The notes beneath the pieces are model-generated. The model did not search any database and was not told where the DNA came from. It was given only the letters and a program-made list of their open reading frames with translations. 42,578 bases of DNA from assembly GCA_016181105.1 (NCBI GenBank), contig JACOZX010000003.1, positions 1 through 42,578 on the forward strand. The letters run 5' to 3'. Below are positions 1-42,578 of this stretch, piece after piece (positions within the stretch are counted from its first letter, which is position 1; the number at the start of each line of letters is the position of its first letter). The position numbers were made by a program, and so were the translations under genes. Origin of the DNA: Candidatus Yanofskybacteria bacterium (lineage in GTDB: Bacteria; Patescibacteriota; Minisyncoccia; 2-02-FULL-40-12; IGHO2-12-FULL-4).

Positions 1-100
1 ACCAGAGTTCATCCGGTACTACAATACAGAAAGACCGCACATGGGTCTTGAGATGAAAACACCGATAGAAGTGGTCAGAAGCTATTGATTAGAAAACACA
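1..100 (+). mobile_element. 3' end of an IS481/IS3-like insertion sequence (transposase C-terminus, truncated by the window edge)
   Basis: Frame 2 (2..88) reads PEFIRYYNTERPHMGLEMKTPIEVVRSY*, the C-terminal motif of rve/DDE integrase-type transposases. Nt 79-97 (aagctattgattagaaaac) are identical to the reverse complement of 39082-39100, the outer end of the complete IS further downstream. Confidence 0.7.
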
Positions 101-224
101 ATTTGACTTTAGCAAGCCTTTTTGTTATCTTTTTTCAATACTTAAATTGTTTCGCAAGGTGAAACTCTATAGTTTTGAGTTTTGACTTTTAATTTTTAAG
201 TTTGACTGAGCGAAGCGAAAGAAT

Positions 225-635
225 GTGCCCACATTTAACCAACTTTTAAAAAGACCCAGAAAGAAAGTTAAAGCGAAAACAAAATCGCCGGCTTTGGCGT
301 ACAGTTTTAATAATATTTTAAATAGCCCGGTTTATCACGATTCGCCTTTTAAAAGAGGCGTGGCTTTAAACGTTAAAACTATCACCCCAAAAAAACCAAA
401 CTCTGCCTTAAGGAAAATCGCCAGAGTTAGGCTCACTAACGGCATGGAGGTTACCGCCTATATCCCAGGCGTGGGGCACAATCTTCAGGAGCACTCGGTG
501 GTTGTAATCCGAGGAGGCAGAGTGAAAGATCTTCCCGGTGTCCGATACCATATTGTCAGAGGTGTTTTAGATACCTCCGGGGTTGAAGGAAGAAAACAAG
601 AAAGAAGTAAATATGGGGCAAAGAGACCAAAATAG
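225..635 (+). CDS. rpsL: 30S ribosomal protein S12
   Basis: GTG start. Translation contains the conserved [20 protein letters not shown] and [17 protein letters not shown] blocks. Sits in the expected rpsL-rpsG-fusA-tuf order. Confidence 0.96.
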
Positions 636-752
636 AATTAATCTAATTCACCTAATTATTCTAATTAATCTAAAATTTGAAAATTGGGACTTGGGACTTG
701 TTTAGAACAATTAGAACAATTAGAACAATTAGAACAATTAGAACAATTAGAA
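636..752. repeat. Inverted arrays of tandem 9-mers (CTAATTNNN x4 at 643-673; TTAGAACAA x5 plus a partial copy at 702-752) with a GGGACTT x2 doublet between them
   Basis: Read directly. The reverse complement of the right array is (CTAATTGTT)n, so the two arrays can pair imperfectly. Confidence 0.85.
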
Positions 753-768
753 ATTTAGCGAAGCGCTT

Positions 769-1236
769 ATGAGACGTCCAGTGAAAAAGAAAATTAGGCT
801 TGAACCCGATACAAAATACTCAAGTAATCTTGTTGGTCGTTTGATTAACCAAGTCATGGGTGACGGTAAAAAACTTATGGCCAGAAAGATAGTTTACAGT
901 GCTTTGGCCGAAGCCGAATCAAAACTCAAAAAACCGGCGCTGGAAGTGATAGAGCGGGCAGTAGAAAATGCCGCTCCGCAGTTAGAGTTGAGGTCAAAGA
1001 GAGTCGGCGGCGCCAACTACCAAGTTCCTTACGAAGTTAGAGCGGACAGAAGATTGACTTTGGCTTTAAGGTGGATTGTTGGTTCGGCTCAAAAGGGCAA
1101 GGGGAAACCGATGAATAAGAAATTGGCCGAAGAAATTATTAACTCGTTCAATAATACGGGCACCGCAGTTAAGAAAAAAGAAGATATGCACAGAATGGCT
1201 GATGCCAATAAGGCTTTCGCCCATTTTGCCTGGTGA
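769..1236 (+). CDS. rpsG: 30S ribosomal protein S7
   Basis: 155 aa. Contains S7 blocks (GKK..A..IVY.A; [11 protein letters not shown]...R...LA.RW). TGA stop. Confidence 0.96.
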
Positions 1237-1244
1237 TTAAAATA

Positions 1245-1265
1245 GAGACATGAGACAAGAAACAA
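1245..1265. repeat. Heptamer array GAGACAT GAGACAA GAAACAA (left arm flanking the IVS-protein gene)
   Basis: Tandem 7-mers read directly. Nt 1245-1259 are complementary to 1622-1636 at 14 of 15 positions. The ATG of the enclosed gene (1250) lies inside this arm. Confidence 0.85.
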
Positions 1266-1621
1266 GCGGCCAAGTTGGATATAGGAAGTTGATTGTTTGG
1301 CAAAAGTCTCACCAGCTAGCCAAAGATATTTATAAGGTGACAAATGATTTTTTAAAGAGTGAATTATTTGGATTAACTAGCCAGATGAGAAGATGTGCTG
1401 TTTCGGTGCCAGCTAACTTGGTAGGGGGATATAGTAGAAAAACTATCAAAGATAAATTAAATTTTTTTGTTATTGCCAGATCGTCGTTGACAGAACTGGA
1501 ATATTACCTAGATTTATCTTTTGAATTAAATTATATAAAAGAAGAAAGTTATCACAAACTAACAGCTACAAGATCAGAAGTAGGTAGGTTGTTAAACGGC
1601 TTTATAAATTCTTTTCAATAA
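1250..1621 (+). CDS. Four-helix-bundle protein of the 23S rRNA intervening-sequence (IVS) protein / DGR Avd-like family
   Basis: 123 aa. YRKLIVWQKSHQLAKDIYKVT...FGLTSQMRRCAVSVPANL..GY...F..IARSSLTELEYYLDLS matches the hallmark pattern of this family (recognised from memory, not searched). Confidence 0.8.
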   Translation: MRQETSGQVGYRKLIVWQKSHQLAKDIYKVTNDFLKSELFGLTSQMRRCAVSVPANLVGGYSRKTIKDKLNFFVIARSSLTELEYYLDLSFELNYIKEESYHKLTATRSEVGRLLNGFINSFQ

Positions 1622-1650
1622 CTTGTCTCTTGTCTCTTGTTGCTTGTTGC
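1622..1650. repeat. Heptamer array CTTGTCT CTTGTCT CTTGTTG CTTGTTG (right arm, inverted relative to 1245-1265)
   Basis: Tandem 7-mers read directly. Its reverse complement is CAACAAG CAACAAG AGACAAG AGACAAG. Confidence 0.85.
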
Positions 1651-1654
1651 TAAG

Positions 1655-3723
1655 TTGAGAGAGTATCCAATAGAGAAAACTAGGAATATTGGCATTATCG
1701 CCCACATTGACGCCGGGAAAACAACTGTTTCCGAGCGTGTTTTGTTTTACACGGGAGTTTCCCACAAAATTGGCGAAGTTCATGAAGGTGATACGGTTAT
1801 GGATTGGATGGAGCAGGAGAGAGAAAGGGGAATCACAATTACCTCGGCGGCAACGACTGCTTATTGGACGCCGACAGGAACGTTGATACGCCCGGTCATA
1901 TTGATTTTACGGTTGAGGTCAAAAGATCTTTAAGAGTTTTGGACGGGGCGGTGGTTGTTTTTGACGGTGTGGCCGGTGTTGAGCCTCAATCAGAAACTAA
2001 CTGGCGTTATGCCGATGACTACAAAGTGCCCAGAATTTGTTTTATCAATAAATTGGATCGCTTGGGAGGTTCTTTTGAGAGATCGTTTCAATCAATTGTA
2101 GAGCGTCTGTCTCCTTTTGCCGTCAGGATGCAGATTCCGGACGGAGAAGAGGATCAGTTTAAGGGTGTCGTGGATCTGCTTGCCATGAAGTATTTCATTT
2201 TTGAAGGCGTTCATGGCGAACAAATCACAGAACAGCCGATTCCGGAGCATATAAAAGACAGAGCCGAAGAATTGCGCAATGTTCTTATTGAAAAAGTGGT
2301 GGAACAAGATGAATCAGCTATGGCCGACTATTTAGAGGGTAAAGAAATACCAATGGAAAGGCTCATGTCTATTATCAGAAAAGCAACGATTGAAAATAAA
2401 ATTATACTCGTCTTTACCGGTTCGGCCCTTAAAAACAAAGGTGTTCAGTTTATTCTTGATGCTGTCGTGAACTATCTGCCTTCACCAACTGATTTGCCGC
2501 CTGTATCAGGCACTGATCCCAAAACTGCTCAAGAAATTAAACGTGAAGCAAGAGACGAAGCGCCTTTTTCAGCTCTGGCTTTTAAGGTGGCGACGGACCC
2601 TTATGTCGGCCAGCTTACTTTCTTCCGTGTTTACTCCGGAACTTTGAGCAGTGGTTCTTATGTTTTAAATTCCTCAACCGGACAAACGGAAAGAATCAGC
2701 CGTCTTTTGCGCATGCACGCCAACGAGAGAGCTGAAATAAAAGAAGCTTTGGCCGGCGACATTGTTGCTACCGTCGGTTTAAAAGCCACCAAGACCGGAG
2801 ATACTATGTGCGAAGAAGCTCATCCCATAATTTTGGAAAAAATAGTTTTCCCGGAGCCGGTTATATCTTTGCGTATTGAACCTAAGACAAAAGCTGATCA
2901 GGAAAAAATGAGTCTGTCGTTAAAGAAACTTTCCGATGAAGATCCTACTTTTAGGATAAAAACCGATGAAGAGACCTTGGAGACGATTATTTCCGGAATG
3001 GGCGAGCTTCACCTTGATATATTGGTTGACCGTTTAAAGAGGGAGTTTGGTGTTAATGTTAATACTGGCCGACCTCAAGTTGCCTACAAAGAAACTGTTA
3101 CAACCATGTCAGAGGCGGAAGGCAAATATATCAGGCAATCAGGAGGCAGGGGTCAATACGGCCATGTTTGGCTAAGAGTTGAGCCCAAAGAGAGAAGTTC
3201 GGGTTTTGAATTTGCCGACGAGCTTAAAGGAGGAGCTATTCCTTCGGAATTTGTGCCGGCGATTCAAAAGGGTATTAAAGAAGTTTTGGATAAAGGCGTG
3301 GTTGCTGGTTTTCCGTTGGTTGACCTCAAGGTTACCGTTTATGGCGGTTCTTATCACGACGTTGATTCTTCAGAAATTGCTTTCAAAATTGCCGGAGCCA
3401 TGGCTTTGCAGGAGGGTGTAAAAAGATCCAAGCCGGTTTTACTTGAGCCGATAATGAAAGTTGAGGTCATAATTCCGGATAAGTTCATGGGTGAAACCAC
3501 GGGAGATTTAAGTTCCCGCAGGGGCAGGATAGAACAAATGAATGACCGGCCGCTCTTAAGCCTAAAGGTCATTGACGCCAAGGTGCCGCTTTCAGAAATG
3601 TTTGGCTATGCCACTTCCGTCAGATCTTTGACCGAGGGACGCGGCACTTTTACCATGGAATTTTCTCATTATGAGGAGGTGCCAAACAACATCGCCCAGT
3701 TGGTTATTGAAGGAAAAAAATAA
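1655..3723 (+). CDS. fusA: Elongation factor G, reading frame interrupted once (-1 shift needed between about 1867 and 1888)
   Basis: The N-terminal part (frame of 1637/1655) reads [23 protein letters not shown]...[23 protein letters not shown]. The rest (frame of 1804..3723) resumes at [23 protein letters not shown] and continues as full EF-G. TTG at 1655 is the likely start; the alternative is TTG at 1637. Confidence 0.9.
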
Positions 3724-3741
3724 TTTTGGTAAAATTTTCTA

Positions 3742-4044
3742 ATGGACTTAAGAGAAATAAAAAAAATAGTTAACGGTTTGGGCGGGGTTGTGATTGTTGA
3801 CAAAGACGGGTCGAGAACGGTTGTTTTGTCTTATGAAAAGTACATGGAACTATCCGGTCAAAATCAAGACGAACGGGATGACTCTGAACAGAAAATTAAA
3901 CTTAATCTCTACGCTGAAAACTTTAAAAACGGAGCGGCTGATCAGGAGGTTATAGAAAAGCTAAATCAAGATATTGCCATTTTGAAAGACGAAATCAGAA
4001 GGAAAGAACTGCAAGAACTTGGCCAAGAACTGGATTCCGCTTGA
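3742..4044 (+). CDS. Hypothetical protein (N-terminus weakly Phd/YefM-like, acidic coiled-coil C-terminus)
   Basis: 100-aa ORF filling the fusA-tuf gap. VIVDKDGSRTVVLSYEKYMEL resembles antitoxin N-termini. No partner gene is present. Confidence 0.5.
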   Translation: MDLREIKKIVNGLGGVVIVDKDGSRTVVLSYEKYMELSGQNQDERDDSEQKIKLNLYAENFKNGAADQEVIEKLNQDIAILKDEIRRKELQELGQELDSA

Positions 4045-4049
4045 AGTTA

Positions 4050-4077
4050 TTGACTAAAGTTGAATATTTGCTACAAT
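4050..4077 (+). promoter_or_regulatory. Sigma70-like promoter upstream of tuf (TTGACT, 16-nt spacer, TACAAT)
   Basis: -35 at 4050-4055 and -10 at 4072-4077, read directly. Confidence 0.5.
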
Positions 4078-4170
4078 GTTTAAACGTTTTAAAATACATT
4101 AAAAAGGAGCAATAAATGTTGGACAATATGCTCTGGCTAGTTGTTCGATGTTTATTATCCGGAATTTTAA

Positions 4171-5370
4171 ATGGCAGGTAAATTTGATAGGACAAAACCG
4201 CATCTGAACGTCGGTACTATCGGTCACGTTGACCATGGCAAAACTTCGCTAACAGCGGCTATTTTGCATACTCTTAACTTGCTGGGCAACGGTTATAGCG
4301 CCAGACTTGAGGGCGTAAATGAAATTGACAATGCTCCGGAAGAAAGAGCCAGAGGAATCACTATTGCCCTGCACCACTCGGAGTACGAAACTCCAAAAAG
4401 ACACTATGCTCACGTTGATGCTCCCGGTCACGCCGACTATATCAAAAACATGATTACCGGCGCCGCTCAAATGGACGCCGCCATCTTGGTGGTTGCCGCT
4501 TCTGACGGACCGATGCCTCAAACCAGAGAGCATATACTTTTAGCCAGACAGGTTGGAGTGCCAAACATCATTGTTTTTTTAAACAAAGTTGACCAAGTTG
4601 ACGATCCGGAACTTTTGGATTTAGTTGAAGCTGAAATCAGAGAGTTGCTTAATAAATATCAATATCCGGGCAATACTACCCCGATTATTCGCGGTTCCGC
4701 CATCAAAGCACTTGAAGCTAAGAGCAAGGATGATGCGGCCATTCAGCCTTTGGTTGAACTGGTAAAACAATTGGATGAATATGTTGTTGAGCCTGTCCGT
4801 GAAACCGATAAGCCTTTTCTTATGCCTATTGAGGATATCTTTAGCATTGAGGGCCGCGGCACGGTTGTTACCGGAAGAGTTGAAAGAGGCAAGGTCAAAA
4901 TTAACGAAGAAGTTGAAATTGTTGGTTTGACCGCGACACAGAAGACGGTTGTTACCGGCATCGAGATGTTTAACAAACAATTGGATGAAGGAATGGCTGG
5001 CGACAACGCGGGTGTTTTACTGCGTGGCGTTAAAAAAGAAGACATCTCCAGGGGTCAAGTTTTGGCTAAACCCGGAAGCATTACACCGCACACCGAATTT
5101 GAGACGGAAATATATGTTTTGACGAAAGAGGAAGGCGGCCGACACACCCCGTTTTTCAAAGGTTACAAACCTCAATTTTATTTCAGGACTACCGATGTTA
5201 CCGGTGAGGTAACTTTGCCCGAAGGAGCCGAGATGGTTATGCCCGGAGACACCGTTTCTGTAAAGGTTAAATTAATTGCTCCGATTGCCATGGAAGAAAA
5301 ACAAAGATTTGCTATTCGTGAGGGAGGAAAAACCGTCGGCGCCGGAGTTGTCACAAAAATCATCGCATAA
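4171..5370 (+). CDS. tuf: Elongation factor Tu
   Basis: 399 aa. [13 protein letters not shown] and NKVD GTPase motifs, with full-length EF-Tu similarity. Confidence 0.97.
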
Positions 5371-5375
5371 ATTAT

Positions 5376-5399
5376 AAGCCCCGCCTCATGGCGGGGCTT
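5376..5399 (+). terminator. 10-bp GC-rich hairpin after tuf (aagccccgcc tcat ggcggggctt)
   Basis: Perfect stem 5376-5385 / 5390-5399. No long T-tract follows, so it may act as an attenuator or processing site rather than a full terminator. Confidence 0.55.
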
Positions 5400-5419
5400 A
5401 GGTTTGTACCTTGCAACAA

Positions 5420-5755
5420 ATGTCCACTGAAAAGAAAAAAAATAAAGAAGTTGCCCAGAGAATAAGGATTAAATTAAAGGCTTATGACAGCAAGATTATT
5501 GATCGGTCGGCGAAACAAATTGTAGAGACGATAGAAAGATCCGGGGGTAAAGTTGTTGGTCCGGTGCCTTTGCCCACGTCTATACATAAATATACCGTTA
5601 ACAGATCAACTTTTGTGCATAAAGATTCGCGTGAACAGTTTGAAATGAGAGTTCACAAAAGATTGATTGATGTTGGCAGTCCAACTCCTAAGATTGTGGA
5701 TGCCTTAATGAACCTTAACTTGCCAGCCGGGGTGGACATAGAAATTAAAATGTAG
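5420..5755 (+). CDS. rpsJ: 30S ribosomal protein S10
   Basis: [10 protein letters not shown]...GPVPLPT...[26 protein letters not shown] at 5420; an in-frame TTG at 5411 is the alternative start. Confidence 0.95.
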
Positions 5756-5895
5756 ACTAGAATAATTAGCCAAGGAGATTATTCTAGTGTGCATTTTTAT
5801 GTACAAAATAAATCCAATAGTTTAAAAGTTTGAAGTTTTTGTATTTTCGGTTTAGTCGTATTTTGCCGGCTACAACCGGCCTTTTGTTTAAAACC

Positions 5896-6441
5896 ATGAA
5901 GTTTATTTTAGGAAAAAAATTAGGAATGTCCCAGATTTTCAGTGAGAATGGCAAAGTTGTGCCTGTTACTGTTATTTTAGCCAAACCGATGAATATCAGT
6001 CAGATAAAAAACCAAGAAAAAGACGGTTATTCTGCCGTGCAAGTAACTGCCGGCAAAAGCAAAAAAGAATATAGAGGCCAAACAGAAGAAATTAAGCTGG
6101 GTGATTTGGTTGACGTCTCCGTTTTTGGCGTAGGAGATTTGGTCAAAGTCAGCGGTATTTCTAAAGGTAAGGGTTTTCAGGGAGCGGTGAAAAGGCATGG
6201 TTTCCGCGGTATGCCGGCTAGTCATGGGCACAAGCATGTTAAAAGACATGTCGGATCCATCGGACAAAGATTTCCCCAGCACACTCTTAAGGGATTGCGT
6301 ATGGCCGGCAGAATGGGCGCGGATAGAGTTAGTGTTAGAGGTTTGAGTGTTGTAAGCATTGATAAAGAAAATAACTTGCTCGCTGTTAAAGGCGCTGTGC
6401 CCGGAAGAAAAGGCGTCCTTTTAGAAGTAAGAGGAAATTAA
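5896..6441 (+). CDS. rplC: 50S ribosomal protein L3
   Basis: MKFILGKKLGMSQIF...GKGFQGAVKRHGF. ATG at 5896 is chosen over the upstream extension of the 5830 ORF. Confidence 0.95.
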   Translation: MKFILGKKLGMSQIFSENGKVVPVTVILAKPMNISQIKNQEKDGYSAVQVTAGKSKKEYRGQTEEIKLGDLVDVSVFGVGDLVKVSGISKGKGFQGAVKRHGFRGMPASHGHKHVKRHVGSIGQRFPQHTLKGLRMAGRMGADRVSVRGLSVVSIDKENNLLAVKGAVPGRKGVLLEVRGN

Positions 6442-6454
6442 AAATAACAAGGTT

Positions 6455-7123
6455 ATGCAAGTAGACACATACAACCAATCAGGTGAAATTATCGGCAAAA
6501 CTGACTTACCAGAGGAAGTTTTCGGTTTGAAAATAAATTCCGATTTGTTGTCTCAAGTGGTTACGGCGCAATCAGCTAACGCCAGGCAGGTTATAGCTCA
6601 CACCAAAGATCGCAGTGAAGTCCGCGGCGGCGGCAAAAAACCTTGGCGTCAGAAGGGCACCGGCAGGGCAAGACATGGTTCCATCCGTTCTCCTTTGTGG
6701 AAGGGCGGCGGTGTCACTTTCGGACCCGGCAAGAATAGAAACTTCACTTTGAAAATTAACAAGAAGATGAAGAGAAAGGCTTTGTTTATGTCTTTGTCCG
6801 GCAAGGTTTCGGATAATCAAATGCTGGTTTTAGACAACATTAACATTGACCAAGCTAAAACTAAAAAAGCTCAAGAGATTTTTGATACATTATCTTCAAA
6901 ATCGTCCGGCTATATTAAAAATAAGAAAAAAAGAGACAGCATTCTTTTGATTCTGGGCAGTAGAGATAAGAATGTGGAGCGTTCCGCCGGCAATCTTTCT
7001 TTTGTTAAAACTTTGGACGCAAAAAGTCTGGATGTTTTTAGCATTTTGTCCAACAAGTTTGTTTTTTTAGATAAAAATGCAATTCCGGTTATTCAAGAGA
7101 CATATAAATTAAAGAGCAAATAA
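6455..7123 (+). CDS. rplD: 50S ribosomal protein L4
   Basis: KPWRQKGTGRARHGSIRSPLWKGGGV.FGP motif. Operon position fits. Confidence 0.95.
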   Translation: MQVDTYNQSGEIIGKTDLPEEVFGLKINSDLLSQVVTAQSANARQVIAHTKDRSEVRGGGKKPWRQKGTGRARHGSIRSPLWKGGGVTFGPGKNRNFTLKINKKMKRKALFMSLSGKVSDNQMLVLDNINIDQAKTKKAQEIFDTLSSKSSGYIKNKKKRDSILLILGSRDKNVERSAGNLSFVKTLDAKSLDVFSILSNKFVFLDKNAIPVIQETYKLKSK

Positions 7124-7126
7124 AAT

Positions 7127-7528
7127 ATGGCGTTTATAAATATTTTTAAAAAATCAAAAGAAAAGAAGGCTGTTGTTGAAGAAAAAGCCGTCCAGGAAAC
7201 TGGGGATGTTGTTAAAAATTCGCCAAGCCTTAATTTGAAAGGCGATGATTCTTCTTTTCAAGTTTTGATTGGTCCGCACATTACGGAAAAAGCCTCTTTG
7301 GCAAACAACATGAATCAATATATTTTTAAGGTTTTTGCAGATGCCAACAAAATCCAGATAAAAACAGCCGTTGAGAAGGTTTATGAAGTCGGAGTCAGTG
7401 ATGTAAAAATTTTAAATATGCCTGCCAAAAAGAGAAGACTGGGGAGGACAGAAGGAGAAAAGTCCGGTTTCAAAAAAGCCGTAGTTAAACTGGAAAAAGG
7501 TCACAAGATTGACTTAATTCCTAAATAA
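7127..7528 (+). CDS. rplW: 50S ribosomal protein L23 (with an N-terminal extension of about 40 aa)
   Basis: The C-terminal part reads PHITEKAS...YIFKV...ANK.QIK.AVEK.Y.V.V..V. Operon position fits. Confidence 0.92.
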   Translation: MAFINIFKKSKEKKAVVEEKAVQETGDVVKNSPSLNLKGDDSSFQVLIGPHITEKASLANNMNQYIFKVFADANKIQIKTAVEKVYEVGVSDVKILNMPAKKRRLGRTEGEKSGFKKAVVKLEKGHKIDLIPK

Positions 7529-7529
7529 G

Positions 7530-7696
7530 CTTGTCGGCAATTTGAACAAAGTGAAAAATTGCCGGTAACAAGCGAAACCCCTCACCACTTTTACTTATGA
7601 ACGGTCAACAATTTTAAGCTTAAAATTGTCCTAGTAAATATCGCTTACCGTTCAATAACAAAAAAGCAAACAAGTGTTGGTAAAAGTGGTGAGGGG
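7530..7696 (+). other. Two consecutive large hairpins between rplW and rplB (7530-7575 and 7578-7696)
   Basis: Stem 1: cttgt-cggcaattt pairs with aaattgccg-gta-acaag. Stem 2: cccctcaccactttta (7578-7593) pairs with taaaagtggtgagggg (7681-7696). Nested inside are ttatgaacggt/accgttcaataa and the palindrome acaattttaagcttaaaattgt (7608-7629). Confidence 0.7.
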
Positions 7697-7759
7697 TGCA
7701 GATATTCTAACAACTCAACGGCGCAATCAAAATTGCTTGTTTCGTTGAGAATAACTAGC

Positions 7760-8587
7760 ATGCCGAAGATTTATAAACCGACAACTGCATCAAGAAGGCA
7801 CATGATGGGATATGATTTCTCGAATTTGTCTAAAGTTGAACCGTTGAAATCTAAAACGAAGTCTTTTAAGCGCGCAATAGGCAGAAACAGCGGCGGCCTG
7901 ATAACAGTCAGGCATAAAGGCGGCGGAGTCAAAAGATTGTACAGGGAAATTGATTTTAGACAGAATAAAATTAATGTTGTTGGCGAAGTCTTTTCAATTG
8001 AGTATGATCCCAACCGGACTTCTCGTATTGCCAGGGTTCATTATGCCGATGGCTACAGAGCCTACATTCTGGCCCCGGAAGGTCTAAAGATTGGCGACAA
8101 AGTTATTACTGCAGACAAAGTTCAGCTTAAACCGGGAAATCGGGCTAAGCTGAAAAACATTCCACAAGGTACGGAAGTCTATAATATCGAGATGTTTCCG
8201 GGCTCAAAAGCCAGTTTAGTTCGTTCTGCCGGTTCAAAAGCCGTGGTGATGTCCAAAGATGCCGGCCGTGTTCAAGTCCAGCTTCCTTCTTCAGAATTAA
8301 GACAATTTTCAGAAAATGCCATGGCCTCAATTGGCAGGCTTTCAAATCAGGAGCACAGTTCTATTGTCATTGGCAAAGCCGGACGTTCCAGACATTTGGG
8401 CGTCAGGCCTTCTGTCAGAGGTTCTGTTATGAATCCTGTTGACCATCCGCATGGCGGAGGTGAAGGTAAGCAGCCGATTGGTTTAACTGGACCCAAGACG
8501 CCTTGGGGCAAGCCGGCGCGCGGAGTCAAGACGAGAAACAAGAAAAAGGGAAGCTGGAGGTTTATAGTCAGGCGCAGAAGTAAATAA
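7760..8587 (+). CDS. rplB: 50S ribosomal protein L2
   Basis: MPKIYKPTTASRRHM...GRNS.G.ITVRHKGGG.KR.YR.IDF...MNPVDHPHGGGEGK. ATG at 7760. Confidence 0.96.
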   Translation: MPKIYKPTTASRRHMMGYDFSNLSKVEPLKSKTKSFKRAIGRNSGGLITVRHKGGGVKRLYREIDFRQNKINVVGEVFSIEYDPNRTSRIARVHYADGYRAYILAPEGLKIGDKVITADKVQLKPGNRAKLKNIPQGTEVYNIEMFPGSKASLVRSAGSKAVVMSKDAGRVQVQLPSSELRQFSENAMASIGRLSNQEHSSIVIGKAGRSRHLGVRPSVRGSVMNPVDHPHGGGEGKQPIGLTGPKTPWGKPARGVKTRNKKKGSWRFIVRRRSK

Positions 8588-8829
8588 ATTAAATATGTCT
8601 AGAAGCATAAAAAAAGCGAGTTTGTCCGGAGCGCAACCGAGCAAAGCGAGGTGAGCACCGCGAGACAAACGAAGTCCCGCTCCATCTGGCATCGAAGTTG
8701 TGAGTTAAGATAGCCAAAGCCGAAGGCGAGCCATCGGTTGGGTAAGGTAAAAACATAACTATGATTCCAGATGGGGCGGCTAGTGACAAAAGTAAGGAGA
8801 GTAAAAATAATTAACCGTCCAATACCAAT
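8588..8829 (+). other. Structured, GC-richer insert between rplB and rpsS, containing a 19-codon decoy ORF (8595-8654) that repeats the rpsS start
   Basis: Long-range 13-pair stem 8677-8689 / 8767-8779, stem 8620-8626 / 8664-8670, and bulged stem 8714-8723 / 8734-8741. ATGTCTAGAAGCATAAAAAAA at 8595 encodes MSRSIKK, as does the real rpsS start at 8830. Confidence 0.6.
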
Positions 8830-9177
8830 ATGAGTCGAAGTATAAAAAAGGGAGTGTTTGTTAATCCGAAATTGCTTAAGAAGTTAGGTAAACTTAGGGT
8901 TGGCGATAAAACTGTGATTAAAACTTGGGCAAGGTCTTCTACTATAACACCGGAGATGATCGGCTTTACTTTCGGTGTTCATAACGGCAAAATTCACATT
9001 CCTGTTTTCGTTACAGAAGACATGGTCGGACACAAGCTGGGAGAATTTTCGCTTACCAGAAAATTTGTCAGACATGGCGGAAGGATGCAGAAGGAGCTGG
9101 AAATAGCCGCCAAGCAAAAGGAAATAGACGCCGCTAAAGCCGCAAAGGCAGAAACAGCCGCGCCTGAAAAGAAATAA
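8830..9177 (+). CDS. rpsS: 30S ribosomal protein S19 (Lys/Ala-rich C-terminal extension)
   Basis: [11 protein letters not shown]...[35 protein letters not shown]. Confidence 0.95.
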
Positions 9178-9191
9178 GCTAATCAAATAAT

Positions 9192-9725
9192 ATGCAAATT
9201 ACGGCACAATTAAATCATTTGAGAATAGCCCCAAGAAAAGTAAGATTGGTGGCCGGTTTAATTAAAGGAATGGACGTTGCGGTAGCGGAACACCAGCTTT
9301 TGTTTCTTGTTAAAAGGTCATCCGGTCCTTTGGCTAAATTATTGAAATCAGCGGTTGCCAACGCCGAAAATAATTTTGGTTTACTGAAAGACAATTTGTA
9401 TATAAAAGATTTGGTTGTGAATGAGGGCGTAAAGATCAAAAGGTTTATGCCTAGAGCTATGGGTCAAGCCAGTATGATTCAAAGAAAATCCTCACACATA
9501 AAAATTACTTTGGACGAAAAAGTGCCCGGCTTAAAGCATTCTGCCTCTAAAGCTGAAGCCGTCGGCGACAAATCTTTAAAACCCAAAGAAGGATTGTCTG
9601 AAGATTCCGATTTGCAGAAGCAGGGCAGTTTTGGCGCCGGCACAAAAAAAGAAATATCCAAGAAAGGCGTTTTTGGCGGGGTTAAAGACATAGGCAGAAA
9701 ACTGTTTAGAAGGAAAAGTATTTAA
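9192..9725 (+). CDS. rplV: 50S ribosomal protein L22 (C-terminal extension of about 65 aa)
   Basis: LRIAPRKVRLVA.LI.G..V..A...L.F......A..L.K...SA.ANAE. Operon position fits. Confidence 0.93.
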   Translation: MQITAQLNHLRIAPRKVRLVAGLIKGMDVAVAEHQLLFLVKRSSGPLAKLLKSAVANAENNFGLLKDNLYIKDLVVNEGVKIKRFMPRAMGQASMIQRKSSHIKITLDEKVPGLKHSASKAEAVGDKSLKPKEGLSEDSDLQKQGSFGAGTKKEISKKGVFGGVKDIGRKLFRRKSI

Positions 9726-9733
9726 AAAATAAA

Positions 9734-10378
9734 ATGGGACAAAAAATATCACCAACATCTTTTAGACTCGGTTTTAATAAGGATTGGCTTTCCCGCTGGT
9801 TTGGTTTGGGCAAGAAATATGTAGAGTACTTCAGGGAGGATTTTGGAATCAGGCAATTTTTGAACAAAAAGCTTAAGAACATGAGCATAGATAGGGTGGA
9901 GATAGAAAAAAGTCCCGATGTTTTGACCATTATCATACACACCGCGCGGCCGGGTTTGTTGATCGGCCGGGGCGGTACCGGCGCCGAAGACTTGAAAAAA
10001 GAAGTTTCCAAATTGGTTAAAAGAAAAACTGCTATTAGGATAGACATACAAGAATATAAAAGTCCGGAAACTTCGGCGGCAATCATGGCGGAATCCGTTG
10101 TCGAACAAATAGAAAAAAGAATGCCTTTCAGAAGAGTCTTAAAGCAGACTTTGGCCAAGATTACTGCCAACAAAAAAGAAGTCAGAGGAGCTAAGATAGA
10201 GGTTGCCGGCCGGCTTAACGGAGCGGAAATTGCCAGAACAGAACACTTGGAAGAAGGAAATCTGCCCTTACAAACGTTGCGCGCCGTGATAGATTATGCC
10301 AAAAGGACAGCTCATACGACTTATGGAACGATTGGCGTTAAGGTTTGGATATATAAAGGAGAACGTTTTAATTCTTAA
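9734..10378 (+). CDS. rpsC: 30S ribosomal protein S3
   Basis: [13 protein letters not shown]...RPG.LIGRGG...L......[11 protein letters not shown]....G..PL.TLRA.IDYA. Confidence 0.96.
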
Positions 10379-10395
10379 ATCGGTTAATTTTTAAT

Positions 10396-10800
10396 ATGCT
10401 ACAGCCAAAAAGAATAAAACATCGCAAAGTGCATCCGGGCAGACTTCAAAAAAAGGCGACAAGAGGCTTTACTTTAAGCTTTGGCAGTTTTGGCTTAAAA
10501 GCTTTAGAATCTGCTTGGATAAATTCCCGTCAGATAGAATCATCCAGGCGCACCATGACAAGATTTATACAGCGTGGCGGAAAAATTTGGATAAGAATTT
10601 TTCCGGATAAGCCGATAACGGCTAAACCGCCGGAAGTCGGAATGGGTGGAGGAGCCGGAGCTTTGAAGGAATTTGTGGCGCCCGTAGCCGCCGGCAGAAT
10701 TTTATTTGAAATGGACGGTGTGACTGAAAATGTTGCCAGAGAGGCCTTCCGTTTGGCGGCTTTCAAGCTGCCCGTAAAAACCCAATTTGTTAAGAGATAA
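10396..10800 (+). CDS. rplP: 50S ribosomal protein L16
   Basis: MLQPKR.KHRK...GR......G..L.FG.FGLKA......RQIE..RR...R...[21 protein letters not shown]. Confidence 0.96.
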
Positions 10801-10805
10801 TTTTT

Positions 10806-10997
10806 ATGAAATTTAAAGAAATTAAAACAAAAAACAAGGAAGAATTGCAGGAATCACTTAAAAGTCTGCGCATCAAATTGGGTAAAATGCTTTTTGATTT
10901 GAACAGCAACAGCTTAAAAGATTTTAGCCAGATCAAGAAAACAAGGAGAGACATAGCGAGAACTTTGACGGCCTTAAAATTGTCAGTTAGCAACTAA
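10806..10997 (+). CDS. rpmC: 50S ribosomal protein L29
   Basis: 63 aa, with the pattern ...EL...L..L...L..LRF...........IKK.RRDIAR..T. Lies between rplP and rpsQ. Confidence 0.9.
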
Positions 10998-11007
10998 TAA
11001 GTTATTT

Positions 11008-11262
11008 ATGGACCAAAAAGATAAAACACAACGTATTTTAAAGGGAGTCGTGGTTTCTGATAAAATGCAAAAAACAATTGTGGTTGAAGTCAGCCGTCTT
11101 AGAAAACATCCGAAATACAAAAAATATTTTAAGATTTCCAAGAAGTATAAAGTGCATGATGAACAGAATGAATACCATACCGGAGACAAGGTCTTGATTC
11201 AGGAAACCAGGCCTTTGTCTAAGGATAAAAGATTTAAGGTTTATTCAGGGGTTAGTAAGTAA
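11008..11262 (+). CDS. rpsQ: 30S ribosomal protein S17
   Basis: G.VVSDKM.KTIVV.V.R...HP.Y.K......K...HDE.NE...GD.V.I.E.RPLSK.K.F. Confidence 0.94.
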
Positions 11263-11272
11263 TTTTTATATT

Positions 11273-11638
11273 ATGTTACAGATGCGTTCAATAATTGATG
11301 TAGCGGACAACAGCGGAGCCAAAAAAGTTGGCCTTATTAAGGTTTTAGGCGGTACACGCAAAAGATATGCTCAAATCGGGGATATAATTGTTGTTTCCGT
11401 AAAGGTGGCTGAACCGCGCAAGCAGATAAAGAAAAAAGATGTTGTCCGGGCTTTGGTGGTCAGACAGAGACAGCCTTTTCGCCGTCCGGATGGAAGTTAT
11501 ATCAGATTTGACGATAACGCAGTCGTTATTTTAGAGGGTAAGGAGCCAAAAGGCGGTCGTATTTTTGGTCCAATACCAAGAGAGGTTAAAGAAAGAGGTT
11601 ATGATACGATTGCAAGTTTGGCGCAAGAAGTTGTTTGA
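11273..11638 (+). CDS. rplN: 50S ribosomal protein L14
   Basis: [25 protein letters not shown].....A.IGD.IV.SVK...P........VV.A..VR......R.DGS.I.FD.NA.V. TGA stop at 11636-11638. Confidence 0.96.
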
Positions 11639-11644
11639 GCGCAA

Positions 11645-11876
11645 GTTTAGTCAATATTCCTTTTTTCCGAACGCTCGTTTTCCCCAGCGAGGAAAACTTC
11701 GCTCGTATCAGGATGTGGATTCTGTCCAGCAGACTGTCCAGACCCCGCCATTAAACTTACAGCTTATTCGTCCCTATCGGTCCGAATGGGCTGTAAGATT
11801 CAATGGCTATGCAACCTGCCTGTCGGCAGACAGGTCCACAACCTGATGCGTCTCCAAAAAGCAATATCGTCTAAAC
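11645..11876 (+). repeat. 232-nt hairpin element between rplN and rplX, of the same family as 33506-33668
   Basis: Outer stem 11645-11665 / 11856-11876 (18 of 21 pairs). Inner stems 11707-11719 / 11835-11847 (12 of 13), 11746-11751 / 11802-11807, 11756-11763 / 11790-11797, and 11819-11824 / 11829-11834. Shares collinear blocks with the element after lepA (TTTTTCCGRACGCTYG, CCAGCGA, TTCGCT, TGTGGATT, AAAAGCAATA). Confidence 0.7.
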
Positions 11877-11904
11877 TTGCCGGGAAATCATATAAAAAAA
11901 TCAT

Positions 11905-12222
11905 ATGAAAATCAAGAAAAATGACAAAGTAAAAATGCTTTCTGGAAAAGATCGCGGTAAAACCGGCAAGGTAATTTTTGTTTTAAGCAAAAAGGACGAA
12001 GCAAACAGAGTGGTGGTAGAGGGCTTGAACAAAGTGAAGAAACACCAGCGGCCCAAAAAGCAGGGACAGAAAGGTCAGATTGTTTCGGTAGAAAGAGCGG
12101 TTAGCGTTTCTTCTGTTCAGTTGGTTTGTCCAAGTTGCGGTAAGCCGACCAGAATAAGCCAAAAAATTGAAGGCAAAAACAAGACAAGAATTTGTAAAAA
12201 ATGCGGAGCAATGATTAGCTGA
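11905..12222 (+). CDS. rplX: 50S ribosomal protein L24 (with a C-terminal CxxC...CxxC zinc-ribbon extension)
   Basis: MKIKKNDKVK.LSGKD.GKTGKV......K..V.VEG.N..KKH.... followed by CPSCGKPTR...RICKKCG. Confidence 0.93.
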   Translation: MKIKKNDKVKMLSGKDRGKTGKVIFVLSKKDEANRVVVEGLNKVKKHQRPKKQGQKGQIVSVERAVSVSSVQLVCPSCGKPTRISQKIEGKNKTRICKKCGAMIS

Positions 12223-12239
12223 TAGCTGATAAACAAATT

Positions 12240-12785
12240 ATGTCGTTACCACGCGTACTAACAAAATATAGAAAAGAAGTGATTCCCGCTATGCGGGCCA
12301 AGTTTGGTTACAAGAATGTGATGCAGGTACCCAAATTAGTAAAGGTCGTTTTAAACATTGGTATAGGCAAGCATGTAAAAGATGACAAAATGCTGGCTAA
12401 CATTGAGAAGGATTTGGCTTTGCTTTCCGGACAAAAACCGGTGCCGACTTTTGCCAAAAAATCAATCTCCGGTTTTAAAATAAGGGCCGGCATGAAGATT
12501 GGCTACAAACTGACCTTGCGCGGAAACAGAATGTATGGTTTTATAGATAGATTAATTTCTATTGCGTTGCCCAGAACAAAAGACTTCAGGGGCATAGACA
12601 CGAAGTCTTTTGACGCAAAAAGCGTATTGAACATGGGCATTTTAGAACATAGTGTTTTTCCGGAGATCCACTACGAATCGCTTAAAGACGTGTTTAGCTT
12701 TGAGATAGCGGTAGTGACTAACGCCCGCAAAAAAGAAGAAACAATAGAACTATTAAAGTTGCTGGGCTTTCCGATTAAAAAGTAA
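12240..12785 (+). CDS. rplE: 50S ribosomal protein L5
   Basis: N.MQVPKL.KVV.N.G.G...D.K.L......L..ISGQKP..T.AKKSI..FK.R.GM.IG.K.TLRG..MY.F.DRL. Operon position fits. Confidence 0.96.
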   Translation: MSLPRVLTKYRKEVIPAMRAKFGYKNVMQVPKLVKVVLNIGIGKHVKDDKMLANIEKDLALLSGQKPVPTFAKKSISGFKIRAGMKIGYKLTLRGNRMYGFIDRLISIALPRTKDFRGIDTKSFDAKSVLNMGILEHSVFPEIHYESLKDVFSFEIAVVTNARKKEETIELLKLLGFPIKK

Positions 12786-12806
12786 GTTTAAATATTTTTA
12801 GGACTT

Positions 12807-12992
12807 ATGGCCAAAGAATCAACAAGAGCAAGAGCCAGGAAAAAACCGAAATTTTCTACCAGAATTGTCAGGCGTTGTTTTATTTGCGGCAGAAAGTATG
12901 GTTATATGCGCAAGTTTGATGTTTGCCGTATTCACTTTAGGGAATTGGCCAGCGAAGGTCTTTTGCCCGGGATTAAAAAATCAAGCTGGTAG
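12807..12992 (+). CDS. rpsN: 30S ribosomal protein S14 (short, type Z)
   Basis: 61 aa. MAKES...R..KKPKFSTR...RC..CGR..GY.RKF..CRI.FRELA..G..PG..K.SW. Confidence 0.94.
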   Translation: MAKESTRARARKKPKFSTRIVRRCFICGRKYGYMRKFDVCRIHFRELASEGLLPGIKKSSW

Positions 12993-13014
12993 CAAACTGT
13001 TTTAAATAAAAAAT

Positions 13015-13416
13015 ATGATTAATTCAGTCGCCGACATGTTAATAAGAATAAAAAACGCTCAAATGGCTGGTAAAGAGCGTGTTTTGGTGCCTTTTTCCAA
13101 GGCTAAATTTGAAGTCGTCAAAATACTGAAAGAAAATAATTTGGTTCAAGACTTTGAGAGAAAAAAGAAAAAAGTTACCAAAACAGAACATGCGTTTTTA
13201 GAAATCAAACTGGATTTAAATCGTGAAAGAACGCCAATTGCCGGAGTAAAGGTCCTAAGCAAGCCATCACGAAGAATTTACTTGGGCAAGAGAGATATTA
13301 AACCGGTTGTCTCCGGTTTTGGTATTTCTATAATTTCAACTTCACGCGGAATTATGAGCGGACAGGATGCCAGAAAAAATAACTTAGGCGGAGAGTTAAT
13401 CGCGGAAATTTGGTAA
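13015..13416 (+). CDS. rpsH: 30S ribosomal protein S8
   Basis: D.L.RIKNA......V..P.SK.K..V..IL...N...........SKPSRR.Y.........V..G.GI.I.STS.G.M....A.....GGE...E.W. Confidence 0.95.
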   Translation: MINSVADMLIRIKNAQMAGKERVLVPFSKAKFEVVKILKENNLVQDFERKKKKVTKTEHAFLEIKLDLNRERTPIAGVKVLSKPSRRIYLGKRDIKPVVSGFGISIISTSRGIMSGQDARKNNLGGELIAEIW

Positions 13417-13425
13417 CTTTTAAAT

Positions 13426-13974
13426 ATGAGTAGAATTGGAAAAAAATTTATATTGTTGCCGAAAGGAGTTGAACTGAAAGTTCAAGATGGTTTTATTATT
13501 TCCAAAGGACCAAACGGCGAGCTTAAGAAAAAACTGGATCCTAGGATAACAGTCCAAGTTCAGGCCGAGGAAGTCTTTGTCAGACCAAAAGAAGGAGCGG
13601 CGGAAGAAGTTGACTCTCTTTGGGGCCTGTACCGGTCATTGATTTCCAACATGGTGAAAGGCGTTTCTGCTCCATTTGAAAAGATCTTAACTTTTCAGGG
13701 CGTTGGTTTTCGGGCGGCAGTAAAGGGCAGTGACTTGGAACTGCATTTAGGATTCACGAATCCCGTTACTATCAAAGGTCCCGACGGAATTTCTTTCAAA
13801 GTAGAGAAAAATAAAATTATAGTTTCCGGAATTGATAAAGAGACGGTTGGTCAGGTGGCCGCTGACATAAGAAAACAAAGAAAGCCCGAGCCTTATCAAG
13901 GCAGCGGCATTAAGTATGAAAAAGAAGTAATCGTCAGAAAAGCCGGCAAAAAAGCTGCCACGGCAGCGGCCTAA
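13426..13974 (+). CDS. rplF: 50S ribosomal protein L6
   Basis: MSRIGKK.I..P.GV......G....KGP.GEL...L......GVG.RA...G..L.L.LGF..PV.......RK.EPY.G.GIKY..E....K.GK. Confidence 0.95.
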   Translation: MSRIGKKFILLPKGVELKVQDGFIISKGPNGELKKKLDPRITVQVQAEEVFVRPKEGAAEEVDSLWGLYRSLISNMVKGVSAPFEKILTFQGVGFRAAVKGSDLELHLGFTNPVTIKGPDGISFKVEKNKIIVSGIDKETVGQVAADIRKQRKPEPYQGSGIKYEKEVIVRKAGKKAATAAA

Positions 13975-13992
13975 CATTCTTAGATTCTAAAA

Positions 13993-14343
13993 ATGCATAA
14001 AAAAACAAACAAAAGAACACAACGGCAAAAAAGACATATTCGTGTCAGAGCCAAAGTTAACGGCACAAAAGAGATGCCCAGGATTTCTGTTTTTCGCAGC
14101 GCAAAACACATTTATGCTCAAGTGGTTGACGATACTGCCGGTAAAACTATTTTTTCCGTTAGCGACGGTAAGCTAAAAGAAAAAAACAAAATTAAAAAAT
14201 CTTTTATGGCGGGTGAAATGCTTGGTCAAACAATAAAAAAAGAAGGTGTTTCTAAAGTGATTTTTGATCGTGGAGGTTTTAAATATCACGGCCGAGTCAA
14301 GGCTTTGGCAGAAGGCCTTAGAAGCGCCGGAGTGAAACTCTAA
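13993..14343 (+). CDS. rplR: 50S ribosomal protein L18
   Basis: R..RH.R.R.K..GT...PR..VFRS.KHIYAQV.DD..G.T...S.........A...G........G...V.FDRGG..YHGRVKALAEG.R..G. Confidence 0.95.
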   Translation: MHKKTNKRTQRQKRHIRVRAKVNGTKEMPRISVFRSAKHIYAQVVDDTAGKTIFSVSDGKLKEKNKIKKSFMAGEMLGQTIKKEGVSKVIFDRGGFKYHGRVKALAEGLRSAGVKL

Positions 14344-14358
14344 ACTTAATTTTGACCT

Positions 14359-14958
14359 ATGAATAAAAATTTTAATAACTTCAACAGCAAAGACAAAGGC
14401 GGCAAGAGCGGTTCTGCTAACTGGCGCAAAAAGGACGGTCCGGGTTTGGACAGAAAGTCTGACTTTGACCAGAAAGTTTTGGATATTGCCAGAGTTACCA
14501 GGGTTACCAAAGGAGGCAAGCGTTTCAGTTTCAGGGCAACTGTTGTTATCGGCGACAAAAAAGGCTCGGTTGGTTTAGGTGTGGCTCAAGGCAAAGACGT
14601 CTCGCAATCTATTCAGAAAGCTGTTCACCAGGCAAAAAAAGGCTTAATCAAAGTTCAGGTTAAAAACGGAACAATTTTGCATCAGGTTACCGCTAAATTC
14701 AGCAGCGCGGTGGTTATTCTCAAGCCGGCCGGACCGGGTAATGGTGTGAAAGCCGGCGGGCCAGTCAGAGCGGTTGCAAAACTTAGCGGCATAGAAAATA
14801 TAACTGCCAAACTTTTGTCCAGAACGGGTAATAAAATAAATATAGCCAAAGCCGCTTTGGAAGCTCTGAAAAAACTTAGATTGGAAATTATTGCTTCAGA
14901 AATTAAAACAGAAGTTAAAACGGAGGTTAATAACCCGCAAATAAATGCAACTACATGA
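14359..14958 (+). CDS. rpsE: 30S ribosomal protein S5 (N- and C-terminal extensions)
   Basis: V..I.RV.RV.KGGKRFSFRA.VV.GD..G.VG.G...GKDV..AI.KA...AKK.L. Overlaps the rplO start by 14 nt. Confidence 0.95.
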   Translation: MNKNFNNFNSKDKGGKSGSANWRKKDGPGLDRKSDFDQKVLDIARVTRVTKGGKRFSFRATVVIGDKKGSVGLGVAQGKDVSQSIQKAVHQAKKGLIKVQVKNGTILHQVTAKFSSAVVILKPAGPGNGVKAGGPVRAVAKLSGIENITAKLLSRTGNKINIAKAALEALKKLRLEIIASEIKTEVKTEVNNPQINATT

Positions 14959-15403
14959 ACTGAAAAAATCAAATAAGCCTAAGGAGAGAAAGCGGGTTGG
15001 CCGCGGCGGCAAAAGGGGTACTTTTTCCGGACGGGGCAGTAAGGGTCAGATGGCCAGAGGCGCCAGACTGGGCGCCGATTTCAGGGGCGGTAATGCTCCG
15101 ATATGGAAGCTTTTTCCCAAAAAAAGAGGCTCAAACAAAAAGGTTGAAATTAAGCACCGCAGTTTTAAGTTGAGACAAAATAAACCGGATATTGTTAGTT
15201 TAGCCAAAATTAACAACGCTTTTAAAGAAGGAGACCTGGTAAGTCCCGAGACTTTGAACGAGAAAAAAGTTACCAGAACCAAGACTGAAAAAATCAAACT
15301 GCTTGGTGGCGGTGAGCTTGGCAAAAAACTTATTTTTTCAGGAATTATATTTTCTGGTCAGGCCAGAGAAAAAGTTCTAAAGTCGGGATCTGAAATAAAA
15401 TAA
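14945..15403 (+). CDS. rplO: 50S ribosomal protein L15
   Basis: MQLHELK......RKRVGRGG.RG..SGRG.KGQ..R. Follows rpsE directly, with no L30 gene between them. Confidence 0.94.
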   Translation: MQLHELKKSNKPKERKRVGRGGKRGTFSGRGSKGQMARGARLGADFRGGNAPIWKLFPKKRGSNKKVEIKHRSFKLRQNKPDIVSLAKINNAFKEGDLVSPETLNEKKVTRTKTEKIKLLGGGELGKKLIFSGIIFSGQAREKVLKSGSEIK

Positions 15404-15409
15404 ATTTTT

Positions 15410-16669
15410 ATGGATAAAATTATAAGAATTTTCAAGATTAAGGACTTAAGGAATAAAATATTTTTTATTCTCGGTATTTTAGTTATTTTTAGAGTTGCAG
15501 CGGCTATACCGATACCAAGCGTTGACCCCGTCCGTCTGAAAGCTTTTTTTGAGAGCAATCAGCTTTTCAGTTTGATCAGTGTTTTTACCGGCGGCGGGTT
15601 GTCCAGTCTTTCAATAGTCATGTTGGGTTTGGGCCCGTACATTACCGGATCTATCATAATGCAGCTTTTGACCATGATTTTTCCGTCGTTGGAAGAAATA
15701 TATAAATATGGCGGCGAAGCAGGTAAAGCCAAATTCAACCAATACTCAAGGATGTTGACAGTTCCTTTGGCCTTGCTTCAGGGCTACGGTTTTATGCTTT
15801 TGCTTTCAAGGCAGGGAGTTTTACAGCCTTTGAATTTGATGCAGTGGGCTTCTTCTTTAATTGTCATTACTGCGGGAGCCGTTCTTTTGATGTGGCTGGG
15901 AGAACTGATAACAGAGAAAAATGTCGGCAACGGAATTTCTATTTTAATTTTTGCCGGTATCATAGCCGGTTTCCCCACTTCTTTGCAACAGACCTTGTCC
16001 ACTTTTGATTATTCCCAACTGTTTACCTATCTGGGTTTTGCCATAGTTGCGCTTATCGTGATTGTGGGAGTGGTTTACTTAACCGAAGCTCAAAGAAATA
16101 TTCCCATCAATTATGCCAAGCGAGTCAGGGGAATGAAAATGTACGGTGGAGTTTCCACCTACCTGCCCATGAGAGTGAACAATGCCGGAGTTATGCCTAT
16201 AATTTTTGCTTTGTCCATTTTACTTTTTCCTGGCATGATTGCCAACTTTTTTGCGGCTTCCAACATCAGTTTTGTCGCTAACGTGGCTAATTTTTTGAAC
16301 GGCTTTATTCAAAACAGTTATTTCTACAGCATGTCTTATTTTGTTTTGGTTGTCGTCTTTACTTACTTTTATACGGCTATTACTTTTGACCCTAAATCAA
16401 TTTCTGAAAATATCCAGAAACAGGGTGGCTATATTCCGGGCATACGTCCGGGCTTGGCTACGACCCAATTTTTGTATCACCTGCTCAATCGTATTACTTT
16501 GGTTGGCGCTGTGTTTTTGGGTATAATTGCTGTTTTGCCGAATATAGTTCAGGGTTTTACCGGAATAACCTCTTTTAGTGTCGGCGGCACCTCTATTTTG
16601 ATTGTAGTTTCGGTGGTGCTGGAAGTTATGAAGCAGATGGATGCCCAGATCTCAATGTATGAATACTAA
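15410..16669 (+). CDS. secY: Preprotein translocase subunit SecY
   Basis: 419 aa, multi-TM. ..LR.KI.FTL..L...R....IP.P.V........LG..PYI...IIMQLL.........GE.G..K....R. Operon position fits. Confidence 0.95.
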   Translation: MDKIIRIFKIKDLRNKIFFILGILVIFRVAAAIPIPSVDPVRLKAFFESNQLFSLISVFTGGGLSSLSIVMLGLGPYITGSIIMQLLTMIFPSLEEIYKYGGEAGKAKFNQYSRMLTVPLALLQGYGFMLLLSRQGVLQPLNLMQWASSLIVITAGAVLLMWLGELITEKNVGNGISILIFAGIIAGFPTSLQQTLSTFDYSQLFTYLGFAIVALIVIVGVVYLTEAQRNIPINYAKRVRGMKMYGGVSTYLPMRVNNAGVMPIIFALSILLFPGMIANFFAASNISFVANVANFLNGFIQNSYFYSMSYFVLVVVFTYFYTAITFDPKSISENIQKQGGYIPGIRPGLATTQFLYHLLNRITLVGAVFLGIIAVLPNIVQGFTGITSFSVGGTSILIVVSVVLEVMKQMDAQISMYEY

Positions 16670-16697
16670 GCCTTACAAGGGTCACCCTTGTAAGGCT
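16669..16697 (+). terminator. 13-bp perfect hairpin overlapping the secY stop (agccttacaaggg tca cccttgtaaggct)
   Basis: Stem 16669-16681 / 16685-16697, read directly. No T-tract follows, and the loop is only 3 nt. Confidence 0.5.
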
Positions 16698-16704
16698 AAA
16701 ATTG

Positions 16705-16713
16705 TGTTATAAT
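16705..16713 (+). promoter_or_regulatory. Extended -10 box (TGtTATAAT) 7 nt upstream of the adk ATG; candidate leaderless promoter
   Basis: TG at 16705-16706, TATAAT at 16708-16713, adk ATG at 16721. No SD lies between them. Confidence 0.4.
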
Positions 16714-16720
16714 ATTGGGT

Positions 16721-17383
16721 ATGAGACTAATAATCTTTATCGGTCCAATAGGTTCCGGCAAGGGGACGCAGGCGGAAGTTGTCGCCAAAAAGTTCGGCTT
16801 AATCCACATAGAAACCTCAAAACTGCTTGAGAAGAAATTTAAGACAGCGGACCCATCAGACAAAAAAATGGTTGAGCAAAAAGCCCTCTGGCACGCGGGT
16901 ATTTTAAACGACCCTTCTTGGGTTACGGAAGTTTTGTTGGACGAAGCCAAAAAAATAGCCGGTGAAGGCAAGGGCATGGCGCTAAGCGCCTCTCCACGCA
17001 CTCTTTTTGAAGCGGAAAAAGAAATTCCTGTTTTTGAAGAAACTTATGGCAGAGATAATATTTTTGTTTTTAACATCGCTTTAAGCGAAGCGGAATCAAT
17101 CAAAAGAAACAGCGGCCGGCGGATTTGCGAGAAAAACAGGCATCCGATCCCGAACTTTCCGGAGTTCAAAGATTTAAAAATTTGCCCCGAAGACGGTTCA
17201 AAACTTATCACCCGCGCTTTGGACAATCCGGAAACCATTAAAATAAGGTATCAAGAATATTTGAACAGAACTGAACCGATTTTAAATTACCTTAATGGCA
17301 GGGGTTACAATATTTTAAAAATAAACGGCGAACAGCCGATAGAGAAGGTGTCAGAAGATATTTTAAAGAATTTCAATGACTAA
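16721..17383 (+). CDS. adk: Adenylate kinase
   Basis: MRLIIFIGPIGSGKGTQAE (P-loop), and a LID region ending ..R.LD.PETI..R. Follows secY as in spc operons. Confidence 0.9.
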   Translation: MRLIIFIGPIGSGKGTQAEVVAKKFGLIHIETSKLLEKKFKTADPSDKKMVEQKALWHAGILNDPSWVTEVLLDEAKKIAGEGKGMALSASPRTLFEAEKEIPVFEETYGRDNIFVFNIALSEAESIKRNSGRRICEKNRHPIPNFPEFKDLKICPEDGSKLITRALDNPETIKIRYQEYLNRTEPILNYLNGRGYNILKINGEQPIEKVSEDILKNFND

Positions 17384-18137
17384 ATTCAAAACAGAACAAC
17401 AAATAAAAACAATGGCTGAAGGCGGGCAGATTTTGAAAGAAATTTTACAAAATCTTTCACTGGCCGTTAAGCCGGGAATCAAGACCGAAGAACTAGACAA
17501 GCTTGCAGAAGAGCTTGTTTTTTCGTGGGACAAAAAAATTCCTGAAGCAGGCATCCGTCCTTCTTTTAAGGGTTATCGGGGCTATCCGGCTTTTATCTGT
17601 ATTTCTGTAAACGACGAGGTTGTTCATGGTTTGCCTTCAGACAGGACTATAAAAGACGGCGATATTGTCGGCTTGGATTTTGCCATTAAGTATAAAGGTT
17701 TGCATGTTGATTCGGCTTTAACTGTGGGAGTCGGTGAAATTTCCGCCGAAGCCGAAAAATTAATTAGGGTTACGAAAGAAGCTTTGGATGTTGGTATAAA
17801 AGAAGCGACGGTTGGCAATACCACCGGAGATATTGGTTTTGCGGTTCAAAAATATGTAGAAAAAAATGGTTTTAGTGTGGTTAGGGAGTTGGTTGGTCAT
17901 GGGGTCGGCGAACATCTTCACGAAGAGCCGTATGTGCCGAATTACGGCAAAAAAGGCCAAGGCCCTGAACTTGTCGAAGGGATGACCATTGCTATTGAAC
18001 CGATGGTCAATTTTGGTAAACACGAAGTGGTTTTGGCTAAAGACGGTGTAACTTACAGAACAAAAGATGGTTCTTTGTCTGCCCATTTTGAGCACACGGT
18101 GGCAATTACCAAAGACGGACCGCTGGTTTTAACCTAA
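17376..18137 (+). CDS. map: Type I methionine aminopeptidase
   Basis: ...VHG.P......GDIV..D......G...D.A.T..VG.........GH.VG...HE.P.V.......G....L..GM..AIEPM....DG...A.FEHTV.IT. Overlaps the adk stop by 8 nt. Confidence 0.93.
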   Translation: MTKFKTEQQIKTMAEGGQILKEILQNLSLAVKPGIKTEELDKLAEELVFSWDKKIPEAGIRPSFKGYRGYPAFICISVNDEVVHGLPSDRTIKDGDIVGLDFAIKYKGLHVDSALTVGVGEISAEAEKLIRVTKEALDVGIKEATVGNTTGDIGFAVQKYVEKNGFSVVRELVGHGVGEHLHEEPYVPNYGKKGQGPELVEGMTIAIEPMVNFGKHEVVLAKDGVTYRTKDGSLSAHFEHTVAITKDGPLVLT

Positions 18138-18186
18138 AACGAGCTTACTATTTTACACTTTACTACCATTTTGTTATTATTAAATT

Positions 18187-18441
18187 ATGAGGCTTTCAAT
18201 TAAACAGTATATAAACAGAACCATTCGTCAGAAGGCTAAAATCAGGTACGACAAATCGGTTAAACAATGGTTTGGAGTTTTGGATCATACTCTTGGCTTG
18301 ATTTGCTCTCAGAGAAAAACGAAGGTAGCGGTGCAAAAAGAGCTGGCAGAAATTTTAGAAGAATTTATCGCTCTTAGTTTTACAGATAACCGGAATGAAA
18401 CTAAAACCTCTAAAACACAAAGAGCTTATAGCCAAGCTTAA
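18187..18441 (+). CDS. Putative HicB-like antitoxin
   Basis: 84-aa ORF directly upstream of, and overlapping, the HicA-like gene. WFGVLDHTLGLICSQRKTKVAVQKELAEILEEFIAL resembles the HicB/UPF0150 fold segment. The assignment rests mainly on context. Confidence 0.45.
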   Translation: MRLSIKQYINRTIRQKAKIRYDKSVKQWFGVLDHTLGLICSQRKTKVAVQKELAEILEEFIALSFTDNRNETKTSKTQRAYSQA

Positions 18442-18610
18442 AAAGTTGGGTTTAGAGGGTCCTATCAGTGGGGGCAAACACCCCTATTTTTTATTTGGTA
18501 AAACAAAGATGGTAATCCCTAATCCCCACAGGAGTGAAGTTGGTAAGGATATAATAAAAAGTATTTTAAACAAAATTGGTTTAGAATTTGAGGAGTTTTT
18601 AAAATTGTAA
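18395..18610 (+). CDS. hicA: HicA-family mRNA interferase toxin
   Basis: 71 aa. KHKELIAKLKKLG......GGKHPYF..GKTKMVIPNPHRSEVGKDIIKSILNKIGL matches the HicA/YcfA pattern (...L...G.......GSH......G....V.P.H...........IL...G). Confidence 0.7.
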   Translation: MKLKPLKHKELIAKLKKLGLEGPISGGKHPYFLFGKTKMVIPNPHRSEVGKDIIKSILNKIGLEFEEFLKL

Positions 18611-18630
18611 TTTTGTGTTAAATTTTACTT

Positions 18631-19344
18631 ATGTTTTTATCTGTTATCATTCCTGCCTACAACGAGGAAAAGCGTATAACCAGAACGCTTTTAGCCGTGG
18701 ATGAGTATCTCAAAAAACAACCTTATCAGTACGAAATTTTGGTTGTAAATGATGGTTCAAAAGATAAGACGTCAGAGGTGGTAAATGACTTGAGCCTGCA
18801 GATTACCAACTTAAAATTTATTGATAACAAAGAAAATCATGGTAAAGGCTTTGTTGTCAGACAGGGTATGTTAGACGCCTCCGGTGATGTTAGACTGTTT
18901 ATGGATGCTGACAACTCTACAGCTATTGACGAGGTTGCCAAATTTCTGCCCTATTTCAGTCAAGGCTATGACATTGTGATTGGTTCAAGACAAGCTGTTG
19001 GTTCGTTGGTTGTCGTCAAGCAGTCCTGGTTTAGAGAGTTTTTGGGTAAAATGTTTAGACTACTTGTGCATGTTGTCGTTCCTTTGGGGGTTGAGGACTC
19101 GCAGGCCGGTTTCAAAGCTTTTTCAAAAAAAGCGGCTGAAACAATTTTTACGAAACAAATTATTTTTCGCTGGGCTTTTGATGTGGAGATTTTGGCTATT
19201 GCCAAAAAGTTTGGTTTAAAAACCAAGGAAGTGCCTATTGTTTGGTCCAATGATTTGGAAAGTCATGTAAAATTAGGCGGCATGGTAAGAATGCTTTCGG
19301 AGGTTCTAATAGTCAGAAAAAATTTATGGAGCAAAAAATACTAA
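18631..19344 (+). CDS. Family 2 glycosyltransferase (polyprenyl-phosphate hexosyltransferase-like)
   Basis: SVIIPAYNEE.RI...L...........YEI.VV.DGS.D.T.........N.GKG..V..G.......R.FMDAD. This is the typical GT2 DxD architecture. Confidence 0.8.
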   Translation: MFLSVIIPAYNEEKRITRTLLAVDEYLKKQPYQYEILVVNDGSKDKTSEVVNDLSLQITNLKFIDNKENHGKGFVVRQGMLDASGDVRLFMDADNSTAIDEVAKFLPYFSQGYDIVIGSRQAVGSLVVVKQSWFREFLGKMFRLLVHVVVPLGVEDSQAGFKAFSKKAAETIFTKQIIFRWAFDVEILAIAKKFGLKTKEVPIVWSNDLESHVKLGGMVRMLSEVLIVRKNLWSKKY

Positions 19345-20339
19345 ATGAATTCAGACAAGACTTAGTTTCCGGCGACTGGGTGCTTTTTGCTACCGGCAGA
19401 GCCAAACGACCGAGTGAAGTATCGCCCAATCTTGAATCTACTGCGGCTAAATTCAGGGACTGTCCATTTGATGACCCAGTTGCTTCCGGTCAGGAGATTA
19501 TAAAAATATATCCTTCAGAAAAAGACTGGCAGATTGCCGTCATTAAAAACAAGTATCCGGCTCTAGTTTACGGTATTTGTGTCCCGCCAAAACAAAACGG
19601 GCCATTCAAGGTGGCGGAAGCCTCAGGTTTTCACGAGGTGATTATTACCAGAGACCACAATAAAAATCTTCAAGATTTTGACGAAAAAGAGACTTTGGAG
19701 ATTTTGAAGATTTTCAAAAACCGTTACCGGGAAATAGCTTCTGAATTTTGCGGGCAATATATTCTGATATTTCACAACTTCGGCCTTCAGGCGGGTGGGA
19801 GTGTCCAGCACCCGCATTCCCAAATTATGGCTACGCCAGTTTTGCCTCCGGATGTTACGAATAGTGTTTTAGGCGCAGAAAAGTTTTATCTTAAAAACAA
19901 CCGTAAGGTTCATGAAGTTATGGTTGAGTGGGAACTTGAAAAAAAAGAGAGAATAATCACTGAAAATGACTCTTTTGTTGCTCTCTGTCCGTTTGTTTCA
20001 AAGAAACCGTATGAAATCAGAATTTTTCCGAAGAATATGAGTCCTCAATTTGAGGCGACAGGTGACGGTGAACTGGAAAAGTTTGCCGTGGTGTTTAGCT
20101 CTGTTTTAAAGAAGTTAAAGAAAGTTTTAAACAATCCATCCTACAATTTTTTTATTCATTCGGCCCCAATCAAAGTTTTAGGTGCTCCCAGTGTGGATGT
20201 TGCACAATATTATGCTTGGCATATGGAAATTTTTCCTCACACCTCTGTGATCGGCGGCTTTGAGTTGGGTACAGGTATGGACATTAACATTGTGGACCCC
20301 GACCAGGCGGCATCAGAATTAAGAAATGCCGACTTGTAG
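19326..20339 (+). CDS. galT: Galactose-1-phosphate uridylyltransferase-like (HIT superfamily) protein
   Basis: R.D...G.WV.FA..RAKRP...CPF.......NKYPAL.......G.HEVII......GGS..HPHSQI.A (HxHxQ nucleotidyl-transfer motif). Confidence 0.7.
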   Translation: MEQKILNEFRQDLVSGDWVLFATGRAKRPSEVSPNLESTAAKFRDCPFDDPVASGQEIIKIYPSEKDWQIAVIKNKYPALVYGICVPPKQNGPFKVAEASGFHEVIITRDHNKNLQDFDEKETLEILKIFKNRYREIASEFCGQYILIFHNFGLQAGGSVQHPHSQIMATPVLPPDVTNSVLGAEKFYLKNNRKVHEVMVEWELEKKERIITENDSFVALCPFVSKKPYEIRIFPKNMSPQFEATGDGELEKFAVVFSSVLKKLKKVLNNPSYNFFIHSAPIKVLGAPSVDVAQYYAWHMEIFPHTSVIGGFELGTGMDINIVDPDQAASELRNADL

Positions 20340-20377
20340 TGAGTCTATTGAACTACTTATGATGAGCTCATTGAACC

Positions 20378-21007
20378 ATGTTTGAACTTTTATCATCCTC
20401 TATGGATAAAGCGGTGATATTTCTTGGCGCTTTAGGTTATGCCGGTGTTTTTTGGGCTTCTTTTTTGGACAGGTTAACCGTATTTCTAACTCCAGCGGAA
20501 ATAGTTCTGCCCGCTTTTGGCATTCTGGTAAGCCAGGGAAAATTTTCTTTTTGGCTGGTTATGATATGGGTTACTGCCGGTAATTTTTTGGGCAATTTGG
20601 GTCTTTATTTTATTTTTTTCAAAGGAGGCAGATTGTTTCTGGAAAAATACGGCAAGTACTTTTTGATAACAAAACACGAATTAAACCACTTGGACAAATG
20701 GTTCGCTAAATATGGCGATAAAATAGTTTTTTGGGGATATTTTATACCATCATCCGGCAGAAGCATTGTTCCAATTCCAGCCGGCATATCAAGAATGAAC
20801 TTGTCTAAATTTTCTCTCTATACCTTTTTAGGGTCAATGCCCCTCAATTTTCTATATGTTTATGTTGGAATTAGGGCAGGGGGTAACCTAGACAAAATAT
20901 TTTCTTTTTTAGAAAAATTTAATTATGTTTTTGTTATCGTGTTGGTTGTTTTGATAATATGGTATGTGTATCGCCATAGGACTAAAAAGCATTTAAGCCA
21001 TGAGTAA
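20378..21007 (+). CDS. DedA/SNARE-associated family membrane protein
   Basis: Multi-TM, 209 aa, with DedA-like core ...PAEIVLP..G......F......V..G...G....Y......G......KYGKYF......L......F.KYG.K.VF.GYFIP..R...P..AG. Confidence 0.7.
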   Translation: MFELLSSSMDKAVIFLGALGYAGVFWASFLDRLTVFLTPAEIVLPAFGILVSQGKFSFWLVMIWVTAGNFLGNLGLYFIFFKGGRLFLEKYGKYFLITKHELNHLDKWFAKYGDKIVFWGYFIPSSGRSIVPIPAGISRMNLSKFSLYTFLGSMPLNFLYVYVGIRAGGNLDKIFSFLEKFNYVFVIVLVVLIIWYVYRHRTKKHLSHE

Positions 21008-21710
21008 AATAATTATTGCCAACTGGAAAAATCATCCGGAAACTTTAGAAGAAGCCAAAGAACTTTTTGAATTTGAGGTTGCCGAGGCTTTAAAGTACGA
21101 AGGGGTCAAAACAGTTATTTGTCCGCCGGAACAATTTCTGGAGGCATTATTAAGGATAAACGCAGAATTTGTTGGCGCGCAAGATTTTTTCTGGGATTCA
21201 AATATGGTAAGTTATCAAGTTGGTTACTCTTTAGTCGGCCACTCTGACCGAAGGAAGGCGGGAGACACAGATGAAACTGTAAACAAAAAGTTGAAGTCGG
21301 CTTTATCGGTTGGAATTATTCCTATCCTTTTGATTGGCGAGCAAAGCAAGAATGATGATCGGGAAACAGTGTTGGAGGGTCAATTAGTTAAAGATCTGGC
21401 CGGTCTCTCGGATTCCGAGGTTAAGAAAGTCTTGATTGCCTACGAGCCTGTTTGGGCCATCAGCACGAATCCCAACGCCGAACCGGATAAGCCCGAAAAT
21501 ACTTTGAAAGCTTACAAAATTATCAATGACTTTTTGTTTAAAAATTATAGCCTAGAATCTAAAGCAATACTTTATGGCGGTAGTGTCAACCAGAACAATG
21601 TTGCCGATTTTCTTAAATATCCTGAAATCTTTGGCGCGGTTATTGGCGGGGCAAGTTTGCGAAAAGAAGAATTCGGAGAAGTCTTAAAAATAGTTTCCGG
21701 CTTAAAATGA
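21000..21710 (+). CDS. tpiA: Triosephosphate isomerase
   Basis: IIANWKN (catalytic Lys), VGHSDRR (His) and AYEPVWAIST (Glu) motifs. The TGA stop overlaps the pgk ATG (ATGA). Confidence 0.9.
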   Translation: MSKIIIANWKNHPETLEEAKELFEFEVAEALKYEGVKTVICPPEQFLEALLRINAEFVGAQDFFWDSNMVSYQVGYSLVGHSDRRKAGDTDETVNKKLKSALSVGIIPILLIGEQSKNDDRETVLEGQLVKDLAGLSDSEVKKVLIAYEPVWAISTNPNAEPDKPENTLKAYKIINDFLFKNYSLESKAILYGGSVNQNNVADFLKYPEIFGAVIGGASLRKEEFGEVLKIVSGLK

Positions 21711-22846
21711 AATTCTTAGAAGATTTAGGCAAAAAAGAACTTGACGGTAAAAAAGTTTTTTTGAGGGTTGATTTTGATGTATTTTGATGTTCCGGTTGAG
21801 TCCGGAAAAATTAAGGAAAATTTCCGTATCAAAGCTCAAAAAGAGACCATTGACTATTTGGTAAATAACGGCGCTAAGGTGATGCTGGCCGGCCATATCA
21901 GCTCCACTGATAGTTTCCTTCCGATTACAGAGGAAATAGGAGAAATCATTGGACATACTTTAACTTTAGTGCCTCATTCAGAGTTGAACTCTATCGGCAG
22001 TCTTTTCACAGAATGTCCGGTTTTGCTTTTGGATAACTTGAGACAGGACTCTCGCGAAGAACAAAACGAGAATGAGTTTGCCAGGGGACTGTCTAAGGGT
22101 TTTGACTTTTATGTAAACAATGATTTTGCTGTTTGCCACCGCAATCATGCTTCAGTTTCAGCAATCACCAAACACTTGCCTAGTTTAAAAAAGAAGTAGA
22201 AAATTTATCTAAAGCAATAGAGTTTCCGCCGGAAGGCAAGGTATTGGTTGTGGGCGGAGCTAAAATTTCTACAAAACTGCCGGTGATCAAAAACTTTTTG
22301 GATAAAGCCGAGAAAGTTTTAATCGGCGGAGCGTTGGCCAATAATTTTTTTAAAGCCCGTGGTTTTGATGTCGGCGCTTCGGTGGTTGATGATGCGGCTG
22401 GTTCGGTCTCCCCCAACCTTACGTCCTCCGAGGACGTAAGGTTGGTGTTGCCGGAAGATATTTTGGTTTCAACGGATAAAACCGGAGAAGCAACCCCGGA
22501 GTCGTATCCCGTTAAAAATTTAGATCCAGCCGGCATTATTGTTGATATCGGTCCGAAAACGGCCAAACATTTCGGAGAGATAATAAAAAATTCATCAATG
22601 GTAATTTGGAATGGCCCGATGGGTTTGTCGGAAGTTGACAAATTTGCTGAAGGGACAAAAATAGTTGCCAAAGCTGTTGCCGGAGCTAAATATTCTATTG
22701 TCGGCGGCGGCGATACCATATCAGCCGTTGGCCGTCTGGACTTGCTTGGTAAATTCAGCTATGTTTCTACGGGCGGAGGGGCAATGTTAGCTTTTCTGGC
22801 CGGCAGTAAACTGCCGGGCTTAGAAGCTTTGGGATATTATGATTAA
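21707..22846 (+). CDS. pgk: Phosphoglycerate kinase, reading frame interrupted twice (possible pseudogene, recoding or assembly error)
   Basis: Three collinear PGK segments lie in frames 2, 0 and 2. Segment 1: MKFLEDLGKKELDGKKVFLRVDFDV (21707-21787). Segment 2: DVPVESGKIKENFRIKAQKETIDYL..GAKV.LAGH...CHRNHASV.AI.KHLPS (to 22199). Segment 3: KKEVENLSKAI...VVGGAKISTK......GGALANNF....G........STGGGAMLAFLAG..LPGLEAL. Confidence 0.88.
21771..21790 (+). repeat. Perfect 10-nt tandem duplication (attttgatgt x2) inside pgk codons 22-27
   Basis: Read directly. Removing one copy restores VDFDVPVE in a single frame. Confidence 0.95.
22413..22445. repeat. Perfect 33-bp palindrome inside the pgk coding sequence
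   Basis: The arms ccaaccttacgtcctc and gaggacgtaaggttgg are 16 nt each around a central c. The 33 nt equal exactly 11 codons (PNLTSSEDVRL). The same peptide appears in the antisense ORF. Confidence 0.95.
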
Positions 22847-23435
22847 ACACATTTTAAACAGAAGGCCGAGAAAATTTCAACCAAATACGGGCATTAAAAG
22901 GCGCCCGCTAATTTTTGTTGACTTGGAATTTTCGGGTTTAAATATGAACAACGAGGTTATAGAAATAGGCTGTCTGGTGGTTGACCCGAAGACTTTGAAA
23001 ATTAAAAAAGAATGGCTTGCTAAAATTAAACCGGAAAATATAAAAGCGGCTGAAACCAGCTCTCTTGAAATAGTTGGCTATTCCAAGGATGAATGGAAAG
23101 ATGCCGTTTCGCTTAGAGACGGCATGTTGAGTTTTAACAAAATTGCCAAAGACGGAGTTTTGGTCGGCTACAACGTGGCTTGGGATTTTATGTTTTTGGA
23201 AAAATCTTTTTTTGAGCTGGGAATAAAACCGGCTTTTCACTGGCAAATTCTGGATGTGCTTTCCATGGCTTTCGCCAAGTTTTATAAAGGCGGCAAGATT
23301 AAGGGTTTTAGAATGCGTGAGGTGGAGGGGTTTTTAAAGATAAAACATGGCACTTGGCATAATCCTCTAGATGATGCCAAGGCAACCTACGAGATGTTTC
23401 TAAAAATTATTAATTTAAGAAAGAATGGAAAATAA
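22839..23435 (+). CDS. DEDD-family 3'-5' exonuclease (DnaQ/epsilon-like domain)
   Basis: Exo I FVDLEFSGL, Exo II GYNVAWDFMFL, Exo III HNPLDDA. Confidence 0.75.
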   Translation: MIKHILNRRPRKFQPNTGIKRRPLIFVDLEFSGLNMNNEVIEIGCLVVDPKTLKIKKEWLAKIKPENIKAAETSSLEIVGYSKDEWKDAVSLRDGMLSFNKIAKDGVLVGYNVAWDFMFLEKSFFELGIKPAFHWQILDVLSMAFAKFYKGGKIKGFRMREVEGFLKIKHGTWHNPLDDAKATYEMFLKIINLRKNGK

Positions 23436-23862
23436 GTATTTGATAAATACAGACGGGGGCGCAAGGGGTAACCCCGGGCCGGCGGCTATTGGTGTTATTA
23501 TCAGCAAATCTGACGGCGCTCTAAAAAAACATTATAGTGAATATATCGGTAGTGCGACCAACAATGAAGCTGAATATCGGGCGGCTATTTTCGCTTTAAA
23601 AAAATTGAAACAGCTTGTCGGGAAAGAAGAGCTTAAAAATGTTGCAGTAGAAGTCAGGGTTGACAGCGAGCTTCTGGAACGGCAAGTTAATGGAATATAT
23701 AAAGTTAAGGAGCCGGAAATTCAGAAATTATTTCTTGAGTTGTGGAATTTAAAACTTGATTTTGGAGAGGTTAATTTTAAGTCTGTGCCACGGGAAGATA
23801 ATTCTGAAGCCGATGATTTGGTAAATGCAGCTTTAGACAAAGAACAGAATAAATTATTGTAA
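23425..23862 (+). CDS. rnhA: Ribonuclease HI family protein
   Basis: INTDGGARGNPGPAA.G.....G.........G..TNNEAEY.A.I.AL.........V....DSEL...Q..G.YKVK........RE.N.EAD.L.N.A. Confidence 0.75.
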   Translation: MENKYLINTDGGARGNPGPAAIGVIISKSDGALKKHYSEYIGSATNNEAEYRAAIFALKKLKQLVGKEELKNVAVEVRVDSELLERQVNGIYKVKEPEIQKLFLELWNLKLDFGEVNFKSVPREDNSEADDLVNAALDKEQNKLL

Positions 23863-23885
23863 TTAACACCTCTTTGTGGTATAAT
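23857..23885 (+). promoter_or_regulatory. Promoter of rnpB (TTGTAA, 17-nt spacer, extended -10 TGgTATAAT)
   Basis: -35 at 23857-23862, TG at 23877-23878, -10 at 23880-23885. The predicted start lies about 6-7 nt downstream, at the 5' end of the RNase P P1 stem. Confidence 0.55.
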
Positions 23886-23890
23886 TTATT

Positions 23891-24372
23891 ATCTTGGTAA
23901 GTTGGGTAGCTACCGTGTGGTGTCCGCCTATGCTTTGGCTATGGCGAGACTCTTCGCGGAGGAAAGTCCGAACACTTATTTAATGGCAACTTAAGAGCTA
24001 TTAAAAACAGTAGCGGGTAACGCCCGTCGGCAGACGAGGTGTTTATACTGGTGGCTAAACCTGCCTGTGTAAACTTTGCCTTACAAATGCCAGAGGTGCG
24101 AGCAGAGACGTCTCAAGGCGCAAGCCTGGAGACACCCTTACGGGGTGAGCTTTGTTGGTAACAACGAAGGTGAAACGGCCAAATCCTTACTGGAGTGCAA
24201 GTACAGCGTTTCTCCACAGGCTCAGGATAAGTTTTCCTGTTGACTGTTGCGAGGTTCGAAAAGTTAGTACGCAGAAGTCCCGAAGTAATGAAGGACTAGA
24301 TTCAAACGGTAACGTTTGAACCAGATAAATTGCTACACAAACACAGAATTCGGCTTATAGACTTGCCAAGAT
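23891..24372 (+). ncRNA. rnpB: RNase P RNA (bacterial type)
   Basis: GGAGGAAAGTCCGAACAC (CR-I/P4 5' strand) lies near 23959-23976. AGATAAAT...ACAGAATTCGGCTTAT (CR-IV/V, P4 3' strand) lies near 24324-24358. Terminal P1 pairing is atcttggtaagt (23891-23902) with acttgccaagat (24361-24372). Confidence 0.9.
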
Positions 24373-24375
24373 ATT

Positions 24376-24428
24376 AAAAACCACCCCTCACCACTTTTAA
24401 GAAAAGAAAGTGGTGAGGGGTGGTTTTT
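24376..24428 (+). terminator. Strong hairpin terminator after rnpB
   Basis: aaaaaccacccctcaccactttt (24376-24398) pairs with aaagtggtgaggggtggttttt (24407-24428). It is flanked by an A-tract and a T-tract, so it is potentially bidirectional. Confidence 0.85.
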
Positions 24429-24465
24429 AATTGAAAAATTACTTTTTTTGTTATAAGGTTAACCC

Positions 24466-25851
24466 GTGAAAAAATCTGAGTTATTCTTCAACACGCTCCT
24501 TTTGCCTGTTGATTTTCTGATGATTGTCTTTGCCGGTATTGCTACCTACTTTTTGCGTACTGAGATTTTCTCTTCTTTCAGGCCGGTATTGTTTGAATTT
24601 AATCTGCCTCTGGAAAAATACTTCCTTTTAGTCTTTTTTGTCGCGGTCTTATTTATCGGTATTTTTGCCGTCTCCGGTCTCTATAAACTAAGGACGACCA
24701 CAGGAAGAATTGAGGAGTTTTTTAGGGTGGCGATAGCTTCCTCGGCAGGTGTGATGGTTCTAATTATTTATATTTTCTTGAGACAAGAACTTTTTAATTC
24801 CAGATTCTTGGTTTTGGGCGGTTGGTTTTTGTCTGTTGTTTTTGTTTCATTGGGCAGATTTCTGATTCGTTATCTGCAAAAAAGGTTAGTGGCTAGGCAC
24901 GATTTCGGAGTTCACAGAGTTTTGGTTATTGGCGACGACAAAATTTCAAGCAAACTCACTCAAGAAATATCCCAAAATCGGGCAATCGGCTATCGCATTG
25001 TTAAACATCTGGAGAATCCTGAAGTGGCAGAAGTAAAGTTGGCTATTGGCAATCCCGGTATTGATGAGGTTATTTTAGCCAACCCGAACTATCCGGAGGA
25101 GAAGATACTGGAGATAGTGGATTTTTGCAATGAGAACCATCTGACATTTAAATTTGTGCCGAACATTTACCAGACTTTAACAACTAATTTTTCCATTGAC
25201 GTGCTGGCCGGAGTTCCTATGATTGAGCTTCGTCGCACCAATCTAGACGGTTGGGGCAGGGTCATCAAAAGATTCGTAGACATTGTTTTCAGTTCGCTCG
25301 CTCTTGTTGTTTTTTCGCCATTTTTTTTAATCACAGCTTTTGCTATTAAGTGGGAAACCGAAGGGCCGGTCTTTGTAAGATTGCGCCGGGTAAGTCAAAG
25401 TAAAGAGTTTAACTTGCTGAAGTTCCGCTCTATGATAAAAAACGCTGAAGACCTGAAACCATTTTTAGCCGGCTTAAATGAGCGAAAAGATGGCCCGCTT
25501 TTTAAGATTAAAAATGACCCTCGTGTTACAAAAGTCGGAAGATTTATCCGGCATTATCGTTTAGATGAACTGCCCCAATTTCTTAATATCATCAGAGGCG
25601 ACATGAGCTTGATTGGCCCTCGGCCTCACCAGCCGGACGAAATTTCAAAATACCAAAAACATCAAAAGAAAGTTTTATCCATTAAAGCCGGGGCGACGGG
25701 TTTGGCGCAGATTTCCGGCAGTTCTGACTTGCCGTTTGAAGAAGAGGTTGCTCTGGACTCTTTTTATATTGAGAACTGGTCTCTTTTTCAGGACCTAAAA
25801 ATTATTTTAAAGACAATCAGCAAAATGTTTACCGACCGTTCTGCGGTCTAA
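24466..25851 (+). CDS. Polyprenyl-phosphate sugar phosphotransferase (WbaP/bacterial sugar transferase family)
   Basis: GTG start. N-terminal TM segments, then a C-terminal domain with GPLFKIKNDPRVTKVGRFIR...LDELPQFLNI.RGDMSL.GPRP. Confidence 0.88.
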   Translation: MKKSELFFNTLLLPVDFLMIVFAGIATYFLRTEIFSSFRPVLFEFNLPLEKYFLLVFFVAVLFIGIFAVSGLYKLRTTTGRIEEFFRVAIASSAGVMVLIIYIFLRQELFNSRFLVLGGWFLSVVFVSLGRFLIRYLQKRLVARHDFGVHRVLVIGDDKISSKLTQEISQNRAIGYRIVKHLENPEVAEVKLAIGNPGIDEVILANPNYPEEKILEIVDFCNENHLTFKFVPNIYQTLTTNFSIDVLAGVPMIELRRTNLDGWGRVIKRFVDIVFSSLALVVFSPFFLITAFAIKWETEGPVFVRLRRVSQSKEFNLLKFRSMIKNAEDLKPFLAGLNERKDGPLFKIKNDPRVTKVGRFIRHYRLDELPQFLNIIRGDMSLIGPRPHQPDEISKYQKHQKKVLSIKAGATGLAQISGSSDLPFEEEVALDSFYIENWSLFQDLKIILKTISKMFTDRSAV

Positions 25852-25859
25852 CGACTAAT

Positions 25860-26936
25860 ATGAGAGTTGCTCTGGTTCACGACTATCTTAATCAGTACGG
25901 CGGGGGAGAAAGAGTTTTGGGCTTTTTGTGTGAAATGTTTCCGTGGGCTCATATCTTTACCTTGATTTATGACGAGCGGCTTACCGGCGGCGCTTTTAGG
26001 GGTCGGCAGATTCACACCTCTTTTATACAAAAAATTCCTTGGGCTAAAAAAAATCATAGGCTTTTGCCGATGTTTATGCCTTTAGCGGTAGAACAGTTTG
26101 ATCTGTCAAAGTTTGATTTGGTAATTTCTAATTCAGCCTCTTTTGCCAAAGGAGTAATAACCAAGCCTTCCACAAGGCATGTTTCTTACTGCATGACGCC
26201 GACTAGATATCTCTGGGACGATAGCCACAAATATCTTGAAGAGTTTCAGCATCCTTTAATTATTAAAAAAATTACACCCTTATTGTTAAGTTATTTAAGG
26301 CTCTGGGATTATCAGGCAAGCAAAAGACCCGATAGTTTTATTGCCATATCTGAATTTGTGAAGCAGAGGATAAAAAAGTATTACAACCGCCCTTCCTCTG
26401 TAGTTTATCCCCCGGTTGACACCGGAAGGTTTAGGATTTCCAGCCAGATAGATGATTATTTTCTTATGGTTGGCCGGTTGGTCTCTTACAAAAGATTCGA
26501 CCTGGCAATCAAGGTTTTTAACAACCTTGGCTGGCCTTTAAAAATTATCGGTGACGGACCACAAAAAAAATATTTACAAAAAATTGCCGGTAAAAATATA
26601 AAATTTTTGGGATTAATTTCAGACCACAAACTGCCTTTGTATTATTCCAAAGCTAAGGCGCTCATGTTTCCTCAAGAGGAAGATTTCGGCATAGTTGTTG
26701 TTGAGGCCATGGCTTCAGGCAGGCCGGTGGTTGCTTTTAGGGCTGGCGGCAGTCTGGAAACTATTAGAGACGGTGAAACCGGAATTTTCTTTGACCAACA
26801 AACAGAAGAGTCTTTGACAGCCACACTTAAAGATTTCAACCCTTTTGATTTTGATTCCCAGAAGATAAAGGCAAGGGCGACACTTTTTGATAAGGGTATT
26901 TTTAGAGAAAAGTTTTCTACAGTTTTAAGCATTTAA
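25860..26936 (+). CDS. GT4/GT-B family glycosyltransferase
   Basis: The C-terminal half shows the GT1/GT4 signature: ....GRL...K.......F.......L.I.GDGP...L........N..FLG.........Y..A.....P..EDFG.V.VEAMASG.PV.A...GG..E. Confidence 0.82.
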   Translation: MRVALVHDYLNQYGGGERVLGFLCEMFPWAHIFTLIYDERLTGGAFRGRQIHTSFIQKIPWAKKNHRLLPMFMPLAVEQFDLSKFDLVISNSASFAKGVITKPSTRHVSYCMTPTRYLWDDSHKYLEEFQHPLIIKKITPLLLSYLRLWDYQASKRPDSFIAISEFVKQRIKKYYNRPSSVVYPPVDTGRFRISSQIDDYFLMVGRLVSYKRFDLAIKVFNNLGWPLKIIGDGPQKKYLQKIAGKNIKFLGLISDHKLPLYYSKAKALMFPQEEDFGIVVVEAMASGRPVVAFRAGGSLETIRDGETGIFFDQQTEESLTATLKDFNPFDFDSQKIKARATLFDKGIFREKFSTVLSI

Positions 26937-26945
26937 TTTTTAGCG

Positions 26946-28073
26946 ATGACCGTAGGAATTGACATAAGAGTTTTGGCGGGGGATTTGCAAAATGGCATTG
27001 CCCAGTATCTTTTAAATATTCTGCCGGAACTTATTAAACTGGACCCTCAAATTAAGTTTAAACTTTTTTTTAGTTCGCTTAAAAAATGTGAGTTGGATTA
27101 CGAGTGGCTTAAGGAAAAAAATGTAGAGCTTCACAGATTTAAACTTTCCAATCATTTTCTTTTTGCTTCATCAAGGATTTTTAACCGTCCCTATTTAGAC
27201 AAAATGGTCGGTGGGGCAGATATTTTTTTTAGTCCTCATTTTTTCCTTGCCCCTCTCTCTGGTGAATGTAAGTCGGCAGTTGTATTTCACGACCTTTCTT
27301 TTTTACGCTATCCTGAATTTTTTTCTTGGCGAAAAAATATCTGGCATCGTTTTGAGATGAATCCCAAAAAACAAGCTTTGGCAGCCGACAAAATTATTGC
27401 CGTCTCACGCTCAACCCGCAACGATCTGATTTCTTTTTTCGGCACCAACTCAAATAAAATCAAAGTCATCTACTCCGGCTTATCTAAAAGTTTTTTATTT
27501 AAGCCGAGTCAAGAAGAGATGGAAAAAGTGAAAAGCAAATATCAATTGCCTGAAAATTTTTTCTTGTATTTAGGCAAGATTGAACCGAGAAAGAATGTTT
27601 CAGGCATTATCAGGGCTTTCGAGAGTTTTTCAGACAAAAGTTTTCACTTGGTTATAGCCGGAGAACTGGGTTGGCTTTGCAAAGATGTTTTGAGGGCTTA
27701 CAACAGAAGTCCTTACAAAAGGTTAATACACCTTACTGGTCCCGTAGATGAAAAAGATAAATTATCAGTTTATCAGTTGTCTAAAACATTAATATATTCC
27801 AGTTTTTTTGAGGGCTTTGGTTTCCCGCCTCTTGAGGCTATGGCCCTAGGAATACCGGTAATTACATCCAGAAACTCGTCTATGCCGGAGGTGGTGGGCG
27901 ATTCAGCTCTTTTGGTTGATCCATACGATGTTGGAGAGATATCTCAAGCCATGGAAAGCCTTATTTTTAATAACTTCTTGAGGCAAAATTTTGTAGAAAA
28001 GGGCATTAGGAGAAGTAAACTTTTTTCTTGGCAAAAAACAGCCGAAGAAACATTAATTTTTTTGTTATCCTGA
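26946..28073 (+). CDS. GT4/GT-B family glycosyltransferase
   Basis: ...F.LY.G..EPRKN............L...G..GW.............L.G.V....L...Y..........S..EGFG.PPLEAMA.G.PVI.S..SS.PEV.GD.ALLVDP. Confidence 0.82.
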   Translation: MTVGIDIRVLAGDLQNGIAQYLLNILPELIKLDPQIKFKLFFSSLKKCELDYEWLKEKNVELHRFKLSNHFLFASSRIFNRPYLDKMVGGADIFFSPHFFLAPLSGECKSAVVFHDLSFLRYPEFFSWRKNIWHRFEMNPKKQALAADKIIAVSRSTRNDLISFFGTNSNKIKVIYSGLSKSFLFKPSQEEMEKVKSKYQLPENFFLYLGKIEPRKNVSGIIRAFESFSDKSFHLVIAGELGWLCKDVLRAYNRSPYKRLIHLTGPVDEKDKLSVYQLSKTLIYSSFFEGFGFPPLEAMALGIPVITSRNSSMPEVVGDSALLVDPYDVGEISQAMESLIFNNFLRQNFVEKGIRRSKLFSWQKTAEETLIFLLS

Positions 28074-28166
28074 TCTCTCTTTTGATTATAAGGGAACCCG
28101 AAAAGTCTTGTTTATATTTACAGCTACCTTAGTTCTTTAAACTGGAGTAGAATTAAACGGTAGCTA

Positions 28167-30572
28167 ATGAAAGAAAAAGATAAAAGCACAAAAGCAATTT
28201 TTGACATTAGGCCGGTAGACCAAGCCGGTAGAGTTGACCTGGCAAAAATTGAAAATATTGCCACAGAACTGAATTTAAGGAAACCGGTTGTTTTAGAGGT
28301 AAGAACTGTTTCCGAGCCTGTCAAGAAGTCTCCGGTTAATTTAACAAAAAAAGAGGAAGTTTTGGACAGAGAAAATTTGATAGAAAGTTTTCATGAAGAA
28401 CTGCATAAAGAAAATGAGTTAGAGCTTGTCTTAGCTGAAGTGGGCGGCATGGTGCATAAGGGCGGACTAAAAGAAATTTTAAGAAAGAATATTTCTTTTC
28501 CGAGGGTGGAAAATATGGCCTTGGCGGAACAGACTTTTTCGCCGATAGCGAGGGAGGTAGAGGTGCGGTTGGAAAATTTTCAGAATATTACGTCATCGGA
28601 TGACGCGAGTGCCAATTATTCTAATCTACCTAATCAAGTCCCAATAACCAATGCGAGTAGCCAAAAAGAACAGCGGACCCAAAGACAATATTTATCAAAA
28701 CTAAAACTTACCGCTTTTAGCTTACTGCTTATCGCTTTTGTTTTTTTTGGGCTTTTTAAACTAAAAAATAACTTACAAACAGAAGTAGTGCAGAGCGGAA
28801 ACGAAGCCGTTAAAAATCTGGAAACGGCCAAGGCGGATATTGAAAAATTTGATTTTGCGTCGGCGGCCATCCGTTTTGCTTTGGCTTATGAAAGTTTTTC
28901 TGGCGCTTCTTCCAATCTGAATTTGCTGGGCAACTCACTTTCTTCTTTTTTGGGCGACTTGCCGGGTTTTGGCAAACTTAAATCAGCCCAGAATCTATCC
29001 AAGGCCGGAGCAAGCATAGCCGAAGCCGGCAAAAATCTCTCTTCGGCCGTTGACAATTTTTACCGGTCTAACTTGGTTTCAGAGAAGAACTCTCTTTTGG
29101 ACTTTATCAGTCCGCTTAAAAATTCTCTTGTTTCAGCTCAAGAACGAGTCAAGCTGGCCGGCCAGCTTCTGGCTCAAGTGGATGACGATGTCATACCGGA
29201 AGAAAAAAAGGAGTCTTTTCTTGATTTTAAGTCTAAGTTGCCTGATTTGCAGAACTTTATGGACGGAGCGTTGAGTTACGCCGGGTTTTTGTCGGAAGCA
29301 GTGGGAGATTCAGGACCAAAAAAATATCTGGTTCTTTTTCAAAACAACACCGAGTTAAGACCGACGGGCGGATTTATCGGCAGTTATGCTCTGGTTGATT
29401 TTTCCCGGGGATTTTTGAGAGAGCTGAAAGTTGAGGATGTCTACTATACTGACGGTCAGGCCAAAAAAAATATTATTCCTCCCAAAGAACTTCAGCACAT
29501 AACTCCAAGTTGGGGCATGAGAGACGCCAACTGGTTTGTTAACTTTCCGGATTCAGCCCGCAAAATTATGGAACTGTACACAGAAAATGACGGCGGTCCT
29601 CTGGTAGATGGAGTTTTAAGTATCACGCCGGACGTTATCTTAAATATTTTGAAGGTAACCGGTCCGATTGAACTCCTGGAATACGGCCGGACGATTGACA
29701 GCGAAAACTTTTTGGCCGAGATACAAGAGGAAGTTGAGTATGGAGAAAACAGGGAAAAACCCAAACAAATTCTGGTTGATTTTATGCCGAAGTTTATGGA
29801 GATACTGGGCAGACAAGACAAGGAAAAGTGGCTTGAGATATTCAAAATTTTGGCGTCAAGCGCGGAGCAAAAGCACATCCTTGCTTATTTTAAAAATTCT
29901 TCTTTAGAGAAAGTGGCGGTTGACAACGGTTTTGGCGGCGAAGTCAAAGAGACAGACGGGGATTTTCTTATGGTGGTGCACAGTAACGTTAAGGGGTCAA
30001 AAACAGATGCGGTGATTGATAACTCTTATGAAGTTGATTCTTGGGTTTCCGAGGATGGTTTTGTTGAACACCAGTTGAAAATCAAAAGAAAGCACAACGG
30101 CGGCAAGACAAAACTGGGTTTTTATAACAGGACTAATTATGACTTTGTCAGGGTGCTGGTGCCTAAAGGTTCGGTGTTGTCAGAGGTAAAAGGCGATTAC
30201 AAAGCCAACTTTAAGCCGCTGATAAATTACGGAGAAAGCGCTAGTTTTGTGACAGATGCAGACTTGGAAAATTATGAGAGCGATTCAAAAGAAAGCGGAA
30301 AAAGCATTTTTAGTTTTTGGCTTAAGCTTGAACCGGGACAATCTCAAGAAGTGGTTTTAGAGTATAAGACGCCAGTCAGTGTTAGTGCCGGTAATTATAC
30401 TCTTTTGGTCCAAAAACAGCCGGGCACGGATGATAAGTTTGATTTTGTCTTTCAACTACCGGAGGAGATGGAGGTAACTTATAAGTATCCCGAACTTGTC
30501 ATTCAAGATGGTGTAGTATACTTTGGCACATACCTTTTGAAAGATCTGGTTATCGGACTTAAACTGCAATGA
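28167..30572 (+). CDS. DUF4012-like membrane-anchored extracytoplasmic protein
   Basis: 801 aa, one TM (LTAFSLLLIAFVFFGLF). YLVLFQNNTELRPTGGFIGSYALVDF matches the QNNAE.R.TGG..G core I associate with DUF4012 (from memory, not searched). Sits next to glycosyltransferases. Confidence 0.6.
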   Translation: MKEKDKSTKAIFDIRPVDQAGRVDLAKIENIATELNLRKPVVLEVRTVSEPVKKSPVNLTKKEEVLDRENLIESFHEELHKENELELVLAEVGGMVHKGGLKEILRKNISFPRVENMALAEQTFSPIAREVEVRLENFQNITSSDDASANYSNLPNQVPITNASSQKEQRTQRQYLSKLKLTAFSLLLIAFVFFGLFKLKNNLQTEVVQSGNEAVKNLETAKADIEKFDFASAAIRFALAYESFSGASSNLNLLGNSLSSFLGDLPGFGKLKSAQNLSKAGASIAEAGKNLSSAVDNFYRSNLVSEKNSLLDFISPLKNSLVSAQERVKLAGQLLAQVDDDVIPEEKKESFLDFKSKLPDLQNFMDGALSYAGFLSEAVGDSGPKKYLVLFQNNTELRPTGGFIGSYALVDFSRGFLRELKVEDVYYTDGQAKKNIIPPKELQHITPSWGMRDANWFVNFPDSARKIMELYTENDGGPLVDGVLSITPDVILNILKVTGPIELLEYGRTIDSENFLAEIQEEVEYGENREKPKQILVDFMPKFMEILGRQDKEKWLEIFKILASSAEQKHILAYFKNSSLEKVAVDNGFGGEVKETDGDFLMVVHSNVKGSKTDAVIDNSYEVDSWVSEDGFVEHQLKIKRKHNGGKTKLGFYNRTNYDFVRVLVPKGSVLSEVKGDYKANFKPLINYGESASFVTDADLENYESDSKESGKSIFSFWLKLEPGQSQEVVLEYKTPVSVSAGNYTLLVQKQPGTDDKFDFVFQLPEEMEVTYKYPELVIQDGVVYFGTYLLKDLVIGLKLQ

Positions 30573-30616
30573 AAACCTTTGTACGGAGTGTTAAATATGC
30601 ACCTCCTCCGTGTCCC

Positions 30617-30645
30617 TTGACTTTTTTACTCGTTTCTTGTATCAT
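30617..30645 (+). promoter_or_regulatory. Sigma70-like promoter (TTGACT, 17-nt spacer, TATCAT)
   Basis: -35 at 30617-30622 and -10 at 30640-30645. It lies upstream of the SD-preceded ATG at 30691. Confidence 0.5.
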
Positions 30646-30690
30646 TTAAAAGTAACTTTTAAGTCAAAGAACATTAAAAAGGAGTTAGCG

Positions 30691-31218
30691 ATGAATGAAG
30701 CTGAGAGTGTTAAGCTGAAGAAAATTGACGATAGTACTTATATTTCAAGCAGGATTAGTGATAATGAAGAACTGGTCTTTTGCCCAATATGTTCTTCTTT
30801 GTTTACCAGTAGTGAGATGAAGAAAGCTTACCAAGAGTATACAAGACTGAAGGGGGAAGCTAAAAAGGAAAAAGCATTGGAAGATGATTTCAACGTAGAA
30901 TTTGCTTCGGAAATTCGTATGTTTAATAGGAATCATAAAATTCTTGCTGCTGTTTCTTACTCGATTCCTTTCGGTTTTTTTTTAACGCCTTTTGCTTTAG
31001 GTTGGAGTAGTTACATTTTTAGTTTTTGGTTTCCGATAGCTGTGACTGTAGCTGTAGTCATGGTTACAGGAAATGCATTTTACGCTTTCATGTTTACGAA
31101 ACGAAAAGATAAGCTTTTTCAAGAGTTTAAGGCAAAGCGTCTTGAACCAAAGAGTGTTGAGGCAGAATGTCTGACAAAGTGTCTTTTGGGGGATTTGAGT
31201 CAAGACACGAAAGTCTAA
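30691..31218 (+). CDS. Hypothetical membrane protein (soluble N-terminal region, two C-terminal TM helices)
   Basis: The ATG at 30691 is preceded by aaaaaggag. The GTG-extended ORF from 30610 overlaps the promoter, so the shorter form is preferred. No family recognised. Confidence 0.55.
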   Translation: MNEAESVKLKKIDDSTYISSRISDNEELVFCPICSSLFTSSEMKKAYQEYTRLKGEAKKEKALEDDFNVEFASEIRMFNRNHKILAAVSYSIPFGFFLTPFALGWSSYIFSFWFPIAVTVAVVMVTGNAFYAFMFTKRKDKLFQEFKAKRLEPKSVEAECLTKCLLGDLSQDTKV

Positions 31219-31238
31219 TTATTTGGGCAGAAAGTTTT

Positions 31239-31265
31239 AAAAGCGATCGCAAGATCGCCTTTTGA
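31239..31265 (+). terminator. Rho-independent terminator (gcgatc GCAA gatcgc followed by a T-tract)
   Basis: Stem 31243-31248 / 31253-31258, GNRA loop, flanking A/T pairs, then cttttgattttt. Confidence 0.7.
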
Positions 31266-31296
31266 TTTTTTAGACTCAATATGCTAAAGTAAATCT

Positions 31297-31488
31297 ATGA
31301 AAACGGAAAGTTTTAACAAAAAATCAAATGAAGTTATGATTCTTCTGTTGGAGCAGCTTAAAGAGGTGAACAACAAATTAAGCAGGTTTTTCAAGCTAAT
31401 ACCAGAAGAAAGTCTGAAAGGTTACAAAAATCGTGAACAGATAAAGAAAGCGCATCGCAACGCTCTCGATTTATATCCGTATGAATAG
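31297..31488 (+). CDS. Putative antitoxin (partner of the RelE/ParE-like gene)
   Basis: 63-aa ORF overlapping the downstream toxin-like gene by 8 nt. Assigned by context only. Confidence 0.4.
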   Translation: MKTESFNKKSNEVMILLLEQLKEVNNKLSRFFKLIPEESLKGYKNREQIKKAHRNALDLYPYE

Positions 31489-31741
31489 TATGGTTATTTT
31501 TAAAACCAAAGATTTTGAAAAAGAACTCAAAAAATTGCCCTCCGAGATAAAAAGTTTGTTTAAAAAACAGAAAACTACCCTTGAGGATAATTGGCTTGAC
31601 CCCAGGCTCCACACCAAGAAAATAAAAGAAATACCAGGAGTTTACTCATTTAGAATCACCCGACAGTACCGGGTGCTTTTTTATTTTAGTAAAAATAATG
31701 CTATTTTTTTCAGCATCGGACATAGAAAAGATATTTACTAA
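31481..31741 (+). CDS. RelE/ParE-superfamily toxin-like protein
   Basis: 86 aa. ...F.K..KKL........K.........P.LH.KK.K....VYSFRIT.QYRVLF.......I.F..IGHRKDIY fits the RelE/ParE (plasmid stabilisation) pattern. Confidence 0.6.
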   Translation: MNSMVIFKTKDFEKELKKLPSEIKSLFKKQKTTLEDNWLDPRLHTKKIKEIPGVYSFRITRQYRVLFYFSKNNAIFFSIGHRKDIY

Positions 31742-33504
31742 TGAACATCCGTAATTTTGCAATTATTGCTCATATTGATCATGGCAAGTCAACTTTGGCT
31801 GATCGGCTTTTGGAATTGACGGGGACGGTAGAGAAAAGAAAAATGCAGGAGCAGTTTTTGGATACGATGGAGTTGGAAAGGGAAAGAGGGATTACGATAA
31901 AACTTCAGCCGGTGAGGATGAAGTACAAAGATTATATTCTGAACTTGATTGACACTCCGGGGCATGTGGACTTTACTTATGAAGTTTCTCGTTCACTGGC
32001 GGCGGTGGAGGGGGTGATTTTGCTGGTGGATGCGACTCAAGGCGTGCAGGCGCAGACTTTGGCTAATTTGGTTTTGGCCCAAAAGCTGAATCTGGCAATA
32101 ATTCCCGTGATTAATAAAATTGACTTGCCAAACTCCAGAGTCAAAGAAGTTGAGGAAGAAATTTTTAATTTGCTTGGTGTCGGTCCGGATGAAATTTTAA
32201 AAATATCGGCTAAGACTGGCGAGGGGGTTAAGGAAGTTCTTGAGGCGGTGATTGAGCGTATTTCTCCGGCGCCGACCGGTGACGGCGAATTTCGGGCTTT
32301 AATTTTTGACTCGGTTTTTGACACTTACAAAGGGGTTATTGCTTTTGTCAGAGTCTTTGGCGGTTCTTTGAAGGCAGGAGACGAGATTAAGCTTTTTGCG
32401 GCAAAGGAAAAGGGCGAAGTGCTTGAAGTCGGATACTTTTCGCCTAAACTCCAAAAGAGTCAGGAGCTTCTCAACGGGGAAATAGGCTATGTGGCGACTG
32501 GCATAAAGTTGCCTCAAAAAGTCAGGGTTGGCGATACGATAATGAAAAGTAACTCTAGCGCCATGGCTCTGTCGGGGTATCAAGACCCCTTGCTTGTTGT
32601 CTTTGCCAGCTTTTATCCCGAGGATTCCGATCAGTTTGATGATTTAAAAGACGCTTTGGGGAAATTGAAACTGACTGACGCTTCGCTTTCTTTTGAACCG
32701 GAAAGCTCACCGGCTTTGGGGCGGGGTTTCCGGCTGGGATTTTTGGGCCTCCTTCACATAGAGATTATAAGCGAGAGACTGAAGAGAGAGTTTGGTCTTG
32801 GTCTGATAATTTCTTCGCCGACAGTTGAATACGAAGTGACTCTGAAAAAAGGACAAGCAATAAGAATACGTTCAGCCAACCAAATTCCCGACCCCAGTTT
32901 TATTGAAAAAATAGAAGAGCCTGTCAGTCAGCTGAATATAATTACACCTCTGGCTTACTTGGGTTCGGTTATGAAGCTTATCGGCGAGATCAGGAGCAGT
33001 TATAAGGAGACAAATTATTTAAGCAAAGAAGTTGTGCGTTTGGTTTACGAAGTGCCGCTTAGCGAAATTATTACCGATTTTTACGATCGTCTTAAGAGCG
33101 TCAGTTCGGGTTATGCCTCAATGAGTTATGAACCTGCTGGCTACAGTCAGGCTGATTTGGTAAAATTGGATATATTGATTGCCGGTGACAAGATTGAGCC
33201 TTTTTCTAAAATTGTGCCCAGAGACCAAGCCGAAAGAGTCGGTCGGGCGATGGTTGAGAAACTCAAAGATGTGATACCTCAACAACTTTTCGCAGTTTCT
33301 TTGCAGGCGGCGGTCGGCGGCAAGGTACTAGCCAGAGAAACTATAAAAGCAAGGAGGAAAGATGTTACCGGTTATCTTTATGGTGGAGACGTTACCAGAA
33401 AAAAGAAACTTCTGGAAAAGCAAAAGAGGGGCAAGGAAAGAATGAAAGAAGAAGGCAGAGTAAATATTCCTCAAAAAGTCTTTTTGGAGATGTTAAAAAA
33501 ATAA
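31741..33504 (+). CDS. lepA: Translation elongation factor 4 (LepA)
   Basis: IRNF.IIAHIDHGKSTLADRLLE.TG...........[13 protein letters not shown]......Y......Y.LNLIDTPGHVDF..EVSRSLAA.EG..L.VDA.QGV.AQT, plus the LepA-specific C-terminal domain. The ATG overlaps the toxin TAA (TAATG). Confidence 0.95.
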   Translation: MNIRNFAIIAHIDHGKSTLADRLLELTGTVEKRKMQEQFLDTMELERERGITIKLQPVRMKYKDYILNLIDTPGHVDFTYEVSRSLAAVEGVILLVDATQGVQAQTLANLVLAQKLNLAIIPVINKIDLPNSRVKEVEEEIFNLLGVGPDEILKISAKTGEGVKEVLEAVIERISPAPTGDGEFRALIFDSVFDTYKGVIAFVRVFGGSLKAGDEIKLFAAKEKGEVLEVGYFSPKLQKSQELLNGEIGYVATGIKLPQKVRVGDTIMKSNSSAMALSGYQDPLLVVFASFYPEDSDQFDDLKDALGKLKLTDASLSFEPESSPALGRGFRLGFLGLLHIEIISERLKREFGLGLIISSPTVEYEVTLKKGQAIRIRSANQIPDPSFIEKIEEPVSQLNIITPLAYLGSVMKLIGEIRSSYKETNYLSKEVVRLVYEVPLSEIITDFYDRLKSVSSGYASMSYEPAGYSQADLVKLDILIAGDKIEPFSKIVPRDQAERVGRAMVEKLKDVIPQQLFAVSLQAAVGGKVLARETIKARRKDVTGYLYGGDVTRKKKLLEKQKRGKERMKEEGRVNIPQKVFLEMLKK

Positions 33505-33505
33505 G

Positions 33506-33668
33506 GTTGGTTTTGCGTTTATTGCTTTTTCCGGACGCTTGCTCACCAGCGATTCGCTGCGCTCGCTCTGGCCTGTGGATTTTGCTTGCAGTGAAAAATT
33601 ATACTGCTCGCAAACCATGCAATCACACAGTCCAGAGCGCCCACAAAAGCAATAAACGCAAAACCAAC
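33506..33668 (+). repeat. 163-nt hairpin element starting 2 nt after the lepA stop, of the same family as 11645-11876
   Basis: A perfect 24-bp outer stem: gttggttttgcgtttattgctttt (33506-33529) pairs with aaaagcaataaacgcaaaaccaac (33645-33668). Inner pairings: cgctctgg.ctgtg with cacag.ccagagcg, and tttgcttgcag with ctgctcgcaaa. There is a side hairpin cagcg-att-cgctg. Confidence 0.8.
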
Positions 33669-33680
33669 GAAATTCTTTTC

Positions 33681-33782
33681 ATGTTTAGCAAAAAGTTTAT
33701 AAAAATAATCTCAATCGTGGTTGCTGTTCTGGTTATAGTGAGTATGACCATCTTTTTGGTTTTACCGGTTTTTTATTACTAA
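33681..33782 (+). CDS. Possible 33-aa single-TM micropeptide
   Basis: MFSKKFIKIISIVVAVLVIVSMTIFLVLPVFYY. Only this 3' part of the 33507-33782 ORF lies outside the hairpin element. No RBS is seen. Confidence 0.3.
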   Translation: MFSKKFIKIISIVVAVLVIVSMTIFLVLPVFYY

Positions 33783-33783
33783 A

Positions 33784-34158
33784 ATGCAGGGCTTTTTCCA
33801 GTCCAAACTTTTTACAATCCTTCTCTTGGCGGGAGTGTTTTTTTTGTCTATCTCCCTCGTCCGTGTCCGGCCGCAGAAAATAGCGGTTGAGAAACACTTG
33901 GAAAGCCTGGAGGACAAGATAAAAGAAATTGAGCGCTCCAACTCCTCTTTAGCCAAACTCATGGCTTACTTTAAAAGTCCGGCCTATTTGGAGCGTGAGG
34001 CAAAATTAAAACTCAACGTCCGTCGTCCGGACGAAAATGTCGTTTTTATTTTCCAAGATGAAAAAGAGGTCGTAGTTAAAGAGGAAAAAAATATAAGTTT
34101 GCCGGACTTGGAAGGTCTAACTAATTTTGAAAAGTGGATGAGGTATCTGTTTAAATAA
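33784..34158 (+). CDS. Septum formation initiator (FtsB/DivIC-like) protein
   Basis: N-terminal TM, a coiled coil (LESLEDKIKEIERSNSSL), then the ..P.YLEREAKLKLN...P.E.V motif typical of FtsB/DivIC. Confidence 0.6.
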   Translation: MQGFFQSKLFTILLLAGVFFLSISLVRVRPQKIAVEKHLESLEDKIKEIERSNSSLAKLMAYFKSPAYLEREAKLKLNVRRPDENVVFIFQDEKEVVVKEEKNISLPDLEGLTNFEKWMRYLFK

Positions 34159-34241
34159 GTCTCGCCTTTGCGAGTTTTTGCGGGCTTCGCCCGCCGAAGC
34201 TCGTTTCGGCGAGCGAAGGCGGGCGTCGTATAGTGGAAAAA

Positions 34242-36155
34242 TTACTTGTAATTTTTGAGCGAGGTTCGTCCCAAGGGGGCGACCCACTCAAAATAAAAGA
34301 CCCCTAAATGGGGTCCGCCGAGACTGTGGTTATTTATAATTTCCGCAATCTCTTTACTGTTCAAAGTTTCTTTCTGAAGGAGTTCTTTGGCCAATAAAAT
34401 TAAAGTTTCTTTGTTTTCGTTAAGAATTTTTTCGGCTTTTTCTTTACCTTCTCTCAAAATTCTGTCTATTTCTTCATCAACCTGCTCGGCTTTCTTTTGG
34501 CTGGCGTTAACGCCTGTCTGTGTGGCCATAACTTTTCCCAAAAATGGATGCTCTGTGTCTTTGCCGAATGTCCTCAAGCCAAGAAGGTCGCTCATGCCGT
34601 ATTTTGTAGCCATCTCCCAAGCTTTTTCCGTTGCAACCGCAAGATCATTGGAAGCGCCGGTTGTCTCTGTGTTGAGGAATATTTTTTCCGCGCACCGGCC
34701 GGCCATTAAAACGGCAATCTGTCCCTCAAAGTATTGTTTTGAATAGTTATATTTTTCTTCCGAGGGCAGTGTCTGGGTAAGTCCCAGAGCCATGCCACGG
34801 GGAATAATCGTGACTTTGTGCACCGGGTCGCTTTCAGGAGTAAGGCATGCGACCAAAGCATGTCCGGCTTCGTGATAAGCGATAACCTCTTTGTCTTTTT
34901 CGGTCATGACCAAGCCCTTTCTTTCCTTGCCCATCAGGACTTTTTCTTTGGCTCCTTCAAGGTCAGACGGCGTGACACTTTTCCTGTCATACTTGGTGGC
35001 GTTCAGACTGGCTTCATTTATTAGGTTGGCCAGTTGAGCTCCGGAAAAACCCGGTGTTCCTCGAGCGATGATCGAAAGATCCACATCTTCGGCTAAGGGT
35101 ACATTTTGGCTGTGGACTTTCAGTATGGCCTCTCTGCCTCTGACGTCCGGCAAGGGGACAACTACTTCTCGGTCAAATCGGCCCGGTCTTAAAAGCGCCG
35201 GGTCAAGAACATCCGGCCGGTTTGTAGCGGCTATGGTAATTACTCCTTTTTCCGACTCAAAGCCATCCATCTCAACCAACAGTTGATTTAAAGTCTGCTC
35301 CCGTTCGTCGTGGCCTCCACCCAAGCCGGTGCCTCGATGCCGGCCGACGGCGTCAAGTTCATCAATGAATACTATGGAAGGAGCGTGCTTTTTGCCTTGT
35401 TCAAACAGATCCCTTACTCTGGATGCTCCGACACCAACGAACATTTCCACAAAACCTGAACCGCTGATTGAGAAAAACGGCACGCCAGCTTCGCCGGCCA
35501 CGGCCCTGGCTAAAAGTGTCTTACCGGTACCCGGCGCGCCTACTAACAGTACGCCTTTGGGTATATGGCCGCCCAATCTCTGGAATCTTCCCGGATCTTT
35601 AAGGAATTGAATTATCTCCACCAATTCCTCTTTTGCCTCTTCCACGCCGGCGACATCCTGGAAGGTTACTTTTTTGTGTTGATCGGGAGAGAAAAGTTTG
35701 GCCTTGCTTCGCCCGATGGAAAAGGGCCCTTTTGAACCACCACCCGCCCGATTGGCCATAAAAATAAAGAAGGCCGCAAAAAGTAAAAGAGGAAGGAAAG
35801 ATAAAATAACATTCAAGATACTTCCTTGTTCCGGCAGAATTTCAACCTTGACGTTTTGCGCGGCTAAGCTGTCAGCGATCCTGGAGGTTGAAGCCGGTGG
35901 GATATGAGTTTTAAATTCTTTTTCTTCTTTGCTGTCAGAGCTTTTGTATTTACCGCTGGCTTCGCTCTCGTTTTCAATGAGAATTTCTGTAATTTCCCTT
36001 TTCTCAATTTTTTGCTGGAGAACGGTATAGTTAAACTCTTCCGGACTGCCTTTTTTTCCGGTAAACATAGTTAAGATGAAATAGAATATTCCTATGGCCA
36101 AAGTCCAAGCCAAAATATTGCGTAATGCCAGCGGATCTTTCTTAGGGTCTTTCAC
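34242..36155 (-). CDS. ftsH: ATP-dependent zinc metalloprotease FtsH
   Basis: Walker [12 protein letters not shown], Walker [12 protein letters not shown] region, and zinc site HEAGHA. 637 aa with N-terminal TM helices. Confidence 0.96.
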
Positions 36156-36227
36156 TGTTTTTCCTTTTTAAAGAACCTACATTTTATTGGCTTACTTTAC
36201 ATTAGTGCATAGCTTAAGTCAAACATC

Positions 36228-36306
36228 AAAAAACAGTGAATATATCTCTTTTTTGTGTCGGACTGTCGCCGCCAACTGCAAAAGAGATATATTCACTGTT
36301 TTTTTT
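36228..36306. repeat. Perfect 25-bp inverted repeat in the divergent ftsH/prfB intergenic region
   Basis: aaaaaacagtgaatatatctctttt (36228-36252) and its exact reverse complement (36280-36304), separated by a GC-rich spacer of about 27 nt (tgtgtcggactgtcgccgccaactgc). Confidence 0.9.
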
Positions 36307-36319
36307 GGTCTCTCGTCAT

Positions 36320-36347
36320 TTGAAATATTTGGCAACTGCGTTACAAT
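36320..36347 (+). promoter_or_regulatory. Sigma70-like promoter of prfB (TTGAAA, 16-nt spacer, TACAAT) only 6 nt from the ATG; candidate leaderless mRNA
   Basis: -35 at 36320-36325, -10 at 36342-36347, prfB ATG at 36354. Confidence 0.5.
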
Positions 36348-36353
36348 TTAAAG

Positions 36354-37401
36354 ATGGCCGAAAAAGACATCAAAATAGAGGATTTAAAAACTGAACTCCG
36401 CCAGCTTGCGGAGCGTCTTTGAGGTTGCTCAAAAGAGAGAAAAAATCAAAGAGATCGAGGTAAAAATGCAGGCTTCGGATTTTTGGAAAGATTATGAATC
36501 GGCCCAAAAGACGACCGGTGAGCTAAGTTTTCTGAAGAGTGAGGTTGAAGAGGTTGAGAAGCTGGAAAAAGACCTTGAAAACCCCGAGCTTTGGCAAGAA
36601 ACGGAAAAAAGACTCAAGTCTTTAAAGCTTAAGACTCTTTTTTCAGGAAAGTACGACAAGAGCAACGCTTTGCTTGAAGTTTTTTCCGGCGCGGGCGGGG
36701 TAGATGCCCAAGATTGGGCGGCTATGCTTTTTAAGATGTATCAGCGTTATGCGGAAAAAAACAATTTTAATTTCAGGATTTTACATCAGTCTTTTGGGGA
36801 ACAAAAAGGTTTAAAGTCGGCTACGGCCGAAATCAAGGGCAGGTTCGCTTACGGCTATTTAAAAGGCGAATCGGGCGTGCATCGTTTGGTCAGGATTTCG
36901 CCGTTTTCAGCCAAAAACTTGAGACATACTTCATTTGCTTTGGTTGATTTTCTGCCTTTGATTGAAGATGTCAGTTTTCAAGTCAGAACCGAAGATTTAA
37001 AAATAGACACATTCAAATCATCCGGTCCCGGCGGGCAGAATGTAAACAAGCTTGAGACAGCTGTCAGGGTGACACACTTGCCAACCGGTTTGTCGGTGGC
37101 GGTGCAATCGGAAAGGTCACAGAGCCAGAACAAGGAGAAGGCTTTACGGGTGTTATACGCCAGATTGGCTCAACTGATGGAAAAAGAAAAGACAGAGGAG
37201 CTTTCAAAATTGAAGTCACAAAAAGAGCCGGGCGGTGTGGAGTGGGGCAGTCAGATCAGATCTTATGTTTTACATCCTTATAAATTGGTAAAAGACCACA
37301 GGACAGGCGCGGAATCTTCCCAGCCGGATAAGGTTTTGGATGGGGAACTGGGGGAATTTATCCAAGCAGAGTTGAATCAGGAATCAGGAATCAGGAATTA
37401 A
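36354..37401 (+). CDS. prfB: Peptide chain release factor 2 (requires a programmed +1 frameshift at 36417-36422)
   Basis: ORF1 is MAEKDIKIEDLKTELRQLAERL-TGA. The +1 frame continues EVAQKREKIKEI... with the SPF (RISPFSAKN) and GGQ (SGPGGQNVNK) motifs. Confidence 0.95.
36410..36423 (+). promoter_or_regulatory. RF2 autoregulatory +1 frameshift site (GGAG cgt CTT TGA g)
   Basis: An SD-like GGAG lies 3 nt upstream of CTT_TGA, the same architecture as the established prfB recoding site. Confidence 0.9.
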
Positions 37402-37463
37402 GAATTAAGTTCTTAAAGATTTTTTATTTTTTCCTTGATTCATAATTCATAATTCATGATTCT
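37374..37463. repeat. Inverted arrays of tandem heptamers (GAATCAG x3, GAATTAA x2 / ...ATTCATA ATTCATA ATTCATG ATTC) around a 28-nt AT-rich spacer
   Basis: Read directly. The left array encodes the last prfB residues and the right array contains the ftsE ATG (37456). Confidence 0.85.
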
Positions 37464-38139
37464 TTTCAGGAAAGTAACAAAAAAATACAATCATGATGTC
37501 TGGGCCCTCCATGGGGTTGATCTTGAGATTAAAGACGGCGAATTTGTCTCTCTGGTCGGGTCTTCAGGGGCAGGAAAATCTACATTAATCAAAATGTTGA
37601 CAAAAGAAGATCAGCCGACTTCCGGACAGGTTTTGCTTGATGGGGTTGATTTGGCTGAAGTGCCGGATAAGGATATACCTTTTTTGAGAAGAAAGATCGG
37701 TACGATTTTTCAGGACTTCAAGCTTCTAGGCAGTAAGACGGCTTTTGAGAATGTCGCCTTTGCCTTGGAAGTTTCCGGTGTTTTGGAAGAAAACATTGCC
37801 CAGGATGTGGAACAGGTTTTGGCGATTGTCGGCCTTTCCGATAAACAAAAAAACTTTCCCAGAGAACTTTCCGGCGGTGAAAAACAAAGACTGGCTTTGG
37901 CCAGAGCTTTGGTGCACAGGCCGAAAATAATTTTGGCCGATGAGCCGACCGGCAATTTGGATTTAGTCAACAGCTATGATGTGGTAAAATTACTTTGGCG
38001 GATAAACGAGCTTGGGACGACGGTGATTCTGGCTACGCACGATGTGCAGATTGTAAATACGGTAGGCAAGAGGGTGGTTACTATGGAAAAGGGGAAGATT
38101 GTCAGGGATCAGCTTGAGGGCGGGAAATATATAATTTAA
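37456..38139 (+). CDS. ftsE: Cell-division ABC ATPase FtsE
   Basis: Walker A GSSGAGKST, signature LSGGEKQR, Walker B ILADEPTGNLD. Followed by ftsX. Confidence 0.9.
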   Translation: MILFRKVTKKYNHDVWALHGVDLEIKDGEFVSLVGSSGAGKSTLIKMLTKEDQPTSGQVLLDGVDLAEVPDKDIPFLRRKIGTIFQDFKLLGSKTAFENVAFALEVSGVLEENIAQDVEQVLAIVGLSDKQKNFPRELSGGEKQRLALARALVHRPKIILADEPTGNLDLVNSYDVVKLLWRINELGTTVILATHDVQIVNTVGKRVVTMEKGKIVRDQLEGGKYII

Positions 38140-38141
38140 AT

Positions 38142-39071
38142 ATGGAGAAACAAAAAGATTATAAAAGTTATTCTTTGGGCAGAATTGTTAAAGCCGGCTG
38201 GACCGGTTTTAAGCGTAACAGTTTTTTGAGTTTCGGCGCGACAGGCGTAATGGCTCTGGCTCTGCTTGTTTTTTCAAGCCTGATTGTTTTTAACTTTTTT
38301 ACCAACCGCCTGATCAGTTTTTTAGATGAAAAGGTTGATGTCAGCGTCTATTTCCAAGGTGAGGCTAAAGAGGACCAGATTTTGAAAGTTAAGTCTGATT
38401 TGGAAAACTTATCAAGCGTAGAAAGGGTTACCTATATTTCCCGTGACCAAGCTCTTGAAGATTTTAAAGCCAGACACAAGGACGATCAGCTAATTCAAGA
38501 CTCTTTGGTGGAATTGGAGTCAAATCCGCTCCAAGCTTCCTTGAACGTGAAAGCCATGGATGCCGGCCAATATGCTTCTATTGCCAATTTTTTGGAACAA
38601 AACAGCCTGAAGACTGTCATTGATAAGATAAGTTTTTACGAAAATGAGGGTGCGATAGAGAGGGTCAGAGGTTTTTCCAGAGGTTTGTACGGTTGGGGAC
38701 TTTTAGCGACAGTCGCTTTGGGCTTGGTGGCGGTCTTAGTAACTTTTAATACAATTCGGCTGACTATTTATAACAAAAAAGAAGAGATTGAGATTATGAA
38801 ATTGGTGGGAGCGTCCAACTGGCATATCCGCGGACCGTTTTTGGTTGAGGGCGGACTCTATGGTCTTTTTGCCGCCGTCTTGGCTCTGGCCATATTTTAT
38901 CCCGGCATTTATTTTCTTTCCGACAAACTTGGCACACTGGCTTCTTCTCTGAATCTTTTTTCATATTTTGTCGGCTACTCTGTTCAAATGGTTGCAGTTA
39001 TTGTCGGTTCTGGTTTGGCGCTGGGTGTTTTGAGCAGTCTCTCGGCCATCAGAAGACACCTCAAAATTTAA
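38142..39071 (+). CDS. ftsX: Cell-division permease-like protein FtsX
   Basis: Four-TM topology with a large first periplasmic loop (..V..V.YISRD.AL..F.....), and KLVGA...I..PF..EG. Confidence 0.88.
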   Translation: MEKQKDYKSYSLGRIVKAGWTGFKRNSFLSFGATGVMALALLVFSSLIVFNFFTNRLISFLDEKVDVSVYFQGEAKEDQILKVKSDLENLSSVERVTYISRDQALEDFKARHKDDQLIQDSLVELESNPLQASLNVKAMDAGQYASIANFLEQNSLKTVIDKISFYENEGAIERVRGFSRGLYGWGLLATVALGLVAVLVTFNTIRLTIYNKKEEIEIMKLVGASNWHIRGPFLVEGGLYGLFAAVLALAIFYPGIYFLSDKLGTLASSLNLFSYFVGYSVQMVAVIVGSGLALGVLSSLSAIRRHLKI

Positions 39072-39078
39072 CTGGCTA

Positions 39079-40022
39079 AACGTTTTCTAATCAATAGCTT
39101 GGAAACACTTCCTCATTAATATTTGGTTTGGCGTCTGCAATTTTAATCCAAAATGCAGACGTTTTTCATTGTAATACGGAATATATTTCTTGATGGCAGA
39201 ATTTAAATCTTTCACTGTCCTCGACACCTTGTCTAAGCATTCTTCCTGGATAGTCCGATTGAATCTTTCTAGATGAGCATTGTCATTAGGTCTCCTGACT
39301 CTTGAGTGTCTGTGTATGGAGCATATATGCTCGCTGAATTTCCTTGAAAACTCTGACCCATGGTCGCTTTGCAATACCTTGAAAGAGAAGAGGGCGATCT
39401 TCTCAGCTTGCCGGACAAAATTTAAAGCGGTTCGTGTGTCAGACTTCCTGTATGCTCTGGCATAAGCCCATCGGGAATAGACATCAAGAAGGGTAAAGAC
39501 GTATACTCTTTGACCTTCCGGAGTTAGGAGATGGATTGTGTCGATTTGCACCAAATCTCCTTGTTTTTCGACATTAGGACGTAGCGTTGGAGCATGATAG
39601 CGTTTCCAAGGCGATCTTTTCTTGAGAAGATTAAATCTGTCTAGGGTTCTTTTGACCGAAGACAGAGATGTCTTAATTCCCTCGTTAATTAATTCTTGGT
39701 ATATTACCTCGGCGCTCCTCTTAATGGTCTGTCTCTTTAAGACAATATTAGCGATCATTTCTTTGGTTAGTTGTTTGGGGTGATTATTGGGTCTTGAAGA
39801 AAGTGTCGGTATTGGCCTGTATCCGTATATTTTAGCCTTCTTAACCCATTTGGTTATTGTTCCCGGACTGACTCCTACATATCTGGCCACCTTTCTTACT
39901 CCCCAGCCCCTTCTTACTAGGTCTGCCGCGTCTCGACGAACACGAGGCAGATATGGATTCTTTGTGTATGACATGCCTTTCATTTTACATAAAGGGTGTT
40001 TCCAAGCTATTGAACCATAACG
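39079..40022 (-). mobile_element. Complete IS481-family-like insertion sequence (about 944 bp) with a 6-bp target-site duplication
   Basis: Imperfect terminal inverted repeats with an identical 18-nt core: tcaatagcttggaaacac (39091-39108) pairs with gtgtttccaagctattga (39996-40013). TGGCTA is present at 39073-39078 and 40023-40028. Confidence 0.8.
39087..39983 (-). CDS. IS481-family transposase (HTH plus rve/DDE integrase core)
   Basis: 298 aa. N-terminal HTH (VRKVARYVGVSPGTITKWV), then LVQIDT....(D)...VYSRWAYA...QSDHGSEF (D)...RPNDNAHLERFNRT.QEE (E), and YYNEKRLH.GL...TP. Confidence 0.88.
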   Translation of the reverse strand: MKGMSYTKNPYLPRVRRDAADLVRRGWGVRKVARYVGVSPGTITKWVKKAKIYGYRPIPTLSSRPNNHPKQLTKEMIANIVLKRQTIKRSAEVIYQELINEGIKTSLSSVKRTLDRFNLLKKRSPWKRYHAPTLRPNVEKQGDLVQIDTIHLLTPEGQRVYVFTLLDVYSRWAYARAYRKSDTRTALNFVRQAEKIALFSFKVLQSDHGSEFSRKFSEHICSIHRHSRVRRPNDNAHLERFNRTIQEECLDKVSRTVKDLNSAIKKYIPYYNEKRLHFGLKLQTPNQILMRKCFQAID

Positions 40023-40086
40023 TGGCTATGGACAGATGGTTTAAGTTGTGATAGTATCTTGAGAAGCAGGAAAGGAGACAAAGGTA

Positions 40087-40269
40087 TTGAAAGTATTGAA
40101 AGTAGCTGACCTTAAAAAGTTTACACCGATTCAGTGGCTGGCAACTTTTGTTGTGGTAGCCGTCTCGGTCATATTTTTGGCAGGATTTTTGAAAATGATT
40201 TTTCTGCCGGTGGCTATCGGTTTAGTTGTTTGGCAGGTTATAAGGCTTCTCTTGGATAAAAAACACTGA
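40087..40269 (+). CDS. Small two-TM membrane protein
   Basis: The TTG start is preceded by aaggag at the right distance. 60 aa. The stop overlaps the CYTH ATG (TGATG). Confidence 0.5.
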   Translation: MKVLKVADLKKFTPIQWLATFVVVAVSVIFLAGFLKMIFLPVAIGLVVWQVIRLLLDKKH

Positions 40270-40781
40270 TGAAAGAAATTGAAAGAAAATTTTTGGTCAA
40301 AAGATTGCCCCTGGGTTACAATTTTTCAAGGTCTAAAATAAGGCAAGGTTACATTGTAATTTCGCCGGACTTAAAAAGTTGCGTAAGGCTTAGAGAAGAA
40401 AGACATTTGCCTGAAAAAGGATTTAAGTTCAGAGCTTTCAAAGAATTTACACAGACTGTCAAGCGAGGCAGTGGCAAGGTCAGGGACGAGTTTGAAATAG
40501 AACTTACTCAAGAGCAATTTACGGCGCTTTGGCCGACAACGGTCGGAAGAAGACTGGAAAAAACAAGAAATTACTTCTACGGTTCGGGTTTTTACGAAGG
40601 GCAATTTTGTCTTCTGGATGTTTTTAATCGAAATCTTAGGGGGCTGATTCTAGTTGAGGTGGAGTTTAACTCTGAAAAGGAAGCCGATGCTTTCGTCCCG
40701 TTTGATTGGTTTGGAAAAGAGGTTACGGAAGATAAGAGATACAGTAATCAAAGCTTAGCCACATACGGTCTGCCGGTCTGA
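40269..40781 (+). CDS. CYTH-domain (triphosphate tunnel metalloenzyme) protein
   Basis: An N-terminal EIERKFLV motif (the ExExK signature of CYTH) plus the later R/K and E.E (FEIEL; LVEVEF) strands. Confidence 0.75.
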   Translation: MKEIERKFLVKRLPLGYNFSRSKIRQGYIVISPDLKSCVRLREERHLPEKGFKFRAFKEFTQTVKRGSGKVRDEFEIELTQEQFTALWPTTVGRRLEKTRNYFYGSGFYEGQFCLLDVFNRNLRGLILVEVEFNSEKEADAFVPFDWFGKEVTEDKRYSNQSLATYGLPV

Positions 40782-40801
40782 CAGACAAGTCTGTTATAGA
40801 T

Positions 40802-40827
40802 AGAGCGTTAACACGCTCTTTTGTTTT
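40802..40827 (+). terminator. Rho-independent terminator after the CYTH gene
   Basis: agagcg ttaaca cgctct followed by tttgtttt. Its 3' half lies inside direct repeat 1. Confidence 0.7.
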
Positions 40828-40847
40828 AAATTATTTTAGTTAAGATG
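40809..40847 (+). repeat. Direct repeat copy 1 (39 nt, identical to 42232-42270)
   Basis: taacacgctcttttgttttaaattattttagttaagatg, checked base by base against copy 2. Confidence 0.95.
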
Positions 40848-40952
40848 AAACTCTTACCCCAATACAACTTCGTCTCTACTGGTGGTGGGGCAATGCTAGT
40901 ATTCCTGGCGGGGGAAGAATTGCCAGGGTTAAAAGCTTTGGAAACAGTCTAA
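40845..40952 (+). pseudogene. pgk: 3'-terminal fragment of a second, diverged phosphoglycerate kinase gene
   Basis: It translates to MKLLPQYNFVSTGGGAMLVFLAGEELPGLKALETV*. This is collinear with the C-terminus of the resident pgk (LDLLGKFSYVSTGGGAMLAFLAGSKLPGLEALGYYD*). No upstream PGK sequence is present. Confidence 0.8.
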
Positions 40953-40994
40953 TTTTGGCTATTTTTCGGGGGTTTTGGCCAGGTAGTACCGACC

Positions 40995-41023
40995 TTGACA
41001 AACTACCATAAAGAGAGTATAAT
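40995..41023 (+). promoter_or_regulatory. Consensus sigma70 promoter (TTGACA, 17-nt spacer, TATAAT)
   Basis: -35 at 40995-41000 and -10 at 41018-41023. Both hexamers match consensus exactly and the spacing is optimal. Confidence 0.65.
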
Positions 41024-41246
41024 TAAAGTATTGAAAAGTGGTTATTCCGGGTTAGTGGGTTAGTCTTTTTCTTTGTTTAACAATCATGGCGATTGATAAG
41101 CAAAGCAGTTGGAATCGCTCTTTTAAAAAAATTTCCACCCCGACGCGAAGGGGACTAATCGGTCGCGAGTAGAGGCAATTACGCTTCTTCGCGGCTAAGG
41201 TAGTTGTAGTAAAAATCAGTCCCGCTAACGGGACAGGGAGAGAAAA

Positions 41247-41468
41247 ATGATAGTAGGAGTAGGAGTGTGGGTAGAAGTAAGAGGAATCGCAACGCATTAT
41301 GATTCCACTAAAAAAATGAATTTACCCGCCCCGGCCAGGGGCCAGCGGGGAGTGGTTGACTCCAACCACCCCAGTGGGATGGTCGGAGTCAGGTTTTCGA
41401 AGTTTGTAGGGTACGGCTATCAGCCGTATTTCTACTACTTCAAAGACAGCGACCTCATTGAGTTGTAG
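41247..41468 (+). CDS. Hypothetical 73-aa protein (island ORF1; possibly a small beta-rich/SH3-like fold)
   Basis: The ATG is preceded by gggagag. GC-richer codon usage than the rest of the window. No family recognised. Confidence 0.5.
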   Translation: MIVGVGVWVEVRGIATHYDSTKKMNLPAPARGQRGVVDSNHPSGMVGVRFSKFVGYGYQPYFYYFKDSDLIEL

Positions 41469-41669
41469 GGGTCGCAACGTCATCACGAAGGGAGACTCGT
41501 CGCAAGACAACATCTCCCTTCCAATCCTTTGTTTGAGAATCAGAAATGATTCGTAAACAAAGTAGTTGGAAATAGTAGTCCTTTGAATGAAAAATGCTGG
41601 CGTGGAGGAATAGTTCTGAAGCGCCAGCCCGTAGCCGAGTTTGACTCGGCGCCCTTGAAAGGAGGGCTT

Positions 41670-42062
41670 ATGAAGTTTGCGAAATTAAGATTAGTTGGAA
41701 ATCGATTGTTTGAGGATACCGGTGAGGTATCCAACCGCACAAGAAGTTATGAGTTGGGAGAGAAGTACAACGGGCGGCTCTACGAGGAGGGGACCGAACC
41801 TTCTCTCCAGAACCACCGGATTACAGTGTGGAGAGGAAGTTTTTGGGAAGTTTGTGTGGAAGGTAGACTCGTCCTGCTTTCCGTCCAGGGCGGTCGCTTG
41901 GTAAAAATTGTGAAACTCGGTCCCAAGACCGAGCCAGTGTTCACCAGCAGGGCAACCGGCGAATACGTAAGAGAAAGCGATCATGCCCCAATGGGGTACC
42001 CCGATACCGAGCAAGGCCGTAAAGCATGGGAGGATTCAGTGCGGGTGGAAAAAGTCGAGTAG
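41670..42062 (+). CDS. Hypothetical 130-aa protein (island ORF2)
   Basis: The ATG at 41670 is preceded by aaaggaggg (strong SD). The longer 41583 ORF start lacks an RBS and runs through hairpins. No family recognised. Confidence 0.5.
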   Translation: MKFAKLRLVGNRLFEDTGEVSNRTRSYELGEKYNGRLYEEGTEPSLQNHRITVWRGSFWEVCVEGRLVLLSVQGGRLVKIVKLGPKTEPVFTSRATGEYVRESDHAPMGYPDTEQGRKAWEDSVRVEKVE

Positions 42063-42198
42063 TTTTTTTCGGTAGTACCGCCGGGATGAAGGCGGGATAA
42101 AAATAAGAGTCGGGCCGATCGCTCCGCTTTCTGAAAGACGAAAGATGCAATCGGGGGCTAGACCGTGCTAGCTATGCAATTATAAAAATTTTTTTGAT

Positions 42199-42226
42199 GA
42201 GCCAGCCCCAAGCTGGCTCTTGTTTT
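42199..42226 (+). terminator. Rho-independent terminator at the island's 3' end
   Basis: gagccagc cccaa gctggctc followed by ttgtttt. Confidence 0.7.
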
Positions 42227-42231
42227 ACCTG

Positions 42232-42270
42232 TAACACGCTCTTTTGTTTTAAATTATTTTAGTTAAGATG
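42232..42270 (+). repeat. Direct repeat copy 2 (39 nt), immediately upstream of tRNA-Gln; probably contains the tRNA promoter
   Basis: Identical to 40809-40847. A TAAGAT -10-like hexamer (42264-42269) lies about 9 nt before the tRNA 5' end. Confidence 0.9.
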
Positions 42271-42278
42271 GAATTAAT

Positions 42279-42352
42279 TGTCGGGTCTGCTAGTGGTAGG
42301 CATCCGCGCTCTGAACGCGGCAACCTTGGTTCGAATCCAAGCCCGACAGCCA
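42279..42352 (+). tRNA. tRNA-Gln (anticodon CUG), CCA encoded
   Basis: Manual cloverleaf: acceptor TGTCGGG/CCCGACA (U1-A72), D arm TGCT-AGTGGTA-GGCA, anticodon arm CCGCG-CTCTGAA-CGCGG, variable CAAC, T arm CTTGG-TTCGAAT-CCAAG, discriminator G, CCA. Confidence 0.88.
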
Positions 42353-42440
42353 TATTGTATGAATCGGAAAGGTTGCCCCTGCCTTGCCGGCAGGCAAGTC
42401 GCGGCTTTCGAGGAGCGTCAAACTTTTAAATAAAATTATT

Positions 42441-42578
42441 ATGTCCGATTGGACACAAGCAAAAAACAATTCAGATTTACCAGAACCGATATTTAAAGAA
42501 ATTTCGGGGCTTTACAAAAACAACATAAAATTTCCGAACCCGAAGCCAGCCAAGATATTTTTATTATGTCCGGTTGGG
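42441..42578 (+). CDS. Hypothetical protein, 5' partial (continues beyond the window)
   Basis: An open frame from the ATG at 42441 to the window end (MSDWTQAKNNSDLPEPIFKEISGLYKNNIKFPNPKPAKIFLLCPVG...). No family recognised from 46 residues. Confidence 0.4.
   Translation, partial: MSDWTQAKNNSDLPEPIFKEISGLYKNNIKFPNPKPAKIFLLCPVG

Follow-up and report, generated by a model that had tools for sequence, protein, structure and literature searches.

A putative intervening-sequence-type hairpin cassette with a four-helix-bundle gene between rpsG and fusA of a Patescibacteria-like str operon

A small four-helix-bundle (4HB) gene enclosed by two inverted arrays of heptamers was found between rpsG and fusA in the str operon of a Patescibacteria-like organism. 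The segment as a whole (positions 1244-1651) is probably a self-contained hairpin cassette of the kind known as the intervening sequence (IVS) of rRNA, resident here in the str mRNA, with a stem that is most likely a substrate of RNase III. In this reading a promoterless gene, together with arrays that are part of the element, would have been inserted co-directionally at the rpsG stop and fusA start, inherited in the lineage and cleanly lost from the closest relative. The arms would pair in the str transcript into an imperfect helix of about 23-31 bp, shutting the 355-nt insert off from the host message, burying the cassette ATG and bringing the S7 stop and fusA start together again with about 10 unpaired nt between them, the empty site having 8 nt. 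RNase III would then cut the helix, as it does in the rRNA-borne relatives, so that the cassette RNA is excised and rpsL-rpsG is separated from fusA-tuf. Formation of the stem in vivo, its cleavage, the juxtaposition of stop and start and any role of the encoded protein are conclusions that we infer.

The cassette, its host genes and its protein

The window, meaning the whole stretch of DNA analysed, comprises 42.6 kb at 41% GC and includes the ribosomal operons str, S10, spc and alpha. Its features of interest are as follows.

225-635: rpsL (S12), a gene of the host operon
636-752, plus strand: gene-less inverted-array hairpin in the rpsL-rpsG spacer (AATTAATCT x4.2 ... TTAGAACAA x5.7; z -3.2)
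769-1236, plus strand: rpsG (S7), the upstream host gene (PF00177, E 5e-55)
1244-1266, plus strand: 5' arm of about 3.3 heptamers (A GAGACAT GAGACAA GAAACAA G), from TRF and repeat search
1250-1621, plus strand: four-helix-bundle gene of 123 aa between rpsG and fusA (PF05635 / TIGR02436)
1622-1651, plus strand: 3' arm, CTTGTCT x2.7 then CTTGTTG x2.3, from TRF and repeat search
1655-3723, plus strand: fusA (EF-G), the downstream host gene, with its TTG start at 1655 placed by homology
37372-37462, plus strand: second gene-less hairpin (GAATCAG x3.6, GAATTAA x2 ... ATTCATA x3.6; z -2.8)

The neighbouring genes were identified as those of S12, S7 and EF-G, in agreement with the original prediction that the gene sits between rpsG and fusA. 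That prediction had offered two TTG codons, at 1637 and 1655, as the fusA start; the codon at 1655 is retained, since the M-R-E encoded from it aligns with ATG-CGG-GAA of the nearest relative (locus L088), and the one at 1637 is dropped. The fusA reading frame is broken near 1879 by a 37-nt deletion and a frameshift. Between the S7 stop and the cassette ATG (1250) lie 13 nt. An Rfam scan of the window returned one tRNA and no rRNA, which places the cassette outside any 23S/16S rRNA helix. Promoter and terminator scans of the window gave weak consensus matches only, none of them framing the cassette, and no further copy of the cassette was present within the 42.6 kb.

Judged by profile matches, the product of ORF 1250-1621 is unambiguously a PF05635/TIGR02436 four-helix-bundle ("23S rRNA IVS") protein, as its proposed membership of the IVS-protein/Avd-like family had anticipated. 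The 123-aa sequence matched PF05635 along the full profile (positions 1-106 of 106) with E 2.8e-36 and 124.4 bits, against a cut-off of 33.8, and TIGR02436 with E 2.2e-34 and 118 bits (cut-off 24). A profile built from 38 relatives matched PDB entries 2GSC (XCC0516; E 2.1e-27) and 2RLD (E 6.4e-12), which are pentameric four-helix-bundle structures. By homology the protein is a relative of the 23S rRNA IVS protein S23p, and the Avd proteins of diversity-generating retroelements are related to it distantly. All 20 invariant columns of the motif SQxRR...ANIVEGY...ELEYY are retained (20/20); among near-invariant columns, P35 is replaced by L, E59 by G and, conservatively, I57 by L, and because E59 and P35 are lost the window protein may be decaying. 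A dN/dS of about 0.1-0.14 against relatives indicates that the cassette protein is under purifying selection. Its residues 1-6 (MRQETS) are encoded by the 5' array itself, and no homologue was found in a phage collection.

Avd has a distantly homologous fold, and weak similarity of the protein to Avd models (PF22296, 39.5 bits; NF033474, 39.3 bits) is what might mark the gene as an orphan Avd from a degenerate diversity-generating retroelement. Both scores fall under their cut-offs (40 and 80, respectively), a scan of ten large ORFs in the window's non-ribosomal part (24.5-39.1 kb) and of 112 neighbours of homologues turned up no reverse transcriptase, no TR/VR pair is visible nearby, no direct repeat longer than 26 nt occurs within positions 1-2000, and PADLOC defence models gave no match. 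We regard such an origin as extremely improbable, in line with the earlier judgement made on the lack of a reverse transcriptase and a TR/VR pair.

The 5' arm begins 7 nt past the S7 stop and contains the cassette ATG; the 3' arm starts at the first base after the cassette stop codon and ends 3 nt short of the fusA start. Within them, GAGACAT GAGACAA GAAACAA occupies 1245-1265 and CTTGTCT CTTGTCT CTTGTTG CTTGTTG occupies 1622-1649, and 1245-1259 is complementary to 1622-1636 at 14/15 positions, the sole mismatch being the T of the ATG. These coordinates and the 14/15 pairing had been given exactly in the original prediction, and TRF (period-7 arrays at 1244-1266, 1622-1640 and 1636-1651) and the repeat search agree on the inverted arrays that bracket the gene. 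Two registers of the inverted repeat were detected, 1244-1259/1622-1637 (16 nt, 15/16 complementary, 94%) and 1248-1266/1622-1640 (19 nt, 17/19 complementary, 89%). In the minimum-free-energy fold of 1225-1670 the two arrays are paired with each other, giving a predicted stem of about 23-31 bp and -25.7 to -30.9 kcal/mol which, as had been proposed, would sequester the ATG at 1250.

The duplex between the flanks has an energy of -25.7 kcal/mol. Measured in the same way, 44 other window genes have a mean of -7.1 and a best value of -14.8, and 4/3000 random pairs at equal spacing reached the energy of the cassette flanks. A dinucleotide shuffle of the window arms that kept the purine/pyrimidine bias gave z = -2.4 (30/2000), and the fold of the whole 446-nt region (1225-1670) was unexceptional (z -0.1). 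A shuffle value of that size is what one would cite for a chance origin, in which slippage-prone, low-complexity spacers are complementary by accident and have no function; we consider this highly unlikely, and the comparative sequence data described below already contradict it.

Complementary arms throughout the protein family

The family was sampled at 80 loci from many phyla, one genome per species, which yielded 86 homologous genes; the whole comparison took in about 180 other loci. Tandem arrays were present in 68/86 of the 5' flanks and 74/86 of the 3' flanks, compared with 43/344 control windows (79-86% vs 12.5%), and their periods were mostly 7 (also 14 and 21) and 8 (also 16). Cognate 5' and 3' flanks paired better than all four non-cognate combinations at 57/86 genes, where 17 were expected (Mann-Whitney p 1e-16). 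The units differ from locus to locus (AAGCCACG, GTAAGGGA, GTGACAA, AGTAGGT, GGGTTTA and others) and the 3' array is always complementary, which on sequence grounds amounts to covariation at the scale of the whole arm. Family-wide complementarity of this kind argues against accidental pairing, as do arms more conserved than synonymous sites and the recurrence of the plan in a second gene family, both treated in the next section. Cyanobacterial plasmid copies of the 4HB gene argue in the same direction: inverted tandem repeats flank 5/6 of them and direct arrays the sixth, and arrays in direct orientation were noted in one Pseudanabaena copy. The plasmids with the same plan belong to the cultured cyanobacteria Trichormus variabilis ATCC 29413, Nostoc punctiforme, Calothrix, Scytonema and Picosynechococcus.

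Comparison of the same loci establishes that the co-directional embedding seen in the window is the usual state of the family. In 63/78 cases both neighbours run in the same direction as the gene; the gaps to them have medians of 37 and 20 nt, and the neighbours form housekeeping operons (pheS/pheT, sdhA/sdhB, atp, LemA/M48, priA); among the 112 neighbours checked there was no reverse transcriptase, transposase, integrase or recombinase. For all but three of the sampled 4HB genes, an ORF of protein-coding size lies no further than about 0.5 kb away on one or both sides. Of the 22 loci that do not have two co-directional ORF neighbours, 20 were scanned with Rfam, which found only tRNAs and no rRNA. 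The rRNA location that is called classical for this family looks like the exception in the sample.

The composition of the arms follows the orientation of the gene, 5' arrays being C-poor (12% C) and 3' arrays G-poor (11% G). The 5' arms are purine-rich, and a Shine-Dalgarno-like sequence occurs in 10/45 of them and in 1/45 of the 3' arms. No association was found between strong arms and a co-directional context. Stop codons in all three frames were considered as a reason for the period of 7 or 8; the 5' arms are enriched in them (18/45 vs 11%), the property is not general, and the window's own units lack it. Groups of loci that share an arm unit, for example AGTAG, span five phyla, with protein identity of 52-58% within and 45.5% between groups, a pattern consistent with horizontal movement of whole cassettes. 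Common descent would by itself make protein sub-family and arm unit vary together; the pattern is compatible with a protein that recognises its own arms.

Movement, empty sites and gene-less hairpins

Proteins of the window's sub-family, 57-85% identical to the window protein, are encoded at no fewer than six different junctions, at which the gene and its arms recur together.

rpsG-fusA junction: the window, L091 and L085; same gene and arms
HIT-rpsU junction: L081; same gene and arms
after a Pyr_redox gene: L087; same gene and arms
before an FBP-aldolase gene: L168 and L170; same gene and arms
GT2-GalT junction: L172; same gene and arms
further loci of the sub-family: L002 and L003; homologous ends

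The 5' end in this sub-family reads TAG[A/C]GACAAG[A/C]GAC-ATG-[A/C]RACAAG... and the 3' end stop-CTTGTCTCTTGTCTCTTGTTGC..., and the predicted stems measure 20-43 bp with the ATG inside in 10/10 members; the 3' arms of L081, L168 and L170 carry CATG opposite it. The non-coding 3' arm has a mean identity of 65%, against 36% at 4-fold sites (saturated), which means that the arm sequence itself is constrained beyond pairing. Over its first 24 nt the window's 3' arm is 92-100% identical to those of L085, L087 and L172, for which 4-fold sites are 30-35% identical. These homologous ends demonstrate, at the level of sequence comparison, that the arms are part of the element and accompany the gene when it moves.

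A metagenome scan anchored on S7 was used to search for empty sites. The nearest relative, L088 (S7 93% identical, sister to the window in the S7 tree), has bare junctions, with spacers of 8 nt between rpsG and fusA, where the cassette is absent, and of 5 nt between rpsL and rpsG. At the same site L091 (S7 identity 77% by tblastn and 79% in the S7 alignment) carries a frameshifted cassette, 85% identical and with the same arms, and L085 (S7 66%) an intact cassette; divergence of the cassette protein parallels that of S7. The simplest history for these sequences is old residence at rpsG-fusA followed by clean loss in L088. No target-site duplication was visible when the window borders were compared with the L088 empty site. 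The proposal that the cassette is mobile is supported by its recurrence at different junctions and by the empty site found among relatives, and the expectation that the flanking arrays are conserved with the gene in other genomes by the homologous arms elsewhere and by arrays throughout the family.

Hairpins without a gene occupy similar positions. The one at 636-752 is missing in L088, where the spacer has 5 nt; the one at 37372-37462 is flanked by a release-factor gene and ftsE; and the rpsL-rpsG spacer of L091 holds a gene-less hairpin built from the unit family of the cassette arms (AGAGACAAGCAACAAG...CTTGTCGCTTGTCTCTTGTCGC). Among 39 distinct spacers of 45-260 nt at the rpsL-rpsG and rpsG-fusA junctions, 22 fold at z < -3 and 28 contain tandem arrays, nearly all of period 7. 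Spacers of 25 nt or less make up 48/76 and 35/74 at the two str junctions.

A second cargo family shares the architecture, as comparison of its loci shows. L116 and L173 carry a GxxExxY gene at rpsG-fusA (TIGR04256, E 9e-28; PF13366, PD-(D/E)XK nuclease superfamily) within inverted arrays TTACGAA.../...TTCGTAA, and in L116 the arms run directly up to the S7 stop on one side and the fusA ATG on the other, leaving 0 and 0 nt. GxxExxY genes with homologous arms were found at three further loci.

L059: GxxExxY gene with homologous arms
L174: the same, between a histidine kinase gene and that of its response regulator
L175: the same, between two glycosyltransferase genes

The array-hairpin plan is present at 5/5 GxxExxY genes (z -3.5 to -9.8). 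Apart from these, L156 carries a 4HB gene of another sub-family with AAAAGT-type arrays, and in L104 a hicA (HicA) gene lies at the junction.

Which molecule the arms act in was approached by two strand-specific comparisons. In 45 well-paired arm pairs, A.C/C.A mismatches outnumbered G.T/T.G mismatches (47 vs 24, p 0.009); because the repeats within an array are not independent, this excess fails to support sense RNA but does not prove a role in DNA. The sense duplex was the more stable at 24 loci and the antisense duplex at 32 (p 0.35). Since neither comparison favoured the sense strand, nothing marks sense RNA as the selected molecule, and a DNA-level role is still a live rival. RNAalifold on mini-constructs of eight sub-family members gave four double-change pairs and a covariation term of +0.45, too little to be informative, the arms being too conserved and the registers prone to slip. 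No RNase III signature was found within the window, a result that does not bear on the genome as a whole.

The rival so kept alive holds that the arms act in DNA, as a foldback (cruciform or ssDNA-hairpin) element whose inverted arrays mediate insertion, excision and array turnover, complementarity being kept by slippage and intrastrand template switching and not by selection on an RNA stem. The movement of the arms with the gene, the clean empty site in the sister lineage, the gene-less hairpins in the same spacers and the arm units and protein sub-families common to several phyla would all fit it, as would mismatch types that favour the antisense strand and the absence of an energy advantage for sense. 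It fits less well with cassettes that have no transposase or recombinase, with window borders at which no target-site duplication is seen, with arm composition that follows gene orientation, and with co-directional embedding, which a purely DNA-level element would not need; moreover, the rRNA relatives are processed as RNA (PMC4990558). On balance we consider it unlikely, if the most serious of the alternatives.

Less likely again, though not negligible, is that the predicted stem is a translational device rather than a cleavage site: synthesis of the 4HB protein would depend on a ribosome that, on terminating at S7, opens the stem hiding the ATG, and juxtaposition of the S7 stop and fusA start would let coupling between the host genes survive the insertion. 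The placement of the ATG within the predicted stem throughout the sub-family, with CATG opposite it in three members, points that way, as do arms that lie right beside the host stop and start codons (at 7 and 3 nt here, and at 0 and 0 nt in L116), an empty site that is itself an 8-nt spacer, and the Shine-Dalgarno-like character of many purine-rich 5' arms. The argument is one of geometry alone, it is compatible with RNase III processing and not exclusive of it, and it leaves the gene-less hairpins and the mobility unexplained. One consideration about translation weighs against the RNase III reading: the arm starts 7 nt past the S7 stop, and ribosomes that terminate there would melt the foot of the stem.

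Relation to rRNA intervening sequences and other repeat elements

Besides Coxiella burnetii, Leptospira and Xanthomonas harbour ORF-bearing 23S rRNA IVSs. The IVS in helix 45 of the C. burnetii 23S rRNA measures 428-444 nt, and its 5' region consists of AGAAGA, three tandem GACAGAT and GACAGAA, followed by the ATG of S23p (PMC4990558). Strains differ in the number of heptamer copies. The two ends pair into a stem of 28 bp, which RNase III cleaves mid-stem, where the first repeat begins; the ORF, described in terms of 'reductive evolution', is thought to be untranslated (PMC4990558). The analogy with an rRNA IVS made in the original prediction holds in its parts, with heptamers, ATG, ORF and long terminal stem shared with the Coxiella element (PMC4990558). 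The two also have in common the protein family (S23p/PF05635), the size (about 410 nt here), a purine-rich leader before the tandem heptamers, an ORF that fills the loop, a terminal stem of comparable length (28 bp vs about 23-31 bp predicted here), a variable number of repeats and decay of the ORF, represented here by the frameshifted L091. They differ in that the host molecule here is a polycistronic mRNA (rpsG-fusA) and not an rRNA helix, in that RNase III excision is known for the rRNA IVS and is proposed here by analogy, and in that the ORF here lies 13 nt past a host stop codon and has a dN/dS of about 0.1, whereas the Coxiella ORF is thought untranslated. The segment is best filed as an IVS-type cassette resident in mRNA, the IVS being already known from rRNA.

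RNase III hairpins between cistrons are familiar from the sites in T7 early mRNA and from the E. coli rplL-rpoB spacer. The cassette resembles them in its long imperfect dsRNA helix (predicted here) and in its highly expressed operon, where cleavage would separate messages; unlike it, those hairpins are short and immobile, their loops hold no gene and their stems are not made of tandem repeats. With integron cassettes and MITE-type foldback elements it shares a small promoterless cargo, co-oriented, and imperfect inverted repeats at its ends, and the existence of gene-less derivatives recalls the relation of MITEs to full elements. Integron cassettes differ in that no integrase appears among the neighbours here, no attC core or cassette array is evident and the gene stands alone between housekeeping genes; MITE and foldback elements differ in that the cassette has neither a transposase nor a visible target-site duplication and its arms are conserved within sub-families only.

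The STRR heptamer repeats of heterocystous cyanobacteria, reportedly described by Mazel et al. in 1990, are tandem heptanucleotide arrays in the intergenic regions of operons, of unknown function. Inverted heptamer arrays likewise flank the 4HB cassettes on plasmids of Nostoc, Trichormus, Calothrix and Scytonema; their units TCAGGAG and GGGTGTA are not known to be among the three canonical STRR units, and a literature search for a link between STRR and these genes found none. We offer the STRR connection as a lead only.

Bacterial rRNA IVSs have been known since about 1990, yet how they arose, whether they move and what their ORFs do are still open questions (PMC4990558). Our literature search, whose coverage is incomplete, returned no account of such cassettes outside rRNA or of arrays pairing around PF05635 or PF13366 genes, and the window holds one instance of a widespread and apparently undescribed kind of hairpin-enclosed cassette. 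It is conceivable, though we hold it with some doubt, that rRNA IVSs are a minority, resident in rRNA, within a large class of mobile 'array-hairpin cassettes' that spans phyla, with cargo proteins that recognise the arms and with gene-less remnants. Such cassettes would consist of small promoterless genes, for 4HB Avd-like or GxxExxY PD-(D/E)XK proteins, within stems of 7/8-nt inverted arrays; they would spread into the stop/start junctions of housekeeping operons and leave heptamer hairpins without a gene as remnants, to which STRR-type repeats of cyanobacteria might belong. Recognition of its own arms by each cargo protein would help the element to spread or to be maintained. Experiments are feasible, because cassettes of the same plan occur in cultured Nostoc, Trichormus, Calothrix and Picosynechococcus.

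If the cassette resides mostly in mRNAs, the origin of IVSs becomes a question about a general hairpin element and not about ribosomes. On the same condition, annotations as 'four helix bundle protein' or 'GxxExxY protein', which number in the tens of thousands, would share one genomic grammar, and the apparent links of these genes to cas, conjugation and ribosomal operons could be read as incidental insertions, for example between cmr2 and cmr3 or between cas6 and cas4. It would also offer a testable explanation for intergenic heptamer arrays.

Cargo genes and spacers at the rpsG-fusA junction

The rpsG-fusA junction, which holds the four-helix-bundle cassette in the window, appears to be an insertion hot spot for small genes: among 74 spacers at this position, 38 were at least 45 nt long, and the 584-nt spacer of one relative (L104) encodes a HicA toxin. 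Genes of the GxxExxY / PD-(D/E)XK type were identified in five loci (L116, L173, L059, L174 and L175), each enclosed within its own TACGAA-type inverted tandem arrays, and two of the five lie at rpsG-fusA. Positions for three of them are as follows.

L116, 3005-3394: GxxExxY gene
L173, 1501-1899: GxxExxY gene
L059, 147-535: GxxExxY gene

A further small gene is lodged within the str operon of the window, between fusA and tuf.

Window 3742-4044: ORF of 100 aa, no Pfam match

On the upstream side, the rpsL promoter region is adjoined by a stretch (window 1-87) whose translation (…PEFIRYYNTERPHMGLEMKTPIEVVRSY, stop), judged by eye, looks like the C terminus of an rve/IS3-type integrase.

A 37-nt stretch found in five relatives is missing from the window fusA (1655-3723); the break lies near 1879, immediately before the DTPGH motif. 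Because of this gap, the gene is read in two frames (1637-1933 and 1804-3723), reflecting either an assembly error or a genuine lesion of an essential gene.

Composition of the arms and copy number of the genes

The 5' arrays (45 loci; e.g. L007, L011, L017, L018, L021, L023) frequently carry TAG or TAA in each of their units, and with a repeat period of 7 or 8 this places stop codons in all three frames. Such all-frame stops were observed in 18 of 45 5' arms, compared with 11% of shuffles. Many 5' arms also include a Shine-Dalgarno-like sequence (TAAGGAG). Pairs of divergent four-helix-bundle genes, 1-2.5 kb apart and with arm units that differ between the two, were found in L003, L006, L009, L046, L067 and L070; several old copies per genome seem to be common.

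Other hairpins in the window

Hairpin insertions seem to be frequent in this genome. Two hairpins consist of inverted tandem 7/9-mers without a cargo gene, the first of which is absent from the nearest relative, and three further long inverted repeats occupy intergenic spacers.

636-752: gene-less hairpin, rpsL-rpsG spacer
37372-37462: gene-less hairpin, between a release-factor gene and ftsE
11641-11880: inverted repeat, 25 nt, 88%, 190-nt loop
33495-33679: inverted repeat, 35 nt, 89%, 115-nt loop
36228-36304: inverted repeat, 25 nt, perfect

A different, REP-like repeated palindrome, sharing the motif ACCCCTCACCACTTT, occurs inside the ribosomal operons and beyond.

7577-7697: perfect hairpin, 18-nt arms
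24373-24431: perfect hairpin, 25-nt arms

Cassettes in CRISPR loci of cyanobacterial plasmids

Four-helix-bundle cassettes were also located among the cmr/cas genes of two cyanobacterial plasmids.

L179, 689-1045: Picosynechococcus PCC 7003 plasmid, between cmr2 and cmr3
L180, 692-1051: Pseudanabaena plasmid, between cas6 and cas4

The Pseudanabaena arrays are direct, not inverted (AAAGCTA x10 / CAAAAGC x10). Insertions among cmr/cas genes could be a source of spurious 'CRISPR-associated' calls for the family.

Follow-up and report, generated by a model that had tools for sequence, protein, structure and literature searches.

The window, a stretch of 42,578 nucleotides from a Candidatus Yanofskybacteria bacterium, contains a ribosomal-protein operon of the Patescibacteria S10/spc type. 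In this operon, rplB and rpsS are separated by a spacer of 242 nt, and a folded, non-coding insert of about 210 nt lies in the 5' end of rpsS. The features of the junction, in window positions, are the following.

7760-8587, plus strand: rplB (ribosomal protein L2), stop codon TAA at 8585-8587; from the ORF list and tblastn to L2 in about 150 loci.
8595-8654, plus strand: decoy ORF, MSRSIKKASLSGAQPSKAR followed by a stop, the former rpsS start; from the ORF list, the relatives and the homologue in L092 (see below).
8595-8619, plus strand: left copy of an imperfect direct repeat (attL-like), ATGTCTAGAAGCATAAAAAAAGCGA; from comparison with 8830-8854.
8620-8670, plus strand: hairpin P1, outer stem GTTTGTC / GACAAAC (8620-8626/8664-8670); from fold and conservation.
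8676-8779, plus strand: P2 domain, 104 nt, with a 13-bp base stem (8677-8689/8767-8779); from fold and comparison.
8780-8829, plus strand: A-rich, weakly structured spacer (tail) of 50 nt preceding the working start codon.
8830-8854, plus strand: right copy of the imperfect direct repeat (attR-like), ATGAGTCGAAGTATAAAAAAGGGAG, bearing a CGA arginine codon.
8830-9177, plus strand: functional rpsS (ribosomal protein S19, 115 aa); from the ORF list and S19 homologues of up to 96% identity.

The S19 N-terminal sequence MSRSIKK is encoded twice, as ATG TCT AGA AGC ATA AAA AAA at 8595-8615 and as ATG AGT CGA AGT ATA AAA AAG at 8830-8850. The two copies differ at five nucleotides over the first seven codons, and all five differences are synonymous. 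The 25-nt direct repeats, 235 nt apart, differ at 5-6 positions and thus are not a fresh target-site duplication. The upstream copy opens 7 nt past the rplB stop codon, reads into P1 and ends after 19 codons at a UGA (TGA at 8652-8654). The downstream copy opens the complete ORF, and Pfam PF00203 is on record for every S19 homologue. The first-pass annotation had described the two synonymous copies, the early termination of the first and the second as the real rpsS, and in these respects it is borne out. From the window and 185 fetched loci we took 1800 ATG-started ORFs of at least 70 aa and asked whether a 7-mer led by ATG and matching at least six of the seven N-terminal residues lies within 600 nt upstream. 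Such a duplicate precedes only the window rpsS and the rpsS of one other organism, indicating that the MSRSIKK duplication is not due to chance.

Among 150 loci with both genes, the rplB-rpsS spacer is mostly 1-35 nt and exceeds 242 nt in only six. The same annotation gave the spacer length correctly and called most other junctions of the operon short, but two of them are long too, rplW-rplB at 231 nt and rplN-rplX at 266 nt. Shine-Dalgarno motifs were found in only 6 of the 44 window genes; starts in this genome instead follow A/T-rich stretches, and the decoy start has the same A/T-rich context as the real ones, so both the decoy and the new start should be used.

The minimum-energy fold of the 242-nt spacer has an energy of −77.2 kcal/mol, compared with a shuffle mean of −52.0 (z = −5.65), and 0 of 200 shuffles fold as well. 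The minus strand folds less well (z = −4.14). The good folding noticed earlier between the two copies is therefore real, and two of the stems proposed for it, 8620-8626/8664-8670 and 8677-8689/8767-8779, lie within the minimum-energy fold. Specifically, the P1 loop contains a conserved AAAGCGAG motif together with the decoy stop codon. The P2 base stem includes a conserved U·G wobble and covaries across the family members described below, while the P2 interior is variable apart from a conserved block, GAAGCCGAAGGCGAG, at 8717-8731. The tail places the end of P2 50 nt from the real rpsS ATG; its length and composition are kept, and its sequence is not. The GC fraction is 0.46-0.51 in the element, 0.52-0.54 in the rplB 3' end and 0.33-0.39 in the rpsS 5' end; the insert, initially called GC-richer than its surroundings, is enriched only modestly, and the rplB 3' end is higher still. 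No terminator was found inside the insert. One promoter-like site at 8783-8811 was rejected for want of conservation in L092. The match suggesting a third, degenerate decoy within the 3' tail is not significant.

Judged by its S19 homologues, the organism falls among Yanofskybacteria-like Parcubacteria. In the closest relatives (S19 93-96% identical), rplB-rpsS spacers are 3-103 nt long, and both the element and the second start are absent. The spacers and their contents are as follows.

L089: 3 nt, no contents.
L085: 11 nt, no contents.
L081: 48 nt, unrelated sequence.
L091: 49 nt, unrelated sequence.
L086: 103 nt, unrelated sequence.

In a further relative, L090 (S19 93% identical), the sequence 5' of rpsS is unrelated over at least 356 nt, and the contig ends before any rplB. 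The real rpsS starts of the relatives, for example ATG TCA AGA AGC ATA AAA AAG GGA, occupy the position of the window decoy. Because rpsS begins 3-11 nt past rplB in the closest relatives, the decoy ATG, 7 nt past rplB, marks the ancestral start position. Related genomes have insertions of various kinds, 0.1-1.1 kb in size, between rplB and rpsS, and none of the larger ones resembles the element, which precedes rpsS in two organisms among about 170 loci.

The second organism is a distant, metagenomic, Yanofskybacteria-like one (L092, L174-L180), with an S19 84-87% identical to that of the window. The junction alignment suggested at the outset as a check thus recovers both states, empty in the nearest relatives and occupied in L092. 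The L092 decoy reads ATG TCA AGA AGT ATT AAA AAA GGC GAG TTT GTC ... UGA, again 19 codons with the equivalent stop. It is followed by the same P1, then by a P2 that is likewise exactly 104 nt long and whose two base-stem arms are identical to those of the window, an A-rich tail of 53 nt, and the working start ATG TCG CGA TCA ATC AAA AAA GGC GTA .... The distance from the decoy stop to P2 is 20-21 nt in both copies, and the window decoy carries a −1 and a +1 indel, 13 nt apart, with the frame restored. Because this 345-nt region of L092 is identical in 8 independent assemblies or samples, an assembly artefact is unlikely to be the source of the architecture. The relatives of L092 are empty at rpsS: in L182 (S19 97% identical to that of L092) and in L001, a small ORF on the reverse strand precedes rpsS at a distance of about 55 nt, and L181 has a rplB-rpsS spacer of 2 nt. 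Presence and absence of the element are accordingly polymorphic, with empty sites in L089, L085, L081 and L086 of the window clade and in L182, L181 and L001 of the L092 clade.

The codons of the doubled start differ between its two positions. A CGA arginine codon is found in both working starts that follow the element, in neither of the two decoys and in none of nine relatives lacking the element (2/2 vs 0/11; Fisher probability 1/78 by our own calculation). Both decoys resemble the resident-type start, with AGA for arginine, and the stretch GAG TTT GTC C after the repeat in the decoy is common to both elements and absent from resident genes. Taken together, these codon patterns let the layout read as attL and attR, in which attL would consist of the resident 5' part plus the left end of the element, and attR of an element-associated 5' part plus the resident gene. 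At codons 2 and 4, serine is encoded now by AGY and now by TCN across all relatives, so the CGA codon alone speaks for an element-borne 5' end.

Comparison of the two occupied sites also defines the constraint on the element. The hosts are saturated at fourfold degenerate sites (111 of 152 differ), their L22 proteins are 49% identical, and their rpsS genes differ at 27% of nucleotides. Nevertheless, runs of 14-25 nt in the element are 100% identical between the rpsS copies (ACAAACGAAGTCCCGCTCCATCTGG; CCAGATGGGGCGGC; GAAGCCGNAGGCGAG; AAAGCGAGNTGAGCAC), while other parts of it are only about 30% identical. Such identity between saturated hosts argues that the conserved blocks are under selection and are not merely young. 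In none of the six frames do the substitutions that separate the two copies favour a codon position, and neither strand gives a coding signal; and the reverse-strand ORF of the insert has no homologue among 5.8 billion proteins, indicating that the constraint is not protein-coding. A small protein encoded on the reverse strand, of 66 aa in the window and of 71 aa in L092, was rejected, as it shows no codon-position bias, its C-terminal frames differ and it has no homologue.

Within the decoy, codons 1-7 show three synonymous and no non-synonymous differences between the window and L092, and codons 12-19 show one synonymous and three non-synonymous differences; the latter are free of amino-acid constraint. 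Because the serine codons flip in all relatives, the synonymous-only pattern of codons 1-7 matches ordinary rpsS starts, and it would fit decoys that were working starts until the insertion.

The element is not confined to rpsS. We built a covariance model from the two rpsS copies and ran it without filters on about 0.7 Mb of sequence, which yielded two further family members. One lies in the window itself (match at 7520-7697, 34.5 bits, E 5e-8, full model length):

7529-7696, plus strand: sibling family member in the rplW-rplB spacer (P1 7529-7573, P2 7578-7696); from the covariance model.

This sibling begins directly past the rplW stop codon in a spacer of 231 nt. Its P1 has the form GCTTGT.../...ACAAGC with a conserved loop, GAACAAAGTGA, and a conserved linker, GGTAACAAGCGAA; its P2 has a 17-bp base stem of different sequence, CCCCTCACCACTTTTAC / GTAAAAGTGGTGAGGGG; and a 63-nt tail follows, after which rplB starts with an ATG at 7760. 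Its fold has a z of −8.74. It is absent from L081/L082, in which the spacer is 2 nt. The other member, in the rplV-rpsC spacer of L181 (3926-4086, E ~1e-5), is a fully palindromic variant. Neither sibling has a decoy ORF, and neither shows flanking repeats, including long direct repeats. The rpsS copies score 197-205 bits, compared with 24-34 bits for the other members, and the three non-palindromic copies are all in the sense orientation. The inverted repeats of the rpsS and rplB copies lie internally (P1 and P2), and the left end does not recur in inverted form at the right end. Each rpsS copy contains the motif A(A/G)GCGAG three times, in the same sense, with one occurrence at the left junction.

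P1 is kept, with compensatory pairs, in three further sequences: L092, the element at 7529 and L181. In five aligned sequences, P1 and P2 contain canonical pairs only, and at many positions between two and four types of pair occur; because these pairs were counted from an alignment fitted to the model, the count favours structure. Both stems thus show compensatory changes.

The same annotation had loosely related the insert to hairpin elements at 11645 and 33506. This kinship was detected neither by nhmmer nor by the covariance model, and the homologue does not retain the right-hand block invoked for it, GACAAAAGTAA. The elements at 11641-11880 and 33495-33679 make up a hairpin family of their own, whose resemblance to the insert goes no further than motifs, and the true relative of the insert in the window is the element at 7529-7696. 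Other searches for kin were negative. Specifically, nhmmer found no further copies; neither the window nor L092 had a relevant match in Rfam 15, whether gathering thresholds or an E of up to 10 were applied; the 22-mer pattern GTCCCGCTCCATCTGGCATCGA, one mismatch off L092, had no match in metagenome contigs; composite patterns had none in viral contigs; and blastn against phage and plasmid collections returned no match. Matches of 18-mers in viral contigs were judged to be chance hits inside GC-rich genes. No exact protein record exists for the S19 or the L2 of the window. The only transposase in the window is an rve-type gene (39087-39983). Transposases of this family make short duplications. 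No transposase or integrase could be tied to the element family, and no conserved complementarity to the target, as expected for an internal guide of the bridge-RNA style, was seen in the rpsS copies.

We therefore favour, with somewhat better than even confidence, the reading that the insert is one copy of a lineage-specific, structure-conserving, protein-less element family, and that the rpsS 5' end was doubled in the same event. The habitat of the family is the tiny spacers of ribosomal-protein operons in Yanofskybacteria-like Patescibacteria, and its parts are the P1 hairpin, the P2 domain and the A-rich tail. Ordinary members directly follow the upstream stop codon; the rpsS copies uniquely lie about 25 nt inside rpsS, with a 25-nt imperfect duplication. 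Gain is favoured over loss by parsimony, given two copies in the window lineage that are both missing in L081/L082. The initial suggestion that a mobile or structured element landed in the first codons of rpsS is thus supported in outline, by the ancestral position of the decoy, the empty sites, the homologue at the same codon in a distant lineage, and the copies at other gene junctions.

The rpsS gene survived the insertion with its first eight codons present twice. Plain transposition into the rpsS start would kill an essential gene, so a second 5' end must have been brought in or made by the event itself, in a single step. The element probably arrived by recombination rather than simple transposition, together with the replacement, CGA-marked 5' end. 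Two routes are conceivable. In the first, an element with a 5' segment like that of rpsS would have integrated site-specifically, as the dusA islands do (PMC4482086). The second is homology-anchored illegitimate recombination from a donor with the element upstream of rpsS, for which the join could have used microhomology between the left end of the element, GAGTTTGTC, and rpsS codons 8-11 (GGA GTN TTT GTN). The old start would have stayed beside the rplB stop, opening the 19-codon ORF that ends in P1, while the new start after the element, with its own unstructured A-rich upstream region, would make S19. The stems may be kept for propagation of the element or for transcript stability. The decoy probably takes ribosomes leaving rplB and frees them at the UGA in P1. 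Constrained folding with the decoy ORF occupied predicts an unchanged P2 and real-start region in both copies; for this reason we treat the decoy ORF as a presumed translated by-product and not a regulator.

A bolder form of the favoured reading is that the rpsS element homes into the first codons, carries its own CGA-type start, and was acquired independently in two deeply diverged lineages. We put this forward tentatively, as a possibility that we rate well below even. If true, the element would be a miniature gene-end-restoring integrative element, and the essential gene would be a safe harbour, since imprecise loss would be lethal. In addition, the leftover start and the compact P2 might hand rplB-coupled ribosomes to the new start.

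The rival that survives best, although we consider it unlikely, is that the decoy ORF and P1/P2 form a cis-acting translational device for S19, as had also been suggested at the outset. Ribosomes coming from rplB (in L092, loading at the operon start) would translate the 19 codons and stop at the UGA in P1, and the compact P2 would permit re-initiation, or set the initiation rate, at the real ATG. The lengths conserved between saturated hosts (a decoy of 19 codons, its UGA shared and placed within a conserved block, a stop-to-P2 distance of 20-21 nt, a 104-nt P2 and a 50-53-nt tail), and the frame-restoring −1/+1 indel pair 13 nt apart in the window, keep a re-initiation or leader function as a rival. 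Other features also agree with such a device: the decoy codons 1-7 differ only synonymously between copies (3/3), although this is the norm for any two real rpsS alleles and codons 12-19 are mostly changed non-synonymously (three against one). The A/T-rich context of the decoy start, like that of real starts, and the sense orientation of all three non-palindromic copies speak for it as well. However, neither host has the element in its nearest relatives, the siblings at 7529 and in L181 have no decoy ORF, and no Rfam family matches. P2 stops 50 nt short of the real ATG. Constrained folding predicts no switch at the real start, and a ribosome-dependent structural switch was rejected on this basis; the suggested control device thus gained no positive support. 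S19 is not a primary rRNA-binding protein in the 30S assembly map, which makes autoregulation less likely. The window includes no rRNA gene.

Alternatively, the insert could be the scar of a larger, integrase-borne island or prophage, similar to dusA islands, in the rpsS 5' end, the interior of which was later deleted. Such a scar would leave attL, about 200 nt of att arms and attR, with the new 5' end supplied. The imperfect 25-nt repeats, the remnant old 5' end and the supplied new one match the architecture of dusA islands, the three A(A/G)GCGAG motifs in both copies, including that at the left junction, could be recombinase-binding sites, and insertions of 0.1-1.1 kb do occur at the rplB-rpsS junction of related genomes. 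But those larger inserts are unlike the element, a pair of independent deletions would not produce matching 104-nt P2 domains and overall lengths, no integrase and no ORF with a coding signature is present, and the members at other junctions have no long direct repeats. We regard the island scar as improbable.

A single ancient local duplication of the rpsS 5' end with structured filler, inherited vertically without mobility and lost many times through the repeats, is in our view highly improbable: the direct repeats, 235 nt apart, would permit precise loss, empty-site starts look like the decoys in carrying AGA and not CGA, and the rpsS copies are mutually closest (197-205 bits vs 24-34 bits to others), yet losses would be required in every other sampled relative of both clades, plus a parallel loss of the 7529 copy, and the filler comes neither from rplB nor from local upstream sequence but belongs to a family that other genomes carry at other junctions. 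An origin of the insert by tandem duplication from the 3' end of rplB was rejected after blastx and blastn against rplB found nothing; a duplication reaching upstream of the ATG, after a local alignment of p ~0.05 for which a cross-genome control scored the same; a group I or group II self-splicing intron, as there is no Rfam intron match and a complete ORF opens at the ATG of the downstream copy itself; and a ribosomal-protein leader identity, as the element is not clade-wide and is missing in all nearest relatives.

Among known systems, the closest architecture is that of the dusA-targeting islands and prophages of the DAI integrase family (Farrugia et al. 2015), which insert in the 5' end of a conserved protein-coding gene, leave the old 5' end as an outer-boundary remnant and supply a new 5' end on the other side (PMC4482086). 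They are flanked by semi-conserved imperfect direct repeats of about 21 bp and target the same gene position in many lineages (PMC4482086). Similarly, the rpsS insert has target-derived imperfect direct repeats, a remnant of the old end and a supplied new end. In contrast, the islands are tens of kilobases long with a tyrosine integrase and cargo genes, while the rpsS insert is about 210 nt, non-coding and free of an integrase; it also differs in the dominance of two conserved hairpins, in its location in an essential ribosomal protein gene and in having relatives in plain intergenic spacers.

The insert also resembles miniature inverted-repeat elements (MITEs), being small and non-coding, with related copies at different sites and presence/absence polymorphism. 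Unlike a classical MITE, it has no inverted repeats at its termini, and its flanks are not an exact target-site duplication of short length (2-10 bp). The Correia elements of Neisseria, the enterobacterial ERIC/IRU elements and REP/BIME are small, non-coding, multicopy palindromic repeats that are co-transcribed in operons, are polymorphic for presence or absence among close relatives and conserve structure above sequence. They have terminal inverted repeats and short or no target duplications, and they avoid coding sequence. The rpsS copy is distinguished from them by its internal repeats, its 25-nt imperfect coding duplication and its regenerated start codon. Rickettsia palindromic elements (RPE) are short palindromic repeats inside functional protein-coding genes; they are partly translated, inserted in frame and part of the mature protein. 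In the rpsS insert, by contrast, the frame terminates inside the element, and the gene restarts from its duplicated 5' end.

Leaders such as those of S10/L4 and the 19-codon leader of ermC place a structured RNA before a translation gene, and attenuators add a short upstream ORF. The insert shares both the structured RNA and the short upstream ORF with ribosomal-protein leaders and leader-peptide attenuators, but it has no Rfam match, is absent in the closest relatives, shows no alternative pairing between the ORF and the real start, and has siblings without the ORF. Overall, the insert combines the operon habit of palindromic repeats with the gene-end-restoring architecture of islands, on a miniature scale.

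The junction indicates that an essential, translationally coupled gene can absorb an insertion within its own start, with its first codons doubled and its old start turned into a dead-end ORF. The new start operates from an unstructured, A-rich landing region. The element belongs to a previously undescribed, structure-conserving family in ribosomal-protein operons of Patescibacteria, which is relevant to genome annotation, to operon-based phylogenetic markers and to searches for RNA motifs. To our knowledge, the strategy of replacing a gene end has so far been seen only in integrase-carrying islands. If the rpsS copies were acquired independently and site-specifically, no smaller element that replaces the gene end it disrupts would be known.

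The rplB-rpsS junction is an insertion hot spot in Parcubacteria. Inserts of 0.1 to 1.1 kb are present at this position in loci fetched from other organisms (L001, L182, L092/L175, L008, L011, L090, L149 and L155). In three related genomes, the junction contains a small membrane-like ORF of 100, 110 or 82 aa, encoded on the opposite strand, and these three ORFs are apparently unrelated to one another. Each of them (3/3) is followed, ahead of rpsS, by a promoter-like sequence, TTGnnA...TAnAAT. For one organism, the distant metagenomic carrier of a homologous rpsS-type element, the assemblies conflict over what precedes the reverse ORF (L176/L092 versus L175 and L180), showing ftsH, rplB or other sequence. 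The conflict starts beside GC-rich hairpin repeats CTACCGGC...GCCGGTAG, which suggests alternative joins mediated by the repeats, or variation between strains.

Both rpsS-type elements, that of the window and that of L092, also share a same-sense motif, A(A/G)GCGAG, in three copies each:

Window 8613-8620, 8643-8650 and 8723-8730: copies in the window element
L092 1283, 1313 and 1390: copies in the L092 element

The motif sites are the left junction, the P1 loop just ahead of the decoy stop, and the conserved centre of P2. Separately, serine codons 2 and 4 of rpsS (window 8833-8841) alternate between the AGY and TCN families in the window and all close relatives. The alternation occurs among genomes that are only 12-20% different in the remaining rpsS, and for a codon to switch between AGY and TCN, two or three of its bases must change.

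The starts of the long plus-strand ORFs of the window are preceded by A/T-rich sequence, and a Shine-Dalgarno-like motif lies within 20 nt of the start in only 6 of these 44 ORFs.

Further features of the window are a DDE transposase with a repeated end sequence, a direct repeat and a tandem array:

Window 39087-39983, minus strand: DDE (rve) transposase with a HTH domain

A 30-nt stretch at the transposase end (39082-39111) recurs inverted next to the window's first bases (68-97). This suggests a second IS end 39 kb from the transposase, with all of the ribosomal gene region between the two. A 42-nt sequence is present twice in direct orientation, at 40809-40850 and 42232-42273, with 98% identity between the copies. 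The second copy ends 6 nt ahead of tRNA-Gln (42279-42352), while no tRNA lies behind the first. Upstream of the ORF at 769, the 9-nt unit TTAGAACAA forms a tandem array (702-752) in which it is repeated at least five or six times.

Three further hairpins lie in the window:

Window 11641-11880: long hairpin element, fold z -8.25, starting right behind the rplN stop (TGA|G)
Window 33495-33679: long hairpin element, fold z -9.46, starting right behind the lepA stop (TAA|G)
Window 24373-24431: perfect hairpin, 25-bp stem CCCCTCACCACTTT, 9-nt loop

The two long elements have a common 5' core, TTTTTCCGRACGC...AGCGA...CGCTCG...TGTGGATT, and different outer stems. In close relatives L081 and L085, the rplN-rplX spacer, which in the window holds the element at 11641-11880, is just 14-18 nt. 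The stem of the perfect hairpin is identical in sequence to the base stem of P2 (7578-7696) in the element of the rplW/rplB spacer, and the covariance-model matches of this hairpin are weak (E 0.04). It may derive from that element with only the stem kept, or may be a terminator made from the same repeat.

A further multi-copy hairpin family, TTTCTTTGTTTGTYCTSGCTTACAAAT...TTTTTCTAGAT, is present in two relatives of the metagenomic organism, L001 (1941-2112) and L181 (6270-6339). It lies directly behind the rplB stop in L001 and directly behind the rplN stop in L181; thus, one repeat occupies differing ribosomal-gene junctions across genomes.

Follow-up and report, generated by a model that had tools for sequence, protein, structure and literature searches.

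Here we describe a family of structured inserts, with more than 70 copies in genomes and metagenomes of Paceibacteria (Candidatus Yanofskybacteria and relatives), two of which lie in the 42,578-nucleotide stretch of Candidatus Yanofskybacteria DNA that was analysed (the window). Family copies are 125-240 bp long and fold into a closed three-way junction in which an outer stem of 14-27 bp (P1) brings both ends together, a side hairpin (P2) presents a 7-nt loop, CCWGCGA, closed by a C-G pair, and a co-axial arm (P3/P4) leaves the motif (A)ACCATGC unpaired on the 3' side of P4. The loops, the bulge and the junctions keep their sequence, and the stems, P1 and P2 above all, vary fast with Watson-Crick compensation. 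We put at roughly 0.6 the probability that the window inserts represent REP/REPIN/MITE-like elements of CPR Paceibacteria, interspersed palindromic repeats that are non-autonomous. The family is probably selected as folded DNA and co-transcribed passively, and it resembles a selfish insert more than a regulatory element of the adjoining genes.

The first window copy (copy a) sits in a ribosomal-protein operon, where the gene ends (rplN to 11638, rplX from 11905) bear out the predicted 266-nt spacer in an operon that is tight elsewhere. This operon is without L30, and the L24 of the window is 87% identical to a Yanofskybacteria MAG protein. Copy a extends from P1 to P1' at 11641-11880 (+ strand, as for all features given here) and is recognised by its inverted repeat, its folding z-score and a covariance-model match at 11648-11874. 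The outer stem, previously put at 21 bp, is present but slightly longer: its arms of 25 nt (11641-11665 and 11856-11880) form an inverted repeat with 22 of 25 positions paired (88% complementary), and P1 covaries across the family. J1/2 (TCCGAACGCTC, 11666-11676, family motif TCCGRAC) was placed by the model alignment, and the same block is found in copy b and in L010; the P2 hairpin that follows (11677-11697), detected in a hairpin scan, has a 7-bp stem and the 7-nt loop CCAGCGA at 11684-11690. The 5' strand of P3 (CGTATCAGGATGTGGA, 11704-11719) pairs with a 3' strand (TCCACAACCTGATGCG, 11835-11850) identified by direct reading, the minimum free energy (MFE) fold and the model alignment. P3 covaries between copy a, copy b (CTCTGG/CCAGAG) and L010 (TTGCGG/CCGCAG).

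Between the strands of P3, the MFE fold of copy a shows a small hairpin specific to this copy (11721-11742), within a 108-nt insertion relative to the model, and, together with direct reading, the P4 arm (GCCATTAAACTTACAGC...GCTGTAAGATTCAATGGC, 11747-11807) and an extra hairpin (CCTGCCTGTCGGCAGACAGG, 11815-11834). From its position relative to P4, CTATGCAA (11807-11814) is a degenerate counterpart of the unpaired ACCATGC(AA), a placement that agrees with copy b, L010, L012 and L022. All the inner stems originally proposed are present: 11707-11719/11835-11847 consists of 12 pairs and one A·A mismatch, 11756-11763/11790-11797 is paired at all positions, and 11819-11824/11829-11834 is mismatch-free, but the strand given as 11746-11751 was off by one, the true pairing being 11747-11752/11802-11807. 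The whole rplN-rplX spacer folds at -100 kcal/mol on the + strand, against -58.7 ± 4.5 for shuffled sequences (z = -9.2), and at -118.3 kcal/mol on the - strand (z = -11.6).

The second copy (copy b, 33506-33668) lies between the lepA stop codon (33504) and the ATG (33681) of a 33-codon membrane ORF, and has a 24-bp outer stem without mismatch (33506-33529/33645-33668) and a folding energy that is also far from that of shuffled sequences (z = -8.4). Its CCAGCGA motif (33546-33552) is accompanied by a degenerate P2 stem, seen as non-standard P2 pairs in the model alignment. The 5' strand of P3 (CGCTCTGGCCTGTGGATT, 33564-33581) pairs with 33621-33639 (AATCACACAGTCCAGAGCG, from direct reading and the MFE fold); enclosed are the P4 hairpin (TTGCTTGCAGTG..ATTATACTGCTCGCAA, 33582-33613), a module that recurs in many metagenome copies, and the unpaired ACCATGC (33614-33620, read directly). 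ORFs of 91 and 93 codons run through the two window copies.

By BLAST alone the similarity of copies a and b, which are about 50-55% identical, is marginal (14 nt at 93%, E = 6-8), and their homology therefore rests on the covariance model. Copy a was recovered by a model built without it, with 46.1 bits and E = 4e-9 over 1.34 Mb, which confirms the proposed homology of the two copies; copy b, itself part of the training set, scores 105.8 bits. Every collinear block listed in the original prediction is present in both. When the window was scanned with the filters off, copies a and b were the sole family matches, the other matches being simple hairpins of at most 19 bits each. The stretch at 8616-8800, suggested earlier as a third copy, was not matched by the model and is thereby ruled out; it is instead a member of a second, distinct family of structured inserts and is related to window 7529-7760 and to L001:7634-7861.

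To define the family we used a search pattern combining the P2 loop with ACCATGC, which recovered 3/3 expected local copies with 0 false positives and gave at least 120 stretches in a metagenome collection, the matches coming from CPR-rich groundwater of the Hainich or Rifle type. Among the 120 metagenome matches listed, P2 has a stem of 5 bp or more in 66, of which 49 (45 unique) also show a long P1. (A looser regular-expression scan for the two motifs was uninformative, with 888 chance matches.) An alignment of 46 copies led RNAalifold to predict P1, P2 and P3, with compensatory changes in 33/33 pairs; an alignment of this size was needed, since MAFFT and RNAalifold on six copies recovered P2 only. 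The covariance model (R1) was built from the 46-copy alignment, copy a being left out. It returned 67 non-redundant copies at E <= 2e-8. The model also matched L001 at 26.7 bits and brought to light additional copies in L012, L010, L014 and L021 as well as in several contigs from metagenomes. Both motifs were part of the metagenome search pattern, so the invariance of CCWGCGA and ACCATGC is partly a matter of ascertainment; copies found by other routes also carry them.

On the 67 copies 87.0% of cells are paired, compared with 50.8% in shuffles and at most 45% with slid partners, and the covariation score is 0.775 against 0.195 (shuffles) and at most 0.163 (slid), in an alignment that was fitted to the model and so favours the structure somewhat. 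All 33 pairs change on both sides, and in P2 95.8% of cells are paired and 6/6 pairs covary. As these values far exceed those for shuffles and slid partners, the structure of the family is real and conserved. The claim that the paired regions diverge while staying complementary is thus upheld, and both the further homologues and the covariation in a larger alignment to which the original prediction had looked were found, with more than 70 and 67 copies, respectively.

Helices that covary strongly around conserved loops, bulge and junctions are what a functional RNA classically shows, and could denote a new class of structured non-coding RNA that has several diverged paralogues per genome and binds a protein through the P2 loop and the ACCATGC bulge. 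Such an RNA might be freed from the operon message, for example if RNase III cleaves a P1 of 20 or more bp, or be transcribed on its own; P1 is long enough for RNase III. The same features count against a mobile element: the best conserved parts are the loops and junctions and not the termini, a pattern to be expected if a folded nucleic acid is functional, and an uncommon one among MITEs. Together with the age of copies within one genome, which are old and divergent rather than recent, this is the strongest support for a non-coding RNA. No Rfam family matches, however. The window gave no match to Rfam 15 at gathering score, and searches with copies a and b (E <= 10) and with two L012 copies (E <= 5) yielded nothing credible, the chance fragments returned belonging to THF-II, Moco-II and miRNA models.

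The pattern of wobble pairs and mismatches bears on which nucleic acid is folded. Among 2099 cells there are 70 G·U and 90 A·C, and the fast-evolving P2 is nearly free of G·U (2 in 400 cells). Even in sense copies G·U does not exceed A·C (19 and 33; in antisense copies 19 and 14), so the wobble tolerance expected of a selected RNA is absent on the transcribed strand. This speaks against a non-coding RNA, and selection specifically on an RNA fold is not supported. Pyrimidine-pyrimidine mismatches outnumber purine-purine mismatches by about 7 to 1 on the element strand, in both orientation classes. An asymmetry tied to the element strand would suit an RNA; combined with the strand-specific loops, it suggests that one particular strand of the element matters, irrespective of the direction of host transcription.

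Comparison with related genomes points to insertion. In L001 (GCA_016185525.1), the closest genome, the rplN/rplX site is likewise occupied by a structured insert, which is 241 nt long and has an outer stem similar to that of copy a, a different interior and a 17-mer (L001:9918-9934) identical to part of P4 in the lepA copy. The next relatives (L004, L008, L009, L010 and L011) have empty sites there, with spacers of 1-18 nt (one of them 15 nt), and recognisable family relatives reappear at this site in a more distant Yanofskybacteria genome (L012) and in a Tagabacteria MAG (L026). The site thus holds three subtypes, that of the window and L001, that of L012 and that of L026. The four copies in this spacer across lineages, and others near the translation genes lepA, tuf and adk, recall a ribosomal-protein autoregulatory leader, an rRNA mimic controlling rplX and the genes downstream. 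Most copies, however, adjoin unrelated genes, one third are antisense, the nearest relatives have none and the rplN-rplX copies are of three subtypes; a leader of this kind, to which we give a very small probability, is essentially excluded. Mimicry of 5S rRNA, suggested by the words CCAUGC, CCGAAC and AGCGCC, was rejected because their order is wrong and the 5S model does not match.

In 15 of roughly 45 Patescibacteria loci, rplN and rplX are separated by a long spacer (77-323 nt) that forms hairpins, with sequences that are unrelated. Apart from the sites with recognisable family copies, 11 Patescibacteria loci have long hairpins there that are unrelated to the family. The occurrence of unrelated hairpins at one site suggests that a hairpin as such may be favoured between these genes, and the element could then serve the host as punctuation in a polycistronic mRNA: a putative RNase III site, 3' stabiliser or attenuator that uncouples the expression of cistrons, for example by splitting the fused S10-spc operon after rplN. 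The high stability of both strands of copy a, which would give a long double-stranded RNA stem either way, fits this explanation. Yet in the closest relatives 1-18 nt between the two genes are enough, neither window copy has a terminator-like T-run after P1, and strand-specific loop conservation in both orientations is left unexplained. We therefore consider it improbable that the copies are retained because they serve the host in this manner, and a processing or stabilising role would be compatible with either origin.

The lepA site is a further case of clean insertion. The spacer 3' of lepA measures 176 nt in the window. In L218, which has a LepA 89% identical, it is 1 nt: a single base separates the lepA stop codon from the ATG of the same small membrane ORF. 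L219-L221 are also without a copy after lepA, and a distant contig (L226) has a weak family member there (29 bits). L009 has a further copy after adk, L010 has one upstream of tuf and L022 one at the end of a contig, and other sites include rplP/rpmC, rplB/rpsS and the position after dnaK. The 112 flanking proteins fall into 118 Pfam families (HSP70, TGT, tRNA synthetases and RNase Y among them) with no functional theme. What the sites share is position: copies lie in very short intergenic spacers of compact operons, usually beginning a few bases after the upstream stop codon, which agrees with the earlier description of a dispersed family placed 3' of genes. A search of viral contigs with the pattern TTTTTCCGRACN{9,11}CCWGCGA gave 11 matches, all in unrelated coding sequence.

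Relative to both neighbouring genes, 25 copies are in sense and 13 in antisense orientation, and 8 further copies lie between convergent and 8 between divergent genes. The 25:13 excess favours a non-coding RNA and counts against a mobile element. About one third of the copies in co-directional pairs (13/38) are nevertheless antisense, and three of these have spacers of 13 nt or less on either side, which leaves no room for a promoter. Copies also turn over at their sites. They are present or absent among close relatives; at one orthologous site, with homologous flanking proteins, the element is in opposite orientations in L125 and L146, and at a second the subtypes differ between L158 and L195. 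These observations argue against a resident RNA gene, and with the lack of a wobble signal they make a new non-coding RNA class, in our judgement, a possible but unlikely account of the family. Of the four options originally offered (a dispersed structured RNA, a REP/MITE-like family, an RNase processing or stabiliser element and a new non-coding RNA class), the REP/MITE-like family fits best, given the empty sites, the two orientations, the unrelated flanks and the turnover of sites.

Some copies with unrelated flanks are 90-95% identical. In such pairs the core is nearly identical and the outer 8-16 bp of P1 differ by changes that are fully compensated; in one of them the whole P2 stem also differs by compensated changes. 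Several contigs (L012, L146, L155, L210, L110, L115 and L010) have more than one copy and subtype. In these partial genomes within-contig identity ranges from 35 to 91%, with two copies in the 42.6-kb window and at most two per contig elsewhere; same-contig pairs are mostly of different subtypes at 35-72% identity, with no sign of a recent burst, and the 91% pair, in L155, falls within a longer segment that is itself duplicated. The divergence of copies within a genome weighs against a mobile element, as does the lack of a linked mobilising enzyme.

The P1 arms are recognisably homologous within a subtype, and so P1 belongs to the element and not to the target DNA. That P1 duplicates flanking target DNA had been considered from the resemblance of GCAAGTTTGG in rplN to GCAAGTTTAG in P1, and was rejected with swapped flanks as the control: the outer arm matches its own flanks at 7.0-7.4 of 12 positions and swapped flanks at 7.1 (48 copies). 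At the junctions TC|P1...P1'|TC stands out as a weak consensus, and the 12 nt on either side contain CGCT more often than the background of 3.7% (left 9/58, right 14/58). Target-site duplications are weak and inconsistent across the 58 copies, with no abutting direct repeats in 33, repeats of 1-2 bp in 20 and exact repeats of 6 bp in two.

The flanking CGCT is complementary to AGCG of the P2 loop, an observation that we regard as a lead only. A pseudoknot between the P2 loop and a following TCGCT was considered and set aside as geometrically implausible. The sequence features would also accommodate a new class of folded RNA or single-stranded DNA element, specific to ultra-small CPR bacteria and tolerated even in a ribosomal-protein operon, that might either recognise its target site by pairing of the loop AGCG with CGCT in the flank, as a guide-like, self-targeting mobile element, or act as a protein-binding RNA; we hold this proposal to be doubtful.

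For interspersed palindromic repeats, the preferred reading, the clade encodes candidate mobilisers. Just upstream of lepA, L218 has a gene for a 206-aa Y1/HUH protein (PF01797) that matches the NCBIfam model of the REP-associated tyrosine transposase (NF047646) at E = 8e-13, below the curated cut-off. In Patescibacteria 946 homologues of this protein reach E < 1e-25, and JGI names some of them RayT. One RayT-type gene is present in the genome of the closest relative carrying the counterpart of copy a. Where L218 has its gene upstream of lepA, a RelE/ParE-like toxin-antitoxin pair is found in the window. RayT and lepA are again neighbours in L226, and this synteny suggests that the RayT gene next to lepA may be a stable gene. 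In L218, L222, L223, L224 and L226 the RayT genes have near-identical, perfect simple hairpins (TTACAATGGGCAYC...) on both sides, and because this is the classic flanking-hairpin arrangement, the clade has the enzymology for REP-type elements.

The flanking hairpins themselves differ in sequence from the three-way-junction family, score 13-23 bits with the family model and were not found in the window or in any other locus searched. Neither the window nor the contigs with the element (about 0.7 Mb) contain a Y1 gene, and the L218 RayT has no copy in these sequences; a tblastn search of 2.1 Mb of loci with ISHp608 TnpA gave no matches. The sole transposase in the window is an rve/DDE gene (39087-39983), the ends of which, compared by eye, are unlike P1. 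The link between RayT and the three-way-junction family is thus only inferred.

We propose that the relevant folded form is one particular DNA strand and not the host transcript, for example single-stranded DNA at a replication fork, where a trans-acting enzyme would recognise the conserved loops. The HUH/Y1 (RayT-type) transposase encoded by the clade would be the most plausible mobiliser. Once inserted within an operon, the element would be co-transcribed passively, and the insert may be tolerated since a closed P1 would keep the flanking stop and start codons near each other. P1 could in principle also be a natural substrate of RNase III.

Among known systems the REP/REPIN-RAYT elements of Proteobacteria are similar in several respects: they too are extragenic palindromes in short spacers at gene ends or within operons, they occur in both orientations, their hairpin structure is maintained beyond sequence, and a RayT-type Y1/HUH enzyme is encoded by the clade. 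However, REPs (about 20-40 nt) and REPINs (about 70-110 nt, two REPs in inverted arrangement) are simple hairpins, whereas the family described here forms a three-way junction of 125-240 nt with conserved loops; RAYT genes of REP systems are flanked by their own repeats, whereas the CPR RayT genes are flanked by another hairpin family; and the copies of one genome differ from each other far more than REPINs typically do. Correia (Neisseria), ERIC/IRU (enterobacteria), bcr1 (Bacillus cereus group) and RUP/BOX (pneumococcus) are, like the family, non-coding elements of 100-200 bp with terminal inverted repeats that are intergenic, are co-transcribed with their neighbours and fold into long hairpins. 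RNase III cleaves the RNA of Correia elements. Such families conserve their terminal inverted repeats and make defined duplications (TA for Correia), whereas in the CPR family the outermost stem is the most variable and duplications are weak; a search for a partner autonomous insertion sequence found none.

Elements derived from IS200/IS605 and other HUH substrates share with the family short junction motifs (here CGCT/TC), little or no target duplication and an orientation independent of transcription. In HUH substrates one folded strand is recognised through hairpins and short motifs, as we infer for the CPR family. IS200/IS605-type elements, in contrast, have separate left and right subterminal hairpins, whereas the ends of the CPR elements pair with each other, and neither a TnpA nor a TnpB gene was found among the flanks and contigs searched. 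Integron attC sites likewise lie directly after stop codons, are conserved as a folded single strand and combine variable stems with few fixed bases. They differ in length (57-141 nt), in their R''/R' core sites and in their arrangement as cassette arrays beside an integrase; the CPR elements have housekeeping and ribosomal-protein genes as neighbours, and no integrase was found among the proteins flanking them. Full-text literature searches on repeats and non-coding RNAs of Patescibacteria, Parcubacteria or the CPR brought up no description of an element of such a design, and we know of no REP, REPIN, Correia, ERIC or bcr1 element with a three-way junction, conserved loops, hypervariable stems compensated by Watson-Crick changes and a CPR host. 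Interspersed extragenic palindromes are known as a kind; the architecture and the CPR host are, as far as is known, new, and the family had not been catalogued before.

Genomes of CPR/Patescibacteria, of about 1 Mb, are tightly packed and usually regarded as repeat-poor. The repeated landing of the family between essential, translationally coupled genes implies that large structured insertions are tolerated, or put to use, by these genomes in the operons that they express most strongly. The covariance model can be used to mask such inserts in MAGs, which avoids false ORFs and mis-called gene starts. With its covariation confined to Watson-Crick pairs, its conserved loops and its two orientations, the family offers a clean test case for selection on RNA as opposed to DNA structure, and the RayT-type transposases of the clade, which are widespread and uncharacterised, may use it as a substrate.

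A second family of structured inserts, unrelated to the three-way-junction repeats that are dispersed in Paceibacteria, occupies two ribosomal-protein spacers of the window, rplW|rplB (7529-7760) and rplB|rpsS (8588-8829), as well as the rplV|rpsC spacer of the closest genome, GCA_016185525.1 (L001:7634-7861). The 3' tails of these inserts are 88% identical, and the rplB|rpsS member, which spans the stretch 8616-8800 that the original prediction had suggested as a third three-way-junction copy and which is here assigned elsewhere, folds with a z-score of -5.7. At its upstream side lies a decayed copy of approximately the first 12 codons of rpsS (8594-8630, compared with 8830-8866). This remnant is a 93% match to the beginning of rpsS in relatives. 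It specifies the same MSRSIKK as the working start of rpsS (8830), the two differing only by synonymous changes that include TCT to AGT. A replacement rpsS 5' end seems to have come in with the insert or to have been created by it.

RayT, a Y1/HUH REP-associated transposase and a candidate mobiliser of the three-way-junction family, has homologues that occur widely across Patescibacteria (946 at E < 1e-25). A small two-gene pair (31297-31741) lies in the window between lepA and the DUF4012 gene; its second product looks, from its sequence, like a RelE/ParE toxin. At the matching position in a close relative a RayT-like Y1 transposase gene is found instead (L218:833-1453), with a perfect 40-nt hairpin on either side, the two being nearly identical, and the RayT-lepA neighbourhood recurs in a further locus, L226. 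At each of the RayT loci examined (L222, L223, L224 and L226) the gene is bordered on both sides by REP-like perfect hairpins of the TTACAATGGGCAYC type, a sequence family distinct from the three-way-junction repeats.

The window also holds a transposase gene of the rve/DDE type (39087-39983, minus strand), the 3' end of which (39082-39111) forms an 87% inverted repeat with positions 68-97, 39 kb away, which may mark a second insertion-sequence end. Other repeats comprise a 9-nt tandem repeat, TTAGAACAA, at 702-752; an 81-nt repeat, 73% identical, at the distant sites 22752-22832 and 40861-40941; and a 42-nt repeat, 98% identical, at 40809-40850 and 42232-42273, with the second copy just upstream of tRNA-Gln (42279-42352). 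Two GC-rich intergenic stretches (34160-34240 and 41280-41680) fold strongly, lying 3-5 standard deviations under the GC-corrected mean of the window, and matched none of the models used in the analysis. A bacterial class A RNase P RNA (23894-24373, plus strand) falls short of the Rfam gathering score (100) at 68.8 bits. With a length of 480 nt versus 367 nt for the model, it contains approximately 110 nt of insertions. A perfect 25-bp hairpin (24373-24431) comes after it.

Within the ribosomal-protein operons of relatives, the site immediately 3' of the rplP stop codon holds a three-way-junction family member in L012 (8476-8633) and a different long-stem element in L013 (8329-8519), the RplP of which is 93% identical; in L018 the same site measures only 33 nt. 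The rplN-rplX spacer is 77-323 nt long in many Patescibacteria and folds as one long hairpin, with unrelated sequences (L013, L016, L018, L021, L023, L025, L027, L029, L037, L038, L039, L041 and L045). Downstream of it in the window, L24 (11905-12222) bears a C-terminal CxxC...CxxC extension, common to its close homologues and resembling a zinc ribbon. The rplN-rplX spacers of L016, L023 and L041 have the outer stem CCCGTTAGAAAT in common and differ in their interiors. The rplN-rplX site is apparently a hot spot of hairpin insertion.

Follow-up and report, generated by a model that had tools for sequence, protein, structure and literature searches.

The window analysed here is an entire contig of 42.6 kb from a Candidatus Yanofskybacteria-like bacterium (species A), in which a small island stands between a CYTH gene and a tRNA-Gln gene, with ftsEX close by. 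The locus was compared with that of a sister species (species B, GCA_016185525.1; island-bearing locus L001) and with that of a third, more distant species (species C). Both island-bearing sister species are groundwater bacteria. A CYTH search of GTDB genomes returned species B as the sole close relative and missed species C, which was reached via the FtsX 90% cluster. Exact look-ups with the window's CYTH, ORF2, FtsE and 60-aa membrane protein gave no further contigs. All features described below from position 40802 onwards lie on the forward strand.

The CYTH gene is followed by a terminator (40802-40829) identified by a terminator scan, in which the hairpin AGAGCGT-TAAC-ACGCTCT (40802-40819) precedes a T-tract; it is kept in species B at L001 9525-9542. 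The sequence TAACACGCTCTTTTGTTTTAAATTATTTTAGTTAAGATG is found at 40809-40847 and again at 42232-42270, identical at 39/39 positions, as had been reported before, and the match reaches 42 nt with one mismatch (copy 1 then ends at 40850). The insert bracketed by these direct repeats covers 40848-42231. Copy 1 starts in the loop of the terminator hairpin and takes in the loop and the 3' arm, which bears out the overlap described in the earlier note. Copy 2 has no 5' arm of this hairpin, which indicates that the repeat is a duplication of the copy 1 context. Eight nt past copy 2 begins the tRNA-Gln gene (anticodon CTG; 42279-42352; ARAGORN, Rfam tRNA 55 bits), again as noted earlier. The promoter of this gene had been placed, as probable, in copy 2. 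A promoter-like match, TTAACA-18-TATTTT, does exist, but it agrees with the consensus at only 9/12 positions and was scored on copy 1, copy 2 reading GTAACA; judged from the sequence, copy 2 probably carries the tRNA-Gln promoter. With up to three mismatches allowed, the 23-nt core of the repeat matches nowhere else in the contig (chance expectation 0).

The repeat differs in length between the species. In species B it is 23 nt only, corresponding to the first 23 nt of copy 1, against 39-42 nt in the window. Copy 1 of the window is identical at 42/42 positions to copy 2 of species B. The last 16-19 nt of copy 1 stand where species B still has pgk sequence, and the pgk-homologous sequence (AAADKL...) of L001 occupies the exact place of repeat sequence in the window. 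Because the repeat of species B is 23 nt and pgk sequence is retained there, part of the 39-mer is secondary, and the perfect 39-mer loses the role of insertion signature that it had been given. The right-side junction of repeat and island is conserved base for base with species B and has similar terminator tails, while the left junction has a 13-nt imperfect homology, AGTTAAGATGAAA / AGATAAGCTGTAA (10/13). The 10-mer GGTAGTACCG, previously taken to bracket the module from promoter to ORF2, is found at both places. It was rejected as a chance repeat: equally many 10-mer repeats occur in 17% of shuffles, and its right copy has no counterpart in species B.

The insert opens with a remnant of pgk (40848-40952), a pseudogene fragment of about 35 codons that includes the stop codon. 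The pgk end seen earlier is real; its description as foreign is unsupported. The last 20-29 positions of the Pfam PGK profile were matched (PF00162; 351/360-379 of 379, with 351-379 at E 1e-4). The longer fragment of species B is matched by PGK C-termini in the PDB at E 5e-7, with alignments that begin at residue 1 of the L001 fragment; the L001 remnant has an in-frame stop, and the remnant measures 35-40 codons. Window and species B are identical at 97/102 positions of the remnant (95%), and synonymous sites differ by 36-55% between the same two species. This high identity was considered as a sign of function and is not decisive, as identity in sliding windows varies in mosaic fashion over the locus (0.5-0.99, 95th percentile 0.96). 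The island had also been called richer in GC. It is (0.479 against 0.414 for the contig), but the excess is modest, and the contig reaches 0.55 elsewhere.

Downstream of the remnant lies a sigma-70 promoter, TTGACA-17-TATAAT (40995-41023), which matches the consensus at 12/12 positions both here and in the relative (L001 9722-9750). A few nt past the predicted transcription start, a hairpin with a terminal U-run (41033-41071) folds in both species, where G-U/G-C exchanges leave its pairs intact. Its fold is stronger in L001 (z -3.1) than in the window, where it is weak (-8 kcal/mol, z -1.8), and an attenuator or a short RNA is a possible role. The structured leader that follows (41133-41246) consists of three hairpins and a closing helix and is identical to L001 at 105/118 positions. 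In the predicted fold, the closing helix pairs with the Shine-Dalgarno region of ORF1; the consensus fold comprises 44 pairs, including one compensatory pair, and the z-scores of the leader are -2.4 and -3.4. Beyond ORF1, a double hairpin termed module X (41489-41570) folds at -37 kcal/mol (z -6.8). Its first hairpin is homologous to L001 11100-11132, and the second has a like architecture in another sequence. Both segments thus have the structure that had been claimed for them. The Rfam comparison proposed for the leader and the spacer gave no match there: against Rfam 15 only the tRNA passed, and the next best scores were 17-23 bits for cut-offs of 37-49.

The second part of the island begins with the 5' end of module Y (41634-41673), a conserved block made up of the hairpin GCCGAGTTTGACTCGGC, a hairpin sequestering the Shine-Dalgarno sequence GGAGGG, and an ATG. 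This block lies amid unalignable sequence and occurs only once in the contig. The variable module has at its 3' end the block ATGCAATTATAAAAATTT (42174-42191), which matches L001 11075-11087, the equivalent right edge of the variable part there; the block is short and makes weak evidence. The island closes with an intrinsic terminator (42199-42219, in the wider delimitation to 42229), GAGCCAGC-CCCAA-GCTGGCTC plus TTGTTTTACC, which is identical to L001 at 32/32 positions. The order of the modules is X-Y in the window and Y-X in L001, module X standing directly after ORF1 in the former and just before the terminator in the latter. The regulatory roles given to elements of the island are predictions from two sequences.

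Two open reading frames and the terminator were confirmed where they had been placed. ORF1 (41247-41468) encodes a beta-rich protein of 73 aa with one known homologue (P0002/P0014), that of species B. Its coding score is +0.19, in frame only, and the differences between window and species B fall at codon positions in the proportion 10/2/24. The dN/dS of about 0.12-0.15 argues for purifying selection, and dS is 0.65, against 0.49-0.98 for prfB, ftsE, ftsX and CYTH. On this substitution pattern, ORF1 is a real gene under purifying selection, and it represents a new two-member small-protein family. Searches for a family or fold in Pfam, PADLOC, PHROG, NCBIfam and PDB sequences gave no match. The structure search suggested earlier was of no help: the AF2 models are poor (pLDDT 52 for ORF1 and 42 for ORF2), and Foldseek with the low-confidence ORF1 model returned only noise at E>1. 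Among JGI metagenome contigs, neither the ORF1 peptide patterns nor the 23-nt repeat core had a match, and IMG/VR had none for ORF1, ORF2, the leader 25-mer or the Shine-Dalgarno block.

ORF2 (41670-42062) is an orphan of 130 aa. Searches against 5.8 G proteins and, with full HMMER, against 1.84 G representatives gave self-hits only, tblastn found no match in any relative, and Pfam, PADLOC, PHROG, NCBIfam and PDB sequence searches were empty. Its coding score is +0.15 in frame and negative in the other five frames, and by this measure it looks coding. Species B has unrelated sequence in its place. There, a 54-aa ORF begins, like ORF2, at the conserved Shine-Dalgarno sequence and ATG. The 54-aa ORF shows a weak similarity to a RiPP precursor of the daptide type (14.4 bits, E 0.019), below the cut-off of 40, and its link to the 90% cluster of a 528-aa solute-binding protein was discarded as spurious (BLASTP E 1.6). 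The island and the variable part of species B had no blastn match among phages or plasmids. Of the co-occurrence that the earlier note proposed to look for, ORF1 and its leader are found together in species B, and ORF2 has no homologue. A conserved system of RNA and two small proteins is not supported, ORF2 being a singleton replaced in species B. By alignment, the conserved half is the left one only (pgk remnant, promoter, leader and ORF1), and the right half changes by replacement and reshuffling.

The surroundings of the island are variable as well. An IS with an rve transposase and 18-bp perfect terminal inverted repeats (39091-40013) lies 0.8 kb upstream. It is complete, as described earlier, but its presumed link to the island does not hold, because it is missing from both relatives and species B keeps the island without it. 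In species B, most of the original tRNA-Gln has given way to a LAGLIDADG gene that comes with a tRNA-Gln of its own and adjoins the island. In some strains of species C, a Resolvase/Zn_ribbon_recom gene follows tRNA-Gln directly. Homing endonuclease, serine recombinases and IS are thus all found around tRNA-Gln in this clade, and the locus is a hot spot with four different kinds of rearrangement visible.

The island is a discrete, repeat-bounded, tRNA-adjacent insert without a mobility gene, as had been proposed. Species B has this insert too, in an equivalent position (L001). Species C has no island sequence, with CYTH and tRNA-Gln about 485 nt apart in the order ftsX-CYTH-TM-tRNA-Gln. The spacer of species C is rearranged and aligns poorly. 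We consider it somewhat probable that the island is an old, non-autonomous insertion that was fixed in the common ancestor of the two sister Candidatus Yanofskybacteria species. The shared site in species B and an ORF1 dS that matches those of the flanking genes indicate that the insert is old and vertically inherited. Recent integration finds no support in the same data, since flanking dS is 0.5-1.0 and ORF1 is equally diverged. The truncated pgk pseudogene that abuts the repeat implies that the junction was made by recombination. The earlier note had left a choice between an element mobilised in trans and a remnant; of these, the remnant is more likely and mobilisation in trans less so.

With an old insertion, the course of events may have been as follows. 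A chromosomal piece, comprising the last ~40 codons of pgk and the small transcription unit downstream, would have entered the spacer that separates the CYTH terminator from the tRNA-Gln promoter, either as a copy or by relocation. Illegitimate, microhomology-assisted recombination would have duplicated ~23 nt of the spacer. In the window lineage, copy 1 may later have been lengthened to 39-42 nt via conversion from copy 2, which would have erased 19-22 nt of the pgk remnant and ended at the 13-nt homology. As for expression, the consensus promoter would fire, the 5' hairpin with its U-run may attenuate transcription, and the structured leader would hide the ribosome-binding site of ORF1. Translation of the conserved ORF1 would be followed on the transcript by the double-hairpin RNA module and a second cistron, whose Shine-Dalgarno sequence lies in a conserved hairpin. 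The transcript would end at the intrinsic terminator, and tRNA-Gln would use its own promoter in copy 2. One guess at function, to which we give a low probability, is a small accessory pair, with ORF1 as its constant member and a rapidly diversifying second product that is toxin-, peptide- or immunity-like.

Several observations count against an old insertion. The pgk-fragment protein search gave no match, and no intact pgk with the promoter and ORF1 behind it, which would be the donor locus, was found. A pseudogene in decay would hardly be expected to keep the 95% identity seen in the pgk remnant, although identity along the locus is mosaic. The island is present in two species only, and the polarity of the change, insertion in A/B as against loss in C, would rest on the pgk pseudogene and the gene order (TM-CYTH in A/B, CYTH-TM in C). 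Lastly, contig ends from several samples lie exactly at the repeat boundaries, and ongoing excision or island-less alleles could cause them.

These contig ends speak for an alternative that we hold to be unlikely, namely that the island is still active as an excisable, non-autonomous element. The repeats of 23-42 nt would then be attL and attR, and filled and empty sites would coexist. Excision would depend on a recombinase encoded elsewhere, such as the serine recombinases adjoining tRNA-Gln in related strains, or on simple repeat-mediated deletion, and the Resolvase/Zn_ribbon_recom gene of some species C strains is in keeping with the first route. Two Logan contigs of species B (L097, L098) end at the last base of repeat 1, and another (L103) starts at the first base of repeat 2. 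A contig of 1721 nt from several samples (L107) consists of 7 nt, repeat, island, repeat and 7 nt. Four junctions would tell these states apart: the filled left junction (…AGAGCGT, repeat, CGCGGCGG), the window-type left junction (repeat, TATTTTAGTTAAGATGAAA, CTCT), the empty junction (B-specific CYTH sequence TTTGCCATAGAGCGT, repeat, TATTTTAG…TTGCGGGATCG) and the circle junction (…TTTTACCCG, repeat, CGCGGCGG). A k=31 de Bruijn simulation with a filled and an empty allele reproduces three contigs exactly, and one with the circle junction does not. However, the long repeat 1 of the window type has the same 37-nt 'empty' junction and an identical local graph signature, and the contig-end pattern was downgraded as proof of an empty allele, co-occurring window-type sequence giving the same signature. 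Contig ends at 8356, 8542, 8577, 8894 and 11228 coincide with 31-mer runs common to both species, so co-occurring relatives can cause such breaks. No recovered contig joins CYTH directly to the downstream region. The repeat does not overlap the tRNA gene, a gene fragment stands at the island's start, and the island is vertically inherited. Serine-recombinase att sites, moreover, are not known to produce long identical repeats. The breakpoints are suggestive of variant or island-less alleles, and ambiguous.

A more far-reaching idea, which we regard as improbable, is that the island is a miniature expression platform in a tRNA-Gln recombination hot spot. It would have no recombinase of its own, would be excisable or would swap ORF modules through the shared Shine-Dalgarno-sequestering 5' hairpin, and ORF1 would be the part that stays constant in a new system of small proteins, next to a partner that diversifies. 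A small cassette platform without these additions is doubtful too. Here promoter and ORF1 would be fixed, and behind them would come exchangeable ORF cassettes with shared ends, a 5' end (hairpin, sequestering hairpin, ATG) and a short 3' block, inserted at a position that varies by lineage. Conserved 5' and 3' blocks around unalignable sequence, the X-Y and Y-X orders, the common start of ORF2 and the 54-aa ORF, and the weak resemblance of the latter to a daptide-type precursor are in its favour. Yet there are two examples only, and each locus has the motif a single time, with no further copy in the contig, the fetched loci or IMG/VR. The 3' block measures merely 13-18 nt, attC-like core sites and an integrase were not found, and one rearrangement plus one replacement fits the data equally well.

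It is just as doubtful that the region is ancestral and was deleted in species C, with the repeat an unrelated local duplication kept for its terminator and promoter function. The repeat and the terminator of the island show 100% conservation, against differences of 10-18% elsewhere between the species, and on such a reading their identity is kept by selection and does not reflect recency; the gene order of species C is rearranged too. The truncated pgk pseudogene abutting the repeat speaks against an ancestral region, as do the GC and GC3 of the island, which exceed those of host genes. An assembly artefact, a mis-join at repeats at most 1.8 kb from the contig end in a genome with a single assembly on record, is very improbable, since both repeats and junctions recur in species B in independent assemblies that cross them (L092, L093, L106 and the NCBI MAG), and the right-side junction is conserved to the base.

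On present evidence, the island belongs with the small, lineage-specific genomic islets that are common among bacteria, and this one is from a CPR lineage that has received little study. It illustrates that a long, perfect direct repeat beside a tRNA gene need not imply a recent or mobile insertion, the repeat being made up here of terminator and promoter sequence kept identical through selection or conversion. The ORF1 family has clear purifying selection, a consensus promoter and a conserved structured leader. Were island-less alleles present in populations, the locus would offer tractable recombinase-free excision in an uncultured episymbiont lineage.

Several known systems resemble the island in part. 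Domain searches confirmed that no integrase, RT or toxin domain lies inside it. A type II toxin-antitoxin pair would have a toxin or antitoxin domain (none in Pfam, PADLOC, PHROG or NCBIfam), and ORF2 is absent from the only other ORF1 locus. In contrast to retrons and other RT-associated RNA elements, the island has no RT domain and no Rfam family match. The only sign of a RiPP or bacteriocin locus is the sub-threshold daptide match in L001, and the neighbours are ftsEX, CYTH and tRNA. For an IS or MITE, the best exact inverted match of the island ends is too short at 7 nt (6 nt in L001), and a duplication of 23-42 nt compares with short target duplications of 2-15 bp. The island shares with integron cassettes and CALIN one upstream promoter, variable promoterless ORF modules, conserved ends and variable order, but it has a single variable module per locus, two examples and no IntI. 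A crude search of both strands of both islands for attC core sites (RYYYAAC ... GTTRRRY, 50-150 nt apart) found no pair.

In tRNA-linked integrative islands, the repeat contains part of the tRNA gene, usually its 3' end. The island resembles these as a block beside a tRNA with direct repeats, higher GC and orphan genes that is absent from a relative. Unlike them, it has no integrase or recombinase inside or at its edge, and its repeat is located on the 5' side of the tRNA, in the terminator/promoter spacer (42270 is the last position of copy 2, 42279 the first of the tRNA). It also begins with a housekeeping-gene fragment, is 1.4 kb only, is inherited vertically in two species and has a repeat whose length varies by species. 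Ectopic, or templated, insertions with flanking duplication are made by illegitimate or microhomology-mediated recombination or by double-strand-break repair. The island is like these in being an ordinary chromosomal segment with a truncated gene, in its short imperfect junction homologies and in a target duplication longer than any that a transposase is known to make. It differs from them as a long-kept insert with a predicted functional promoter and a gene under selection, and the donor locus was not found. Homing-endonuclease-associated tRNA regions are also known, an example being T4 SegB (PMC2330249, PMC13096335). The window has no endonuclease gene, but species B resembles such regions, with its LAGLIDADG gene and additional tRNA-Gln beside the island. 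By analogy, breaks made by the LAGLIDADG enzyme would drive co-conversion of flanking DNA, which could explain putative conversion tracts at the repeat.

The direct repeat that prompted the earlier note is present exactly as claimed, as 39 nt at 40809-40847 and 42232-42270, and the repeat-flanked, tRNA-adjacent arrangement was confirmed as a whole. The repeat stretches to 42 nt with one mismatch, and its 23-nt core has no further near match in the contig (0 expected by chance). Between the copies lies the island (40848-42231), in which every component that had been listed was found. These are a PGK C-terminal remnant at the left edge (assigned by PGK homology), a perfect TTGACA-17-TATAAT promoter (12/12), a leader, ORF1 (73 aa, 41247-41468), a structured spacer, ORF2 (130 aa, 41670-42062) and a terminator. 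The island is GC-richer than the contig (0.479 versus 0.414), but the rise is modest and other parts of the contig are higher. The 10-mer pair GGTAGTACCG, proposed to bracket a module within it, is compatible with chance.

The window spans one whole contig of 42,578 bp, in which a ribosomal-protein/translation region is followed by prfB-ftsE-ftsX. A complete IS (39091-40013; 923 bp, 18-bp perfect terminal inverted repeats, HTH+rve transposase) was found as described upstream of the island, between ftsX and a gene for a 60-aa membrane protein. The CYTH-domain gene (40269-40781) comes next, then the island, and tRNA-Gln(CTG) (42279-42352) lies 3' of repeat copy 2. The IS is missing from both related species, the sister species B (Candidatus Yanofskybacteria GCA_016185525.1, locus L001) and the more distant species C, and is therefore a recent arrival with no relation to the island. 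Two copies of the 17-mer TTATTATGTCCGRTTGG stand 125 nt apart (42436-42452 and 42561-42577), the second at the extreme contig end. It may be a repeat that halted assembly.

In species B the gene order is the same (prfB-ftsE-ftsX-TM-CYTH, without the IS), and the same island occupies the same site. The two islands share 85-95% identity between the CYTH terminator and the ORF1 stop, except in an AT-rich leader patch. The only homologue of ORF1 found is the one in species B. Between the two, Nei-Gojobori dS is 0.65 and dN/dS 0.12-0.15, with differences by codon position of 10/2/24, which indicates that ORF1 is a real protein-coding gene. The dS of ORF1 matches that of the flanking genes (prfB 0.81, ftsE 0.98, ftsX 0.57, CYTH 0.49), as would be expected from a single insertion before the two species split and not from recent or repeated acquisition. 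A recent integration is thus not upheld. The identity of the repeat copies gives no date for the event, because repeat, promoter and island terminator are all 100% conserved across this divergence. Identity over the whole locus is a mosaic (0.5-0.99 in 100-nt windows), which suggests recombination tracts or nucleotide-level constraint. The pgk remnant (window 40851-40952, L001 9577-9678) is identical at 97 of 102 positions, unlike the synonymous sites of the flanking genes, which differ by 36-55%. Within the ORF1 coding sequence of species B there is a perfect palindrome of 14-15 bp (L001 10068-10100; -25.5 kcal/mol, z -5.2), and its window counterpart (41357-41389; z -3.4) has two mismatches from synonymous changes.

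The right half of the island has been far less stable. Downstream of ORF1 the two islands cannot be aligned except in short blocks. The window has the order ORF1, module X, module Y, terminator, and species B has ORF1, 230 nt, Y', X' (L001 11100-11175), terminator. X is a double hairpin (41489-41570). Y consists of a hairpin, an SD-sequestering hairpin and an ATG (41634-41673), followed by ORF2 and a short 3' block (about 42174-42191); Y' shares the 5' block but continues into a 54-aa ORF that is unrelated, with roughly 450 nt more after it. ORF2 is not conserved in species B, and no homologue was found among 5.8 billion clustered proteins or when 1.84 billion representatives were scanned with full HMMER. 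Its own frame is the only one of six with a positive coding score (+0.15 per codon, against -0.38 to -0.51), where host genes average 0.26 ± 0.07. The proposal of a conserved RNA with two small proteins is therefore not supported as regards the second protein. Neither ORF matched Pfam, PHROGs, PADLOC or NCBIfam, and PDB sequence searches were empty. The structural check that had been suggested assigned no fold, as the AlphaFold models were poor (pLDDT 52 and 42) and Foldseek with the ORF1 model returned only noise. A constant first protein with a replaceable second ORF suggests, as a low-confidence guess, a partner and diversifying-effector pair. The Gly/Ala-rich 54-aa ORF would agree with this guess through a weak daptide-like match (E 0.019, far below cut-off). 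The same ORF (L001 10473-10634, protein P0015) shares a 90%-identity cluster with a 528-aa solute-binding protein of an unrelated genome (P0016); with no BLASTP similarity (E 1.6), this was rejected as a clustering artefact.

Rfam matched only tRNA, whether gathering thresholds or a limit of E 10 was applied, so the suggested check of the island RNA segments yielded no other family. The X double hairpin is very stable in the window (z -6.8) and in species B (z -5.1). The first hairpins of the two are homologous, and the second hairpins share an architecture built from different sequences. Pairs of the 5' hairpin, which is weak in the window, are maintained by G-U/G-C changes, and the leader closing helix has one compensatory pair. 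We infer every regulatory step of the following scheme from sequence. Transcription would start a few nt 3' of 41023, and the first 45 nt or so would form a hairpin with a U-run end that may attenuate transcription. A conserved 114-nt leader is predicted to fold into three hairpins and a closing helix pairing with the ORF1 Shine-Dalgarno. ORF1 would be translated into a beta-rich 73-aa protein, module X may serve processing or stability, and the GGAGGG of the second cistron would be held in a conserved 6-bp hairpin. The unit would end at the terminator at 42199-42219, with tRNA-Gln next, from its own putative promoter in copy 2. On the minus strand, just 5' of ORF1, a terminator-like hairpin with a T-run (window 41219-41234, L001 9927-9944) is conserved in both species and could terminate an antisense RNA that spans ORF1.

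As claimed, copy 1 overlaps the CYTH terminator, starting in the loop of the hairpin AGAGCGT-TAAC-ACGCTCT plus T-tract. Copy 2 carries the 3' arm without the 5' arm, and so is a duplicate of the copy-1 context, with its 3' half where the tRNA-Gln promoter is expected. We infer a promoter role for copy 2; the promoter-like TTAACA-18-TATTTT (9/12) was scored on copy 1. The long perfect 39-mer cannot simply be read as an insertion signature, since the repeat measures only 23 nt in species B. Directly 3' of copy 1, species B has CGCGGCGGCAGATAAGCTGTAA, which in the PGK frame gives AAADKL*, and this fragment aligns from residue 1 with PGK C-termini (E 5e-7). At this position the window carries 16-19 nt of repeat sequence, and its copy 1 is identical to copy 2 of species B at 42 of 42 positions. 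Together these points suggest that the long repeat is partly a secondary extension, whose end point shows imperfect homology (10/13, AGTTAAGATGAAA versus AGATAAGCTGTAA). An alternative is that the junction in species B was converted from native pgk.

As the source of this architecture, an assembly artefact, including a mis-join at the repeats, is ruled out by several Logan contigs of species B that span both repeats (L092, L093, L106). These assemblies come from one sample series (SRR121134xx). Other samples have contigs that break at the repeat boundaries: the one with CYTH stops at the final base of repeat 1 (L097, L098), the one from the downstream side opens at the initial base of repeat 2 (L103), and a 1721-nt contig (L107) comprises 7 nt, repeat, island, repeat and 7 nt. 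When filled and empty alleles were mixed in a k=31 de Bruijn simulation, exactly these three contigs resulted, which was not so with a circle junction. However, a long repeat 1 of the window type has the same 37-nt junction, and several other contig ends (8356, 8542, 8577, 8894 and 11228 in L001 coordinates) fall on 31-mer runs common to species B and the window organism, so co-occurring relatives can cause such breaks. From the start of L104 at 11228, one sample has a long-repeat allele. L107 passes other shared runs unbroken, which fits the island-less allele better, with uncertainty left by contig simplification. The signal thus suggests heterogeneity at the repeat junction, short of proof of excision.

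For the proposed comparison of the locus in relatives, ten loci of species C (L082-L091, including GCA_001794675.1 and GCA_001775785.1) were reached via the FtsX 90% cluster. They have the order ftsX-CYTH-TM(58 aa)-about 260 nt-tRNA-Gln(CTG) with no detectable part of the island. Given this and the truncated pgk pseudogene at the left edge, insertion in the ancestor of species B and the window organism is parsimonious. Loss in species C is the alternative, and the TM/CYTH order also differs there (CYTH-TM, L082 11010-11784; TM-CYTH in species B and at 40087-40781 of the window). Right after copy 2 in species B (L001 11239-12281), 24 nt remain from the 5' end of the original tRNA-Gln, identical to the species C tRNA 5' end. 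Then comes a 300-aa LAGLIDADG ORF (Pfam LAGLIDADG_3, 1.9e-10), the 3' end of which overlaps another tRNA-Gln(CTG), complete but different. A homing-endonuclease cassette appears to have replaced the tRNA gene here. Species C strains vary directly 3' of tRNA-Gln(CTG) (e.g. L083 12057-13660; L082 12389-13542), with a serine recombinase (Resolvase + Zn_ribbon_recom), tRNA-Gln(TTG) plus a DUF5671 gene, or other content, and the tRNA length varies with them, at 72 or 74 nt. The region is an integration hot spot.

The sequence of the island counts against self-mobility. Terminal inverted repeats are absent (6-7 nt at best), as are attC-like core pairs and, as had been stated, any recombinase. A transposase would not make a duplication of this length, and the repeat makes no contact with the tRNA gene. 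DNA comparisons of the island with phages, plasmids and IMG/VR contigs gave no match. What stands of the original interpretation is a discrete insert with one real small gene, and what is not supported is a recent element or a conserved two-protein system; a remnant is likelier than an element that is still mobile. The feature belongs to none of the mobile-element, defence, TA, integron or RNA families tested. It is best classed as an old genomic islet of small size, flanked by repeats and probably made by illegitimate recombination, in which a single new, conserved small gene and its structured leader are followed by a right half that turns over fast.
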